A program made the position numbers and the translations under genes. DNA of 63,529 bases, filler included, from Globobulimina sp. (Eukaryota): assembly GCA_003354225.1 (NCBI GenBank). It is 11 parts of 11 records of this genome, joined end to end, with 100 filler letters (N's around TTAATTAATTAA, not from the genome) between each part and the next. Parts side by side here need not be neighbours in the genome. Positions count along the whole stretch, not along the records: positions 46,317 to 51,989 come from PIVH01000471.1; 10 more parts are not named here. One strand, given 5' to 3'. The notes beneath the pieces were generated by a model. The model was not told where the DNA came from. It saw only the letters and a list, made by a program, of their open reading frames with translations, and made no database searches. Positions 1 to 63,529 of this stretch are shown here, in pieces. How positions within the stretch are numbered: position 1 is the stretch's first letter; every line of letters starts with the position of its first letter.

Positions 1-120
1 AATATCCATAAAAAACTTTGCATTTTTGAGAATTGACACCAAAAAAATTCTAGATCGTAAAATGTGGGTCACCCATCGCCAAGGGGATTCGGCAAACGCT
101 TGTATGGGATATGCTCTTAA

Positions 121-1647
121 ATGAAACCTTCGTCGTTTACACAACGTTCAGTTTCTTTTCCGTTTATATCATATGCAATAATAATAATAAGGGTAATATT
201 TGCTCAGCAAGCGACACAATTTCGTGTTGAAAATAATCGTATATTGGACTCATCAAATCGTGAATGTTTTTTTCATGGTTTAAATGTGATATATAAGTCA
301 CCGCCTTATTTCCCAATAACTGATCATTTTGATGCAAATCTGTCATTTAGCGATGAAGACATGCAATTACTAAATTCGTTGGGTCAAAATGTTATTCGTT
401 TAGGTGTAGAATGGCCGGGTGTCGCTCCGACAAAAGATTCTATCAATACAACATATATCAATAATGCAGCAACGCTTATTTCCAGCGCCTACACAAAATA
501 TAATATTACAACATTAGTTGATTGTCATCAAGACACCATATCGCAAGCAATGTGTGGAGAAGGTACACCGCTTTGGGCGACGCAGCCAGAAAGTTGGAAT
601 TTCCCCCAACCAGTGACACAACCATATAACACGGATAATAGCCATATTCCATCAAAAAGGGATTGTGATCGATATGCCTGGTATGAATATTTAAAAAGTT
701 ATGCGACCTCTACGCAGTTTCAACGAATGTATACCAATTATAATAATCTTCGAGATGCGTTTGCCGATTATTGGGGACTCTTAGCCTCGCATTTTAAAAA
801 TGTTCCTGGTATTATCGGCTTTGACTTATTAAACGAGCCATGGCCCGGCGATATTTATAACCATTCAACTTTAGTCAATCCCGGTGTTGCGGATAAACAA
901 AATCTAGAACCATTTTATGACGCGATTGCAGAGAAAATATATGGTAATGACAGTGGAAGAATGATATTTTTCGAATCGGCATGGTATAATTTGAATGCTG
1001 TGACATTAGAAGTTGGTTTTAATGCTGTACCTGGAGGTTCTAAATATAGCAATCAAAGTGTATTATCCTTTCATTATTATGATCCGCCATGTACTGGTAA
1101 TGCGACACAGTATTTTTATAATCGATCCTCTGATGCAGTATCGTTGAATGCTACTAGTTTCTTGACAGAATTTGGGATCGGTGGAAGTATGCAAGCAATG
1201 TCCAGCACAATGGATCACTGTGATGAATATTTACAATCATGGATAGGATGGGAATATAAACCATATGCCGGTTCATTGCCGGATGGGACATGTACCGGAT
1301 GCGGATATGGCGTGTTTCGGAAAAATGGTGATATGAATCAAGTTGTAGTAAAAGCAATTAGTCGGACCTATGTCCAAAAAGTGGCTGGAAACACAAAATC
1401 AGTTAATTTTGATTGGGAAAATAATGGTAAATTTACATTAGTTTATGAGATTAATACAGATATTGTTGAACCAACGCTAATATATATAAGTTTAGAATAT
1501 TGGTATCCGAATGGTTATGATGTACAAATATCGCCAAATGGGGTTGTTAGGGATACAAAGGCCTATGGTAATTTTTTTGAGATTTATAATTCGAGAGATA
1601 ATACATTTAATGGACAAACTGTGACTGTCGTAATTCAACCAAAGTGA
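121..1647 (+). CDS. Glycoside hydrolase family 5, endoglycoceramidase-like, secreted
   Basis: Hydrophobic N-terminus; FHGLNVIYK, NVIRLG, VDCHQD, GFDLLNEP (acid/base Glu), LSFHYY and FLTEFG (nucleophile Glu); C-terminal beta-sandwich (SRTYVQKVAG...YWYPNG) typical of EGCase-type GH5. Confidence 0.9.
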   Translation: MKPSSFTQRSVSFPFISYAIIIIRVIFAQQATQFRVENNRILDSSNRECFFHGLNVIYKSPPYFPITDHFDANLSFSDEDMQLLNSLGQNVIRLGVEWPGVAPTKDSINTTYINNAATLISSAYTKYNITTLVDCHQDTISQAMCGEGTPLWATQPESWNFPQPVTQPYNTDNSHIPSKRDCDRYAWYEYLKSYATSTQFQRMYTNYNNLRDAFADYWGLLASHFKNVPGIIGFDLLNEPWPGDIYNHSTLVNPGVADKQNLEPFYDAIAEKIYGNDSGRMIFFESAWYNLNAVTLEVGFNAVPGGSKYSNQSVLSFHYYDPPCTGNATQYFYNRSSDAVSLNATSFLTEFGIGGSMQAMSSTMDHCDEYLQSWIGWEYKPYAGSLPDGTCTGCGYGVFRKNGDMNQVVVKAISRTYVQKVAGNTKSVNFDWENNGKFTLVYEINTDIVEPTLIYISLEYWYPNGYDVQISPNGVVRDTKAYGNFFEIYNSRDNTFNGQTVTVVIQPK

Positions 1648-2294
1648 GTTTCATTTGTAAATAAATAATTTTACTCTTTAAATTTATTGTGGTGAGCGAT
1701 CAACTCCAATTAAAATCAGCTCAATAGTTGTGACTGCAGTGTTTGAATACAAAAGTGTCACATGCGCCGCCCAGAAGTGCTAACCTAAAAAAATCAATTA
1801 TTTATAATATATTAAATTTAATCGAATCATCATCATTTTTTGATATGGAGAGAGAAAGCGAGCGAGCGATGCAAAGAGAGCGACTGGAAGTTTTTTTGTT
1901 TGATGTTAAAAGATAGTTTTTGGCTGCGAACCTTGACGGATTTAATTTTTTGCAAATCAAAATTGAAACTAAAATCGTTGAAATAAACACAGACACATAT
2001 TAGATACCGAAACAATATCATAATCGCAATGAAACAGACAAAAAAATAAACAAAAACGTGTAATCCGTAAAAAATGCATATAAAAATTGCCAAAAGTAGC
2101 AAAAAAAAGCATTACAAAATAATATCGCTTCAGAGACAACAAAATCAATTATTTATTTCTAATATATTAAATTTAAAAAAAAATATATAAAGTGAACACA
2201 ATCCACATTTCACAAAAAAATTATTGTACACGCAAAAGCGAATCGGTTACTAATTTTATTTTATTTTATATACTAATTGTTTAAAATCGATCAT

Positions 2295-3182
2295 TTAATT
2301 TGCATTTATTGCTTGAGCTTCTGTATCCGAGTCATATTGAACCGTTTTATAACCTCTCTTTTTGCGCGTAATTGTGAAACTGGTAAAATTCAATAATAAT
2401 GACACCGCCAACACAATGGCAATAAGGAAAAGCCACGGATATTCCACCACAATCACACTGCTACTCCGACATCTACAACGCCATGAACCTCGATCAGTGT
2501 TGGCGACACACACATTTTCCTCGCCGTCGCCACAGCCAATCGCCACTCGCATGCTATGATCACTGCATTCATAGCAAACCTCACCATTCCCGGCAAAACC
2601 AGCTCGACATTCACAATGAAAGCCATCTGCTTCATCTGTGCAATCTGCGTTTGCATCGCAATTATCTGTGTCCGCAGTACACTCATCTATAGATATTATA
2701 TTATATTATATTATATATATAACACGTCATCAATATATATATACATATATACATATATACAGTACCATACCAAATAGACAATTTGCATTAATCGGAGCTT
2801 TGTTGCATACGAAATATCTGAGGTGAGAGGAAGGTAAATCATTCCAGAAATTATATGCACCCGCAATTATTTCAATGGAACAGCAATCGCCACTGATTAC
2901 TTTATTTCCAGGCCAAACATTGACAGAGCCGTCGTCAAATGTATCTCGTCCCCACACGGCACCGATATACGCTCTGTCGTTGGGAGACGCATTAATTAAT
3001 GCCTTGATTTCATCTTCTTGTGCGATACAATGAACGCTTGCTAATGAGGTCCCATACGTATCGAGACAATATGTTGCGGCGTCGTCCCTGGTTTTCTCTA
3101 ATTCTACGAGATAATAATTGTCACTGTCAAGCCCATTGCTAATTATTGCGAAAAATGATAATACACAGAACGGAGCTATCAT
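2295..3182 (-). CDS. Type I membrane protein: signal peptide, C-type lectin-like domain, Ca-binding EGF domain, TM helix (one intron 2687-2770)
   Basis: Exon 1: AATYC..YGTSLASVH...AYIG...WND...YFVC. Splicing GTATGG...ATAG gives DECTADTDNCDANADCTDEADGFHCECRAGFAGNGEVC (EGF_CA), in frame with the TM segment WLFLIAIVLAVSLLLNF and a basic tail. Confidence 0.85.
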
Positions 3183-3312
3183 CGTTTTAACGAGGTTTCA
3201 ATTCAAAAAAATCTAGAACTGATCGACAGTGTTGCGAGTAAAGTTGAGAGTACAGTTGCGTTTTCCGAAAAAACTTTGTGATGCGCTATAGTTTCCCTGG
3301 TACATTTTCACA

Positions 3313-5704
3313 ATGAGTGCCACTAACTGGCAATGCGTTCATTGCACCTTGTTGAACAATCCAAGTGCATTTAGATGTATTGTTTGCGATAAAAGACGAC
3401 CACGAAATTGCGGAACTCATTGTGATACAAAAAAAACACAAAATGAAGATAATGACATTCAAGATCATGAAGAGTCATTCTCATTGGGTCACAATGATAA
3501 TAACAATAATGAAACTGGCACAGTGTCACAATCAGCAAATGAGCGCAATGAGGGCAATAAACAAGAAATTGCTGAGGAACCAGAATATGAGTCATCCTCA
3601 TTCACGGACAGTGGCAGTGACAGTCACGGTGACAGTGACAGTGATGAAACTGATATAGAATCGCAATCGCAATCGGAAAATGCTGGAGATGTTAGCGAGA
3701 AACAAAAAAAACGCATTATTGCGGATGACAGTGATAGTTCCGGCTCAGAGTCAGATGAAGCTGGAAATTATAAATCTGCTCCAAAAATGGAAGAAAAAGA
3801 AAATAAAATTATGCCAGCACAAAAAAGCAAGAAAAGGCGAAAAAGAAATGAATATTCAAAAATCGTTATACGTCGAAAGAATGAGCATCTTCAAATTTGG
3901 TTGAAAATATCTCATTTACTGCCTGGTTTAGATATACATTCATTGCAATCGCAGAGAGATTCCATAGTTAGCATATTTGGAACGGATAAAGAGATTTTAT
4001 TGTTTTTAGTCGAACATTGTAATGAAAAACAAATCACGCGCTTGGATGGTATTGTTCAGCAAAAAGAAATCTATAAAATAAGATATATATACAATCAAAG
4101 TGGCTCATTTGTAGAAAAAGAAAAAACAAATAGTAATTATAATAAATTAACATTTGGTAAGCTTTTCCGACACCAATCAGTATTACATCATATTTGTGGC
4201 TATTTAAAACGGGAAAACATAAAATATTTTAAACCATGTTCAGCTCACATTGCATTAGTTGGTTTGAGGGAAATGCAGAAATATTCAATCGATGTTTGTA
4301 ATATTAATGATATTTTAGTAAACGAGCAAAGTGATGATATTTATAAAGACATTGTGACAAATAATGATAAATATATTGGTTCTCACCGGTTTGTTTCAAG
4401 CAGATATTATCCAAACACTAGATATTATTCGTTGTATAGCGAATGGTCCAAACAATACAATATTCCAATCCAAAATATGTTAGTTTATAAGACGGGTTAT
4501 CCGCCGCAACCGTGTAGTTTCAATGAGCAAAAATATAATTTCATAGTTGCCAAACAAGAATTTATCATCTTTGATAAGCGAAAAATGGTCAAAATTACAG
4601 AGAGAGGTTCAAAATTATTAAGCGAAACATATATTGTTAACCAGCAGAGCAAAATTATTATTTTGAAACATTTTGATATCCAACGGCAAAAATCATACAA
4701 CGTTCAATGTCTTTTATTTGACAGATTGGCTCTGAGCCGGTGCACAATGCAAAGGATCACAAGTTACATTGAAAATGAATTTTTGTGGTTGGATGCTAAA
4801 TGGTGTAATTTTTTGAAGGACATTAAGCAGCCTTTAATATCCATTTATAATCGATGGTACAGAATATTTGTAGACGCTGCAGATGATAAAAAAATCAATG
4901 ATGCAATTAGTCAGACCATCAATTTTATTACTTTCCAGGTTGTGGATATCAATGGCATTGTTAATGAAACTGAAGCATTTAAACATTATTCGACATTTAA
5001 CAATGTATATACTGAAAAACGAAGAGAAGATTCACCAACGCCAAAGTCAAGAATACTTGCACGAACATCTTATAATTATAAATTAAATAACTTTGTAACT
5101 ATAACCCGATGCAATTTGCATACTCAGAGATGGATTAAAATGCGTCATTTAATTAATAAATTGGACAGTCGACAATTAAATATTTATAAAAATTATATTT
5201 TTAAAAAATTCTTCAGCAACCATACTAAGCGAATAATACGTTTTTATGTTCAATATGCATCAAAAGAAAAATTGTATAAAATCTATGACATAATTAAAGA
5301 CATAGAACCACAAAATGCTAATGTGACAAAAACAAGCAAGAAAAAAAAGAAAAAGAAAAAAAAGCAGTTTGTATCATTTGATAATTTATTACCATTTACA
5401 ACAATTCATCATATTTGCGGTTATTTGCGTCGAAGTGATGCAAATATTTTTAAGTTAGTATCATATTCCATATCCATCGTATGTTTGGAAGCAATGCAAA
5501 AGATATTCGTAGGGATATGTAATACCAATGAAATTGTCAAAGAAATCGACAGAAATTCATCGGGTTGGCGAGATTTGATGAAATATCATCGTCATCATTG
5601 CAAAAAACAATATTTTGCATTATTCAGTGAGTGGGAACATCATTTTAACATTGCTGAGAAATATCAATTAATTTATGACTTTCATGACAACGCTGCGTGG
5701 AAAA
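3313..5704 (+). CDS. RanBP2-type zinc finger protein with an acidic region and two F-box-like repeats (3' truncated by contig end)
   Basis: WQCVHCTLLNNPSAFRCIVC matches W-x-C-x2-C-x3-N-x6-C-x2-C; repeated unit LHHICGYLKR...CNIND / IHHICGYLRR...CNTNE. Confidence 0.7.
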
Positions 5705-5804
5705 NNNNNNNNNNNNNNNNNNNNNNNNNNNNNNNNNNNNNNNNNNNNTTAATTAATTAANNNNNNNNNNNNNNNNNNNNNNNNNNNNNNNNNNNNNNNN
5801 NNNN
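5705..5804. other. Artificial contig linker N44-TTAATTAATTAA-N44
   Basis: Identical 100-bp spacer with stops in all six frames; recurs 10 times. Confidence 0.99.
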
Positions 5805-5948
5805 TTTTGTTAATATAAATAATAGTATATGTACATTGAATAACTGCTTGGTTTCAATGTTCCAGCAAAACAAGTTCATTCTGTCAGAAGAATGGAATCA
5901 ATGATTCAAGGTTTCAATGTTTGTAGTTCCGACAAAATCCGATTATGT

Positions 5949-5988
5949 TTCTGAACCTCTACTTCTGAACCTCTACTTCTGAACCTCT
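5949..5988. repeat. 14-bp tandem repeat (TTCTGAACCTCTAC) x ~3
   Basis: Read directly. Confidence 0.85.
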
Positions 5989-6353
5989 CAACTGCTGACT
6001 TTAGTGCATTTCTTTCATTATTATTTTTGATTTTATTTGGTTTTGCATTATTTTCATATTTTGCATCGATCATATCTTATACACAAAAGGCCGCGAAACT
6101 ACTGGTGCAGTGTGCATGAGAATTTGGTACATTTAGTTTTAGTTTGTGGGAAGTACAGTAAACAGCGAATGAAAATTACAGAGGAATTAGAATTATTACT
6201 TATAAGTTATTACATAGTTTGTACATAAGAAACCTATGGTTTTTTTTTTAATATATATATAATTGTTTTGGTGGTGAGGACTTCTAGAGACCTATGGTAC
6301 AAGCATCAGAAATATCGACAAAAATGTATTATCCTCAAGTTCCATCTTTCACA

Positions 6354-8945
6354 TCAATCACATGTGTTGTTCGTATCATTAGTTTTCCCTTCGTCCATCT
6401 CCATAAAATTCAGACCAGAAATAGGTCCGTTACGGAACAGCACACCGTCTTCTTCTTGATTCAGTACTTGGTTCAACATTTCAGTGTATTTCTCCATATT
6501 TCTCCGATGAAGTCGTATCAGTGTCATTCTCATTTTATACTCCTTTACCTTGTCACCATTCTCCGCAAATGTTAACAATCGCTTCAAATAGTGCTTTGCA
6601 TCATGCTTTATTATCGAAAATGCACTGCCTTTGCCATTACCACGCGCTGTCCGGCCCACTCTATGAACATAGGTTTCTACATTCCGCGGCAACTCATAAT
6701 TAATCACACAATCCAACGACGGCAAATCCAATCCACGCGACATTACATCCGAACATACTAAACTGTATATATACAATCCCATATTCACAACTACGCAAAT
6801 AAAACACAAACACAATGTAGCCAAACAACAAAAAAGTACATCAGATTGGTTTAAAGTGCGCCACATAAAAAGGCCACTTCTCATCAATAAACATTCTGCG
6901 CAGATCTTGGTTTATGAATCATCAAAATACAAAAACACATAAAACGCAACATACAAATTAGTTTTTCCGCCTCTAAATTCTCTCAAAATACCCCGTCTGT
7001 GGCCATCGGATATCAGTCTGGAAAACTCCGCAATTCGCAACGTCCGTTGATGGCACACATTCAATGCAATTTGCACAATGCGTTTCAATCTGTGTGCAAT
7101 TTCGACCGTGGCACAGAAACATACGGCGCTTTTTCCCTCCGCCCACAACTCATCAATCAGTGCTATTATGTTCAGCAATCGTTGCGGCGCCAAACAAGCA
7201 ATGTAGAATTGGCGAATGGAGGAGGGAATGAGGTATTTTTTGTCGGTGGACGAGCCAAAATATAGCGGATTATTTAGTTTCAACGAGGATATAACCTTTG
7301 GATTATGCGTCAACGTGGCGGATAATAATATTTTTAATAAATACGGCCTGATCAGATGTGAGGATATCGACTGTCGCGCTGATAGACACATTTTGTTGTT
7401 ATAGGTCTTCAGTTTCGGTGTCTCGTGTTTTAGTTTAGATTTTTGAATCATTTCTTGAGAATCTATCATATGATACACACGAAATAGCCAATCCTGATAT
7501 AGGCCCTCTACCAATAAGCGATCCGCTTCATCAAACACCAGAAATTGGAGGTTTTTCAGGTTGAATCCGGCCGTATGGTTCAAATGATCGACCAGACGGC
7601 CCGGCGAACATATTAACACATCGATTATGGTGCGATCCAGACCCATGTCCATGTCCACATTGTTAGTGTTGACAATAACGGCTTGTTCTGCTTTTAATGA
7701 TCTCTGTCCAGCGGATAAACCAACTTTGAGTCCAACGCATTTAGCGAATTTCTCAAAGACTAAAAATAACTGCACGGCTAAATCACGCGATGGTGCTACT
7801 ACTAAGGCACGTAAATGATGCGAGGTTTCGCTTAGTTCCTTGCATAATATCTGTATAAAAAACATTAATCAGCAAATATTATTCTGTTTTTATCAATGAT
7901 ATATATAATTTACATACGTGGCAAATGGGCAAAACGTACGCTAAAGTTTTGCCAGAGCCCGTTGGTGCACACACTGCGATATCTCGTTTTTGTATAATGC
8001 CACGAACCACGGCGGGAATAACATTGATTTGTACAGGGAAATAAGACTCATATCCTTCGCTTTTTAATGCATTAATTAAGCGAGGATCTAATCGCAATGT
8101 ATCCAATACATTTTCATTTATGTTCTTGGGACAGATGTCGGATATGATTTTGTTGCCTTTTTGCATCCAAATGGGTTTCGGCATTAATGTTTCTGCGGGA
8201 TTCACTATTTCGGGCAGTTTAATTTCAGGGAACACGGTTATATCATAAATAGGATGATAGTTTTTCTTTTTATCTGGTTTTTTGTCTGTTTTTCTATCCT
8301 GTTTTATGTCATTTTCTTTCTGTTCAATCACATTGTCGACTGTCTCGGGGATGGGGAGGGAGTGACTATTGATAGTTTGTTGGGCGATGTTCTCCTCAAT
8401 GCATAATTCAATGTTTTTATTATTTGAATCCTGTTTAAATATAAAAAAAAACGTTTTAATTATTTGTCAGTTGAGCAAATTATCTCAAAATTGTGTGTTT
8501 GATTTGAGAATTTATAATCAGAGAGTTTATTTGTTTCAACATTTATACTTTTTTCAGCAGAACAAAGGTTGGATAGAAATTTGTGTTTCATCAGTCAATG
8601 AGTTTTTTGTTTGTTTGAACATACATTAAGAGATAATTTAATTTTTTTATGTGGTGGGGAGTGAATAGATGTTGATTGCAATGGGTTGCGAGTGCTCAGT
8701 TTACGTTTAATAGATTTTCTCTCATTCTCATTCTGTATAAAATTGTATGATGCATAATTCATAAAACAATGCATTGATATATAGCATACATTTATATTTC
8801 CATTTTCATTTTTATGTTCATTATTATTTGTTTCAGTATGTTTTAGTGTTTCTAAATATTTATTTAATCGAGATTCCCCAGATTTGGATTGTTTTACTTC
8901 TTTTAAACCAAATCTACGAATACCAAGAGAGTCTGTTTGTGACAT
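6354..8945 (-). CDS. DDX51: DEAD-box RNA helicase, DDX51/Dbp6-like (multi-exon)
   Basis: Q motif [62 protein letters not shown] spread over ORFs 7879-8331, 6912-7865 and 6354-6887, joined by GT-AG introns. Confidence 0.88.
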
Positions 8946-9041
8946 TGATAAAGGTTGAGTTTGTTTAAGAAAGTTTTTGTGTTTATATATATCTATCTGT
9001 AATGGTCGACGAGTAACTAATTACTAATTAAAATAGAAACA

Positions 9042-10088
9042 ATGTCTTCAAACAAAGCCAATAACAATCTCTCAAGATTTGCATTATTTGGAGTGTGTGC
9101 TGTTTTAGGATACACTTATTTTTGTAAGAAATATAAACCATTTATTAAAACCTCTTCGAATAAACCAGCCAATGCAATACAATTAGATACACAAAATGTT
9201 GTACTGCCAAAAGAAATTGATGCATATTTCTCTGTGGCAATGGCAGCAGCCTTGGCAGCCGGTGATACGATTAAAAAATTCATAAACGACAAACAAAGCA
9301 AATCAAAAGCAATGGTCACAAAATCTACGCACGCCGACATTGCCACTCAAATTGATAAACAATGTGAAAGTATAATTTTATCAAAGATATGTTCAGCATT
9401 CCCTTCTCATAAAATAATTGCTGAAGAATCGTGCAAAGATCCAAATGCGCATAATATTACAAATGAGGTGACATGGTTTGTCGATCCGATTGATGGAACA
9501 ACCAACTTTTTCCATGGAATGCCCATTGTTGCGGTCTCCATTGGTTTGCGAATCAATAAAATACCAATTCTTGGTATAGTTCATTGTCCTGTTTTGGAGG
9601 AAACTTTTCATGCCATTTTATCGCGTGGCTCATTTATGATCAATCATAAAACAAATAAAACCATAAAATTGCAAACAAATCCAATGAAATTTGAGGACAA
9701 AGCGGCGATAAAAAGTGCATTGATATTAAGTGAGTTAGGATATGACCGCACACACAAATGGGTGGAATGTATAAATCGAAGAATGTATGACTTATTGTAT
9801 GGAGAAAAGGTGAGAGCAATAAGAATGTTGGGCTGTTGCACCATAAATATGTGTTGGGTGGCCATGGGGAGAGCAGATATATTTTTTGAAGGTCGAAATT
9901 TTAAATCTGGTCCTAAACCATGGGACTATACAGCTGCGGAAATCATTGTATATGAAGCTGGTGGGATAACTTGTGATCCTGAAGGCAAAATATTTGACTG
10001 TACACAAGGCCGAGTTTTATGTTGTAATAATATTGACACCGCCAAGTATATCATTGATATGGCATTGTATAGACCCAATGACCGATAA
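9042..10088 (+). CDS. Inositol monophosphatase family protein with N-terminal hydrophobic segment
   Basis: IAEES, WFVDPIDGTTNF, PWDYTAAEIIVYEAGG. Confidence 0.93.
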   Translation: MSSNKANNNLSRFALFGVCAVLGYTYFCKKYKPFIKTSSNKPANAIQLDTQNVVLPKEIDAYFSVAMAAALAAGDTIKKFINDKQSKSKAMVTKSTHADIATQIDKQCESIILSKICSAFPSHKIIAEESCKDPNAHNITNEVTWFVDPIDGTTNFFHGMPIVAVSIGLRINKIPILGIVHCPVLEETFHAILSRGSFMINHKTNKTIKLQTNPMKFEDKAAIKSALILSELGYDRTHKWVECINRRMYDLLYGEKVRAIRMLGCCTINMCWVAMGRADIFFEGRNFKSGPKPWDYTAAEIIVYEAGGITCDPEGKIFDCTQGRVLCCNNIDTAKYIIDMALYRPNDR

Positions 10089-10240
10089 TTTTAAAACAGC
10101 CTTAAATAAGTCATACTTTAGCGCGTTTTCGTGTCACTGACAACTCTTTGCATGGTGTTTTAATTCGATCGAACCGTGTTTTGTTCGCGATCGCAATATA
10201 CACCATAGCAGCAGCAAATTAATGTAAATTATTTTAAATA

Positions 10241-11346
10241 ATGTCTCAACATTTTAAATCTAACACAGATTTATCCAACAATTCAAATTTTGATGATGCG
10301 ATTGGAATCATTCATGATTTATCCCATCAAGAATCCAATGCAACGGATGAATCCTCAACCAATTCAAATGCTGTATTGTTACCAATTAAAATGCTGCAAC
10401 GGATGGGTCTAAACCAGTTACAATCATCGCCTTTACAACAACTTGACTTTGTTAATCCAAATATAAATGCCCCTAAATTAGTAATACCCTCCAAAGTGCA
10501 GTTACCGCCTGACATCACGCCTGGAAATATGGATGAAAAACGCAGCAACAATAATTATAACATATACACAAAAACGAAAACGATAGTAACTACAAACCAG
10601 CCTCGCAATTATCATTAGACGAGGACGATGAGAATGAGATCCCGCATCCAATTCCAATCACACCCAACACCGATTTATCATATAATTTCCAACTGCCACA
10701 AGGCATATCACCCAAAACGTTCACACAGACAGATATTGCCAATATAGCTGAAATAAATCAATTTATCCCGCAATTCTGGCAATGTTTTCAAGATTTAGCC
10801 ACCAATGTAAAGTCTATGCAACTGCAATTTTCCAAATTAAATGGCAATAAATCACTTCATAGTTCGTCACAGTCGTCGACCCATTCCAGTGCAAATTCAT
10901 TGCGCACACAAACATCCATTGCGTCGTCGTATAATAATACATTGAATTCGCTACAATCGCAAGGCATTCATAGTCATGGCGTCATATATTCAAACAGTAC
11001 CAATGACTCATACAATGCACAGCGCAGAGATAATGCGCCGGGCACTGGTATCAATACACGTGGTCGCGGCAATAAAAACGAGACATCATCATTACGAAGG
11101 AACAGGAAGTTATTACCTGTAAATAGCAAAAGTAAGGTAAAAAAACAGCATTTGTTAGGCGCACAGCGGCAATCTATTACATATAATAATTACTCACAAT
11201 ATCGACGTAAATCTATCGGTCCCGGCAGCAAATTCGCCACCTCTCCGAAATCAAGGAATGGCTCAATTTCACCCTTTTCATCCTCGCCAAAAGCTGCATT
11301 AACTGCGGACAGTTTGGAATTGTTACAAATCTCACAAGTTCTGTAA
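10241..11346 (+). CDS. Low-complexity Ser/Asn-rich hypothetical protein split by an apparent frameshift at about 10561-10618
   Basis: First frame stops at 10618; second frame is open from 10561 to 11346 with similar composition. Confidence 0.45.
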
Positions 11347-11500
11347 ATATATTCAGATCGACCAAAAACGTTTTTTTTTTAATTTATACTACGCATAACA
11401 GCGTCATGCAAGTAAAAAAATGGCAGAAAACAGCGGGAAAAACGTGAATCGACGACAGCGAAATCGCAGCAAATCATTCGTAGCCTCCAAACACAAAGAA

Positions 11501-11600
11501 NNNNNNNNNNNNNNNNNNNNNNNNNNNNNNNNNNNNNNNNNNNNTTAATTAATTAANNNNNNNNNNNNNNNNNNNNNNNNNNNNNNNNNNNNNNNNNNNN
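11501..11600. other. Artificial contig linker
   Basis: N44-TTAATTAATTAA-N44. Confidence 0.99.
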
Positions 11601-11760
11601 TAATTTTTGGGTGTTTTTTCTTCGTGTTTTGCGTGAACGTCAGTCAAACATTTATAATATAACACGTCATTAAGTTTGAATATGTTTGTGTTCGGTGGTG
11701 ACGGTGCGTTCTGTGACAAAAAACACATTTTGTTAATTATCCTGGCACTGCATAGAGATA

Positions 11761-12411
11761 CTAAACTTTGTATTGTTTTGTATGGATTAATTGGTCAAAG
11801 GATAAATATATTGTTTGTGGGAATTGATTTTTATTTTTAGTAAATACTCGTTGACATTGATAACTGTTTGCTTTTTTATTTATGTTTGTGATTTTATATA
11901 TTAATAAGCCATTTTTATCATTCATAACAAAGGTATAACCAATTCTAAATTGTATGTTATATCTATTTCGTAAGACATTACGTTCAAATGATTTAAATCT
12001 CTGTTTATAAGAATTGATAAATTCAATTTGCTCAAAATTACCAAATACATTTTGTGGCGAAGTTAATGAGTTTAAAAATGAAATGGGCACATATTGGATA
12101 TTGTGGTTGTCCTTGTCATGAATGAGAGATTTGATTTGTTTCAAGGAAATTGGAGTTTTATCACAAATTTTCGCGTGACTTCTGAATGATGTCAATTCAT
12201 GTAATTTGCCTGCAATATAAGAATTGTATTGTTTTAAATTCAATGAGCCAGAATTTGCACCGTAAAAACGATTTGCATCAACATGTAATATCTTTTTGCC
12301 TGCCCGAGACAGTGCACATGATAATATTGACTCTACGATTCCTGTTCCCGCGAGAATTACTTCAAACTCTGTTTGACCGTCTTTTTCTTCTAAAATGATC
12401 CGTCTGTCCAT
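11761..12411 (-). CDS. Rab escort protein / GDI family, N-terminal part (probably continues via an intron beyond the contig)
   Basis: EFEVILAGTGIVESILSCALSRAGKKILHVDANRFYG is the GDI/REP N-terminal signature; the long insert after it favours REP. Confidence 0.8.
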   Translation of the reverse strand: MDRRIILEEKDGQTEFEVILAGTGIVESILSCALSRAGKKILHVDANRFYGANSGSLNLKQYNSYIAGKLHELTSFRSHAKICDKTPISLKQIKSLIHDKDNHNIQYVPISFLNSLTSPQNVFGNFEQIEFINSYKQRFKSFERNVLRNRYNIQFRIGYTFVMNDKNGLLIYKITNINKKANSYQCQRVFTKNKNQFPQTIYLSFDQLIHTKQYKV

Positions 12412-12575
12412 GTTCGGCTTTTCTTATAAAAAACTGTGAGTAGACTGCATACACAGCTAGGCAGTATGTCGGGATTCGTTACGGATCCAAGACTATGCAC
12501 AAGATCGAATCCAAAACGGATGAATATACATTTTACCCCACACAAAAAGAATTTTTTTATAATATATTTGGTCAT

Positions 12576-13700
12576 TTAACATGCATGTACTTGTTTCATT
12601 AGTTCAAATTGACAATTACCAGAAAATAATATTATTGGATAATATGTCTGATTTTTTTCTAAGCTCATTGCTTTCCGAACCTGTACACCATTTAAATAGA
12701 ATTTAATTCTCCACTCTACCAAGTTCAAACATACTTGAATTATATCACCGGTGCTCCAGCCAATCTTATTATTCTTATAATTACTCAAATCTCTGTAACA
12801 ACGTTTTAAACCATCACTATTAAACGATCCATAATAAATGGAGTTTGTACACAATTCGTTTCCATAAACAGCTCTCGCTCCAAACTTCTCTGTTTCGGCA
12901 ATACCATTTTTATTAATTTTAATACAATCAATGTCTGCAATGCCATCTTTATTAATAATGCCGATTTCCTGTCGACAAACATCACATTTTAATATCTTTA
13001 TTGCCCATTCATAATAGCCACCGTGCTCTAAACCTGTTGATGATAATAAACAAACTCTTTTATTATAACTTGTTGCTACATCAAAATAAATATATTTCTT
13101 TGTTATAGCAGAAAGATTATGAAAAATGTGCGTTTCCAATAATGCCGCCGTATCCAATACATCTGAATTATCAGAATCTTCATCTGTTTCCGGATCCAAC
13201 TTTGTATCATTACTTGCAATTGCGGATTTATCGCAATTAAGCGTTTCTTTCTTGTTAAGCATAGTTGTGGCAGTTAATAATGGTGAGAATGGGGAATAGG
13301 ATGAGTGTGCATTATATGATGGTATATTTATACCACTTATTGGTGTAATTGGCGTAACTGCTGTTATTTCAGTGCACGTGTTAATAATTTCAACATCGAT
13401 TTTGGTATTTACTGTATGTGCACGTGTTGATAATGGTTTTTTTAATGTGATGTAAAATGGTAATTTCTGGTTGTATAAAATGTACTGAATGTCTTTGAAT
13501 GCAAATTGTATGGAAGCTGTAATTTCTTGTATTGATGCGTCATTGATGGATATTAATATATCACCAACAGATATTCCGGACTTTCCGCCAAATTGGTTGT
13601 CAATTACTTCAGATACGATATATGGATTTTGGTCATTATCACCAACACAAAAGTCAATTCCTAACAATCTTTGCGTTATTTCAACGGAATATTCAGCCAT
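12576..13700 (-). CDS. PDZ-like domain plus SPRY/B30.2-like domain protein
   Basis: LGIDF...VSEV...ISVGDILISIND (PDZ-like); GYYEWAIKI...QEIGII...WSTGDIIQVCLNL...KFYLNG...YYPII (SPRY-like). Confidence 0.65.
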   Translation of the reverse strand: MAEYSVEITQRLLGIDFCVGDNDQNPYIVSEVIDNQFGGKSGISVGDILISINDASIQEITASIQFAFKDIQYILYNQKLPFYITLKKPLSTRAHTVNTKIDVEIINTCTEITAVTPITPISGINIPSYNAHSSYSPFSPLLTATTMLNKKETLNCDKSAIASNDTKLDPETDEDSDNSDVLDTAALLETHIFHNLSAITKKYIYFDVATSYNKRVCLLSSTGLEHGGYYEWAIKILKCDVCRQEIGIINKDGIADIDCIKINKNGIAETEKFGARAVYGNELCTNSIYYGSFNSDGLKRCYRDLSNYKNNKIGWSTGDIIQVCLNLVEWRIKFYLNGVQVRKAMSLEKNQTYYPIILFSGNCQFELMKQVHAC

Positions 13701-13793
13701 TCAACTACGGTATGAAATTTTGTTAAATAAATCAAAAATAAAAACCATGGCAATCTGGTTTGTTTTGAGTTTATGCTGGTTGGTGCAATTTGT

Positions 13794-15983
13794 TTAGACT
13801 TTCAGGCCCATCTGCAAATCAAAAAGGAAAAATAATAAATAACTCATTTGGGCTAAATCATGCTTACTTTGTTTAAAAGCTTCCACTAATTTCGACCCGG
13901 TCACATCATGCATACGTAGGAATTGTTCGAAATCAGAAAAATTATGCACACCGCATTGCAGTAAATTTTGTCGCCGCGCTTTAAACAAATCCACCACATC
14001 ATTCGTGCTCATCTCATGTATGGGTCGAATCGGAGCATCACCTGCATTCACATTGCGCTGATCCCCCGCCATAAACATCAATAACCGATCAGTAAAGGCA
14101 TCAAATTCATTTTGTGTGATAGTGGGTTGCCATTTTTTCTCTTCAGCTTGCTTTTCTTCGCCTAATATGGCATGCAAATATTGCAAACCATCCTTATCTT
14201 GATTCGCTTCATCCAAATACGTAAACTGCGTCAATTGCGCTAATAATTCCTTATCTTGTTGGAATTTTAACTGTGTCGCATCAAATTTAACGGTTAATAA
14301 ATGGTTCCACGAAGTCACTACGATTTCTAACGAGGTTAAATCATCCGCATCTACGCTGTGCGATAATTTTATCAATTCATTATTCATATAAAATAATGAA
14401 TAAAACTTCTGATTTAAAAAAGTCACAATTAAATTCCGTACATTGGTCAATGAAATTGCACGTGTTTGCGTAATGGGGTCATTGGCAGCAAATATTTGCA
14501 TATGTTTTTCAAACAATCCGTCATCGCGAAATTTATTGTATAATTCGGTTATACACTTCCTATTCTTCGCAATGGTGATCAACCATTGTTTGCTTATATC
14601 GGGCAACAACGGCAGAGATTCTTTATTTTCCTTCCAAAATAATTTCAATTCGTCAATAGTTTTCTCGTCGACATCAGTCATTAATAACTCCAAACGTAGT
14701 CTCCATTGATCATCTTCTAATACTTTCAGTGGGTTCGAGCCCGAATCACGTAATAATTGTTGAAATAACTGCACTGCGTCACGCACCGTCTTGGCTGAAT
14801 CCAATGCGGACATACACTCAAATACAAGCACAATCTGTTTAGCAATGGTATTAATACTCACTCCGTGTGTTTGCACACTTTGAAACATTAAATTCAATTC
14901 TTTCGTAATCGCAACTTCATTTTCATTCGACAACATACCAAAATAATTCTGAATCGTCTTCACCGTCAACCTGTTTTCCGCGATCTCCGATTTGATCACA
15001 GCCCATTGTCCTCGCACTGTGTCCACCAAACCTTTTAATTTCTCCTTCAGATCAAACCTCCTTTCACCTGGACCAAGGCCTCGTAGTTGTCTTTGCATTT
15101 CCTTTCTTTTTTTCAATTCTTCCAAAAATACATAAATCACCGCGTCTGCGCTGTTCTGCGGTACTGTTTCGAAGCCGGTACCGGTTAGTTTTTGTAAATC
15201 ATTCCATTCTGCAAACCATTTTTGTAGAGTAGCTGCGTCGATTTCATCTTTGTGTAACTGTCGACCGGTCAGCTCTTTATTATATATTATCTGCACTAAT
15301 ATTTCTATAATAAAATCTGGCGATACTGACTTAAATTCCTTCCGCATTGACCTCAGCCAATCGGCAATCTCATACGTGCCCATATTACGCAATTGTTCCA
15401 TATTCCATTTCCTTTCCTGTTCATTAATCAACGCCTTCCAGATCGACACACAAATCTTGGAAGTACTCATTTGCTGCATCATTAGTAACAACTTGGCATT
15501 TTGTGCAACTACGCCCCAATTCCCATTAATAATGGCATTCAAGCTTAAATCATGCCAATTTTCTAATTTTATGTAGATTTTATTCAATTCTTTGATATCC
15601 GCCGCCCAAAACATGCGCGAAGGTGCGAAGGTCCAAAAAAATGTATCAATTTGCGATTTGAATAATTTTGCTTTGTTAAACGTTTGGAATAACTGCTCGC
15701 AGCTCGACTGTCGACCGGATGATACCACGCCGCCCGAAGATTGAAAGACATTATGAATATCCGAAAAATTTGTATTTTTAGATAAAATATCCACCACTGC
15801 CACCTCGGTTTGTAGCTGTGCGATATTGGTTAGTTTGGTAATCCAAAATGCATGAAATGCGTCTAACCGATCTTTGGTGGACAATTGATTATAATTTTGG
15901 GTCCTACGCAGCGCAGATAACAATTTGATATATTCTTTACCAGTTTTACTCACTAAATAATTAAGAATGGCATCTGTTTTCAT
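13794..15983 (-). CDS. Uncharacterised helical protein with two SAM-like segments; possibly a fragment of a larger protein
   Basis: 729-codon ORF; MGTYEIADWL...ELTGRQL and EMSTNDVVDLF...HDVTGSKL resemble SAM domains. Confidence 0.5.
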   Translation of the reverse strand: MKTDAILNYLVSKTGKEYIKLLSALRRTQNYNQLSTKDRLDAFHAFWITKLTNIAQLQTEVAVVDILSKNTNFSDIHNVFQSSGGVVSSGRQSSCEQLFQTFNKAKLFKSQIDTFFWTFAPSRMFWAADIKELNKIYIKLENWHDLSLNAIINGNWGVVAQNAKLLLMMQQMSTSKICVSIWKALINEQERKWNMEQLRNMGTYEIADWLRSMRKEFKSVSPDFIIEILVQIIYNKELTGRQLHKDEIDAATLQKWFAEWNDLQKLTGTGFETVPQNSADAVIYVFLEELKKRKEMQRQLRGLGPGERRFDLKEKLKGLVDTVRGQWAVIKSEIAENRLTVKTIQNYFGMLSNENEVAITKELNLMFQSVQTHGVSINTIAKQIVLVFECMSALDSAKTVRDAVQLFQQLLRDSGSNPLKVLEDDQWRLRLELLMTDVDEKTIDELKLFWKENKESLPLLPDISKQWLITIAKNRKCITELYNKFRDDGLFEKHMQIFAANDPITQTRAISLTNVRNLIVTFLNQKFYSLFYMNNELIKLSHSVDADDLTSLEIVVTSWNHLLTVKFDATQLKFQQDKELLAQLTQFTYLDEANQDKDGLQYLHAILGEEKQAEEKKWQPTITQNEFDAFTDRLLMFMAGDQRNVNAGDAPIRPIHEMSTNDVVDLFKARRQNLLQCGVHNFSDFEQFLRMHDVTGSKLVEAFKQSKHDLAQMSYLLFFLFDLQMGLKV

Positions 15984-17220
15984 ATTATTTTCATTCTTCT
16001 TTCGCGCTATTCATTCAACAGATACTTCATGTGAGGTCACAACAGATACTTTATGCATCAATCAAGTGACAAATGAAGGCTTTGGTGATGTAACAAATCG
16101 TTATGCATTTGCAATGCAAACATTCAAAGGATCAGTGATGGTCGCAACACTAAACGCAGTACATGTTCCCGCTGGAATCGTTGCATTTTCATTGGGAAAA
16201 GAATTTGAAACAAAAGGGACACAGATACACCAAGGGAATATAAACAATACTGTATGGAATTGGACAGAAATTGTAAACAAAGGACTTGGAGATATTTGGA
16301 ATTTTGGTGTGAGAAAGTTTGTAATTGCAGGCAATTATATGTATGCAGTGACTGCAAATTATCGATATGGATTTGAAATATGGAGAAGGAGAACCAAAGG
16401 AGAACATGTACAATTTGAGCATGTAATGACTGGCGGGTTTGGTGATAAAAACAACCTCTCTGGTCGAGGCATGATAGTATTTCGTAGCTATTTGTATATT
16501 GGCGCTGAGAATCGGCAAAGTGGCGCAAAACTTTATCGGAGACATTTGACAGAAAATGGAGGTTTTGTGTTTGACTCTTTGTGGCAAGCAATCTCACGGA
16601 ATGGATTTGGCGATGTCAATAATATTTGGATTGGTGATATGATAGAGTTTAATGGTTATTTATATGCAGGCACATTGAATGAAAATGGAATGCAATTATG
16701 GCGAAGTAAAGATGGTACTACGTTTGAAAATGTGTTTAAAAATGGAAATGGAAATGGTACAGAGAGCTCGAGTAATACTGCCGTAATGAAATTGTATGTT
16801 TACAATGGTAGATTGTATATTGGAACGATGAATATGTTGAAAGGAGCCAGTTTATATGTGAATAATGACTCTGAAGGATTATTATTTGTTGTTGTGTTTG
16901 TAAATGGAAATGGTAATCATTGGAATGTATATGTGTGGTACATGCAAGACTTTAATGATCGTTTATATGTTGGAACACTGGATTTGAGTGAGGATGGATA
17001 TGGAATTCCAGGCTTTGATTTATTTTCGTCCAAGGAAGCCTTGCCTGGTTCAAATGATTGGATCAATGAAACATTGGATGGATTTCATCATAAAGGACAG
17101 GGTGGAATACGAACGATGGCGGTTACTGAGGATGCTGACACGATGATTATTGGCAGTGCTACTGATCAGCGAGAAAATGGTTGTATTGTGTTTACAGCAA
17201 CTGCAATTGATCGTTCTTGA
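15967..17220 (+). CDS. Secreted beta-propeller repeat protein
   Basis: Signal peptide; about six repeats of F(N/K)G.LY.GT.N..G..LWRS..G..(W/F)....GFG...N. Confidence 0.7.
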   Translation: MASVFILFSFFFRAIHSTDTSCEVTTDTLCINQVTNEGFGDVTNRYAFAMQTFKGSVMVATLNAVHVPAGIVAFSLGKEFETKGTQIHQGNINNTVWNWTEIVNKGLGDIWNFGVRKFVIAGNYMYAVTANYRYGFEIWRRRTKGEHVQFEHVMTGGFGDKNNLSGRGMIVFRSYLYIGAENRQSGAKLYRRHLTENGGFVFDSLWQAISRNGFGDVNNIWIGDMIEFNGYLYAGTLNENGMQLWRSKDGTTFENVFKNGNGNGTESSSNTAVMKLYVYNGRLYIGTMNMLKGASLYVNNDSEGLLFVVVFVNGNGNHWNVYVWYMQDFNDRLYVGTLDLSEDGYGIPGFDLFSSKEALPGSNDWINETLDGFHHKGQGGIRTMAVTEDADTMIIGSATDQRENGCIVFTATAIDRS

Positions 17221-17292
17221 TTATTATTGTTTAGATTAAATGTACCATTTTTATCTTTGACCTCATTCACAAAATGATAAATATATTCATTA

Positions 17293-17392
17293 NNNNNNNN
17301 NNNNNNNNNNNNNNNNNNNNNNNNNNNNNNNNNNNNTTAATTAATTAANNNNNNNNNNNNNNNNNNNNNNNNNNNNNNNNNNNNNNNNNNNN
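17293..17392. other. Artificial contig linker
   Basis: N44-TTAATTAATTAA-N44. Confidence 0.99.
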
Positions 17393-17745
17393 TAAATTGA
17401 TCGAAAAGTGAAAGCAACAGCCAATGGATGGGACGAGAAGTAATAAAGAAAATGTTTCAACTGATTTGAAATTTCTACCACCGGAATTTTAGAAAAAAAT
17501 ATCCATTTGCAAACAATATATCGGAATATCATACAATTTTCAATGCGTACCTAAAAAGCACCCAAACAAAAATTTACAAATATTTGAATAAAAATTTTTA
17601 ATACGACTAAAGCACACAAAACAAAAGGATATATTTGAATATTAATGATTTTGTTTAGGTGTTTGTTTCTTTTTTTAGAAAGTATTGCCTCTGGATAAAG
17701 AAAGTGATTTTGACTGCATTTGAACTTCAAGTAACACACGATCGA

Positions 17746-20376
17746 ATGGCAGAGGATGAGCAGTTATTGCAGAAAGCAACGCTTTTGGAACAAAACTTAG
17801 ATATAAGGAATAGACGATGGAAGCTAAAAACATATAAAAATTGTTTTATTGGCTCAGAAGCATGCCACAAAATAATAGAATTACAGTTAGCCACTACTAT
17901 ATCAGAAGCAATGTCTTTTGGCAATAAATTAATTCAGTGTAATTTACTCAAACATGTGTCGCGCAAACATACATTCCTAAATGATCGTAAATATTACAAA
18001 TTTACAAAGACATTCAAAGAGAAAAACGCACGGAGTAAACCTTACTATACTCCTTCAACACTGACAACAAAGGTTACAATAACAAAAACAGAATATATAG
18101 AGAATGATAGTGATGATATTAATGGATTTCATAATAAATTAGCTCAGGATATATCTTTGGAATTAGATAACGAATTTGAAGAAGCATTGGCTGAAATAAG
18201 TAAAGCCGAATCACCAAAGCATAATCCCGTTAAGTCACATAAAAACATAGTAATATTTCCATGAAAAGTGTTTCTGAAAATCATCTTTAGAAAAGTTGAA
18301 AACTTTTAAACTGAAAACTTCCATCATCTACAAGTCAACAATACAAACTTTACCTTTACCAAAATACTCAGCCATATCAAATGCAAGTGCACAAATCACA
18401 AAGCAGTAATGTTCATCTTCAAAAGCGGTACACCAAAACCAAAGTAATTGGTCGCGGAACCTACGGCACCGTTTATAAAGGCATTGATGGTGACAGTGGG
18501 CAAACTGTTGCCATTAAAGTCATTGATTTAGACTCTACAGAAGATGACATGAACGATATCATGAAAGAGATCATCGCTTTGCGAGAATGTGATAGTAAAT
18601 ATGTCACGCAATATTTTCATTCCTTTAACATCGGTCCTGAACTATGGATTGTGATGGAATATTTAGGCGGTGGCTCAGTTCAAGATTTCTTAGATGCAAA
18701 ATATAAAATAGGTATTGAGGAGGAACATATTGCTACAATAATCCATGAAGTCGTCGCGGGCTTAAATTATATACATTCCTTAAAGAAAATCCATCGCGAC
18801 GTCAAAGCCGCCAATATCTTGTTGACCTCCACTGGCGAAGTAAAACTAGCTGATTTTGGCGTTGTGGGACAATTAACAGAAACTGTGGATAAACGCAATA
18901 CTCTCATTGGCTCCCCTTATTGGTACGCACTACGCATTTCTATATTGTATATAAAACATATTATTATAACATATATATATAAAACTATAATCATAAGGAT
19001 GGCGCCAGAGGTTATTATGCAAGATGCCTACGACCAATCTGTTACGTGCACATCTGTTGCGATTCAGCGATATGTGTAATTTGTCAGTTGCACATGTTTC
19101 TGTATATTGCGAGCCATATCTTTTTACTTTACATCACATAGGCGGACGTATGGTCGCTTGGTATAACTGCGATTGAGATGGCGATGGGAGCGCCGCCATA
19201 CAGCAACTTGCCGCCGTATCCCGCCATGGTGAAAATAACGGACCAGGACCCTCCAAACGTGCCAGAAAGCAAATTCAGCAAAGAATTTCGCGATTTTATC
19301 CGACAATGTCTCACTAAGAAAGTCAACAATCGGCCCAGAATTAACGAATTAACCAAGCATCCATTCTTACAAAAAGCAAAGAAAACCTCTCATTTAATGT
19401 CATTGATTCAGAAACATCAAAGCAAAAAACTTGAATTGTCGGAAAAAAGATCGAGTGAGCCGGACTTGGAAGAATCGGATCATTTTAGTGAACAAAAGAA
19501 CGATTTTAATGCCATTGTAAATAAAAACGGCCTAAATAAGCGGCGCAAAAACCAACGCGATATCAGCGTGGAATGGACCTTTGGCACTGCGGCCACGGGC
19601 TTTGGCGCCACGACACCGAGACCCATCTACGACGATGACGACGACGACCTGGACGCAGGCATTCATTTTAGTGACAACTATGACGATAAACAGGTGTTTG
19701 ATGGCGGTACGTTTTTTCGCGCTGCAGCGGACAATGAAAAGGCAGCAAATGGATATATATCTGATGAAGATGGCGACGATGATGCCGGTTTTGAGGGCGG
19801 TACTATGTTACGGGCCGATACCGGGCACGGTGACGGTGATGGATTTGATGCGGATGCGACGTATTTAAAAATACGTTCGTCGATGAAAGTGAATCAAAAT
19901 ATCGCCGTGCCGCCAAAATTACAGAACTCGCTGTCGAGTATCTCATATTCTATCGGTGTGCAGACGATGGGGACGGAGACTTTTAATAAATCGACACAAA
20001 CACAAACGGGGCACTATGAGAATAAACACGGTGACAATGACAGCGTGTCGGGTTTGGTTGGCATTTATAAAGATATTGATGATTTATTTAACGTATTGAC
20101 AAATCATATCGACAATGATGGACAAACACATTTGGAATCGTTGAGGGAGAAAGTTAAAAAATTAACTCATATGAAGTATGTCCTATATATCTGTGGTGTA
20201 TTTGTGCTGTGAATGACTGAATGTGTATGTATTTTTGTGTTAGAATCACAGAACGAAAAATGAAAAAAGAGAGTGCGAATAGCATTCAGATTGCCAGGGA
20301 TAGGATACAACAGATAAGGAAAAGGAGGGCGGAGGTAAAGCAGAAACATGGTAAAGTAAAACCAATCGATGAATAA
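17746..20376 (+). CDS. DEP domain plus STE20/GCK-family Ser/Thr kinase (multi-exon)
   Basis: DEP: IRNRRWKLKTYKNCFIGSEA...HVSRKHTFLNDRKYYKF. Kinase: GRGTYG, VAIK, HRDVKAANIL, DFG, GSPYWMAPE, ADVWSLG. Introns 18229-18371 and 19041-19141 keep frame; two further introns near 18923 and 20175. Confidence 0.88.
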
Positions 20377-20668
20377 TACAAAAAAATGACTCGATGCATA
20401 TGAGAATAGATTATTATAATTATATATTTTTTACGTATTAGTATAGGATAATGTTTGCATGTTTTTTTTTGCATTGTTTATTGTTTTTTTTTTAATATCA
20501 AACAGTTTCTTTATTTTTATTCAGGAGAATGTTTGTGATTTTATAATTGTGTGTTTGTGTAATCTATCCATTGTTGTGTACAGTGTACTGAAAGGATTAT
20601 AAAATCAAAAATGTTTAGTTGTAACAAAGACTGTGTCTACGATGTTTAGTTGAAAGAGTTTAAAAACT

Positions 20669-22537
20669 GTGTCTACGATGTCACACACCCCTTTCACAAA
20701 AGGAAAACAAGAAAAATTTAAAGAATTATATAAAAAACAATTGTCAGCCTCATCACAAACCAAATCTGAAGATATTATCAATTGGCTAGAAACATATGTC
20801 GTCGACGAACAATTCAATGACACCGACACAATTATACAGGATCTAACCGATCCACAATATTCTGCTATTAAATCCGCAATGCAATCACAATTTAAATGGG
20901 ATAATAGAATGACACAACGTATTATCGATATTCTATTAAATGACATATTCATAGCACCACATCGCAACCACAACAGCAGTACTTCCATAACAATAAACGA
21001 AGAGGAAGAGACCAAAGTATTTTATCCCACTGAGTACCGACGCGAATCATGCAACGAATTAGCAAACGCATTCATTGAAGCCCTCGGCGGCTCTGTTGAA
21101 GAGAATGAATTATTTACGTCTCCAAAAGAGATTGATAGAAACAACAGCTATGAAGATCTAGAACTATCTGATCATATTCGTGAAATCACTCCCAATCCAG
21201 ACAGTTTTATTGAATCCAAATCCAACACACAAGACATTCCACCACCAGCCGGTGCATATTTTACTGACTTATCGTTGTTAAGGAACCCGGGGCCACCGCC
21301 TTTGTCCCGGCATAAAACCACCCACAAAGAAGAAGATGTGATCGAAGACGAAGGCATTGACGATGACTTCCCGGTGCATTTAAACGTGGCTCTATTCCAT
21401 CGCTCTGACGATGAATCGTTAGAATTATTGATCGACAAAGCAGTGTTGGCAATATTTTACGGCGAAAAATTCAAACAATTGTGGACAAAACGTCGGTTCA
21501 TTGAATCCATTTATTCAGATAAATCATTCCCGACTGCGGTGGATAAAGTATTCAATAAAATCGATGATTGTGACAACCACAACGATGACAATAACAATAA
21601 GGGCTTTATTGGCAGTTTTGTGGATAAACATTTTAAACGACAGATCAACGAATATAAGCGGCAAATTGAGACGGGCACAAATGACAATATCTGCGATGAT
21701 AATATTGGTGTTTCGCAAGCGTCAATGAGTAATATTGGTGGTTGTTGGCATGAGTCGGATGAGAAGAGACAATCTGAAAAATATTTTGTGTATTTTCACG
21801 AGAATGTATATATTATACAGGCCAAGAAATCGTACGGCGAGAAGTTGATGACTTTGGAAGCAAAGGAAAATGTCACTTATTCGTGGGCTGTGTGGAAGGT
21901 ATCGACCAAGATAAGGAATGAAAATATTCGTTCTAAGGGCTATTGGGAAGTGATTGAGAAGGAAGAGGATGAGAAACGTTCCAAGAAAATATTGAAGGAG
22001 TTGCGAGTGAATGCTCCGGGATTATTTAAGTTGAAATCTTCTGGGTTTAGCAGTAAAGTATTGGCAGTTCCGTCCAGTTTGAAAGTCATCAAACAAACAC
22101 TGTACACGTCGTCAGTGTCGATCTCGAATAAACCGCCATTGTTTAGAGATATTGCAGGCGCAGTTGGTGGGGAAAAAAAGAAATCAAAATTTCTGTATAT
22201 ACCATTGGTGCATTTACAGCTTATATTTGAGTTAATGCAGTTTCATTATCATTGGAGTATACAGAGTGATATTATGAAAAAAGATTTTGAGAAACAGCAT
22301 CAGAATTTATTGGAAACGCCATTCTATGTTAGGTATTGCAGCAAAAATGAATATCCACCGATAAAACAAGCGGATCGGCTCATTATTGATGGCATTCTGT
22401 ATACGTTGGTGTGGTGGAATGGTGTGGGACAAAGGAAATGCAATGCTTTTTGTGTGCAAATTGGTAGCGAAGCCAGGGAATATTATTACCTTCGATTTAA
22501 AAATGACTACCCGAAATTTAGATGGTATGTTTGGTAA
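20669..22537 (+). CDS. Hypothetical protein
   Basis: 622-codon ORF in AT-rich DNA; no family recognised. Confidence 0.6.
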   Translation: MSTMSHTPFTKGKQEKFKELYKKQLSASSQTKSEDIINWLETYVVDEQFNDTDTIIQDLTDPQYSAIKSAMQSQFKWDNRMTQRIIDILLNDIFIAPHRNHNSSTSITINEEEETKVFYPTEYRRESCNELANAFIEALGGSVEENELFTSPKEIDRNNSYEDLELSDHIREITPNPDSFIESKSNTQDIPPPAGAYFTDLSLLRNPGPPPLSRHKTTHKEEDVIEDEGIDDDFPVHLNVALFHRSDDESLELLIDKAVLAIFYGEKFKQLWTKRRFIESIYSDKSFPTAVDKVFNKIDDCDNHNDDNNNKGFIGSFVDKHFKRQINEYKRQIETGTNDNICDDNIGVSQASMSNIGGCWHESDEKRQSEKYFVYFHENVYIIQAKKSYGEKLMTLEAKENVTYSWAVWKVSTKIRNENIRSKGYWEVIEKEEDEKRSKKILKELRVNAPGLFKLKSSGFSSKVLAVPSSLKVIKQTLYTSSVSISNKPPLFRDIAGAVGGEKKKSKFLYIPLVHLQLIFELMQFHYHWSIQSDIMKKDFEKQHQNLLETPFYVRYCSKNEYPPIKQADRLIIDGILYTLVWWNGVGQRKCNAFCVQIGSEAREYYYLRFKNDYPKFRWYVW

Positions 22538-23013
22538 AATATCATTTGTTTATAATAAATGTATACAATGCAACAAAATATATAGGGATTGGTATGGTAT
22601 GTACTGTGTACTATGTATCCGCAACACCAAAACAAGTTAACATAATTATATATGTTTTTGTGTTGCATGCAAACAAAAAAGATAATGATAAGAGCAAATA
22701 TCAAAAATACTCGCGAGGTGACAATCATTGTGTTTATAAAGAACTGGAAGCGTCGTTTCAAGGTAATATCGATGAGAATTTCCCCGAAAAGGTGTTTTTT
22801 AAAAGTGACGCACTGTATCGACAGAATGAAAATAAACACATGTTTAATATTTGTATATTACCCAAACTAAAGAAAACTTTGCAGAGAGAATCTAAAGCGA
22901 AATCACAGAAAGATTTTGTTTTGAGATTTACTTTTAATCCAAAAAAGAAAAATAGAATAATAAATATCGAACAATTATCAATACAGAAAAATCAACAGCC
23001 ATTTCCAAGGTAA
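22522..23013 (+). CDS. Possible exon of an uncharacterised gene running off the contig
   Basis: 163-codon ORF ending at a GTAAAT donor, with an ACAG acceptor near 23069. Confidence 0.3.
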   Translation: MVCLVKYHLFIINVYNATKYIGIGMVCTVYYVSATPKQVNIIIYVFVLHANKKDNDKSKYQKYSRGDNHCVYKELEASFQGNIDENFPEKVFFKSDALYRQNENKHMFNICILPKLKKTLQRESKAKSQKDFVLRFTFNPKKKNRIINIEQLSIQKNQQPFPR

Positions 23014-23080
23014 ATATATATATTAATTCAACATTTGTTAATATCAAAAGTGAATGTTTTTATATACAGAAATGTTCGGC

Positions 23081-23180
23081 NNNNNNNNNNNNNNNNNNNN
23101 NNNNNNNNNNNNNNNNNNNNNNNNTTAATTAATTAANNNNNNNNNNNNNNNNNNNNNNNNNNNNNNNNNNNNNNNNNNNN
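23081..23180. other. Artificial contig linker
   Basis: N44-TTAATTAATTAA-N44. Confidence 0.99.
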
Positions 23181-26100
23181 ACATATATATAGAATTGCAA
23201 TAATGTCAACTGGATACCTCCGATGTTGTGGCAGTGCATTATTTTTAAAACGATTGTATGGAGTAGGTATGCTATGTTTGGCGTATACGTATTCTGTAAT
23301 GTTATGATTTGTTGTGTGAATATAGGTTATACCTTCACCATAAGTTTGGAGATTGACAATGACTCTGAAGTCTCAAAGCCGCAAATCGATTCGATAGTGT
23401 TGCAATCAATCAGAGGCGCATCAGTTATCAGTGCGGCTGGCGGCGAAATTGCGTACAGATTGCCATTCGAAGAAACTGCAGCGTTTCCAAACGTTTTTGA
23501 AGAATTAGATAAAATCAAACAAGAATTACGTATATCAACCTATGGCATCTCAGTCACCACACTCGAGGTAAATGCTATTATATATATATCAATTTGGTAT
23601 ATAATATAAATGACAGCAATAAATATATTTATATGCAAATATCATAGGAAGTATTTTTAAAAATTGGCGAGGAGCATAAAGAAGAAATTGAAGGCGCGGA
23701 CGAAGACGATGACTCTTCCTCGATATCTGCGAGCAATCCATTTGATGGCGATTTAGAGCATCCAGCAATAAAATTACATAAAACACCCTCTCATAAGTAT
23801 GTAGACACTGAGGTTGAAGTTGAGGTTGACAGTGATGACGAAGTGGTGGCAGAGTTAGAAAGAACTAGATCGACACCGATAGAGCTGCAGGAAGACAAAA
23901 TTAAAAAGTCATTAAAAAGACATAAATCAGATTATGAAAAAATTGGTGAAATATTCCCGCAGCCAACGTTTCAATTAAAAGATCAGTCTGAAATAGAAAT
24001 ATTTTTTGAACATTTTTTCGCCATTTTATATCGACGTTGGTTTTGGGGTATTCGCGACTTTCGCGCTTTGTGCTGTCAAATTTTAATACCGGGCTGGTTT
24101 GCTGCGATCGGTTTAGTTATTTTAAAATTGACGCAAGCTGTAAATAATCCGAATTTGGTGCTGAGCACTGATCAATTTTATGGCTCGGATGCGGGCTTAA
24201 ATAATTATATTGTGCCCATGACCAATATCACAGAGTATGATGTAAACAGCCCAATTGCAGTGGGTTCCGCGTGGATGGACACTTACGACCAATATTTTGC
24301 TGCGGACAGTGGCCAGATTGAGTATATTTCATTTGATGGCAATTCATTGTATGATTATACCCCATTTCAAGACTGGTTGTTAGCTCACTATGATACTGAT
24401 GATAAATATCATTACAATGCATTTTGGACAAGCGGAGGATTTATAAATCCATTTAGTGGGCAAGTATTGCCTATAAATAACACCATTCAATCTGGCATTA
24501 ATTTGACCGCTGTACACATACTGCCCATTGTGTACAACCTCGTCGATAACTGGATATTGAAAGAATTGGTGAACAGTGAGGCCTCTATTGAGGTGTCCTC
24601 GTATCCATTGCCAGTCACATCGAATGAAAAAGCCATATCAGATACGTTTGGCGGCATAATGGCCTCCATTTACTTGATGATTGCCTTTGCATTCATCCCC
24701 GTGGGTGCTATCTACAACATTGTTTTGGATAAAACCAAATTGACTAAACACCAACAATTAGTTTCTGGCATCTCCTTTATCTCGTATTGGGTCGGCAACT
24801 TTGTGGCGGATTTCATCGCAGCAATCCCGGCCATGCTGATTGTGTTCATTCTGATTCATGCGTTCAATGTGGATGTATACTTAGGCGCAGCTCAGGGACC
24901 ATTCTTGTTGATACTGATCGTATTTACATTATCCATCTTGCCCTTCACTTACATACTAAGCTATTTATTCACGGCGGCAGACAAAGCGCAGACGGTGGTG
25001 GGTACCATCTATTTAATATTGGGCATGGTGCTGTTGATTGTGTCCTTTGTGATGGATCTCGTCAACGATAACACCAAAGAGATCAACGACCACTTATCTT
25101 ATATCTATCGCATATTCCCTACTTTTTTAATGGCGGACGGATTGTTCAATGTGGCGGTCAAAACATTAGCCTTTCCAGACAATGGCTACTTTGATTGGGA
25201 GATCACCGGCAGAGATTTGACGTTGATGGGCGTGGAAACTGTCGGCTATTTTCTGGTGGTCTTATTGATCGAATATGTGTTGGCTTCACCAAATATATTG
25301 TCTGCAATGGGGTTTATCACCAATGTGGATGAGGAGTTCAACGAGGAGCTGGATGACGATGTCCAGAAAGAGATTGATAGAATCAAACAGCAGTTGGAAT
25401 TTGGCGGCAATGGCATATCGTCGGCACAGTCTTTAAATTACGGTCAAAGTGAGGACGGCAAAGATGAGATAAAAGCGTTTGATGACACTGTGCTGTTGGC
25501 GGGCTTACGGAAAGTGTACGCGGGCTCAAATGGAGCAGCTCCAAATGTGGCTGTACGCGACGTATATTTAGGGATCCCGCAAGGCCAAGTTTTCGGCTAT
25601 CTGGGCGTGAATGGTGCGGGAAAGACGACGACTTTGGCCTGTTTGACCGGGGAACGCTTTAAGTCGTCGGGTGCCGCCTATATCCACGGCATCGATATAA
25701 GCAATCAGATGGCGTGCCGCCGCTACATTGGATACTGTCCGCAGGACAATGCCTTGTTTGATTTGTTGACTGGAAAGGAACATCTCAAGTTTTACGGCAT
25801 GTTGAAGGGACTGCGGGGGCCGGCCTTGAAGGATCAGGTTAGTTTGTTGCTGAAAGTGCTGTCGTTGACGAAATATAGGAACCGGAAAGCTGGCACTTAT
25901 TCTGGCGGCAATAAGCGCAAATTGTCGGTGGCGATCAGTATGATTGGAAACCCGCCGGTGGTCTTTTTGGATGAGCCGTCGACTGGAATGGACCCCATGG
26001 CGCGGAGACATATGTGGGAATTCATAAGGGAAACCATGCAGGGAAGATGTGTGTTGCTGACCACGCATTCCATGGAGGAGTGCGAGGCGCTGTGCCATCG

Positions 26101-26488
26101 CTTGGGCATTATGGTGAAAGGACAGTTGAGGTGTTTGGGGACGCCGCAACATTTGAAATCTAAATTTGGTGCGGGGTATCAATTGGATTTGACATTGGAC
26201 AGTGATGATGAAAAAACATTTGTTAATGTGCAGCAAGAGTTGAATACGAGTTTTGATTTGAGGCTCATTGAAAGAAACCAATCCAAGATTACATTTGAAT
26301 TAATTAATGAGGACCGAGATATTGGAGAGTTGAACCAGGAGAAACCGGCGACGTTGGCACAGATGTTTCGAAGATTGGAAAAGTTTAAGCAAAAATTGCC
26401 CATTGTTTCGTACGCATTAAATCAAACCACGTTGGAACAAATATTCATTAGAATGGCCAAAAAACATGATGCAATATCGGAATTTTAA
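23181..26488 (+). CDS. ABC transporter subfamily A, C-terminal half (5' truncated, introns)
   Basis: YGISVTTLE, KHQQLVSG..YW, Walker A GVNGAGKTT, YSGGNKRKLS, FLDEPSTGMDP, TTHSMEECEALC, TTLEQIF. Confidence 0.95.
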
Positions 26489-26584
26489 TCTTTTTTTTCT
26501 TTTTTAATTTGTCGATATTTCTTCTTAAATAATATTTTTTAATTATAACGAGGGGGTTATTAACTATCATCAAATTCTTTTTGT

Positions 26585-27583
26585 TTAGATCCACTCAATC
26601 TTTAAAATTGTACAAATACCAACCAACAAGCAAACAGAGGATATAATAAGAGCCCAAATGATTGCTGCACCAACACTAAATACAAACGGTGCTGCTCCCC
26701 TTGATACATCTGAACAATCATCACAATAACATCCAGTGCAAATATCATTTGTATATTTAATATAACATTCCCGTGCATCTCCAATATCAAAGTCGCCCCA
26801 TGCTTCACAATCTGCATAGTCATTAGAGTCATCATAGTAACACGAATCTGTTGCATTGAGCTCACATTCCTTTGCTACCATTTTGTATTTGTAATAAGTT
26901 CCATCCAATCCAACAATCTTGTTTTTCAATATCAATTACTCACAATCTCCTTCGTCATAGGAATAGATATCCAATGTGGGATAATAACCAATATAAATTC
27001 CAGCGACTACACTAATAACCACACAACAAAGTAATACCCAACATATCAAATATACGCATTGTTGTGATAACCGTGGCCGTTGTTTTATTTTTTTGCCTTT
27101 GCCTTGATAGTGACACCTTGATTTTTTGTAGTACCTTGATTGTCGTTTGTAATTATCATTTATGTTTCGTATATTTTGGCCATGGCCTAATTCTATACAG
27201 GACTGTTGTGCGAATGATGCGTTTTGAGGAATTAAAGGCAAGTTACACAACTCACTCACAGTGCCTGCATTGACATGATTCGTTTGGTTTTGTTGTTGTT
27301 GTCGGTTCTGTGAATTCTGTTTTTTAAATAATTCTACAAAATTTGATATATTCTTGTTTTATGCCGCTGCTTCAGGCTTGTATTCGTTTAATGGCTTTCT
27401 GCAAAGTGGACATGAATGCGCCTGCTGCTGACTTGCAAAAGCATCACATAATGCTTTACGACTGAATGTTCTGCCACAACATGGCACTGATATTGGGTCA
27501 TCAAACAGCTCGAAAGTGATTGGACACGTTAATTCCTCCTCCATCGAAAAACTTTTTCTTTTTAGTATCTTTTCTTCACTCAT
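26585..27583 (-). pseudogene. RING/U-box-like finger plus two TM helices flanking a Cys-rich loop; one frame with two internal TAA codons
   Basis: ORFs 27359-27634, 26936-27259 and 26585-26935 share a frame. LTCPITFELFDDPISVPCCGRTFS...CPLCR; TAA at 27359-27361 and 26936-26938. Confidence 0.65.
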
Positions 27584-27601
27584 TAGTATCTTTTCTTCAC
27601 T

Positions 27602-28770
27602 ATGACTACATCTTATAATCCAGATTATGACCAACCGCCACCACCATTTACTCCACTTTCACAAGACTCAGATCCCTATGATATTGATGCAAACCCCTAT
27701 GATAATGACGATGAATTAGATGATGAATTAGATGGCGAATTAGATGAAGTATTAGATGATGAAGAGAAGCAACAACGACTCGATAATGGAGAGATAGACG
27801 CAGCCTTCACAGACTTAGATCCATTACAAGCACATAACCATATTGATATTAATATGAATCCTTTTACAATTGAATCACAGTCAGTATCTGCTCCAAATCA
27901 TCGTCTTCATCATATCAATAATCATAACCATCGTCATTCACTAACCTCATCCTCCTCATCAACACTTAATATTTCATCAACCTCTACATCCTCCACAATG
28001 TCAGTTACATCGCCAAACCGCGATCGCACAGCAAATCATAGAACACACAGTACAAAGAAAAGGAAATCCAAATACAATATAAGCACCGTAGAGCGCATCA
28101 TCAGTATCACTCCAACCTGTTATTTAAAACCAAAATGTTTTTTTGTAGCGTGGAATTCGGTGATTACGTTGGTTTTTAATGGCTGGCCGGAGCCCATTGC
28201 GACTATGAAGAAAGAATTGGCGTCTTCGTGTACAGTATGTAAGGAAATGTTTGGTTCCAAGTTCCCCAAAATAACCTTAGGCTGCGTCAAGGATGGAATT
28301 GAAATGACACCCAAACTGTTGGCAAAAGTCAGGAGATTATGCGAGAAATGTCCGGTTCCAAAGGACTATGTCTTATGTATTGATTCATTGAATGTTGTTT
28401 TGTGGGAAAATAGATGTCAAGAAAGTATTATTTATGAGAAGATAATCCCTACCAAAAAGAACCACGTTTAGTTATATTATTTATATTTATATTTATGTTT
28501 AATTTGTTGTATGCTTTAATCAATAAATAGAAATTTCTGGGCTCTCCGGGGCCATTATTGTTAAACATGGAGGACCAGAATGATTCGCCATATCTTCGAA
28601 GTGCAAATAGAACCTCTCATTATAGATCGCTTGTGATTGGCTCGAGTATTGTCCATCGCTTAGTGCATGTCCCCAAATTCATTACCGATTTCCAAGCTAA
28701 ATTACCAAGAGAAATTTATGACGTATTTGGTAAGGAATCGCTTCATGTAACTATAAGATCATTGTGTTGA
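27602..28770 (+). CDS. Acidic/low-complexity N-terminus plus 2H-phosphoesterase-like domain (intron 28466-28530)
   Basis: VAWNSVITLVFNGWP...GSKFPKITLG...SLHVTI; the intron joins the two ORFs in frame. Confidence 0.55.
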
Positions 28771-28868
28771 ATTATTACATATTCTATAGCTATATTCTTA
28801 TTTTTTTGCTTGTTTTTTACTTCAATTTATTTATCCTTGCACAAAGGTTGAACATATAGTAAGTTTTA

Positions 28869-28968
28869 NNNNNNNNNNNNNNNNNNNNNNNNNNNNNNNN
28901 NNNNNNNNNNNNTTAATTAATTAANNNNNNNNNNNNNNNNNNNNNNNNNNNNNNNNNNNNNNNNNNNN
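28869..28968. other. Artificial contig linker
   Basis: N44-TTAATTAATTAA-N44. Confidence 0.99.
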
Positions 28969-30502
28969 AGTAGATTTAGAGGAAGTATTCAATGGAACAC
29001 AAGAAAATGTGTTACAAAACACAACTGTATCCAATTTATGCGGATTATTAAACCAATTAAATAAGATCAGTCTGCATGCATCTGTCATATTTACCGATGT
29101 ATTACAAACAACCACAAACACGAGTAATCGTATAAAAATCGCACGAAAACGTCTACACAATTTAGAATCCAAACTACCATCCGTCGAACAAATGTTTATA
29201 CACAATGCACCGTCGTATTTCTACGATAATCCTTATAGCGTCAAGGAATACCTTCGAAATGATCCATTAAATGGATTATTATTTTCACGCGAAGATGCGG
29301 ACAATGTTGTAAATCAACGACGAAATACAGCCAGACCACCCACTGATTTATCACAATTAGATAACATATCCATTGCCGCGGGGCGTGGAGAATGCATTAA
29401 ACAGTTTACAGATTCTGATTTTTTCATAAATGAATGGTTAGAAAACGAGAAACGAAAACGAGAGGAAAGGCGCCAGCAACGACGTAAAGATCGAGCGAAC
29501 CGCAAAAAGGAACGAGTCAAACGCAAACAAACTAAAAAAATACAAAAATTAAAGCGAAAACATTGGGATAAACAAGGCAATTTAATCGAAAATGAGGACG
29601 AACCCACGGAAATTGCAGTAAATCAACAATATCAATTAACAGATGATACCAATCGTAATTTCGATGCGATTCTAAGTTAATTAACGTTTTTGTATAAAGT
29701 GTTTTTAATCCGCGCAAATTCGCAAACATATATATTAATATTACACATTGCATGATACACAGAAAAGAAAGGAAACAAAGCAAAACATGGCAAAAAGAAA
29801 CAAATTGTGGAGCAAAAAGAAGAAAAACAGCCTCCGCCGCGTACAAAAATAAAGCATGTACATAAGCCACCGCCATTTGTGCCGCATGGACCGCCACCAT
29901 TTAATCCATTGCGTATGCAACAAGACACAGGGTCAGAATCGAAGGACTCTGACGGTAAACAACCACCGCCGGTGCCACACGCAATGATGCCGACACCGTC
30001 ACAATCAATTTCTGAACGGTCGCAAGCAAAATTGCGGGGACTATCTGCAGAGATACCAATGGGTGACATATCATATGAGATAGCGGATGATGCACTATCT
30101 CCGGCTGAGATATATGCGAAAAATTATCAGAAACGAGATTTGGACAATGAACAATTAGATTTAACCTCGGCAAGTAATATTATTGCTACATCACCGATGG
30201 AGGTACGGCCAGTTGCGCCGAGGTTAGGTTTTTTGGGTGATATTGCGGGATTTAATAAGAAGGGCAAATTGAAGAGAACCGAGATCAATGTGAATAGACA
30301 TAAGCCAAAGGATAAAAGGACGAATCTGTTGGATCAGCTGAAGAATAATGTGGTGCATTTGAGTTCGGTGAATTTGAGGAAAGTTCAGCCGAAAAAAGAA
30401 GAGAAAAAGAATTTGATCTTTGAAGCGATGAAGGATAGGCGAAGACATATGGAGGATTCGAGCGAAGAGGATGAGTCCGATTGGGGTTCTGATTCTCAAT
30501 AA
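28969..30502 (+). CDS. SCAR/WAVE-family Arp2/3 activator (5' truncated; intron 29676-29762)
   Basis: WAVE homology domain (LLNQLNKISLHASVIF...FTDSDFFINEW), basic region, Pro-rich segments, two WH2-like motifs (FLGDIAGF..KLKRT; LLDQLK...LRKV) and acidic tail with Trp (EEDESDW). Confidence 0.85.
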
Positions 30503-30732
30503 ACATATTTTTAAGTTTCAACACAACAAAATGTAAAGTGTTCTTTCATTTTTGTTATTTTTTTTTTGTTTGTGGTGTGATTATATAACTATGTACGTTG
30601 TAAATTATGACATTTTGAATTTACTGGGAAAACTTAGTTGAAAAACAGTTTCAAATTCTATCCAAATTTATTGATATCGTCAGATCTGACATAATCAATT
30701 GAACAAAGTAATTTTTAGGTTCACACTTCTAA

Positions 30733-30816
30733 ACTAAGTTTTTTAAAGCTTTTTGCACCTGATTTAGGGGCAGCGCCCCGCTCGCCGACCCTGCAAAAAA
30801 GTTTAAAAAACTTAGT
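30733..30816. repeat. 84-bp palindromic element: 25-bp AT-rich inverted arms around a GGGGC-AGC-GCCCC hairpin
   Basis: ACTAAGTTTTTTAAAGCTTTTTGCA ... TGCAAAAAAGTTTAAAAAACTTAGT. Confidence 0.8.
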
Positions 30817-30885
30817 CAATCACAAAAGTAGTCATTGCTGATAATTATGCTGTGCTTATGGGGGTATAATAACTATAATTATGTT

Positions 30886-32700
30886 TTAGTGGTGTTCTGA
30901 TATTGATTCATAAAACAACATATCAACATTAGCAATGTTATTTGCCATCTCATACAACAGCATATCCAATTTATTTTTATTCCGTAACAGTTCCTTCTCT
31001 TCTTTGCCCAATGCAACTTCAATATTCTTACTATTTATCCATTCCATGCGTGATGTCAGTGTCAGTGTCACTGGCTGCGACTGCGAGTAATGACTTCCTT
31101 TATTTGCATGCAACCAATATTTCACTGCGCTTCTATTTCCATGTTTACTCTCAATAATATTAAACAAATACTGCCACACTGAATGATTAAAACTATCCTC
31201 AAATGGCAGAATATAATCAATATTCATCATCAAAAACACGGAGTTCACAAAATCAGCAATACCAATCTCATCATTCCTTGCATAAAAAGCATCATAGGTT
31301 ACAGCTATCTCATTTTCAGAATGATTATATCCAAAAGAACGAGTATACAAATTAGTAATCCATCCCTTCATAAAATCAAAATTAAATTTCTCAATTCTCT
31401 GTCCAGCCCAACTCCAATTCATTGCCACCTTAAACGCAAATTTATTATATCTATCACTACCGAACCAATACAATTTGTATGTTCCCGGTTCGCGGCCACA
31501 ATGAAAACCGTCAATATCATGATACTTTGCCGTTAAATTTATTTTCGTCAAAACATCCTCAGCCAATTCATTCATATACAAATTCTCGAAAAATCCATTC
31601 AAATCACTTGCCAGATACGGTGGAGTATATATTATATGCTGTCCAGTTTCAGCATCAATCACATCAAATATTTTCATAGTACAAACTTGAGGCGGATGCA
31701 AAATGGATTTATGATAAAACTCACCAATAAGCATAATATAGTGCTCAATGCAGTTTTTAATTTGCCTTTCAGTCGCATCCTTTGCTAAAATGGTTCTCCG
31801 CACAACAAAATCAGTCGGCTGTCTTTGTTGTTGTGTAATCCGTTGATCCAAGAAACTGTATATCCTTTTTAACGGCTGTCGGAATGGCAATATATATACA
31901 AACTGATCGCATAATGTTGGTATGGCTGATAGTCGATGTCCATGCATATTGCGTTCATATGCTAGTAATTCCAGTCTTTTTTCATTTGCTTCCTTCAAAT
32001 ATTGTTGGCAAGACACTGAGCCCCAATCCGGTGACTTGAAGGCAGAATTAGTACGTCGAATGTTACAATTTTGAATCTCTGGTTTCGTAGTGTTGAATCC
32101 CAATGCATTGAATGTTCTGCATACTGTTGATCCGCCACTCTTCACCACATGAATGAGGAAATATTTTTTCTCCTGTCTTGATAAGGCATTGTTGATGTTT
32201 TGTTGGCTCTCATTGTGTATCGTATGCAGTGTTTGTAGGATGTTATGCAGCATTTTGTTGGAGTTTATGTTGCGTGCGTTGGTGATTAACATTATGTATC
32301 GACGCAATGAAACGTAATCTCTGTGGGTAAGGTTTTGCGTAATTGTTATTGTATTGGTGAGCTGCAGGAAGTGCTCTATATTGTATGATGAAATGTTGTC
32401 TCTGTAAATATTGCATTCGTTTTGGATTCTGATGGTTGATATATTTAATGATGAGAGGAATTTTGGATATAATATATAATGATAAAATAAACATTTCCAT
32501 AACAATTGTAGGTTGATGTTAGTGCTGAGTGGTTGTTGTTGTATTGCATTGGTGATTGGTAGCCACATATCATTATTTTCGGTGAATATTTGGTTAGAAA
32601 ACTTGGATTCATGAAAATAGATCAAAATGGTAATTAGAAACACAATAATGGAGAATATTAAAATACGTTTCAAAGTGACGGTATTGTTGTTAAAGGCCAT
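30886..32700 (-). CDS. Type II membrane sulfotransferase-like protein
   Basis: N-terminal TM; 5'-PSB-like FLIHVVKSGGSTV; 3'-PB-like PFRQPLKRIYS; C-terminal NKLDMLLY. Confidence 0.7.
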   Translation of the reverse strand: MAFNNNTVTLKRILIFSIIVFLITILIYFHESKFSNQIFTENNDMWLPITNAIQQQPLSTNINLQLLWKCLFYHYILYPKFLSSLNISTIRIQNECNIYRDNISSYNIEHFLQLTNTITITQNLTHRDYVSLRRYIMLITNARNINSNKMLHNILQTLHTIHNESQQNINNALSRQEKKYFLIHVVKSGGSTVCRTFNALGFNTTKPEIQNCNIRRTNSAFKSPDWGSVSCQQYLKEANEKRLELLAYERNMHGHRLSAIPTLCDQFVYILPFRQPLKRIYSFLDQRITQQQRQPTDFVVRRTILAKDATERQIKNCIEHYIMLIGEFYHKSILHPPQVCTMKIFDVIDAETGQHIIYTPPYLASDLNGFFENLYMNELAEDVLTKINLTAKYHDIDGFHCGREPGTYKLYWFGSDRYNKFAFKVAMNWSWAGQRIEKFNFDFMKGWITNLYTRSFGYNHSENEIAVTYDAFYARNDEIGIADFVNSVFLMMNIDYILPFEDSFNHSVWQYLFNIIESKHGNRSAVKYWLHANKGSHYSQSQPVTLTLTSRMEWINSKNIEVALGKEEKELLRNKNKLDMLLYEMANNIANVDMLFYESISEHH

Positions 32701-33377
32701 TATTATTTGAAGCAAAGTTTTCGTCTGTGACAATTAAGAAAATCATGGTTCTCACCTCGCTCATAGACGACAAATAGAAACAATACACCATATGACAACG
32801 ATATCGATATACTGTCAGATAGAAACAGTATTTATGGATTTGCGAATACATGGTATATAGCTCTGAAATTTTGGCAGCAAATCAAAAACCAAACATGATA
32901 TTAACTGCAATGTCAGATGAAAGAAAAAAACAGAAAACAAAGTTAAGAAAGTTAAGAAAGTCAAATTGGTGGAGAAAGGAGAAAAAATAAAACCGAAAAT
33001 GCATAAAATAAGAAAACCAAATTAACAAAGAATGCGAAACCACCAATTTACAGAATCGCAAGAAATCAAAAAGAGAGATTTTGTGGTAAATAAAAATTAC
33101 AAAGATACACAAAATAATGAAATTAAATCAAAAACGTACGGCTGGTCAGATGTGATAGTCTGAAATAAGAAAATATAACTACTTTTATCTCATTTATAAT
33201 TGCTTCATCGTTTCTCTTTTTTTTTATCGTTTCTAATGGCTCCATTTGATTGAATTTGGAACGTGGACGGATTAAAAATATTTAATTCGTTTTTTTAGTG
33301 TTTGTCGTTATTACCATCTGAGGATTTAGAGTACGTGTTGAGTTTTTGCAATTTGTAGTGGAACGTAAATATATATA

Positions 33378-34652
33378 ATGGCAAATTCTGTGAGCTGTTC
33401 AATAGAAACGTCAGGTATCAAATCTGATCCAAACTATATGTAAACACGTTTCATCACAAAATAAACAGAATATTACAAAATTGAAATGTATGAATGCAGC
33501 GTCACATTTACCGCCAAACAACCCGTAAAAAACGATTCAACTGTTCGACAATGGGAAGCTGAGTTGGTTCATCACAAAGATGATAGACTTTCCACTTTGG
33601 CCAAAGTTTCATTTTCCGTGATTCATATTAACAAATTATCAGATTTATCTGTAGCGTACCCTGGTTTATCACAACTAGAACTATTTGATGAATACAGGGA
33701 GTCCTTCTTTCATGATCTATTATATTTAGACAAAGCGGAGGTAATGACTGGTTTTCGTGGTTTCGGATATGGCCGTTGTTTGGTACAACGTATCATTGAT
33801 TGTCATGGCCGATGGCACGATCCTGTAATCATTAAACCGTATCCTTTGCAATGGAAAAACATTGATATCCAATCAAAACATAACAAACAATTCCAAAATG
33901 ATATGCAAAAAATGATCACTGTTTGGGAAGAAATGGGATTTAAACAAATCAAATCAACTTCATATTGGTTACGAAATGAAGAATTCAGACAGCCAAAGAT
34001 GCAAACATTTTGCAAATGTTTCCAGCCATCATCCAAAAAGCAACAAATCAAAATGACAGCGAATGCATCAAATCATATCAATGGAGATACCGATTCAAAA
34101 TCAGAATCCGTGGATGCTGCAGATACTGAATCGAAATCCGTGGATACTGCAATTGATATGGACTCATGTTATGTGCAATTCAGTTCAGAACAAAATGCAA
34201 TCAATAATGTGGCGGAAGAGGATTATACAAGTTTATGGAATGCAGAGTTGATACATGAAACAACAGGACGTGATAACGCAGTGTTAGCTACTGCCAGTTT
34301 TTGGTTTATTAATCTCAAGAGACTGGAGAAGGATTGTTTATATAGTCAGATTTTTGCAGTGTTTGATGCAAAGTGTCAAGAATTATACGATTTGTTCTGC
34401 TCTGTGCTGAATGCAGACAATTACGGTGATGGACCGTTTAAATTACATGAAAATGATCGGCTAACTAATTTTCGAGGACGTTTACCCAAGGAAGTATTGA
34501 CTGACTTGGAGAACAAGGGCACGCTGAAGGAATGGTGTAAGTTGGCTTGTTTTAGTGATGAGATGAATGAAGGTGGAGGAGGTAATGTTGTCTATTTGGA
34601 TCGAGTTAAGGTGAATAAATCATACAATGGGTTTGGATACGGACGGTGTTTG
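33378..34652 (+). CDS. Tandem GNAT-like acetyltransferase-fold protein (intron 33415-33468; 3' truncated)
   Basis: Motif-A-like LYLDKAEVMTGFRGFGYGRCL and VYLDRVKVNKSYNGFGYGRCL; PYPLQ...WEEMGF. Confidence 0.6.
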
Positions 34653-34752
34653 NNNNNNNNNNNNNNNNNNNNNNNNNNNNNNNNNNNNNNNNNNNNTTAA
34701 TTAATTAANNNNNNNNNNNNNNNNNNNNNNNNNNNNNNNNNNNNNNNNNNNN
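34653..34752. other. Artificial contig linker
   Basis: N44-TTAATTAATTAA-N44. Confidence 0.99.
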
Positions 34753-37700
34753 CACCATTGATAAACACCTAATACTAAGAACTGGCGGCCCTAATAAAGA
34801 ACTATTAAAAATACACGACAAAATAATAAAAAAGTCTACGAAATACCTCAAAAAATTTGCAGCAAATATAAATCAACCTCACACTAAAAATGAGCGGAAA
34901 TTTATCTCCCACATCACCTCCATCACCACCGCCTATATACTACATCTTGCATCAATTAAAGCATTCGGTTTGGCGGACTTTAACACTACGAATAAATGGT
35001 CGACGCTGTCACGTAAACAAATCACTTTGAACATAAAACAGAGATTACTAATGAACACAAATAATAATACTAATGAGGGTAAAAAACTAATGGCTGAGGC
35101 TGAGGCTGAATATATACAAAATAAACAAAACACATTGACGCAAAATACCATAAAATTCAGCAATCTCAACCATTCCAGCAAACTGAAGACATTTAAAACA
35201 TACAATAAAAATAAGGACTTTATATTGGATGAGCCCTTCTTAAATTATAATAATACCATAATGAATAAAAACGAAGCGTTATCACAGTTCTTCTGCAAAA
35301 TAAATGGTCCCATAGATGATCCTAATGATAATCCCCAAATAAATAATATAAACGATTTCCAAAAAGTACTTGATATGCCGTTAAATAGCTCCTTGACTTT
35401 CATCCCCCAGATACCGACAGAAAACGACCTAGAAACTGCTTGCCAAACATCACCAACTCCTATATTTACAAATATTGACATGAATGTAGAATATAAAGAG
35501 GAGCCCAATTATGACCCCAATTATGTCCCAATAACACAACCAATAATGAATGAATTATATGCACTGGAACACAGTGACCAGGATTATGACAGTGATAATG
35601 ACGTAATCATAAACATGCCCTCCCAAACCCCGCACACTCCGCCAATCCGTACTGATCTTGTCGAGAGCGATGAAAAAAAGGAAGTTGCGGATGCCCCAAC
35701 CTGCCATAACAACATAAACATGAATAAAAAGGCCAAATATCACTCCGTTGAGTTGGCCATTTCCTATGCGAATCAAAATAGTGCCCCAGGATATGATGGG
35801 ATAAAATCTGTACACCTTAAAACCAACGGACACTCCATAAACGAACTATTATGTACAATGTTCAACGTCTGGAACAAATCATTCTTAATTCCATATTATT
35901 GGAGGCTCGGCACTGTGATACCAATATTAAAAACAAAAGATGGTGATACGCCAAACCAATACAGACCCATTACATTACTGCCTATTATATTTAAAACTTA
36001 TGAAAGACTAATCCTCTGGGAAATGAGTATAAAACACAAATTCAGAAAAAACCTACATACACTACAAGGCGGTAACAGGTCCAGAAGAGGGGTGCCGGAG
36101 CAGATTGGTTGTATCAATTTGATTGCTGAGACTGCCAAAATGAGAGAGATTCCCCTTTATTGTGCCCTCCTTGACATCCGAAAGGCATTTGACACAGTGT
36201 GGAGGAAAGGGCTCCTCTACAAATTAAATAACCAATTTAAAATACCACTAAATCTCTGCAAAATAATTCGGGCGATCTATGATAACTCGCAGTCTGCCAT
36301 CAGAGATCTACCCTTCATAACAAATAAATTCATACTCCATAATGGTGTGCTGCAAGGATCAGTACTCTCCCCTGTCCTCTATGCAGCATTTCTTAATGAT
36401 TTGATTGAAGAATTACAAAACTCAGCATGTGGTGCTGCCTCACCTGACCCCAATGAGCCGATTGCATGCACTTTCTATGCCGATGATATCATACTTACCG
36501 CAAACAAAATCTCCCACTTAAATAAGCTGTTGAAAATATGCCAGAGCCATAGCAACCACTGGAAATATAGCTTCAACAACAAAAAATCTAAAACAATTAT
36601 ATACAATGACAATACCCTGAATTATAATGACAATATAAATACTTACAACATGAATGACATAATGTTAATAAATCACGAATATCATAATATAAATGCGATA
36701 CAAAATAACAAACCCGCCCCAATGATATTAATGCAAAAACCTATAAATAATAAAATAATGGCAATAAACATATACAATAAACTGCAGACTTATAATATTG
36801 ATGATATTCCACACAAACATTTACAACGCTTTTTGGATCATGTCAAATTCTATGGCGATATAACCAATAAACCATACCCAATAATGTGGGATAATATTCG
36901 TTACGATCGTGGATTTGCGCCGTCTGTAATGCATCTAAAGCTGCGACTGAATGGAAAAAGCCTGCACTGCACAACATTTATAAGATATCTTGGTGCTATG
37001 TTGTGCAGCTACGACAACACCAACTTGGTGTCGACGGAGTATACGAATGCAGTGTTTCTGAAAAAACTTGACTCAAAAGCTCACATTTTAGCGACTCTGG
37101 ATTTCAATCACATTTATATTTCACTCGCAGACAAAATACAAATACTAAAGACTTTCTATCTAGTCTACACAGAAATATTTGCCCAAATTCTTGATTGTGA
37201 CAAAATAAAACTGAAACAAGCCACAGACAAACAACTACAAACAATTTATACACAAACAAAAATTAAAAATTTCGTCCCGGCACAACTTTACCTTTGGGCA
37301 GGAATCCCCACACCATACGAACGTTGGGTATCGCTAAAAATCTCCTTTTATTGGAAACTAATAAAAGGAGGGAACATCTCCATGATGCATCAATGGGCAA
37401 AGCTCTCCCATATCCATCACCATAAACTCTTCAAACAATACATTGATTTAAAAAATAAATGGTTGCCGCCGATACGCCTTTCCACAAACAACAACATTAC
37501 ATGGATTGATCCCTTTGACTCCGTTTCCCATTCACATGAACTAAAACCATTAATTGTTAAAAATCAACACATCCAAATCATCAATGCATTAAACCACTAT
37601 CATCCGATCAAAATCCTAAATCATGTCACTGATAACTATAAACCAATGAACTGCTATGAACTTAATGAATTGGCTGATTATGTAAAGAATGACATGATAG

Positions 37701-38917
37701 ATGTTTACCGTGAGATATTCTATAATTTTAACACCAAAAATAATTACTGTCATCTTTGTCACTCCCAAACCAATGTCCCTATTGAATATCATTTAGCAGT
37801 GCTTTGCCCAAACCTAAATATCCTAAGACATGAATACTGGAACCATGCATCTGCAACATTTGCAAAAAGCGGCGCAACAATCAACAAAATACACCATCAT
37901 CTGTACATGCAAAGATTGATCGAACTATGCCAAAATGTCAATACACAAAAAGTCCAATTCTGGAATGTCCTCTGTGGTGCTAATATATTTAATACTGACA
38001 CCAATAAGTTTGCCTACACACACAAACAAATAAACATAAACACAAATAAACATACTTTATACAAAGAAGTAGTCTCCCAAACGCACCGATGGCTCACCCA
38101 CACACTTGACATAAACAGCGGTAATAGCACCATAAGACGTATCCGATCCAAGCACAATTTAGTCCCCTCAAAAATGATAATATTTCACACACGCAATGAT
38201 AACTTCCATGAATGGAGATACTACCAACATAAAATCAACGCCAATGACCTCATAATTGCCACTGATTCTTCACGCGATCCACAAACAAACACAGCAGGCA
38301 TAGGCATCTGTATCATCGATGGAAACAGAATACACTGCTTTGCGCAACCTATTGGGCCCCAATCCAATCATTATGGCGAACTCTATGCTATCCACAAATC
38401 GCAATTTCTCATCAATTACTGCAACATAAATATTTCCAATCGAAGAATCCTAATATTTACAGATTCCTTATTTAATTTCCTCCCCCTTATAATCACTCCA
38501 AAATATTCAAACAAGAAACCATTATCCATCCTATTCAAAAATACACAAAATTATATCAAACGCAATAAAATCATATTATGGAAAGTGAAATCACATACCC
38601 AACCCCACCAACAACCGTTTAATATGATTGCAGACATCCTAGCAGACATTGGTCGACAACATCCACGCAACTCCAATCTCATCACAACAAACTACAATTC
38701 AATCAGATACGCCAAATACAAATCCTTTCTCTATCCACAGGGTATTATACCCAATGACCTTTATTCTCTCGCCGGGATGTTCAAGCAATCGGTGAGCATG
38801 GAGCCAGACTTAGATCCTGGCTGAATGTTCCCCCACTACTATACAATCTACAAAATAAAATGATATATACGATGTAAAAGAAATAAAATTGCAAACAATA
38901 AGATGAAAAATAAATAA
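34753..38917 (+). mobile_element. Non-LTR retrotransposon (5' truncated at contig edge) with an A-rich 3' end
   Basis: Intronless RT-RNase H ORF open from the contig start, followed by a short A-rich tract at 38851-38917. Confidence 0.85.
34754..38824 (+). CDS. Retrotransposon polyprotein: RT, CCHC zinc knuckle, RNase H
   Basis: APGYDGI, YRPITLL, QGGNR, LDIRKAFDTV, GVLQGSVLSP, YADD, RYLG; CHLC...H....CP; RNase H IATDSS / GELYAI / IFTDS / KVKSH / NMIADILA. Confidence 0.92.
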   Translation, partial: TIDKHLILRTGGPNKELLKIHDKIIKKSTKYLKKFAANINQPHTKNERKFISHITSITTAYILHLASIKAFGLADFNTTNKWSTLSRKQITLNIKQRLLMNTNNNTNEGKKLMAEAEAEYIQNKQNTLTQNTIKFSNLNHSSKLKTFKTYNKNKDFILDEPFLNYNNTIMNKNEALSQFFCKINGPIDDPNDNPQINNINDFQKVLDMPLNSSLTFIPQIPTENDLETACQTSPTPIFTNIDMNVEYKEEPNYDPNYVPITQPIMNELYALEHSDQDYDSDNDVIINMPSQTPHTPPIRTDLVESDEKKEVADAPTCHNNINMNKKAKYHSVELAISYANQNSAPGYDGIKSVHLKTNGHSINELLCTMFNVWNKSFLIPYYWRLGTVIPILKTKDGDTPNQYRPITLLPIIFKTYERLILWEMSIKHKFRKNLHTLQGGNRSRRGVPEQIGCINLIAETAKMREIPLYCALLDIRKAFDTVWRKGLLYKLNNQFKIPLNLCKIIRAIYDNSQSAIRDLPFITNKFILHNGVLQGSVLSPVLYAAFLNDLIEELQNSACGAASPDPNEPIACTFYADDIILTANKISHLNKLLKICQSHSNHWKYSFNNKKSKTIIYNDNTLNYNDNINTYNMNDIMLINHEYHNINAIQNNKPAPMILMQKPINNKIMAINIYNKLQTYNIDDIPHKHLQRFLDHVKFYGDITNKPYPIMWDNIRYDRGFAPSVMHLKLRLNGKSLHCTTFIRYLGAMLCSYDNTNLVSTEYTNAVFLKKLDSKAHILATLDFNHIYISLADKIQILKTFYLVYTEIFAQILDCDKIKLKQATDKQLQTIYTQTKIKNFVPAQLYLWAGIPTPYERWVSLKISFYWKLIKGGNISMMHQWAKLSHIHHHKLFKQYIDLKNKWLPPIRLSTNNNITWIDPFDSVSHSHELKPLIVKNQHIQIINALNHYHPIKILNHVTDNYKPMNCYELNELADYVKNDMIDVYREIFYNFNTKNNYCHLCHSQTNVPIEYHLAVLCPNLNILRHEYWNHASATFAKSGATINKIHHHLYMQRLIELCQNVNTQKVQFWNVLCGANIFNTDTNKFAYTHKQININTNKHTLYKEVVSQTHRWLTHTLDINSGNSTIRRIRSKHNLVPSKMIIFHTRNDNFHEWRYYQHKINANDLIIATDSSRDPQTNTAGIGICIIDGNRIHCFAQPIGPQSNHYGELYAIHKSQFLINYCNINISNRRILIFTDSLFNFLPLIITPKYSNKKPLSILFKNTQNYIKRNKIILWKVKSHTQPHQQPFNMIADILADIGRQHPRNSNLITTNYNSIRYAKYKSFLYPQGIIPNDLYSLAGMFKQSVSMEPDLDPG

Positions 38918-39269
38918 CCATGGAAATGCACCTAATCAGTCATCATTGTGAATGAAAGAAAAGGGAAGAAATGGCTGAAATGATCTGTATTGGAGGAAGA
39001 ACAAACAATATGTGTATAAGATAAAAATAGATATGCACAAGAATAAAAATTGATTGGTTGATCTATTAATTCGGGGCGGAATCATCCTTTTTCTTTTTAT
39101 TGATGTTCCGCTTGTTTTTTGCCGCCTTTTCACATGGACCTTGTTTTCGATTTTCTCAAATATAAATTGATAATTTGCTTGATTTTGTATCTTTGTGGTT
39201 ATTGATCGTATGCAATTGTAACTTTGTACTAATCATATTTGGTTTATTTGCTGTGTTTGTGTGTCATTA

Positions 39270-40372
39270 TTTTTCACCGGGAGGTTTTTAAAACTGTTAT
39301 TTTGGGTATCAAATTAAATCACCTACCTCCACTATACCTCCACTTAGTCAACTACCACAACATGGCGTCTTTGCCTCTAAAGTGAAGACGACGTAATCTT
39401 ATGCAGTCACAAGTCCATGGACCAATGCTATGGCAATTTAAGAGACCTGGAAATGGTGTGGATGGGCAAAACATACTCATTGGAACAAAATACTCATTGT
39501 AATCTGCGAGGATTTGATAATATCAAGTGCATGGATTTTTTTTACAATTTATTTGTTTTGTTTTGTTTACAATTTGTGATGTGTTTACTGTGTTTGCGAT
39601 GTAGTGTTTGTGGTGACAGATGGCAGAGGCTACAGGTAAATAATGTACCTACTCGATTTTTGACGATACGGTGCAGTTTCGCGAGGATTGGCGACTAAAT
39701 TGTGGAGGAGATTGTCAGTGGAGGTATGGTGGAGGTAGAAATTGGTGAAAATTGGATTTTTAAAAACAGTTTCGTGAAATTTTTTTTTGATAGAAATATG
39801 CAGAATTGAATTAGAAATATTACGCACCAGAAAGAATTTAGATTGCATCATTATTGCGAATGTTATGGTCATTTTGATTTTTCAGATTAGCACATTCTAT
39901 TGGACAAAATCCAAAGCCTCTGCCATCTGTCACCACAAACACTACATCGCAAACACACTAAACACATCACAAATTGTAAACAAAACAAAACAAAACAAAT
40001 AAATTGTAAAAAAAATCCATGCACTTGATATTATCAAAACAATGAGTATTTTGTTCCAATGAGTATGGACTTGTGACTGCATAAGATTACGTCGTCTTCT
40101 CTTTCGAGGCAAAGACGCCATGTTGACTCACATCGACATTGTTTTGAGATTTGTCATTATAATGTACCAATATCACCATTTTTCGAATTTCATCGTTCTT
40201 GGTCGTAAAACTTTAATACTTTCAAACAATCATAATTAGTATATATGCTATACCTGTGCACTGCTATGAGGTTCTAGAACTGCTTGCAAGCCGGTATACC
40301 TTCAGTTTTTGCAATATTGGAGGTAAGTGGAGGTAGATGTCAATTTTTTTTAAACTCGCCGGGACAATTTTT
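39270..40372. repeat. Nested inverted-repeat structure, possibly two oppositely oriented MITE-like copies
   Basis: 39358-39631 is the reverse complement of 39915-40124 apart from indels; a CTACCTCCAC..ACCTCCA motif occurs forward at about 39323 and inverted at about 39718 and 40319. Confidence 0.8.
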
Positions 40373-40434
40373 TTTTCTGGATTAGCTGTAGAATTCAATT
40401 ATACACATTTAGCACCCAAAAGAATTTAAATAGC

Positions 40435-40534
40435 NNNNNNNNNNNNNNNNNNNNNNNNNNNNNNNNNNNNNNNNNNNNTTAATTAATTAANNNNNNNNNN
40501 NNNNNNNNNNNNNNNNNNNNNNNNNNNNNNNNNN
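40435..40534. other. Artificial contig linker
   Basis: N44-TTAATTAATTAA-N44. Confidence 0.99.
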
Positions 40535-42735
40535 TATATATATTTTTTCGATGTAACCCTGCTATCACTGCTCCACCCACCGCTCTTCACTTTGGCATTC
40601 TCATAAATGGTGCAAATATCCGCTAAATTCTCATCACAGATCATCACACTGAACTTGCTCAATAAGGCGCAGCGTTTATAATGCGGCCGATCCCAATGCA
40701 CAAACTTGATGGGAAACCGCGTCGGAATCTGCAACTCGTGCACGACTTTCTTACTGTTCACGTCAAACAAGGTCATAAACTCCGCACTCCGCAATATCAA
40801 CCGATTGATGCCGCCCTCAAATATATAATTCACGTTGCGCTCACTCATTTTGATCTTTTTTTTGCTGACATTCTCCATGTTCTTCAACATAATCTCGCCA
40901 TCCCCACCCAACACGGCAAACCTATTCCGTGTCACAAACGCCACACTCTGCCCATTGGTACGATTATTGCTCGACTTATTATTGCCTTTCTTGTCCATCA
41001 CATACAACTCATACTCGCTCTCCTCGCTCTTACCACCCTCACTGCTCACACTATCGTAATACATCAAAATATTAATCTCCTGTTCAGAAACACAAAAACG
41101 TATTTACATATTGCTATACTTCTACACATAAAAAGAAACATCAAACAGTACCTTACTACTCCGGTTATACGGATTATACAACAAAAAGCGCGGCCGTTTG
41201 TTGCGTTTGCTACTGCCGCCGCCGACACTCGATATGGATTTGTCGCCATGCGCATGCATGTTGGCCCTCGACGGCATCAACGCTTTGTCATTCTGCGTAT
41301 TTATATTATAACAACGAATGTAGCCGTCGGCGAAATAATAGATGCTCTCCGGCGGCATATAATAAAACGCCGGCCGTTCCCGACTTAATTTGAATATCAA
41401 CATTCCATTATCATGCCCGGCGGCCAACAAATTGAGCCTGGGATGCGCCGCTAAGATCCAATAGCGATCGTTATCTCTGCGAAATGCCAGAGGGGGATGG
41501 TTGCGGCTGACGTCCCAAACGCGCAACGTCTTATCCTCGGAATTAGAAATGATTATATTCTCCTTGGCGTGGAACAATACGCACGAGACGTTGTTCAAAT
41601 GTCCGCGGTAAGTGGTGGTCTCCCACGCACGGCTCCCGCTCATGCGCCACACTTTGATTTCGCGGTCGTCCGCGCCGCTCACCACCAGCGACATGGTGGG
41701 ATGGAAGGCGGCCCAGTTCACGCCGCGAGAGTGCCCTTCCAACACGAACTTGACCACAGCGTCCACGTTGCCAAACACATCGCTGTTGCCGGTGGCACCG
41801 TTGCCGCCCGAACTGCTGCTGCTGCCGCCATAGCCGCCGCTGCTGCTCGCGCCGAATGTGCTGGCTAGACTGCCGCCGGCGGTCGACATGTCGTCTACGA
41901 TGGACGTGGAACGTTTGCGTAAACCGCTGATGTCCCAGACACGGATGGTCTGATCCAACGAGGCGGATAAGATCAAGTCTTCCGTGGCATGCCACTGTGC
42001 GCACATTACGTAGTGGTTATGCTGTGTATTTGTTTTGTTCAGTGCGGGGTTATGGACTTATCCCGGCACAGTGTGTGTTTGTGAGGGGAGGGACAGTGTA
42101 CATACGCCGGTTAATACTAATAAGCAAGTACGAGATTGCCAGTTCCAAATGCGGACAGTTTGGTCGTCGCTGGCGGATAAGACCCACGGATATTGGTTGG
42201 GATGGAAGTAGACCGTGCGGATATAATCGAGATGACCTGTTGTTTTATATATTGGTTGGTTGGGTTGGGTTGGATTAGGTGTACGTGGTTGCGGTACCGT
42301 GTAAGGTGAAAAGGCATCGACGGTTTTGATAATTCCAGACTTTGACTTTGTAGTCATCGCCACCGGAGACGAAGAGTGGCTGTGTTTTGTGGAAATCGAT
42401 GCCGCGGACGGGGCCTTTGTGTGTTGTGTAAGTATGATTTGTTTTTGGTGTTGACGTGTTTTTTTATTTTATTTTATTATTGGGTTTGGTGTTGGATACC
42501 TTCATGTTCTTCAAATGATTCTAAGAGTATCTCCATCCTATAATCATATAATTGAATGATGCCATTGTGTAATGAGGCTAAGATCCATGGACCTGTGGGG
42601 TTAATAAATGTGTGGTTGTTGGTAGGTTGGTCCATGCGATATGTGTTAACAACGGCACATACGATGTGGATGAAAGGCTAAACCCTTTACTCTATTGGTT
42701 TTTGCATCAAATTTGCGTAATAGATCCAATTCCAT
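40535..42735 (-). CDS. COPA: Coatomer subunit alpha, N-terminal WD40 part (multi-exon, 3' truncated)
   Basis: [97 protein letters not shown]. Confidence 0.96.
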
Positions 42736-42909
42736 TCTTTGTTTGTGGTATTGCTCAGTTTTCGTTACCTGAAAACGTTTTTGTAACACTCTGTTATTTC
42801 GATGATGACCAGATTTGAATAGCTATATGAACAAAAAAGCAAAAATAATAATCATATTAAACAACAGCAGCTCAAAAAAATAATATATAATAAAAATATT
42901 TACAATTTG

Positions 42910-44571
42910 TTATTTATTTTTCCACAATTTAACGAACTCTGAATATAATAAAGTCATTTGATATCTGGAGAATGACGCACTTAATAAACCATGCATTTGA
43001 GAACAACAAGGATCAAAAAGAAGATATAAAAATTTTAATATTTTTTGCGGTGTATTTTTTTGTTTCGTTGTTACAAATTTTGTATAATTGATCCATTCGC
43101 CAATATCACCCATCATATTATTTAATTTTGATCTTTCAGCAAAACTGATATTAATTTCAAATGATGCCGCGGAACATATATATTTTTTATATAAACCATA
43201 TGCACGGATAATAAATTCAATTTTTTTTGCTTCAAACGTTGCAGTAACACCATCGATATAAAATTGATGTTCTGCATCCAATTCGCCATAAACAATATGC
43301 GATTGCGGCATATTTTTGCTGTCGCGCTGATATTCGAGCATTAATGCCGTATCCCAGCTGTCCTCGTTATTATTGTTTTCCTTATAATACTCATAGACAG
43401 ATTCTTTAAATTGCGTCATTTCCAACAACGATAATAATATCTCAATGCTAAACTCTTTTTTAAGATGAAACATAAACGAATCAAAGCCGTGTTCATCTCG
43501 CAATACATGATTCATACTACATTTGTTTTTATGCGTTTCTATATCGGCCCTTTCCATCATTTCTATCTCTGTATTCTCGAATGTTTCCGATGCAACGCGC
43601 GAAGGTGTTGATGCCGCATTGGCATTGATGGAGATCTGATATTCAATATTCAATGCTGATGCTACTTTGTTACCAAGTAAATGTTTTGAAGCGGACAGCC
43701 ATTTTTCGTTTTTTTTAATCACAAATAACGTTGATACCAATATACAAAGCATGTACATTGTAATGAATGCAAAACAAGAAAATAAGCGAAGTGTTAATTT
43801 AATATTTTTATCGTGAAATATGAAGGAAAAAGACTCAATAATTACAAATACGGACAGACCGAATATGGATAATAATATCAGATAACGTAGTTCTTGATGA
43901 ATGAAAAAAATATCGCCATATTTTGGGGTTTTGCAGTATATGACACCCGTAAATATAATACAACATAATGAACAAAATATAGTGCTCATTCCAACGGATA
44001 GTTCTCTTAATCGTTTATTTTCTAAAAATATAAAATGTAAAATAATCGCGTTTAAGGTGACAAATATGTTTATAATAATTATATATTTTCGCCAATATTT
44101 ATAATTACCATATTTGTTTTTATTTAAAATGAACCAATTATTACTTGCATACATTGTATTTGATTGGATTGGATTAATAATTTTTTTCCATTCCTCTGAA
44201 TCGATTTGATTCGAATATTGTATGATATAATAATTCATGTAACATCTCCATACAAATGACATTGCGCTGTAAAATGAAAATAATACGGCTGGCAATGAAA
44301 AATAAGTGTCAATTGTATTTCTATGGGGTACAATTGTGGTGCCCCAAATTAATAACAATGGCTGTAAAACGCATATAACGGTGAGGGATGTTGCTGCCAT
44401 ATACAAATTTATCTCAGAATAATGTTTTTTTAATATTACATGATTACGATGCACGAAATATTTATGAATTCCATACAAGCATAATGGCAAATAAATAGCA
44501 ACACCGATTATTAAAAATATCACAGCACAAACAGCACTCGAATTATTTAGTTTTGAAGCGAAACCATCCAT
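42910..44571 (-). CDS. 7TM-RGS protein
   Basis: Seven hydrophobic helices, then RGS signature GFDSFMFHLKKEFSIEILL...LYKKYI...FEINIS...SFSRY. Confidence 0.85.
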   Translation of the reverse strand: MDGFASKLNNSSAVCAVIFLIIGVAIYLPLCLYGIHKYFVHRNHVILKKHYSEINLYMAATSLTVICVLQPLLLIWGTTIVPHRNTIDTYFSLPAVLFSFYSAMSFVWRCYMNYYIIQYSNQIDSEEWKKIINPIQSNTMYASNNWFILNKNKYGNYKYWRKYIIIINIFVTLNAIILHFIFLENKRLRELSVGMSTIFCSLCCIIFTGVIYCKTPKYGDIFFIHQELRYLILLSIFGLSVFVIIESFSFIFHDKNIKLTLRLFSCFAFITMYMLCILVSTLFVIKKNEKWLSASKHLLGNKVASALNIEYQISINANAASTPSRVASETFENTEIEMMERADIETHKNKCSMNHVLRDEHGFDSFMFHLKKEFSIEILLSLLEMTQFKESVYEYYKENNNNEDSWDTALMLEYQRDSKNMPQSHIVYGELDAEHQFYIDGVTATFEAKKIEFIIRAYGLYKKYICSAASFEINISFAERSKLNNMMGDIGEWINYTKFVTTKQKNTPQKILKFLYLLFDPCCSQMHGLLSASFSRYQMTLLYSEFVKLWKNK

Positions 44572-44656
44572 TCAATAACTGGAGTCGAAGCACCCCTTTT
44601 TGATAAAAGCACTGCAAGTCTGCAAGCAAGCAAGTGATGTAACAAATGTTCAATGT

Positions 44657-46102
44657 TTAGTTGGTTGAATAGATATTGATGAAACTCTCTCGTTTTGCCA
44701 CAAACTGGGGATAATCAGGTACGTATCCAAAGCATTGATAATCTTGATAATAATACTCGACAATATCATTATAAATTTGTTGGTCAATATAATACCAAAT
44801 TGGCGGTAGAATATCATTCATATCAAAATCATCTCTATGCCTATTATTAACATAATATTCATAGATTTTATGCAACCCTAAATGCTCAATAAAATCACTA
44901 AATCGATCATAATCCTTATCCCACGACATTGGACTTTTCCATCCAAAGCCAACATTCTTTTTCTTTTCATGTTTCTTTTTATTTTTATCATCAAATATAA
45001 CATCAGAATTATTCCTGAAAAATGCACTGCAAATACTCACCAATTCACTCCAATGTTGTCGTATTCTCTCTTGTTTCCCAATAAAATGCAATTTCGATTT
45101 TAATGCACCAAAATATATGGATAAAATTTCTGTTTGTGATTGAATGTGATCAATTTGCCATAATCTGGTAAAACCATATGGATCGGAGATCAATTCCTTT
45201 ACAAACATTTTAAATCTATTTGGCTCACCTTTAATCAGTGCAAATTTAACAAGTTTGTGTCTTTTACGATGATCAAAGTCTAGCTCATATCTTCTAAATG
45301 TTTCATTCTTTATCAGTGCAAACTTCTGCTTCAATTCTATCCACAACAAAGCATTTATTGTATAATAACCGCTTATAAATCTATCAATTGGTTCCCGCAC
45401 AAACGTAAATGAACAATCACTTTGTATCACATTGACTCGCTCATTCACTGCGATTTTATGTCCAACATTTCCATATTTATCATAGCCAAAATAACGATTA
45501 TATTGTTGTAAATATCCTAAAATCGATGTTGAGCCAGATTTTGCAATCATAAAATATATGGGATATATGTCAGTTAACCAGGTCATATTTTGAGGGATTT
45601 CTTGTTTATACACAAGCTTATTTATGGTCATATCATGTGTTCGAATCGCTGACCTTTGATCTGTAGGACAAATACGATGATGTTTGTTTGTTCCATTTAC
45701 AATTCGTTTTGCATTTTCTCGCGTTAATATACCACTAAAATAATGACATCTGACTGTTTTACTTAATAACTGCATGTCTGTCATTCCGTATTTATCAGCT
45801 AAAGCATTCCGACATTTTTTTAATTTAAATGGATTATCGTATAAGGCCGATAAATCATGCGTTTTAGCAGTGTTTTTATGATGTTTTAGCTTAGTTTTGT
45901 TGAATGGCTGTGATTTGTGAATAAAATCTAATGCCAGAATTATATCATTTATATGGCTAACAGTAGTGTTTGAATCTGATAGTTTCTGTATTGATTGAAG
46001 CAGATATATTGTGAGGTAGATGGTTGTAGTGATTAGCATCGCCATTAACAGGCAACACAATATTTTGATAGAACTCCATTTTAGTTTTGTGCGACGTGAC
46101 AT
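44657..46102 (-). CDS. Type II membrane sulfotransferase (Sulfotransfer_2-like)
   Basis: N-terminal TM; YFMIAKSGSTSI; FTFVREPIDRFISGY; HIQSQ; YYQDYQCFGY. Confidence 0.8.
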   Translation of the reverse strand: MSRRTKLKWSSIKILCCLLMAMLITTTIYLTIYLLQSIQKLSDSNTTVSHINDIILALDFIHKSQPFNKTKLKHHKNTAKTHDLSALYDNPFKLKKCRNALADKYGMTDMQLLSKTVRCHYFSGILTRENAKRIVNGTNKHHRICPTDQRSAIRTHDMTINKLVYKQEIPQNMTWLTDIYPIYFMIAKSGSTSILGYLQQYNRYFGYDKYGNVGHKIAVNERVNVIQSDCSFTFVREPIDRFISGYYTINALLWIELKQKFALIKNETFRRYELDFDHRKRHKLVKFALIKGEPNRFKMFVKELISDPYGFTRLWQIDHIQSQTEILSIYFGALKSKLHFIGKQERIRQHWSELVSICSAFFRNNSDVIFDDKNKKKHEKKKNVGFGWKSPMSWDKDYDRFSDFIEHLGLHKIYEYYVNNRHRDDFDMNDILPPIWYYIDQQIYNDIVEYYYQDYQCFGYVPDYPQFVAKRESFINIYSTN

Positions 46103-46216
46103 ATATTACAGTTTTTTATCTTTGCATTTCTCACACACAAATCCGTAAACCATCCTTGCTCTATTTTAGTTACTCCGTACGCAAAAAACATACAGTTGAA
46201 AGTATTAACATACAAA

Positions 46217-46316
46217 NNNNNNNNNNNNNNNNNNNNNNNNNNNNNNNNNNNNNNNNNNNNTTAATTAATTAANNNNNNNNNNNNNNNNNNNNNNNNNNNN
46301 NNNNNNNNNNNNNNNN
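46217..46316. other. Artificial contig linker
   Basis: N44-TTAATTAATTAA-N44. Confidence 0.99.
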
Positions 46317-46516
46317 ATTTACAGTTTTTTACAGATTATTCAAAATAAAAACATTGAAAGTCAAAATTGAATTCTTAAAGGTTGTGTTTCATCGGGAACC
46401 ATTAACATTTTATTATTAACCTATTTTCCTTCCTTAGGATCAGTTTACAGTCGATCTGGAATGAATTGATTGTAATACGTTATTTGTGATTTCTCTTTTT
46501 GCAATTTTTGGCACAT

Positions 46517-46693
46517 TTTTTGCGGAACAGAACTGTGGCGCAATTGCTATGTTTTATGGAACAAGCATTGTGGAAATGTCAACGTGATTTGTAGTTAGTT
46601 TATGGAACAGGTTTTTGAATTGCGGAAACGCAAAGCGGATAATATATACAGCTCCGCAAACACAAAGCAGATAATATATACAGTTCCGCAAAA
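46517..46693. repeat. Repeat cluster: 32-bp tandem duplication plus direct and inverted GCGGAAC/TGGAAC motifs
   Basis: AAAC(G/A)CAAAGC(G/A)GATAATATATACAG(C/T)TCCGC at 46626 and 46658; TTTTGCGGAAC at 46517 is the reverse complement of 46683-46693. Confidence 0.7.
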
Positions 46694-46853
46694 TGCTTTT
46701 TCAAGTTAACTTTTTTGACGAAGAAAATAAAATAAATTAAATAAAACCTGTTTTGACAACCAATTAAAACAGGAAAAAAAAAGGAAACGTAAACACCGCG
46801 ACACCTTCACAAAATAAAAAAACAAACATAAAAATAACATTGATAATATCCAG

Positions 46854-49800
46854 TCATTGCATATGATTTTTAACCAATAATAATATCAGATTTTTAACCG
46901 AGTATTTCTTTGGTTTAATCTCTTTATACGTGCAAAAATCCCTTAATTGCTTTGAAACAAATCCCAATGACTTTAAATGTGCAATTAATGCATTTTCATC
47001 CAAATTTTCTGTTCCTTTCCAAATATTTGCATAATGTTCATGAATAACGTCATGTTTCTGTCTATGATCTTGATAAAAATAAAACGTTTTTCCATCAAAT
47101 TTTTTAGTTAATGCTTTTTTACTTGAAACTGTTTTACTTTTCTTGTTTGATCCATTATTTATTGGTTTTGCTCGTCGTTTTCTTGTATTATTTGTTGGAT
47201 CCAATATTTCCAAATTTGGGGTCGATAATAGCATATTATTATTATTATGATTTGTATCCAATGGTGGCAGCGATAAATGAGTTGCAATTATATCCAATGG
47301 CGGCGGTGCATGTGCTAATAAATTATAATCATTAAATATATCATCAGGATTAGGATAATTGCGATGAAATATCATATCGATATCATCATTATTCACATTC
47401 AAGTCCGAATCCGAAACCGAATCAGAATCAGATTCCATTAAAAAATCATTCACGTTCTCCATACAATTATCATCATTCACATTTAAATCATTTACATTTA
47501 CATCATTGGCAGGTACATTATCCATAAGATTGTCATTGGTATCAACGACATCCATATCAATATCTTGTTCAACGATATCTTGTTCAACAATTTCATTTAC
47601 AGCAATATCACTTACATCCACATCAATATTTGCAATTATTTTTGGTTTGTAAACTAAACGATAATCTTTCTTGACATATACAGCGACACTCCACTCGTCA
47701 TCATACATTGTAATATCAATATTATTTTTAATATGTAATAAATCGTTTTTGATCGAGTACTGTTTTCTGTGTAAAATATTATAAATCATTGTATCAACAT
47801 TAATATTATTTTCAATCGTAATAATCCGTAATATATAATCGTTTGACTCCATATTTAATCGTATTTTTCTGTGTGTACTCAACTCAAAATAAAATATAAT
47901 AATATCAGATAATAAATCTCCATTATATATAAGTTCCAACAAATCAATCTCTTCAACTTCTTCTTTGTCACTTTGATTAAAAAAATGCTCATATTGCGCT
48001 GCATTAATACATTTCATTTGGGTTTGTTGCTGATTCCTTGCATTCAATTCATCCACAAACAATACTAATAGTTGGTATGTATGGATCGCTTGCTCAAAAA
48101 TTAAATGATGTATTGGTTCCAATGACTCCTCATAAATAACTAAATCAACAACGTTGTTACTATCCATATCGCGTATTATTATACCAGTTAGATATAATAA
48201 TGAATTTTCATGTGTTTGCATACAATTTGAAAATAAAAATGATTTAAATTGTTGAATATTGAAAATAATTTGAAAAAACGGAGATAAATATGATTGTTTG
48301 AGACCACATAAACTGTCATTGATGTGATGGCTGCATATCAAACATAATCAAATTATATTTATATTATAGAAACACTTATAATTGTAATATAACATATATT
48401 TATATATAAAAACCAAACTTTATTCGCCGTGTAATGCAATTAATTGTTTTTTTGATTGTATCTTCACCAAATTCATCAGCATCGGTTGAATCGACATATA
48501 TTAAGCCATTAAATTGCATCAATCCACTGCAACTACCACAAATCCAAAGTTTCGCCTCGTTCTTATAAAAAAATTGAATATTTTCTTCAAAAACACATTT
48601 CAAATGAATCTTAATACCACAGTTGGAACACAAACATGTTTCTTCGTCATCTTCCATAATATTTGACCCCTCAATGCATACTAAATTAACATCATGATTT
48701 AATTTGTTTGATAAACATCGTTTTGATAATGCCAGAAATTCATAATCATCATCAATATTTGAGCGTTGTTGAATAATTGTTTGCGAACTAAATTCTTTCG
48801 GAGTTGCACCGCCAGCCATTAATGATGATGCTGTTAATATCGAATCTGTTCCATTTCGCAGTTTATTTGCTACCAAAGACATATCACAATGCATCTCATC
48901 CTTTCCTTCATCCGCCATATTGCCATAATATACATTCAAACTATCTCTATCAATTAATTTCATTAAATGCAGTCCCATTTTAATTGTTGCTTTTTTGTTG
49001 TTTAATAATAATTTATCAGACGCAATAATAACACTTTCAAACATTTCTAAATATACTTTATAATGTTTCCCTTCTTCGCAAGTTACTAATAATGGATTAA
49101 TACATTTATATCGTTGCAAGCAATGAATAATCGCATTGTATGTGGTTACAAATGCTGCATTATTTATTTTTATTGAAAATATAGCACTTAATTTAGTATT
49201 TATTGATTTTCTCAAAATGTCATTAATTTGATTAATATTTCTATCATTTTTTAATAATATTTTTACATCATTTATATCATTAATATCATTTAAATCATCC
49301 TCATAAATCAATTGATCGTCATAATTATGCTGCAAATAATCAACGATTGTTTGTAAGTATTCATCTGTACCAACTTCCATTGATTTACAAATTATTTTAA
49401 TATCACAAATAGTTTGATGGATTTTATGCTTTTCCTCAGTAAATCCCATATTAAAAGCCATCCCAACTAATATTAATTGAGATATAATCATCGCTTCAGG
49501 CGCTCGTTCTTTTTTTATTGTTTGATTTGACATATATTCAGTGTAATATCCAAACGCTACTTTTTCCTCAAATAATGTGATTACCATAAGATGCATTTTA
49601 TTGTTATACTCCGAGATTAAAAACGTTTCTATTCCGTTTAATAATGATTTTGCGATTTGGCTATATACCTTGACATAATTGTAATTATTTATATTATGAT
49701 TTGTTTGTTTAATTAAATCATTATCTAAAATAATATTATTATCTTTTAATAAATTACCAAAACGATTATTTTCTGTTAAATTAAATGTGTCTAAATCTGA

Positions 49801-51737
49801 TGAAACATTTAACATTTCTCTCCAAGTATCATTATGCATTTCTCTGTTTTTCAAATCGAAAATAAAACGTAACAAACCTTCCCATTCTTCTGTTGTAAAT
49901 TCTGTTTTATAATCTGTAACAAATAATAGATCATTGGCTATTTTTAATAGATATATCAATTTTTCTTTATTTCGTTTAATTGTCATTGATGTATGAACGC
50001 ATTTAACAAGCCAGCTTCGCTCATATTGATTTAATCCATTTTTAGTATTTCTTGATATTAATCCAGGCACAAAATGTATAAGCATTACTGTTCCAGAACA
50101 TTGGATTGATGTACTTTTGACCGCCCATAATCGGATTTTATATCGTAATGAATGAGGATTAAATCTTTTATCACAATCAAAATAATGAATTCCATGTTTG
50201 GCAACATTGTGTTGTCGCAATAATTCAATATTACCACCATTTAAAGGAGAACGAATCGATTTTTTTTTCTTTCTCCAATATTTATCAATGTTCTTTTTTC
50301 TAATATTTACATCCGGAATTCCATATTTTTTGTTGTGTTTCCCATTTTGTGCTATAAATCTACAAAAGTTATTGTTCATTTTTGTGTGAATAAAAATAAT
50401 AAATTGTATTGGCGATATTGATTGATTGTTTACTTCCATATATTGAATTTTATGCAGGTTTTCTACGTAATTACTATGATTGAAAATTAATCCTTGAATA
50501 ATACGGCTTGGTTTAACGTTACGTGCAAATGAATAATTTAGTCGCACCCAGTATAAATCCAAAAATAACCGTTTAACTATTTTGCCAACAGTTGGGTGTG
50601 GCGTATATTTCCAATATATTTGATTCATTTTACATATTCCTTCATCAAATGTTTCAGTAATAAGTAAGTCTTTCATAGCTGCAATAAATTCGTACTTTTC
50701 ACCGCTTTCCATGCCATATGCAATTTTTTCTGGTTGCCTGCCACAATGAACAAAGTCATTTTCAAATACGCTGTCTATATTATTCTTTTTCAACCATTCC
50801 AATGCAAATTTTTGATGAAAATCTAATAATTGCTCATTAACTTTATCGTCTGAATAAAAAAATTTGATAATTCCATTACACTTCACCAAATCAACCCATT
50901 TATCATTTAAATGCAATGATAATGCGACAGAAAATCCAGCTCTTATCTTTGAGCATAAATCAGTGCAACATAATAATGTCTTAGCAATCCTTCTAAAATC
51001 AGGAATTTTCGCTGCAATTAATTGAATAAAAAAACCAAAATTGATACAATGCGATATCATATTTTCCTGCGGCGACACTAATAAATATTGGATCGGCAAC
51101 ACAATGTTTAAATTTTCCAATAATACCATAGTATCAGTCACCTGATAATTATGCTTTGCTCCGATCTTAAATGTTGTATCCACGACAGAATAAAATTTGA
51201 CAATTTGCCTGGCTAATTTTGGATATCTTTGAAGGACCGCTGTCGCCGCCTCTGGCATTTGCCAATCATAAACGTTTTTATCTGCAAACGATTCCACCAT
51301 TATTGACGCTGTTTCTTTATGCTTTTATATTTATATATATATATATATATATATTATTAAATAAATAAACAAAAAAATAAATACTTACTGATATGACAAC
51401 ACATATTTGTTTACTATAGATCTCAGCGTAAATAACACGCTCCTTCAATCCTTCGGGAATTCCATCTGTAAACATCTTAAAAGCACTTTGTGTGTTGCAT
51501 CCCATTAATTTAAATTTATTTGACCTGTTTTATGTGTTTTTAGTATGATAAACATAAAAAAAACATCAAAATAAAATACCGTGCAGTGTTTCTATAACTT
51601 CTTATTCTATCCAATGATCGATAATATGGATCATATTCGCCGGCAACATGGTCGTTTTTGTATCTTGGATGAGGGTACGTGGCATTTGATATTTGTTTTG
51701 GCTTTTCAAATGCCAATGGGTTCCTATTGCGAGACAT
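46854..51737 (-). mobile_element. Mutator-like (MULE) DDE transposase gene, spliced, with PHD finger and long C-terminal extension
   Basis: VVDTTFK...LPIQYLL...CTDLCSKIRAG...DFVH...SNYVENLHK fits the MULE D-D-(C/D)xxH-E pattern; PHD-like CSNCGIKIHLKC...WICGSC; introns 51525-51579, 51322-51388 and 48331-48418 join four ORFs in frame. Confidence 0.72.
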
Positions 51738-51886
51738 CTATATATTTTTAAAATTATATTATATTATATTATGTGTTTATAAATATCTGTTTATTTGAGT
51801 GAATGCACTGATTTGAGTGTTGATGGTGTTGGAGTGGAGGATGCCGGATTTGAACGAGTTGCTATGGTGTTGGTGACTGCCGAACT

Positions 51887-51989
51887 TGATATTGGATATG
51901 TTTGAGCGTGGAATTGCGGACATGATATTGGATATGTTTGATGCGTGGAATTGCGGACATGATATTGGATATGTTTGATGCGTGGATTT
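51887..51989. repeat. 36-37-bp tandem repeat (about 2.8 copies) running into the contig end
   Basis: TGATATTGGATATGTTTGA(T)GCGTGGAATTGCGGACA units. Confidence 0.9.
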
Positions 51990-52089
51990 NNNNNNNNNNN
52001 NNNNNNNNNNNNNNNNNNNNNNNNNNNNNNNNNTTAATTAATTAANNNNNNNNNNNNNNNNNNNNNNNNNNNNNNNNNNNNNNNNNNNN
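51990..52089. other. Artificial contig linker
   Basis: N44-TTAATTAATTAA-N44. Confidence 0.99.
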
Positions 52090-52225
52090 ATTGGTTAAAT
52101 TTATAGTCTTTGATTTGAGTGAGATTTTGAACAATAATACGCCTTAATTTTACTTTTTTACCTTTATTGTTTGTACTAATATTTATCGACAATAAACTAA
52201 TAAAATATTGCTTCAAATGGCTCGA
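52090..52225. repeat. 136-bp direct duplicate of 56152-56287
   Basis: Two mismatches by eye; both copies encode SSHLKQYFISLLSINISTNNKGKKVKLRRIIVQNLTQIKDYKFNQ on the minus strand. Confidence 0.92.
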
Positions 52226-52713
52226 ATACACTTTGATCCAAAGACATGAGCGCCCGTCCTTCCGTCGTACATTTCTTACACTCACAATACCCAGAAACTA
52301 ATTGTTCTTCCACACAACTTTTTGCCTCAACCTTTAACGTCTTTGTCATCAATTCATCATTTCGTATTTAATCATTGTTCTGATGACGAGTTGGAATATA
52401 TTCACAATACATTGGGCGAATGCAATATTATGCATTGCAATGTAATGAGACGGCGCCAGCAAATACAACGTAGAGATAAAAATATGTAAAATGGGTAGCT
52501 CCATCTTAGGAAACCAAATAATTATAGAAACGATATTGTTTACCATTACAATGATTACAGCTGCAATTATGAATGGTTGGTTCTATATATATATCATAAT
52601 CCGCTATTTATACTATTTTAGTATTTTTAGTTCTTACCAACGACAATCAACCAACAGAAACCTCACAATAAAGTCTTAGAATCCGTGTTGATCACAAATT
52701 GAATCATTAAATA

Positions 52714-54949
52714 ATGGGTGCGGATTTCAGTGAAGAATGGTCAGGATATGAACACCAATTATTAAACGATACAAAAACGCAAAGCATTGCTATTGATGAC
52801 GAAAAACAAAAAGGTGTTTCTCAAATAATCAGACATCCGGAAGAAAAAGATGCATTTTCAGGATATTTAAAAGATGACAAAGGATTTGATCTTAACACTG
52901 CCTGGAAAATAGCAGATGACGCATTTAAAAAATACACAAATTTGCCACTGGTATGTTGATAACCCGTTTTTTTTCTATTTCCGATTTTGAGTTGTGACAT
53001 TTTTTGTTTTTAATTAGTTTGGATATCGCACATTTCTTACACCAGACCAAGATTTATCAAAACGTAGCAAATATGAATGGGATACATACAGTGCCATACA
53101 ACAGCAAGTTTTTGCACTGTCGAATGGTATGAGATCATTAAATTTTGCAGAAAAAAGTAACATTGGCATCTTTGCTGGCAACCGATCAGAATGGTTAATA
53201 TCACATTTATCAAATTGGCAATCATCATATCGCACGGTAGCATTGTATGACACATTGGGTGCAAACGCAGTTCAATACGTTGTGTCTCATGGCGAATTAG
53301 CGGCTATTTTTGTTGAAAAAAATAAGTTACCACAATTATTTGAAGCAATTGAGTCCTGTCCAGATGATCGAGCATTAAAATTAAAGTATATCATTCAATA
53401 TGATTATCAAGAAAAATATAACAATCAACATGAAACTGTATCCGATGCAGATGTAAAACGAGCGAAAGAATTAATATTAGGTTTAGAATTGATTGGTTTC
53501 ACTCAATTATTACAGAAAAGAAACGAGTTAACTGATTTAAATGAGCTCGAACCTGCACCAACAGACTTGGCATACATTATGTACACCTCCGGCACTACCG
53601 GAAACCCAAAAGGTGTCATGTTAAGTCACAAAGCGTTTGCAACTGCGATATCGACTGGAAAAAAGTTGCTTCAGTCGGCTGGCCCAACAGACCGACATGT
53701 CAGCTTTCTTCCATTAGCGCACATTATGGAGTCAATGATACAACTTGTACTGATCCAAGATGGTGCACAAATTGCATTTTTTTGCGGGAATATAAAACGA
53801 CTTTCATTGGATTGGCAGGAAATTGAACCAACGCTATTGTTTGGTGTGCCACGTATTTTCAATAAATCGTATGATAAAATACAGAATACATTAGCAGCAG
53901 CAGGTGGTGTCAAAAAATGGTTATTTGATAAAGCATCTGTGTCATCAGCAAAATGCATTAAAAATGGTCAGAGAAGCTGGTTATATGATAAATTAATATG
54001 GAAGAAAGTAGCAAAGCAAATTGGTTTTCACAAAGTGCGATTGTTGGTATCCGGTGCTGCGCCGTTACCACCGCATGTTGCTGAATTTTTGCGTGTTGTT
54101 TGTAAGGGAGCGAGTGTGAGGCAGGCCTATGGTTTGACAGAAACATGTGCGGGAGGCACAGCCACCAGATTCGATGACGTGAATTTGGGACATGTGGGTG
54201 TATCGGGATATAATTATGAATATCGATTAGTTGATGCGGCTGAATGTGAATATTTTGTTGATGATAAACCATATCCAAGGGGCGAAATACAATTAAGGGG
54301 CCAAGGTCTGATGGATGGTTATTATAAAGACAAAGAGAAAACAGATCAAGTATTGTCCGCAGATGGTTGGTTTAGTACAGGTGACATTGGTCGAATTAAC
54401 CCGAATGGTACGTTATCAATAATTGATCGAAGGAAGAATATGTTCAAAACTGCAATGGGCGAATATATTGCATCCGAGAAATGTGAGAGCATTTATTCCA
54501 AGGCAGGATGTGTTGGACAAATATGGATTTATGGAAATTCGTTTAAATCATTTGTCGTTGCGGTTATTGTACCGGATCCATTGTGGTTGGTTCCATTATT
54601 AATTCAAAACAAACTGTGGAATGACGAAAAGTTTACACCTGCGACAAAACCATATTGTGATAAATTTGAAACGATTGTTTCTGGGAATTACGATGTTGTT
54701 AAAAATTTAATGGTTGAAAATATTAAACAAATTGAAAGTGAATCAGATTTGAAAAAATTTGAGAAAATTAAAGATTTTCATATTGAATGCAAAGTTGATG
54801 AATTATTGCAAGGATTTAATGTTGAGAACAATACATTAACTCCGACATTTAAAAAAAAAAGACCTCAATTATTAAAAAGATACGTTGGATTTGTTAAAGA
54901 ATTATATAAAAAAAATGGTGAACCTGCAAATGAAGATGAACACTGGTAA
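52714..54949 (+). CDS. Long-chain acyl-CoA synthetase (intron about 52951-53017)
   Basis: YTSGTTGNPKG, SFLPLAH, AYGLTE, GWFSTGDIG, IIDRRKNMFK..GEYI, LTPTFKKKR. Confidence 0.95.
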
Positions 54950-55615
54950 CTTGTACTTTATTTTTTTGGCCTATATTGCCATATATTAACACAGTATTTT
55001 ATATTTAGTTATATTTGTTTTTTTGATTGAATACCATAAATAATCTTTTAGCCACGAAGTCGTGAGTCTGTACTAAGAGGAACAGTGTTTAACTGTACAT
55101 CGTTATAGCGAACGGAATAAGATTCGTTAAAATATCCAAAGTAGCACAAAAAAATTAAAAACAAATCTTACATACAAAAAAACAAGAAAAAAATCCAAAA
55201 AACATAAATTTAATTTTTTTTATAAAAAGAAGTCAGTAATATTAATATCACACATTTATATAATAGCTCAATAATAAATATTTGAATCATTAATGAATAG
55301 AAACGGATACAATCCGATAACTCCATTAATATAACAAATTTATATTCAGATTGATTATATCATGCCCCTTCATATGAAATGTTAAAATTATATTAATATT
55401 AATTATTGTTTTTTTTTATTAACAGCAATAATCAAATTAATATCTCTCAATTTAACACCAAAAACACAGAGCATGACACACAAAAACACGCACACTAAAA
55501 ATCCAAACAATAAAAATCATCACACAAACACAAGTAAAGCAAAAAGAAAATAATAATTAATTACATGAACATACACACAAAAAAACAGAGACAAGCCTTG
55601 AAAGATAAATTTAAT

Positions 55616-56836
55616 TTAATAATTATTGTTATTATTCATTGGAAAAAGCGGAAACATTGGCATCACCAAATCCATATTCATATTCATATTCATATCCATA
55701 TCACTGATATCAGCCTCAATATCCGGTAAAATTGTATTTGTATCAAAATAGCAGCTATTTTGTGCATCACTCTCCCCATAAACCACACAAGTCGCACTCA
55801 ATGAAATATTATTAATATTATTATAGTCATAATCATAATCAACACGCTCATCAGCAATATAATGATCATATTGCAATGGTTGTTGTATAGCTTGTATTGG
55901 TGTTATTGGCGAATACGATTTCTTTGATGATAATGGCACCGGCAATGACGAGATATTTATTGCTGGCGGCACTGACACAGTCTGAGTCCGTTGTTGCTGT
56001 GCTTGGTAATTATGATACGGATAAGTGGCAATTGCTGCTTTTCTACAATTACAATTTTGCGCATTCTGCATGGAATAATGTTGCCCATTATTATTAGGAT
56101 AGAAATGTGGTATATTTTGCACATTTTTCGGACACGATTTTTGTTGAAAGAATTGGTTAAATTTATAGTCTTTGATTTGAGTGAGATTTTGAACAATAAT
56201 ACGCCTTAATTTTACTTTTTTACCTTTATTGTTTGTACTAATATTTATCGACAATAAACTGATAAAATATTGCTTTAAATGGCTCGATTTCTCCAATGAC
56301 TGATCAAATAATAAAGGCTGCGGCCGCGCCCTTTTAAAACTAACATTTGCACTCATTATATCGTATAAAATGTAATAAAATAATAAATCGCGATATAATG
56401 CATTTAGATTTGTCGCATATATGCTCGTAAAATGGAAAAGTGAATCAAACAATTTCTGAAAATAAAAGTCACCAAACCATGCACCTTTTTGTCTGTTCCA
56501 CCAATTATCCGCAATGCACCAATATTCGTCAAACGTGGCTGGGATGGTTTTGCACGCCGTGAGATTTACACCCTGCCATTCATCTAATTTGTTATACATT
56601 GCTTCTAACGAAGATATTATTAATTTATCTGAAATGGAAAATCTGTTCTCATGCCGTCTAACCTGATCCATCCGTAATTCTTTATTAATATTTAATATGC
56701 ATTCGTTTACTACTTCTTCCACTTTTTTGCTGCGCGCTGCCACATTGGATTGTAATTTTCCTTTCATATTAATAACACATTGTTGTCTCCAACTTGCATA
56801 CGAATTTATTCTCAAATCATCAACAGACGTGTTCAT
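55616..56836 (-). CDS. Hypothetical protein with low-complexity C-terminus
   Basis: 406-codon ORF; no family recognised. Confidence 0.6.
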   Translation of the reverse strand: MNTSVDDLRINSYASWRQQCVINMKGKLQSNVAARSKKVEEVVNECILNINKELRMDQVRRHENRFSISDKLIISSLEAMYNKLDEWQGVNLTACKTIPATFDEYWCIADNWWNRQKGAWFGDFYFQKLFDSLFHFTSIYATNLNALYRDLLFYYILYDIMSANVSFKRARPQPLLFDQSLEKSSHLKQYFISLLSINISTNNKGKKVKLRRIIVQNLTQIKDYKFNQFFQQKSCPKNVQNIPHFYPNNNGQHYSMQNAQNCNCRKAAIATYPYHNYQAQQQRTQTVSVPPAINISSLPVPLSSKKSYSPITPIQAIQQPLQYDHYIADERVDYDYDYNNINNISLSATCVVYGESDAQNSCYFDTNTILPDIEADISDMDMNMNMNMDLVMPMFPLFPMNNNNNY

Positions 56837-56892
56837 TGTTACGGCAGTTTGAGTGTTTTGTTTGGGTTTTTTAAATTTAATAATATATCATA

Positions 56893-57534
56893 ATGGATGA
56901 TTTTCAGGAACTATGGCAACAAAGTGAACGACAATATACATCCAATTCCGATGAACTACTCTCGATCATCCGCTTGGTGCCAACCATAAGTCAGTCACAA
57001 AAGGATGACTATCAAAGACGTGGCCAAGATTGCTTACGCAATATGGAGCGGTCAATCACAGACTTAAGCCAAGCATTGCGAGATAACCGGTCATCGACAC
57101 AAAAAGACCAATATAGACAACAACTAAATGTATATAAACAACAAGTAAAGTCGCAACGCAATAATTTTAAAATGGCAATGCAAAAACAAAGGTATAATAA
57201 CTATTCGACATTCGAGAAAGAAGAACGCAAGAAATTATTACAAGGGAACGAGATAATTGATAGCACACAGAACGCATTGGAGCAATCAAAGCAAATCGTG
57301 GCGGAAACGGAAGACATCGCAGTGGATACAAGTGGGAGGGTCAATGCCCAGGGACAACAGTTGGAGCAGGTATTGGGAGACGTACATGAAATAAATGAAA
57401 CCTCTGCGAGAGCCAGAAGGATTATGTTGGGAATGGCCCGGCGAATGATGACCGACAGAATTATACAAGTTGTTATTGTATCTCTTGAGGTTGGCATTAT
57501 TGGCGGATTAATGTATTGGAAATTTGGAACGTAA
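56893..57534 (+). CDS. Qb-SNARE, VTI1-like
   Basis: Helical N-terminal domain, ERKKLL, SNARE motif with central Q (VAETEDIA...NAQGQQL...ARRIMLGMARR), C-terminal TM. Confidence 0.82.
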   Translation: MDDFQELWQQSERQYTSNSDELLSIIRLVPTISQSQKDDYQRRGQDCLRNMERSITDLSQALRDNRSSTQKDQYRQQLNVYKQQVKSQRNNFKMAMQKQRYNNYSTFEKEERKKLLQGNEIIDSTQNALEQSKQIVAETEDIAVDTSGRVNAQGQQLEQVLGDVHEINETSARARRIMLGMARRMMTDRIIQVVIVSLEVGIIGGLMYWKFGT

Positions 57535-57762
57535 TGACTTACAAATATATAATACTAATTTAAATATTAATTAATCATATCACTTCAAAGTGTCTGCAGA
57601 TTTTTTTTGTTGTGCGAGGATATGGTTGTGCTGAATTGTTTTTGTCTCTATAAAACTCCAAAAGCTAGTGCCCAAAAACAATGTGAAACAACAAAGAACA
57701 CGAAAATACAAAAATGAGTACTTTCAAATGTTATTGAAGATATCATAATTATTTTTTCTCGT

Positions 57763-57862
57763 NNNNNNNNNNNNNNNNNNNNNNNNNNNNNNNNNNNNNN
57801 NNNNNNTTAATTAATTAANNNNNNNNNNNNNNNNNNNNNNNNNNNNNNNNNNNNNNNNNNNN
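57763..57862. other. Artificial contig linker
   Basis: N44-TTAATTAATTAA-N44. Confidence 0.99.
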
Positions 57863-58451
57863 GAATAGATGTGAATATAAAAAGATTACAACCACGTTGA
57901 AATTGAGTCAACTTGAAAAGGTTACATTGATGCAACAATATGAGAATATATTTGATGCATTTGGCGATATTTCAACCACTGAAAAAAGGCTAAAGGAAGA
58001 AAGACAAGAAAATGAGAGTATATATGATGCACTTTGTCTTAAATGTGATGCGTTGCTATTAATCTCAGATCAGATCGTGGACTGTATTTGCGACTACAAA
58101 CATTGTGAGACAACGATGAATAAACAAAATGATGAAACGGAGAGATTTTTTGAACAGAAATGGTTGATGTTGGCACAAAATTGGCAACAATGGGGAAGAG
58201 CTACCATATTATTCTGGTTTAAATATAAAATGAAATGGTTCAAAGAGAATGACAAACAACAACAACGACAGGAATTTGAAGTGCAACATACAATGATCAG
58301 ATATAATATTTGTGGCAAAAATTTAATTGAATTGCCAAAATATTTGGGCAATGTCTCTCATTGCCATTGGAAACGGGAAATAGCTCAACATATAACAACG
58401 TTACATGCGCATCAAACATTGTTTGCGTCGTTTGATTATATTTCGAGGTAA
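57863..58451 (+). CDS. Coiled-coil plus SAM-like protein fragment (5' truncated, possibly degenerate)
   Basis: NWQQWGRATILFWF...YNICGKNLIEL resembles a SAM domain. Confidence 0.45.
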
Positions 58452-59154
58452 ATGTACATACCATAACAGTGACGATGTAAGACATAAATATAAGTAATAG
58501 GTTGGTTGTGGTGATATTCATTCCTTCCATACCACAGCAAATAGTGAGTAATGAATGTTGATTTCGCAGATTTAATCCATACAAACTACAGAATTTAGCG
58601 AAATACTTTCTATCTCTTCGTCGTATGGTCAACATAACAGCGCCAATCCAACTGCTTGATAACATTTCATCTCTTTCGGCTCTGTGCATGTAAATTAATT
58701 GTTAGTTTTTAGTTGCAATATAGAGTGTAAATTATACCTTAATATGACATTAGATCTTGCAATCAATGGAATAGAGTTTATTGTAGGAACACATAGCAAT
58801 GATAATATGAGTAATAATATCAATGCAACTACAAACATCCAACACACTGGATCTTGTAATAATATTTCCGACTCAAATGGTCCACTCTCTATGGACGTGG
58901 TAATTGATAGGTTTGGGGTAAAGTCATCTGATACCAATGAGAAACTGTATATAGATAAAAATGAGAAGTATGAATAAACCACATTTGTGTATTTGTGCAG
59001 CTGTTGGTAGCTCCCGTGCGTGCATTACGCAACGCATATTCGCAAAAAAACGTTTGTTTACAAAACAACAATCTCCGCCTATCACCGATTTCAACTCTAG
59101 TGATCGTTTTGTATTGAAAGTTTCAATTTATTGGACAATTGAATTACGATTGCA

Positions 59155-60585
59155 ATGCGCCGTCAGAATCACAATAATCAGCAAAGACCACTCCAATCGT
59201 CATATCCAACGCGATTGATCGATTTACCTGTTCGAAGATGCACGTCCGCACCACAAAAATTAGGAAAAAGAAGCATGAAAGATGGACAAAGAAAAGTTCC
59301 GGTGGTGTTCAGACCCACTGGACGCAGATTAGCGACAATAGTAATCCCAAAGGGATTTGTTGGTTTAGTAAATAAATTTGGAAGATGTTAAGTTTATTTT
59401 TCAATTATTGTGAATTTATTGTACTGTATTTTAATAAAATAGATGTCGGACAATGGGGTGCCGGGTTTAAATGGGTTCCTCCATATTACACGATATCACA
59501 TTTAGTGCCTCAGCAATTCATTATTTATGATACGCCGGTAAAAGAATGTCCGACCAGAGACAATGTGATGGTGACCATCGACGTTACCTTGGCGCTACGC
59601 ATACGGACAGAAGATCCAAAAGCATGTTATAATTTTTGTTATAAATTAGGTGCGCGAGGTTTAGATGATCACTTAAAAGCATTTCAAGAAGAAGCGATTC
59701 GGGGAATGGTGCGGACACGAAAATATAACGAGATTTATGATTTAATCAATGCACACCAAGACAAACAATTTGATAAATTAAAACGTGAATTGAATGACCA
59801 TTTTAACCAATTTGGTGTCACCATAACTGATATCTCGGTGAAAAACGTGCATCTTCCAAAGGAATTTGCAGATAATATGCAAGAAGCCACCATCTGGCGC
59901 TCCAAAAATGAATATGAAACATTAAAACAAGAATTTGAAATTAGAGTTAAGTGTTTCTATAATTTCATTTGTTTTGTTGTGTGGAAATTATAACATTTTT
60001 GTTTGCTGTACACAGAAAATTGATGTTCGTGAAAATGAACAGAAATCAAAACAAAAAGCAACTGAAGATCTTGAAAAATTCACAGCAGAAAAAGACAATG
60101 AATTGGCTGAAACGATGAAAAAAAAGAAATTAGTAATTGCAGAAACAGATAAACAATTGGCACAAATCAAAGAGGAAGAAGATGCGGATAAGTTACAAAT
60201 AAAAGCCAATGCAAGTTTAGTTGTTGCCAAATTAAATCAAGAAACAGATATTCAAGCATCAAAGATACAAAGTACTGGAATGGCGGAATCGGACAAGATT
60301 AAAATTGAAACGCAAACTTATATACATAGTAAAAAAGCAGACGCGGAAGCACAAATTGCAAAGAATACCGCCGTCAGTTTAGGATTGGAAGCCGAGGCTG
60401 AAAAATTTGCATCAAAGCAATTGATTGCAAAGAGATTCTATGAAAAGAAAATGAGATCGTTGCAAATGTTAAGAGGGCTATCAGCAAATGATAATGTTGT
60501 GGTTGCTGGCAATTCGAAGGATAATATTATGGCTCAATTGGTGGCAAATCAAAAAGGTGGCGCTGTGTTAGGCATTAACCAATGA
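59155..60585 (+). CDS. SPFH/Band 7 domain protein (introns 59387-59442, 59946-60015)
   Basis: IPKGFVGLVNKFGR...YDTPVKECPTRDNVMVTID...EEAIRGMVR...FGVTITDISVKNVHLP plus coiled-coil tail; both introns keep frame. Confidence 0.88.
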
Positions 60586-60624
60586 CAATGATCGCATGTA
60601 TTTGTTTTGATTTTATTTATTTTG

Positions 60625-63427
60625 TCATTGATATTGAATGTTTGTTAAACTTAACCTGTTCAAATGAGCACACGCACAAACTGTTGCATCCAAAGTATAA
60701 TTTACAATCCAGCAGCCATCGCCAGACCATGTTTGCGTTTCCCATTCGAAATAAACGCACTGTGGAATGCGATATGTTGTATTTATTGCCAAGATATCGT
60801 CCCAATCGTTAATTTCCTGATTGCTAATGATTGGTAACTTGAACATGATAGCTTCGCATTCATCTGTAAATTGGAGGTCATCTATGTGTGTTTGCGATTT
60901 GTTATCTTCATTCACTGAGTACAAATCTATTTGAATGGATGTACTGATGGGTTCTGATCCATTTTCATATGATATCCATTGCGGAACAGCATAACTAAGC
61001 CGATAATTATCATACAAATCATGCAAATGACACAATGGATAAAGAAACAATTAACTTTAAGACAATGCAGTCTGTTTGATAAGCTGTGATATAATTATTC
61101 ATTGATGATGGTATATGCAATGCTGTTAATCCACAGTCAATTGAATCTGTTTCGGATCTGATCACCTGTACTTGGGCACCTTTTCCATGCCACGATAGTG
61201 CCTCTCCAACGGCGAATTTGTTTGAAAATATCAGATTTACATTTTTGATCAGATTATTGATGCTCGCAATGTAATTATTGTGATCTGTTATATTTAGATT
61301 ATTAAACAACTTAATAATATTATCATTTTGCTGCTGATTTAATACTTTTTTAATTAACAAACTTAAATCAATCTTATTTTGTCGCATCAGATTGATAATC
61401 GTTAATAAATCATAATATAAGTCGTACGACATTACTTCGCTTAAATTCCATTTATTTGTCTTTGTAAAATATGCCTCTGCCATTTTGTATGGCATTGTTT
61501 GCATTAATTTATACAGCTTTATTACCATACTCTCAATATTTATATTACGTTCTAAAATCATTCCAATCGACATATCCATTAAAACTCGAACAATTTCATC
61601 AAATATACCCACAGCTAAATTATTTAACAAGTGTCGATACACCGAAATTATGGCTTTATATCGGAAAAAATCGTCGAAATCATCCATATTTACTACATGT
61701 TGACTAATATTTATATGCACATTTAGCACATTGAGAATCATCTCATTCCATTCAATATAAGCTTCATTTTTTAATAAAAGTCTCCGCGAATTATCATATC
61801 TAATCAATTGATCATACTTAAAACAACAAAACGTATTTGATAACGCCAACGCATTCTGTATCAATGATGAATAGTCTTTCTCTAAAACAGCATACTTAAT
61901 TACATTGTTCCCATACACATACAGCTCACGTATATATTGTGCATTATTATTTGCAATATCAATGGTCACATTTTGTGCAATCAGCACACAGTTACTGTCA
62001 CCATTTGCATCCCGTACAATCACACGAACACTGTAATTCCCCGCACCAAGAATAAATTGAAAAAAAGATGAAAATAAAAATTCTTCATTCAGCCACGTAC
62101 CGTGGCCATTTGCTATGTTATTATCCACCAACAATACATTATACATTAACGGTGCTGCAGCAGTAGTAAACTCACCACATTTTATCGTAAACACACTACT
62201 CATTGGACGTAATGGTTGATCTGTTGCAGTCAAATTACATTCTTGCCCTCTTATACCCAAACCCAATGACACGGACACAGTGGCAATTAAATATTCATGA
62301 TCCGCTATCATTTGTAGCTCATACACTGCGCCTGCATTGACAGTATCGGCAGTCTTAAAACAACCATAGTTATCATATGTTGCACCACTGTGAGCATCCA
62401 GAATTCTGTATGGATTGATAATAAGTTGTGATGTTTTGGAGTGATAATCATTGTATGAATGAAAAAACCAAAATGAATCTAATGATGTATCAGCTGGACA
62501 TACATTTTTATCAGCACAAGTCCATGAAATATGGGCGATTTTCTCATTTTGGTCAAAGTTGACTGCCAATATGTTGCGTTGCGATGAAGGTATAACTTTG
62601 GGTAAATTCTGCCACGACGATACATGATGAATGTCCGCATTTGTAGTGGTGTGTATATAAATAATACTGGATATATATGTGTCATTTGCTTCATAATATG
62701 TATTTATATATTTATCCTGCAATTTAACCGTCAATGAAATCTGATAAATGGCATCTTGTGTCGGAGCAAAACATCCATAATCAAATACTTTCTCTATGAG
62801 TGCGGTATCCGTATCATCATCAAAACGACAGCTTAAACTGCATTGTTTTGAATACGTTTTTAATTCCCCATCATATACAGCACATTGCCAGTCAAATTGA
62901 TAAATGTTTTTAATCCAAGCATCAAACAGTAACAGCTCTGAAAATTGGAAAAAATCATATATGGACAGAGATAATACCACTATGTTATCCGCATTATGCA
63001 CTATGGAATGTGCTGCAAATGCAATGGGCAAATCCCATACTAATTGGATGGCAATGTAATCGTGAATGGATGTGATAAATTTATCGCGTACATCAAACTG
63101 ACTCATGGTTAATTTGAAATAAATGGATGGTAATAGCGAGAAATTGCCATTAAAAGAAGAATAAAATTCAAATATGTCCATGTATAATGATTTAGAATGT
63201 ATATCGATATCAAACTGATATTTTGTAATATATTCCTGCTGTGGCCATGGTACTAATATTTGCTGTGCTAATTCTTTGGGTAATTCGTATATTTGTTGCC
63301 AAGAATAGCGTACATAATCCGTGTAGTTTGTATTTGGATAACACAGAAACGGTTTGCCATTTGGAGTGATGATAATATTCGATTGTAAAAACGAATGGTA
63401 CTTAATATTATTGCCTGGTATTTCCAA
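60625..63427 (-). CDS. PKD1/REJ-like extracellular protein ending in a GPS motif (intron 60995-61055)
   Basis: REJ-like CNLT..P...FTIKC..F...PLMYNV...VIVRDANG; GPS: PQCVYFEWETQTWSGDGC...TVCACAHL. Confidence 0.7.
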
Positions 63428-63529
63428 GGAGGGAGTTCACAGTCACCTAAATCTTTAGTTTGGACTATGTTCGTGGTATGTAGGTCAGTATTCCTGCAGG
63501 ACTCGAGATAATGTTTGCCAGTGTCGTTT

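Follow-up and report, generated by a model that had tools for sequence, protein, structure and literature searches.

A non-LTR retrotransposon of Globobulimina with a His-type RNase H behind the zinc knuckle, and the short copies of its 3' end

The window analysed here (63,529 nucleotides, filler included, from Globobulimina sp., assembly GCA_003354225.1) holds the 3' portion of an ORF2 from an autonomous APE-type non-LTR retrotransposon, in which the reverse transcriptase (RT) is followed by a CCHC zinc knuckle and then by a His-type RNase H. We consider it rather probable that this element represents an unnamed deep lineage and that its RNase H was appended independently of those of the I group and of the plant and oomycete L1 elements. 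Judged by the features that define those groups, the element appears to be neither a member of the I group nor an aRNH-bearing L1. The lineage also disperses copies of only its last ~80 bases.

The ORF2 fragment and the full-length element

The ORF2 fragment occupies positions 34754 to 38824 of the window; like all other features described here it lies on the plus strand. Its frame is free of stops from 34754 to 38821 and translates into 1356 residues, in agreement with the uninterrupted ORF of more than 1350 codons described in an earlier sequence-only reading. The window consists of separate contigs with N spacers between them, and ORF2 is confined to the contig PIVH01000469.1 (C469, positions 34753 to 40434), where the frame starts at the second base. 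The contig edge cuts ORF2 directly behind the APE domain, so that it lacks its 5' portion (~700 aa in comparison with full copies) and has no neighbours in the upstream ORFs of the window. An ORF at 33465 to 34652 was tried as ORF1 and rejected since it sits on a different contig.

The RT core (RVT_1, 35942 to 36598, aa 397-615, E 4e-28) carries its YADD motif at 36476 to 36487, and a lineage-specific insert of ~100 aa follows at 36626 to 36928, between the palm and the thumb. The zinc knuckle, of the form C-x2-C-x10-H-x4-C, lies at 37748 to 37807 (aa 999-1018) and is conserved in all ten aligned copies that extend to its position. The C-terminal His-type RNase H (38246 to 38647, from aa 1165) matches PF00075, and not RVT_3, in Pfam; the match (E 1.3e-6, above the curated cut-off) was obtained with the C-terminal piece scanned alone, the scan of the whole protein returning no RNase H match. 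The catalytic residues D-E-D-H-D (D1171, E1209, D1237, H1281 and D1294, encoded at 38264, 38378, 38462, 38594 and 38633) are invariant in 14 of 14 aligned RNase H domains, and DSS stands in place of DGS in 13 of them. A knuckle ahead of a C-terminal RNase H, the His-type enzyme and the DSS motif had all been noticed in the earlier reading. Inspection of ORF2 by eye revealed no 2A-like motif.

That reading had also suggested extending the 5' end in search of an endonuclease, and full-length relatives in the same genome do carry an APE domain. When the genome was searched at the DNA level with the last 1.3 kb, 41 matches were obtained; a search with the RT gave 138, belonging to several families. 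Full copies on contigs C28, C33, C24 and C11 have ORF2 frames of 2027 to 2068 codons. The complete ORF2 (~2030 aa) comprises, in this order, an N-terminal region of ~430 residues to which Pfam assigns nothing, APE, RT with the insert, CCHC and RNase H. Upstream lies ORF1, which in the complete cases measures 1057 to 1083 codons from stop to stop and contains a conserved Cys/His cluster. The 5' ends of the full copies align at a common block, which gives the element a length of ~9.3 kb. ORF1 (~1000 aa) matched no Pfam family, and hence no Pfam esterase, and nothing in PDB below E 0.69; a similarity to giant-virus capsid clusters in the Atlas (0.82) scored within chance and was discarded as evidence. 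ORF2 starts where ORF1 stops and is read in the -1 frame. In five of nine junctions its ATG lies 5 nt after this stop or overlaps it, and the two frames may be linked by stop-start coupling.

With APE and RT in ORF2 and an ORF1 upstream, the element is an autonomous APE-type non-LTR retrotransposon, and it displays the 3' repeat tail, the 5' truncation and the variable target duplications of this type. Dualen and RandI elements possess a restriction-like endonuclease besides APE. This trait is not shared by the Globobulimina element: Pfam revealed no such endonuclease, and by eye no conserved PD-D motif was seen past the knuckle. As a separate observation, the RNase H takes three positions among the elements of the same genome: before the knuckle, behind it and ahead of the RT.

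Open frames are kept in many long copies despite their large mutual divergence. A comparison with the two nearest copies yields dN/dS values of ~0.03 for the RT and ~0.05-0.07 for the RNase H, at a dS of 0.8-1.3. Recent activity, which the intact ORF had been taken to suggest, would accord with intact frames under purifying selection; the closest long copies are far apart. The pattern would fit many subfamilies active in parallel, with every insertion young. Contig depth over the ORF mostly equals that of the 3' flank in one read run, possibly the source of the assembly; runs X2 and X3 yielded next to nothing for contig depth.

Relatives, clade placement and origin of the RNase H

Relatives were sought among metagenome and database proteins, most of whose matches are unnamed. 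Among the 120 RT matches listed, four have the order RT-CCHC-RNase H, namely P0003 and P0004 (63-67%), P0005 (46%) and P0015 (34%); the I-type order is seen in two, and the majority stop after the CCHC motif and have no RNase H. P0279, which came from a profile search, also has the domain order of the window element. Metagenome relatives down to ~34% RT identity therefore retain this arrangement. A profile of the RNase H found 736 matches, and among the 149 new ones listed the knuckle lies upstream in 24 and downstream in four, the others being fragments or cellular enzymes. The order is thus less rare than the sequence-only reading implied, and the 24 include two L1-like proteins with a His-type RNase H. 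A scan of metagenome contigs gave four loci, none extending to the 3' end.

Two features characterise the lineage. A motif ahead of APE had 11 matches among the stored proteins, lineage members only, and of 17 lineage proteins 14 have the ~100-aa RT insert; a short spacing at this place is the state of 170 among 184 other RTs. In P0337 the site of the insert is occupied by a Pfam chromodomain. A chromodomain was considered for the insert in the window, but its sequence lends this no support: it has no Pfam match, its profile aligned to the corresponding region of P0337 and P0046 with a probability of 1-1.6%, close to the best decoys (0.9%), and in the Atlas it found only unnamed clusters (0.88 or less). 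P0279 bears an extra ~450 aa ahead of its knuckle, with a 47% match to contig C17980 of the Globobulimina genome.

The RT tree (LG+G4) was built from 41 rows picked from a larger set, and its anchors, which are unnamed database proteins and not Repbase references, received their labels by eye from a comparison with the alignment in supplement 7 of PMC5348765. The core lineage forms a group with support 100/95, and wider groupings have 95/76 and 88/93. It falls outside the anchors for I/Jockey/CR1 (100/100), RTEX (97/94, five anchors), RTE (100/99) and L1-like elements (100/100), where an open fork joins it to four Proto2-like rows and unnamed groups; other RT trees were similar. The approximately unbiased (AU) test rejected joins with those I-group members that bear an RNase H (p 0.00016), RTEX (p 0.025) and RTE (p 0.034). 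The RT is thus not nested within the I-group anchors, and the description as a non-LTR element of a little-sampled lineage stands. Joins with the Proto2-like rows (p 0.40), with the whole I/Jockey/CR1 group (p 0.23) and with the L1-like rows (p 0.15; two anchors labelled by eye) were not rejected.

It might be objected that the element belongs to a clade already named, be it Proto1, Ambal, RTETP, Proto2 or dictyostelid NLTR-A/B, and that its domain order is known in Repbase. Proto1, Ambal and RTETP, which are absent from PMC5348765 supplement 7, and NLTR-A/B were left out of the anchors. The accessible text of PMC4640811 counts Proto1 and Dualen/RandI among the bearers of RNase H, and that of PMC5006619 describes NLTR-A/B as having an RNase H downstream of the RT and lying outside the known RNase H clades; a join with the Proto2-like rows is also compatible with the data. 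Against this, PMC5348765, in the part available, places the CCHC motif downstream of RNase H except in plant Ta11 and oomycete L1. Moreover, the 240 RT matches listed, though mostly nameless, include no dictyostelid, diatom or Naegleria name, and the motif ahead of APE and the RT insert are confined to the lineage among stored proteins. We therefore regard membership in a named clade as unlikely and favour an unnamed lineage. The literature search, beyond which lay most subscription papers and Repbase Reports, found no account of the lineage, of foraminiferan LINEs or of short copies such as those described below, and the available portions of PMC5408684, PMC11203168 and PMC13746701 contain nothing on the order RT-CCHC-RNase H.

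The RNase H tree comprises 46 rows and 152 columns and has 16 open forks. In it the domains of the lineage form one group (84/92) inside a cluster (92/96) of mostly retroelement domains, including seven of I-group type, and the host RNase H1 candidate (C5180) stands apart from them. Neither a join to the host gene (p 0.057) nor one to an archaeal-type (Arg-type) domain (p 0.15) was rejected. A comparison of the RNase H profile with PDB produced a weak best match covering only the first half of the domain (3U3G, E 7e-4), which we take to be an archaeal-type RNase H entry. Because the domain is of the His type and nearer to retroelement domains than to the host RNase H1 candidate, a separate gain by the lineage is likely. 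As donor, another element seems more plausible than the host. Of the independent capture of a cellular RNase HI that had been proposed from the sequence alone, the independence is accordingly retained as likely, while a cellular source, with which the tree is still compatible, appears the less likely one.

Alternatively, the RNase H may not be new at all, having been inherited from a common ancestor with the I group and then moved behind the knuckle. The shared 92/96 cluster and the possible sister position of the RT to the whole I/Jockey/CR1 group would agree with such a history. In the free RT trees, however, several RT-CCHC groups devoid of RNase H are nearer to the lineage than the I group is, so that common ancestry would need several losses, and a tree that unites every RNase H domain of the lineage with every I-type one in a single clade was rejected (p 0.024), albeit in a set with long branches. 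We find inheritance from such an ancestor quite improbable and retain the separate gain. Why some LINEs carry their own RNase H was called "enigmatic" in the accessible text of PMC5348765. The lineage would represent a further gain of the domain, at the position known from plant and oomycete L1 yet with the other type of enzyme, and its relatives without RNase H are available for comparison.

The 3' end and its short copies

Two hairpins are predicted in the RNA within the last 20 codons of ORF2. Hairpin 1 (38768 to 38796) lies within the final codons; hairpin 2 (38802 to 38822) runs into the stop codon, and three of its six pairs covary. The element ends with a 10-nt 3' UTR and an (ACT)n tail (38825 to 38841). 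A 35-nt pattern of the 3' end detected 93 ends in the genome, as against none for the reversed pattern, and each has a UTR of ~10 nt and two to five ACT units. Across 37 distinct ends, 99.5% of the cells of the two hairpins are paired, compared with 24-39% in slid controls. Five of 17 pairs have changes on both sides, a count that is inflated by the relatedness of the ends, and in hairpin 2 two covarying pairs connect third codon positions. The hairpin region has a dS of 0.18, against ~1 elsewhere. A search of Rfam with the 3' end gave no significant match.

The earlier reading had recommended a search for copies and target duplications. Eighty of the 3' ends were examined: 35 belong to long copies, 34 to shorter copies with both flanks, and 11 without flanks were dropped. 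Nineteen of the 34 short copies, spread over several subfamilies, have their starts 59-65 nt from the end, inside a span of 7 nt where hairpin 1 has its 5' foot; ten of these have an adjacent target duplication of at least 5 nt. Six begin within the hairpins (36-54 nt), and nine reach further, about six of the nine resembling long copies without a close reference. Altogether, target duplications of at least 5 nt adjoin the boundary in 12 of the 34, compared with 1.15 in shuffled pairings. The 5' flanks of these mini-copies differ and the duplications abut the hairpin, so there is no common head as would be expected of a SINE. Short-read assembly favours short insertions over those of 100-400 nt; a bias against longer inserts is thus possible, but it does not explain a peak of starts within 7 nt. 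In one instance a CTP synthase gene adjoins a mini-copy; its top group of 17 matches (65-75% identity) includes a named Ammonia protein, and the next matches reach at most 56%, which makes a foraminiferan the likely host.

The element probably works as an ordinary LINE of the stringent type with an RNase H of its own. By analogy with the established mechanism of target-primed reverse transcription (TPRT), the ORF2 protein would bind the double hairpin of its own RNA, APE would nick the target DNA, the RT would prime on the ACT tail and the RNase H would clear RNA from the hybrid before second-strand synthesis. As for the mini-copies, the ORF2 protein most likely drops its template right after copying through its own binding site, which would produce insertions of ~80 nt that start at hairpin 1.

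The RNA might instead be shortened beforehand. Decay from 5' to 3' could halt where the 3' end is structured or bound by protein, leaving a remnant of ~80 nt to be copied whole, like a head-less SINE. The narrow window of starts in several subfamilies, with duplications beside ten of the copies, would be expected if this were so, and in the one read run mentioned above the summed contig depth is 560 in the bin of the 3' tip as against 6-54 in the ORF bins, with loose contig ends before 38768 in four contigs. The six copies that start inside the hairpins, by contrast, fit truncation during copying. Such pre-cut RNA is a serious contender, although we lean towards loss of the template by the ORF2 protein. 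The mini-copies would mark a natural minimal template for TPRT, making 3' recognition and early truncation directly testable.

A broader picture may be sketched tentatively, and we hold it with more doubt than belief. The lineage could be a clade of protist LINEs that is widespread and has no name yet, its ORF2 serving as a modular scaffold for a His-type RNase H past the knuckle, a whole or vestigial chromodomain in the RT and, in one branch, a family-A-like polymerase. The double hairpin in the coding region would then be a self-contained mobile unit of ~80 nt, a head-less SINE made repeatedly by each subfamily.

Comparison with known elements

According to the available text of PMC4640811, RNase H is borne by the I group (I, Ingi, Nimb, Tad1, R1, Loa, Loner as well as Outcast), L1 of plants, Proto1, Dualen and oomycete Utopia. 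In the corresponding part of PMC5348765, a CCHC motif before the RNase H is reported only for plant Ta11 and oomycete L1, both with an Arg-type enzyme. These elements share with ours the order APE-RT-CCHC-RNase H and the two ORFs (PMC5348765). Their RNase H, however, is archaeal-like with Arg at the fourth catalytic position, where our element has His throughout and a domain recognised by PF00075. Its RT also stands apart from the two L1-like anchors labelled by eye, with the reservation on their join given above, and its tail is (ACT)n.

With the I group the element has APE, RT and a His-type RNase H in common, together with a motif B' of the RT that is similar by eye. Both end in a short tandem repeat, TAA in I elements according to the accessible portion of PMC3747384 and ACT here. 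The order of the last two domains is opposite, the knuckle (aa 999) preceding the RNase H (aa 1165) in our element. Furthermore, the element differs from the I group in a long linker between RT motifs B' and C and in an RT that falls outside the group. In this linker, and by eye in the sequence after YADD, it resembles the RTEX, RTE and Proto2 rows of PMC5348765 supplement 7. The anchors for these clades have the same APE-RT-CCHC backbone but lack RNase H, and the RT of the element lies outside those for RTEX and RTE.

NLTR-A/B, compared by description only, are likewise protist non-LTR elements placed outside the known RNase H clades, with the enzyme downstream of the RT; the part of PMC5006619 at hand names tRNA genes as their targets, a preference that was not apparent for the element here. 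Stringent-type LINEs have stem-loops at their 3' ends, as stated in the accessible text of PMC3747384. Like these ends and the SINEs with LINE tails, the element combines a conserved 3' stem-loop structure showing compensatory changes with a tandem-repeat tail (PMC3747384, same text). It is unlike them in that its two hairpins lie within the coding sequence and its short copies have no shared head.

Structure of the copies and neighbouring features

The first approximately 290 codons of ORF1 and 150 codons of ORF2 were free of stop codons in every copy of the element that we saw (L017:8500-9350, L036:200-1100 and other 5' ends). These stop-free starts were poorly conserved and had no ATG common to the copies; at the nucleotide level the 5' region contained two short conserved blocks. 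Two copies were rearranged. The one at L089 (G000:C45052:300-440) had lost about 1.2 kb internally, and with it the knuckle and RNase H. In the one at L040 (G000:C14), about 1.2 kb of inserted DNA split the element approximately 520 nt upstream of its 3' end.

Nested long inverted repeats, with arms of up to 80 nt that were 97-100% complementary, occupied positions 39358-40125 of the window. Depth was raised over these repeats, which look like a foldback or MITE element. The contig following that of the main element carried an intron-containing WD40 gene on the minus strand (window 40535-42468), whose product looked coatomer-alpha-like by eye.

Inserts in related reverse transcriptases

A chromodomain was located inside the LINE RT of the related protein P0337, at the palm/thumb junction (aa 1069-1103; Pfam E 4.6e-6), and P0046 had one at the same junction, recognised by eye only. 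P0279, a member of the lineage of the main element, possessed a long insert upstream of the knuckle (aa about 1000-1450) in which polymerase-A-like motifs were recognised by eye. This insert was matched by another contig of the Globobulimina genome, G000:C17980.

RNase H in other retroelements

The genome contained at least four further LINE families (L048-L055, L058-L063, L068, L069). One had the order APE-RT-CCHC without RNase H, and in three the knuckle was preceded by RNase H; one of these three had LMDD in place of YADD. In addition, a CRE-like ORF on the minus strand (L057, G000:C1551:1-4152) encoded a His-type RNase H preceding the RT. In the RNase H tree this domain formed one group (96/91) with that of the host's candidate RNase H1 gene (L056:909-2002, G000:C5180), which an intron appears to interrupt. 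The CRE-like ORF would be a clearer case of host capture than the main element.

Among the proteins found by searching, P0227 and P0266 were L1-like with the order RT-CCHC-His-type RNase H, and their RNase H was close to cellular enzymes; they probably represent additional independent gains of this order. P0032 and P0058, also RT-CCHC proteins, ended C-terminally in PF01693, the N-terminal hybrid-binding domain of RNase H1, the catalytic domain being absent.

Follow-up and report, generated by a model that had tools for sequence, protein, structure and literature searches.

The window, a stretch of 63,529 nucleotides from Globobulimina sp., very probably holds 5.5 kb, at the right-hand side, of a DNA transposon of the Mutator superfamily that is bounded by terminal inverted repeats and duplicates 9 bp of its target; in the same reading, its gene likely encodes a MuDRF-like transposase of ~1,900 aa. 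As the window consists of unrelated ~5.7-kb contigs strung together with N spacers, only 46317–51989 (G000:C471) was counted as context.

Gene model

Four minus-strand exons (51737–51580, 51524–51389, 51321–48419 and 48330–46854) were joined into 1,557 codons plus stop, without internal stop. The uninterrupted frames of 974 and 497 codons are far beyond chance, since the longest frame in 1,000 shuffles had 168 codons. Exon A (51580–51737, minus strand; aa 1–53 of the window model) is conserved in contig C2252 and, in 8 long homologues, aligns directly behind the GCM-like domain; it is likely exon 2 of the full element. It is followed on the same strand by intron 1 (51525–51579; 55 nt, phase 2, position and phase identical in C2252), exon B (51389–51524; aa 53–98), intron 2 (51322–51388; 67 nt, phase 0, also in C2252, with the acceptor also in C17705), exon C (48419–51321; aa 99–1066, with DDE core, middle region and PHD-like finger), intron 3 (48331–48418; 88 nt, phase 2) and exon D (46854–48330; aa 1066–1557 and stop). 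All introns are GT-AG and 82–94% A+T. A previous sequence-only reading had called them three frame-preserving introns; the number was right, but each is 3n+1 long, not a multiple of three, and the frame is thus restored on splicing.

Two frame-keeping GT-AG joins shorter than 150 nt exist at the exon C/D junction, and 48419/48330 is the shorter one. The intron 3 donor is common to C2252, C9554 and C31820, and the acceptor phase to C26135, C9554 and C31820. Bolivina protein P0005 is continuous across this junction and aligns as one piece over aa 880–1296. The earlier proposal that four open reading frames form one spliced gene was borne out by the stop-free codons and by introns kept in sister copies, and all motifs quoted with it were present (DTTFK at aa 146, TD at aa 218–219, DFVH at aa 287, SNYVENLH at aa 381, GLKQSY at aa 1075, RKRR at aa 1449 and SKQLRDF at aa 1525). 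In sequencing run X1, the sole contig spanning 50826–50866 was without these 41 bases, which causes a frameshift inside the core; the window copy may therefore be broken in that sample.

Probably missing 5' end and first exon

The ATG at 51737 immediately follows an AG, in the window copy and in C2252, and the contig ends inside a minisatellite array. The gene model is therefore very likely 5'-incomplete and the previously proposed start codon likely internal; the former estimate of roughly 1550 aa fits the 1,557 codons, but the whole protein is likely longer. Positions 51738–51989 (minus strand) likely represent the 3' part of an upstream intron, with a 36–37-nt minisatellite (51870–51979), an AT-rich stretch and an AG acceptor (51739–51738). 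An upstream exon in the open frame 51809–51989 was rejected as minisatellite read-through.

Sister contigs carry the left end of the element together with a first exon of ~350 aa encoding a GCM-like zinc domain, so that the full protein is likely ~1,900 aa long. Of 5 first-exon contigs, 3 show the order left repeat, ATG, GCM-like exon. In 4 the exon closes with a phase-0 GT donor, and in three of these minisatellite arrays come next. This exon is known from the sister contigs, outside the window, and a first exon of the C16954 type would belong to the window copy. All 8 long homologues have a GCM-like zinc domain upstream of their exon A counterpart, and the zinc pattern C-x-G-x3-C-x4-C...C...H-x3-C is present in 9/9 rows (inner spacing shorter in one). 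GCM1 (mGCM1, 1odh) was a weak PDB match (E=0.29, second of 2) and disappeared once own-genome exons were added. Pfam GCM gave no match in own-genome proteins, a word-indexed protein search with the zinc domain matched P0031 only, and the same search with exon A returned no homologue. The sequence-only reading had noticed neither the end of the element within the window nor the GCM-like exon that likely lies upstream.

Terminal repeats and target-site duplications

The right end of the element (46510–46765) comprises a ~29-bp terminal inverted repeat (46510–46538, starting GGCAC) and subterminal sequence common to short deletion derivatives. At least 53 ends with this repeat were found in the own genome versus 0 control matches; all own-genome counts are lower bounds. 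Left-type ends share the ~29-bp repeat with the window right end at 93–97% identity. The gene lies 316 bases inside the terminal repeat, and two other tail copies are likewise followed by the repeat. Between stop and terminal repeat lies one 32-nt duplication only; the minisatellite arrays are in introns. Sister gene copies contain frameshifts, stops and truncations.

Comparison of 1,378 pairs of end flanks yielded 4 exact pairs at 9 bp, one at 7 bp and 0 at 8, 10, 11 or 12 bp (null mean for 9 bp 0.019; 0/5,000 draws reach 4), and all 4 join a left-type with a right-type end. The right-hand duplication copy of the window element is expected at 46501–46509 (plus strand); no certain partner for it was identified. 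Among the derivatives, one of 449 bp in C5542 is flanked by an 8/9 duplication; of the 4 derivatives contained whole in a single contig, only 1 shows a duplication. Four derivatives combine a left part like C16954 (96–97% identity over 159 nt in two, 79–93% in two) with a part 90–98% identical to the window right end. Terminal repeats, duplications of 9–11 bp and copy number, previously suggested as a check, were found as the ~29-bp repeat at 46510, 9-bp duplications and at least 53 ends. The left end of the window copy is not joined to it on any contig: a search for it gave 5 matches versus 7 controls, and the only 8/9 candidate, C15600, looks like a derivative of another subfamily. The high-copy repeat at 46317–46433 was rejected as element end; its flanks differ in each of the 10 other copies listed, and its orientation is away from the gene.

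Catalytic core

The Mutator-type core (50452–51180, minus strand) contains D146, D219, D287-x2-H290 and E385, which are identical in 9/9 rows (window protein and 8 long homologues). Between the second D and H the spacing comes to 71 aa, which exceeds that of host MULEs by about 45; SNxxExxH lines up with the NNxxE of host MULEs. In the Atlas, the first match of the core was MULE (0.93, with 157/256 features in common), and the best matches with a family assignment were MULE family or clan in 10/10 cases. Pfam on the four exons did not recognise the core and gave no MULE match, only DUF2769 (E=0.34) and PHD (E=9). With hhalign, 14/20 shuffles scored as high as the DDE profile against 6 fragmentary host MULE/IS256 sequences; a word-indexed protein search with the core found no homologue, and PDB sequence searches with queries A1, A2, A3 and A6 found nothing meaningful. 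A SWIM finger after the core was rejected, as its Cys/His are not conserved. Kept D/D/DxxH/E residues, terminal repeats, 9-bp duplications and Atlas neighbours together argue for the MULE-type transposase predicted earlier.

Middle region, PHD-like finger and C-terminus

The ~500-aa middle region (48765–50268, minus strand) is conserved and aligns across 15 homologues and paralogues; a beta-rich block near aa 625–700 is followed by likely long helices. A dead Ulp1, suggested by eye from a W-x-L strand pattern, was rejected (7/25 and 5/25 shuffles score as high; P0013 was misaligned and left out of this comparison). Against host Ulp1 or USP the region gave no match above controls, and a Ulp1 His-Asp-Cys triad was not found.

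The PHD-like finger (48529–48680, minus strand) has 7/8 ligands in place (C980; C996/C999; H1004/C1007; C1026/C1029), and in the first pair a Cys is missing or moved. Pfam PHD gave E=9 for the window protein, while five homologues reached E=5e-4 to 7e-3, all short of the cut-off; ligand pattern and these matches are consistent with the finger predicted before. The acidic tract named there was confirmed as a low-complexity stretch with 27 D/E in 91 aa (47360–47630, minus strand). RKRR (47172–47183, minus strand), a candidate nuclear localisation signal, is kept in C11809. The C-terminal tail (46868–46970, minus strand) was matched in 6 other contigs. It had been termed SAP-like: it is in register with SAP, and hhalign against host SAP gave P=0.04–0.06 (0/30 shuffles as high), but the Gly/Lys signature including the glycines is absent and Pfam SAP had no match in own-genome proteins, so this label is weakly supported.

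USP-like domain

Behind the PHD-like finger lies a compact USP-like domain (47663–48320, minus strand) in which Ser1079 stands in place of the catalytic Cys; it lacks a G-H-Y box, the position of which aligns to DTM. It is likely a pseudo-deubiquitinase derived from a ubiquitin-removing enzyme, judged by profile comparison. The profile-profile match to USPs is colinear over 224 columns. Against 14 host USPs it scored 22.9 locally and 14.1 globally (0/40 block shuffles reach either), and against 7 USPs, most of them transposon-borne and chosen as templates after a match had been seen, 36.8 (P=2.4e-4, 0/40 shuffles); the earliest USP comparison was weak (P=0.1). Pfam UCH and a PDB sequence search gave no match for this domain of the window protein. 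Ser occupies the catalytic Cys position in the window protein, 3/3 paralogues and Bolivina P0005. A loose echo of a USP Cys-box lacking its Cys, as this segment had been described, thus appears to be apt.

Relatives and selection

Relatives of 1,600–4,100 aa share the core of the window protein, and related proteins occur in two other foraminifera; P0020, with its 17 repeated stretches, was classed as a low-complexity match. Metagenome and viral contigs yielded no DNA flanking the giant homologues. The USP-like domain follows the PHD at the same place in 11/11 homologous proteins aligned there, and 15/15 rows keep a Cys in an LC-type motif where the domain starts. An OTU-like module (DGNC...HY) is present in 5 homologues and a USP in one, with catalytic motifs; in the latter, P0032, the USP-like domain is followed by a separate USP that has its Cys (Pfam UCH E=6e-8). 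In the own genome, related USPs that have catalytic motifs also occur fused to DDE_Tnp_4 transposases (C430, C1127).

Every domain is under purifying selection. dN/dS was 0.13–0.20 in the core, 0.34–0.36 in the middle region, 0.39–0.53 in the USP-like domain and 0.68 in the tail, i.e. 0.13–0.53 across all domains apart from the tail.

Alternative explanations

A separate gene in exon D (46854–48330), raised before for the frame 46854–48341, is almost out of the question: sister copies retain both the donor and the acceptor (intron lengths 54, 67 and 88 nt), P0005 is unbroken over aa 880–1296, and long homologues pass from the PHD into the exon D domain within one open reading frame. Zisupton elements carry SAP and a SUMO protease, and the SAP-like tail and FDLC-type second Asp could accordingly point to a KDZ/Zisupton instead of a Mutator transposase. 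We consider this highly improbable in view of the 9-bp duplications, the MULE neighbours in the Atlas, the alignment of SNxxExxH with host NNxxE, the non-conserved SWIM residues and the lack of similarity to the one host KDZ-like sequence (12/20 shuffles as high). Domestication of a MULE transposase as a host chromatin factor, also put forward earlier, would agree with the intact frame, introns, purifying selection and related proteins in two other foraminifera. It is unsupported, and very unlikely, since the gene (like two other tail copies) adjoins a terminal repeat common to at least 53 ends with 9-bp duplications and sister copies are broken; moreover, catalytic residues are kept, and purifying selection between copies is also expected of transposases.

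A stronger rival accepts the element and takes the post-PHD domain as a decaying or structural USP remnant without ubiquitin role, or as an unrelated papain-like fold. Loss of both catalytic motifs, the short fingers region, a dN/dS above that of the core and papain/UCH-like Atlas neighbours (C28, C70 and poxvirus P4B besides UCH) speak for it; the constant place after the PHD, even in P0032 with its separate USP, the LC-type Cys kept throughout and dN/dS still below 1 speak against. We regard it as a substantial possibility, short of probable. The preferred reading remains a pseudo-deubiquitinase.

Comparison with known systems and proposed role

The architecture had been called undescribed, which applies only in part: GCM plus DDE with 9-bp duplications is already MuDRF, and PHD, Ulp1 and OTU additions have been published for MULEs. 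As described by Cantu et al. 2011 (PMC3164196; Repbase MuDRF-1_PSt etc.), the MuDRF branch of MuDR/Mutator, from Basidiomycota and Naegleria, combines a GCM zinc domain and a very divergent DDE in one protein and makes 9-bp target duplications. By that description our element is alike in its probable GCM-like zinc domain before a divergent DDE and its duplications, but differs in its foraminiferal host and in PHD, USP-like and SAP-like domains, which are not named there for MuDRF. Its zinc domain also ends in H-x3-C, keeps (in the own genome) one Cys of the inner CxxC pair and is below Pfam GCM detection. Rehavkus of arthropods and annelids, as outlined in PMC6446971, likewise has one ORF, 9-bp duplications and an internal minisatellite, and its PHD finger recalls the PHD-like finger here; the Rehavkus minisatellite lies before the 3' repeat, whereas our arrays lie in introns, and GCM-like and USP-like domains are present here. 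Comparable C-terminal chromatin-reader and ubiquitin-family protease additions are reported for Mutator and Ginger1 (Ulp1/PHD/OTU) and a Trichomonas transposase_11-C19 fusion (PMC2836005), MuDR-6_HM with OTU (PMC6446971), and Medicago MULE-OTU and Ciona/C. elegans MULE-PHD (PMC1702500). Unlike the protease domains in these accounts, the constant USP-like domain here is without catalytic residues; active-looking OTU or USP occur only in some relatives. Compared with USPs (peptidase C19), especially C430 and C1127, the Cys-box helix, second-helix signature and palm strands are colinear, but the domain has about 220 aa versus 290–380, Ser for Cys, no GHY and shortened fingers. This retained, likely dead USP is the unusual part of the architecture.

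The single spliced gene would yield a MuDRF-like transposase of likely ~1,900 aa, the domain folds of which are predicted from sequence. It may bind the element ends through the GCM-like zinc domain, and the DDE core would perform cut-and-paste, by analogy with established MULE/IS256 knowledge. For the PHD-like finger and the likely dead USP, binding of chromatin or ubiquitin is predicted, not cleavage. Quite possibly, though a little short of probable, they hold the transposase at chromatin or host proteins that are ubiquitylated or otherwise marked, and in some relatives an added active OTU or USP removes the mark, aiding escape from silencing or degradation. A broader and more doubtful proposal is that in giant (1,600–4,100 aa) GCM-type Mutator transposases of foraminifera and metagenome contigs a captured USP has become a permanent, non-catalytic reader of ubiquitin or chromatin, coupled to the PHD, with interchangeable active OTU/USP erasers behind. 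If true, a single protein chain would combine reader, eraser and transposase as a toolkit against ubiquitin-based silencing, and a pseudoenzyme would be fixed in a selfish element.

Ubiquitin/SUMO proteases have been picked up by many transposon superfamilies, for reasons given only as hypothesis in PMC2836005. Dead USP alone, dead USP with OTU and dead USP with USP form a natural series for testing that hypothesis. The USP-DDE_Tnp_4 fusions in the same genome suggest that elements of this little-studied lineage have exchanged domains repeatedly. GCM-type Mutator elements would extend to foraminifera, which bears on the origin of animal GCM factors.

Gene and exon structure

The contig at 46317-51989 (G000:C471), one in the run of ~5.7-kb contigs with N spacers that forms the window, is filled by a transposase gene and an element end. 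The source assembly holds 70 Mb in 48,370 contigs. Four minus-strand exons (51737-51580, 51524-51389, 51321-48419 and 48330-46854), separated by GT-AG introns of 55, 67 and 88 nt, gave 1,557 stop-free codons. Sister sequence was found in the same genome for the core (two copies at 72-79% identity and two fragments), the middle and PHD region (4 contigs), the last exon (5 contigs) and the tail (6 contigs). Introns 1 and 2 matched in position and phase in contig C2252. For intron 3, three other contigs preserve the donor and three the acceptor; the two sister cases with the whole intron have lengths of 54 and 67 nt. Its junction was spanned by a single-piece alignment (aa 880-1296) with the Bolivina protein P0005, whose EukProt set we take to be transcript-derived. 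With splice sites kept in this way, the sequence-only reading of the joined ORFs as one spliced gene was borne out, and the gene is real.

Profile searching across 1.84 billion proteins yielded 35 matches, including 8 proteins of 1,629-4,103 aa that span core, middle and PHD finger. Of 20 proteins looked up, three named homologues belong to the foraminifer Bolivina argentea and one to Nonionella stella, also a foraminifer; the element's host is therefore probably a foraminifer as well. Five database proteins (P0007, P0008, P0010, P0011, P0015) are single ORFs of 3,357-4,103 aa on contigs of 10.5-14.9 kb, four of which (13.7-14.9 kb) may be whole elements. Elsewhere in the window, a 1,371-codon open frame (34709-38824, plus strand) begins at a contig edge.

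Element ends and target duplications

A repeat common to many contigs has a sharp edge at 46510. An 18-base pattern taken from it matched 53 times in the genome, and its reversed control gave 0 matches. The outer flanks of these 53 matches included four pairs that were exact reverse complements over 9 bases (random expectation 0.019; at least four reached in 0/5,000 draws), each joining a left-type to a right-type end. Pairs numbered one at 7 bases and none at 8, 10, 11 or 12, and outward-shifted control flanks gave 0, 0, 0, 0 and 1. The terminal inverted repeats and target duplications expected of a transposon were thus recovered. The same end lies 3' of two other tail copies, and the gene lies in a transposon. 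Of four derivatives complete within a single contig, one carried an 8/9 duplication and three none. In one sequencing run (X1), summed contig depth ran at ~10 across the gene and at 110-826 across the right end; this excess agrees with many short derivatives, depth not being copy number.

The segment 46317-46433, 76 bases outside the element, forms the end of a different repeat, which is high in copy number and very young. This repeat had 317 candidates, nearly all at contig ends (best copies 98-100% identical), a summed depth of ~15,000 in X1 and an inverted partner in two contigs.

Candidate first exon

The ATG proposed as protein start directly follows an AG in both copies having it, with a minisatellite upstream, and a Cys/His domain precedes the equivalent of exon 51737-51580 in 8/8 long homologues; this start is therefore likely internal. 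Searched against its own genome, the Cys/His domain was found on five contigs. Three of these have the left repeat, with an ATG ~100-130 bases inside it, and in four the exon closes with a phase-0 GT, minisatellite arrays following in three. Because short derivatives join a C16954-type left end to the right end of the window copy, contig C16954 is the strongest candidate for the first exon; with it, the predicted protein would have 347 + 1,557 = 1,904 aa. C16954 begins inside the repeat and its array is unlike that of the window copy. Against mouse GCM1 the zinc domain gave E=0.29, an alignment lost after own-genome exons were added. G000:C854 (L124) matched GCM weakly (E=0.55), its link to the studied family being undetectable.

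Minisatellites of 35-37 nt with differing units recur in introns of the element family, and the assembly breaks there (C2252 with C26135 and C23352; C7893, C10827, C16954).

Transposase core and family assignment

D146, D219, D287-x2-H290 and E385 were identical in 9/9 aligned rows. The proposed MULE core (aa 99-558) was placed among MULEs by Atlas, a protein-feature comparison resource (score 0.93), but not by Pfam; a comparison with six fragmentary host MULE/IS256 sequences failed to outscore shuffles, even though the H and E motifs lined up. Conservation across the family extends through the following 500 aa, which matched neither host Ulp1 nor host USP above controls. Among other contigs, G000:C36323 (L199) resembles a bacterial IS256-type enzyme and is possibly assembly contamination, and G000:C12120 (L200) is weakly KDZ-like (E=3e-4), with no detectable link to the studied family.

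Passages of PMC3164196 define MuDRF by GCM, DDE and 9-bp duplications, in Basidiomycota and Naegleria. The studied element shares this way of working and likely belongs to MuDRF, an assignment based on architecture and duplications. Passages of PMC6446971 describe PHD fingers in Rehavkus and an OTU in MuDR-6_HM. Fusions of MULEs with PHD and OTU appear in parts of PMC1702500, and Ulp1, OTU and C19 fusions in parts of PMC2836005; passages of PMC13359780 name no PHD or protease. Neither a foraminiferal GCM-MULE nor an inactive USP in a transposase was found in the literature searched, which did not include Repbase and subscription journals.

Accessory domains

The PHD-like finger has 7/8 ligands in position; the eighth is not in place here, and two relatives have 8/8. 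The domain behind it compared weakly with host USPs at first (P=0.1). With 10/15 rows, it aligned with USPs over full length, above 40/40 shuffles locally and globally, and scored 36.8 (P=2.4e-4) against seven USP templates selected after an hmmsearch hint (six from the own genome, one from the homologue P0032); two of the seven are fused to Pfam DDE_Tnp_4 transposases. Ser occupies the catalytic Cys position and the GHY box is absent, which upholds the suggestion of a USP Cys-box lacking its Cys. P0032 has an additional USP with Cys retained. The extra OTU-like module of five giant homologues contains DGNC and HY motifs; Pfam did not match it to OTU. Host SAP domains and the SAP-like tail aligned in register, though the match was weak.

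Separately, G000:C430 (L151), C1127 (L155) and C5809 (L168) have a DDE_Tnp_4 (Harbinger-like) transposase fused to a SWIM-like motif and to a USP in which Cys and His boxes are present; Pfam covered C430 and C1127. A PHD-like motif was also seen in C430; C13374 (L107), grouped with it, has the USP part only. One ORF in G000:C7762 (L110:2-1993), likely the tail of another transposase, carries a PHD-like finger and a USP that has catalytic motifs, along with a region that looks Ulp1-like by eye.

Selection and intactness

Against sister copies, dN/dS was 0.13-0.20 in the core, 0.34-0.36 in the middle region, 0.32 in the PHD, 0.39-0.53 in the USP-like domain and 0.68 in the tail. The sister copies contain frameshifts, stops or truncations. 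The sole X1 contig listed over 50826-50866 lacks these 41 bases, the deletion being flanked by two 6-base direct repeats. Since both paralogues retain the bases, the deletion is the derived state; it counts against intactness of the window copy.

Proposed mechanism

Following what is established for MULEs, the element ends would be recognised by the zinc domain, the DDE core would carry out excision and insertion, and the 9-bp duplications would arise during repair. As the derivatives show, an enzyme belonging to this transposase family has been active. On the simplest reading, the PHD-like finger and the dead USP are putative modules that bind marked chromatin or ubiquitylated proteins, and an active eraser may be an optional add-on in the same scheme.
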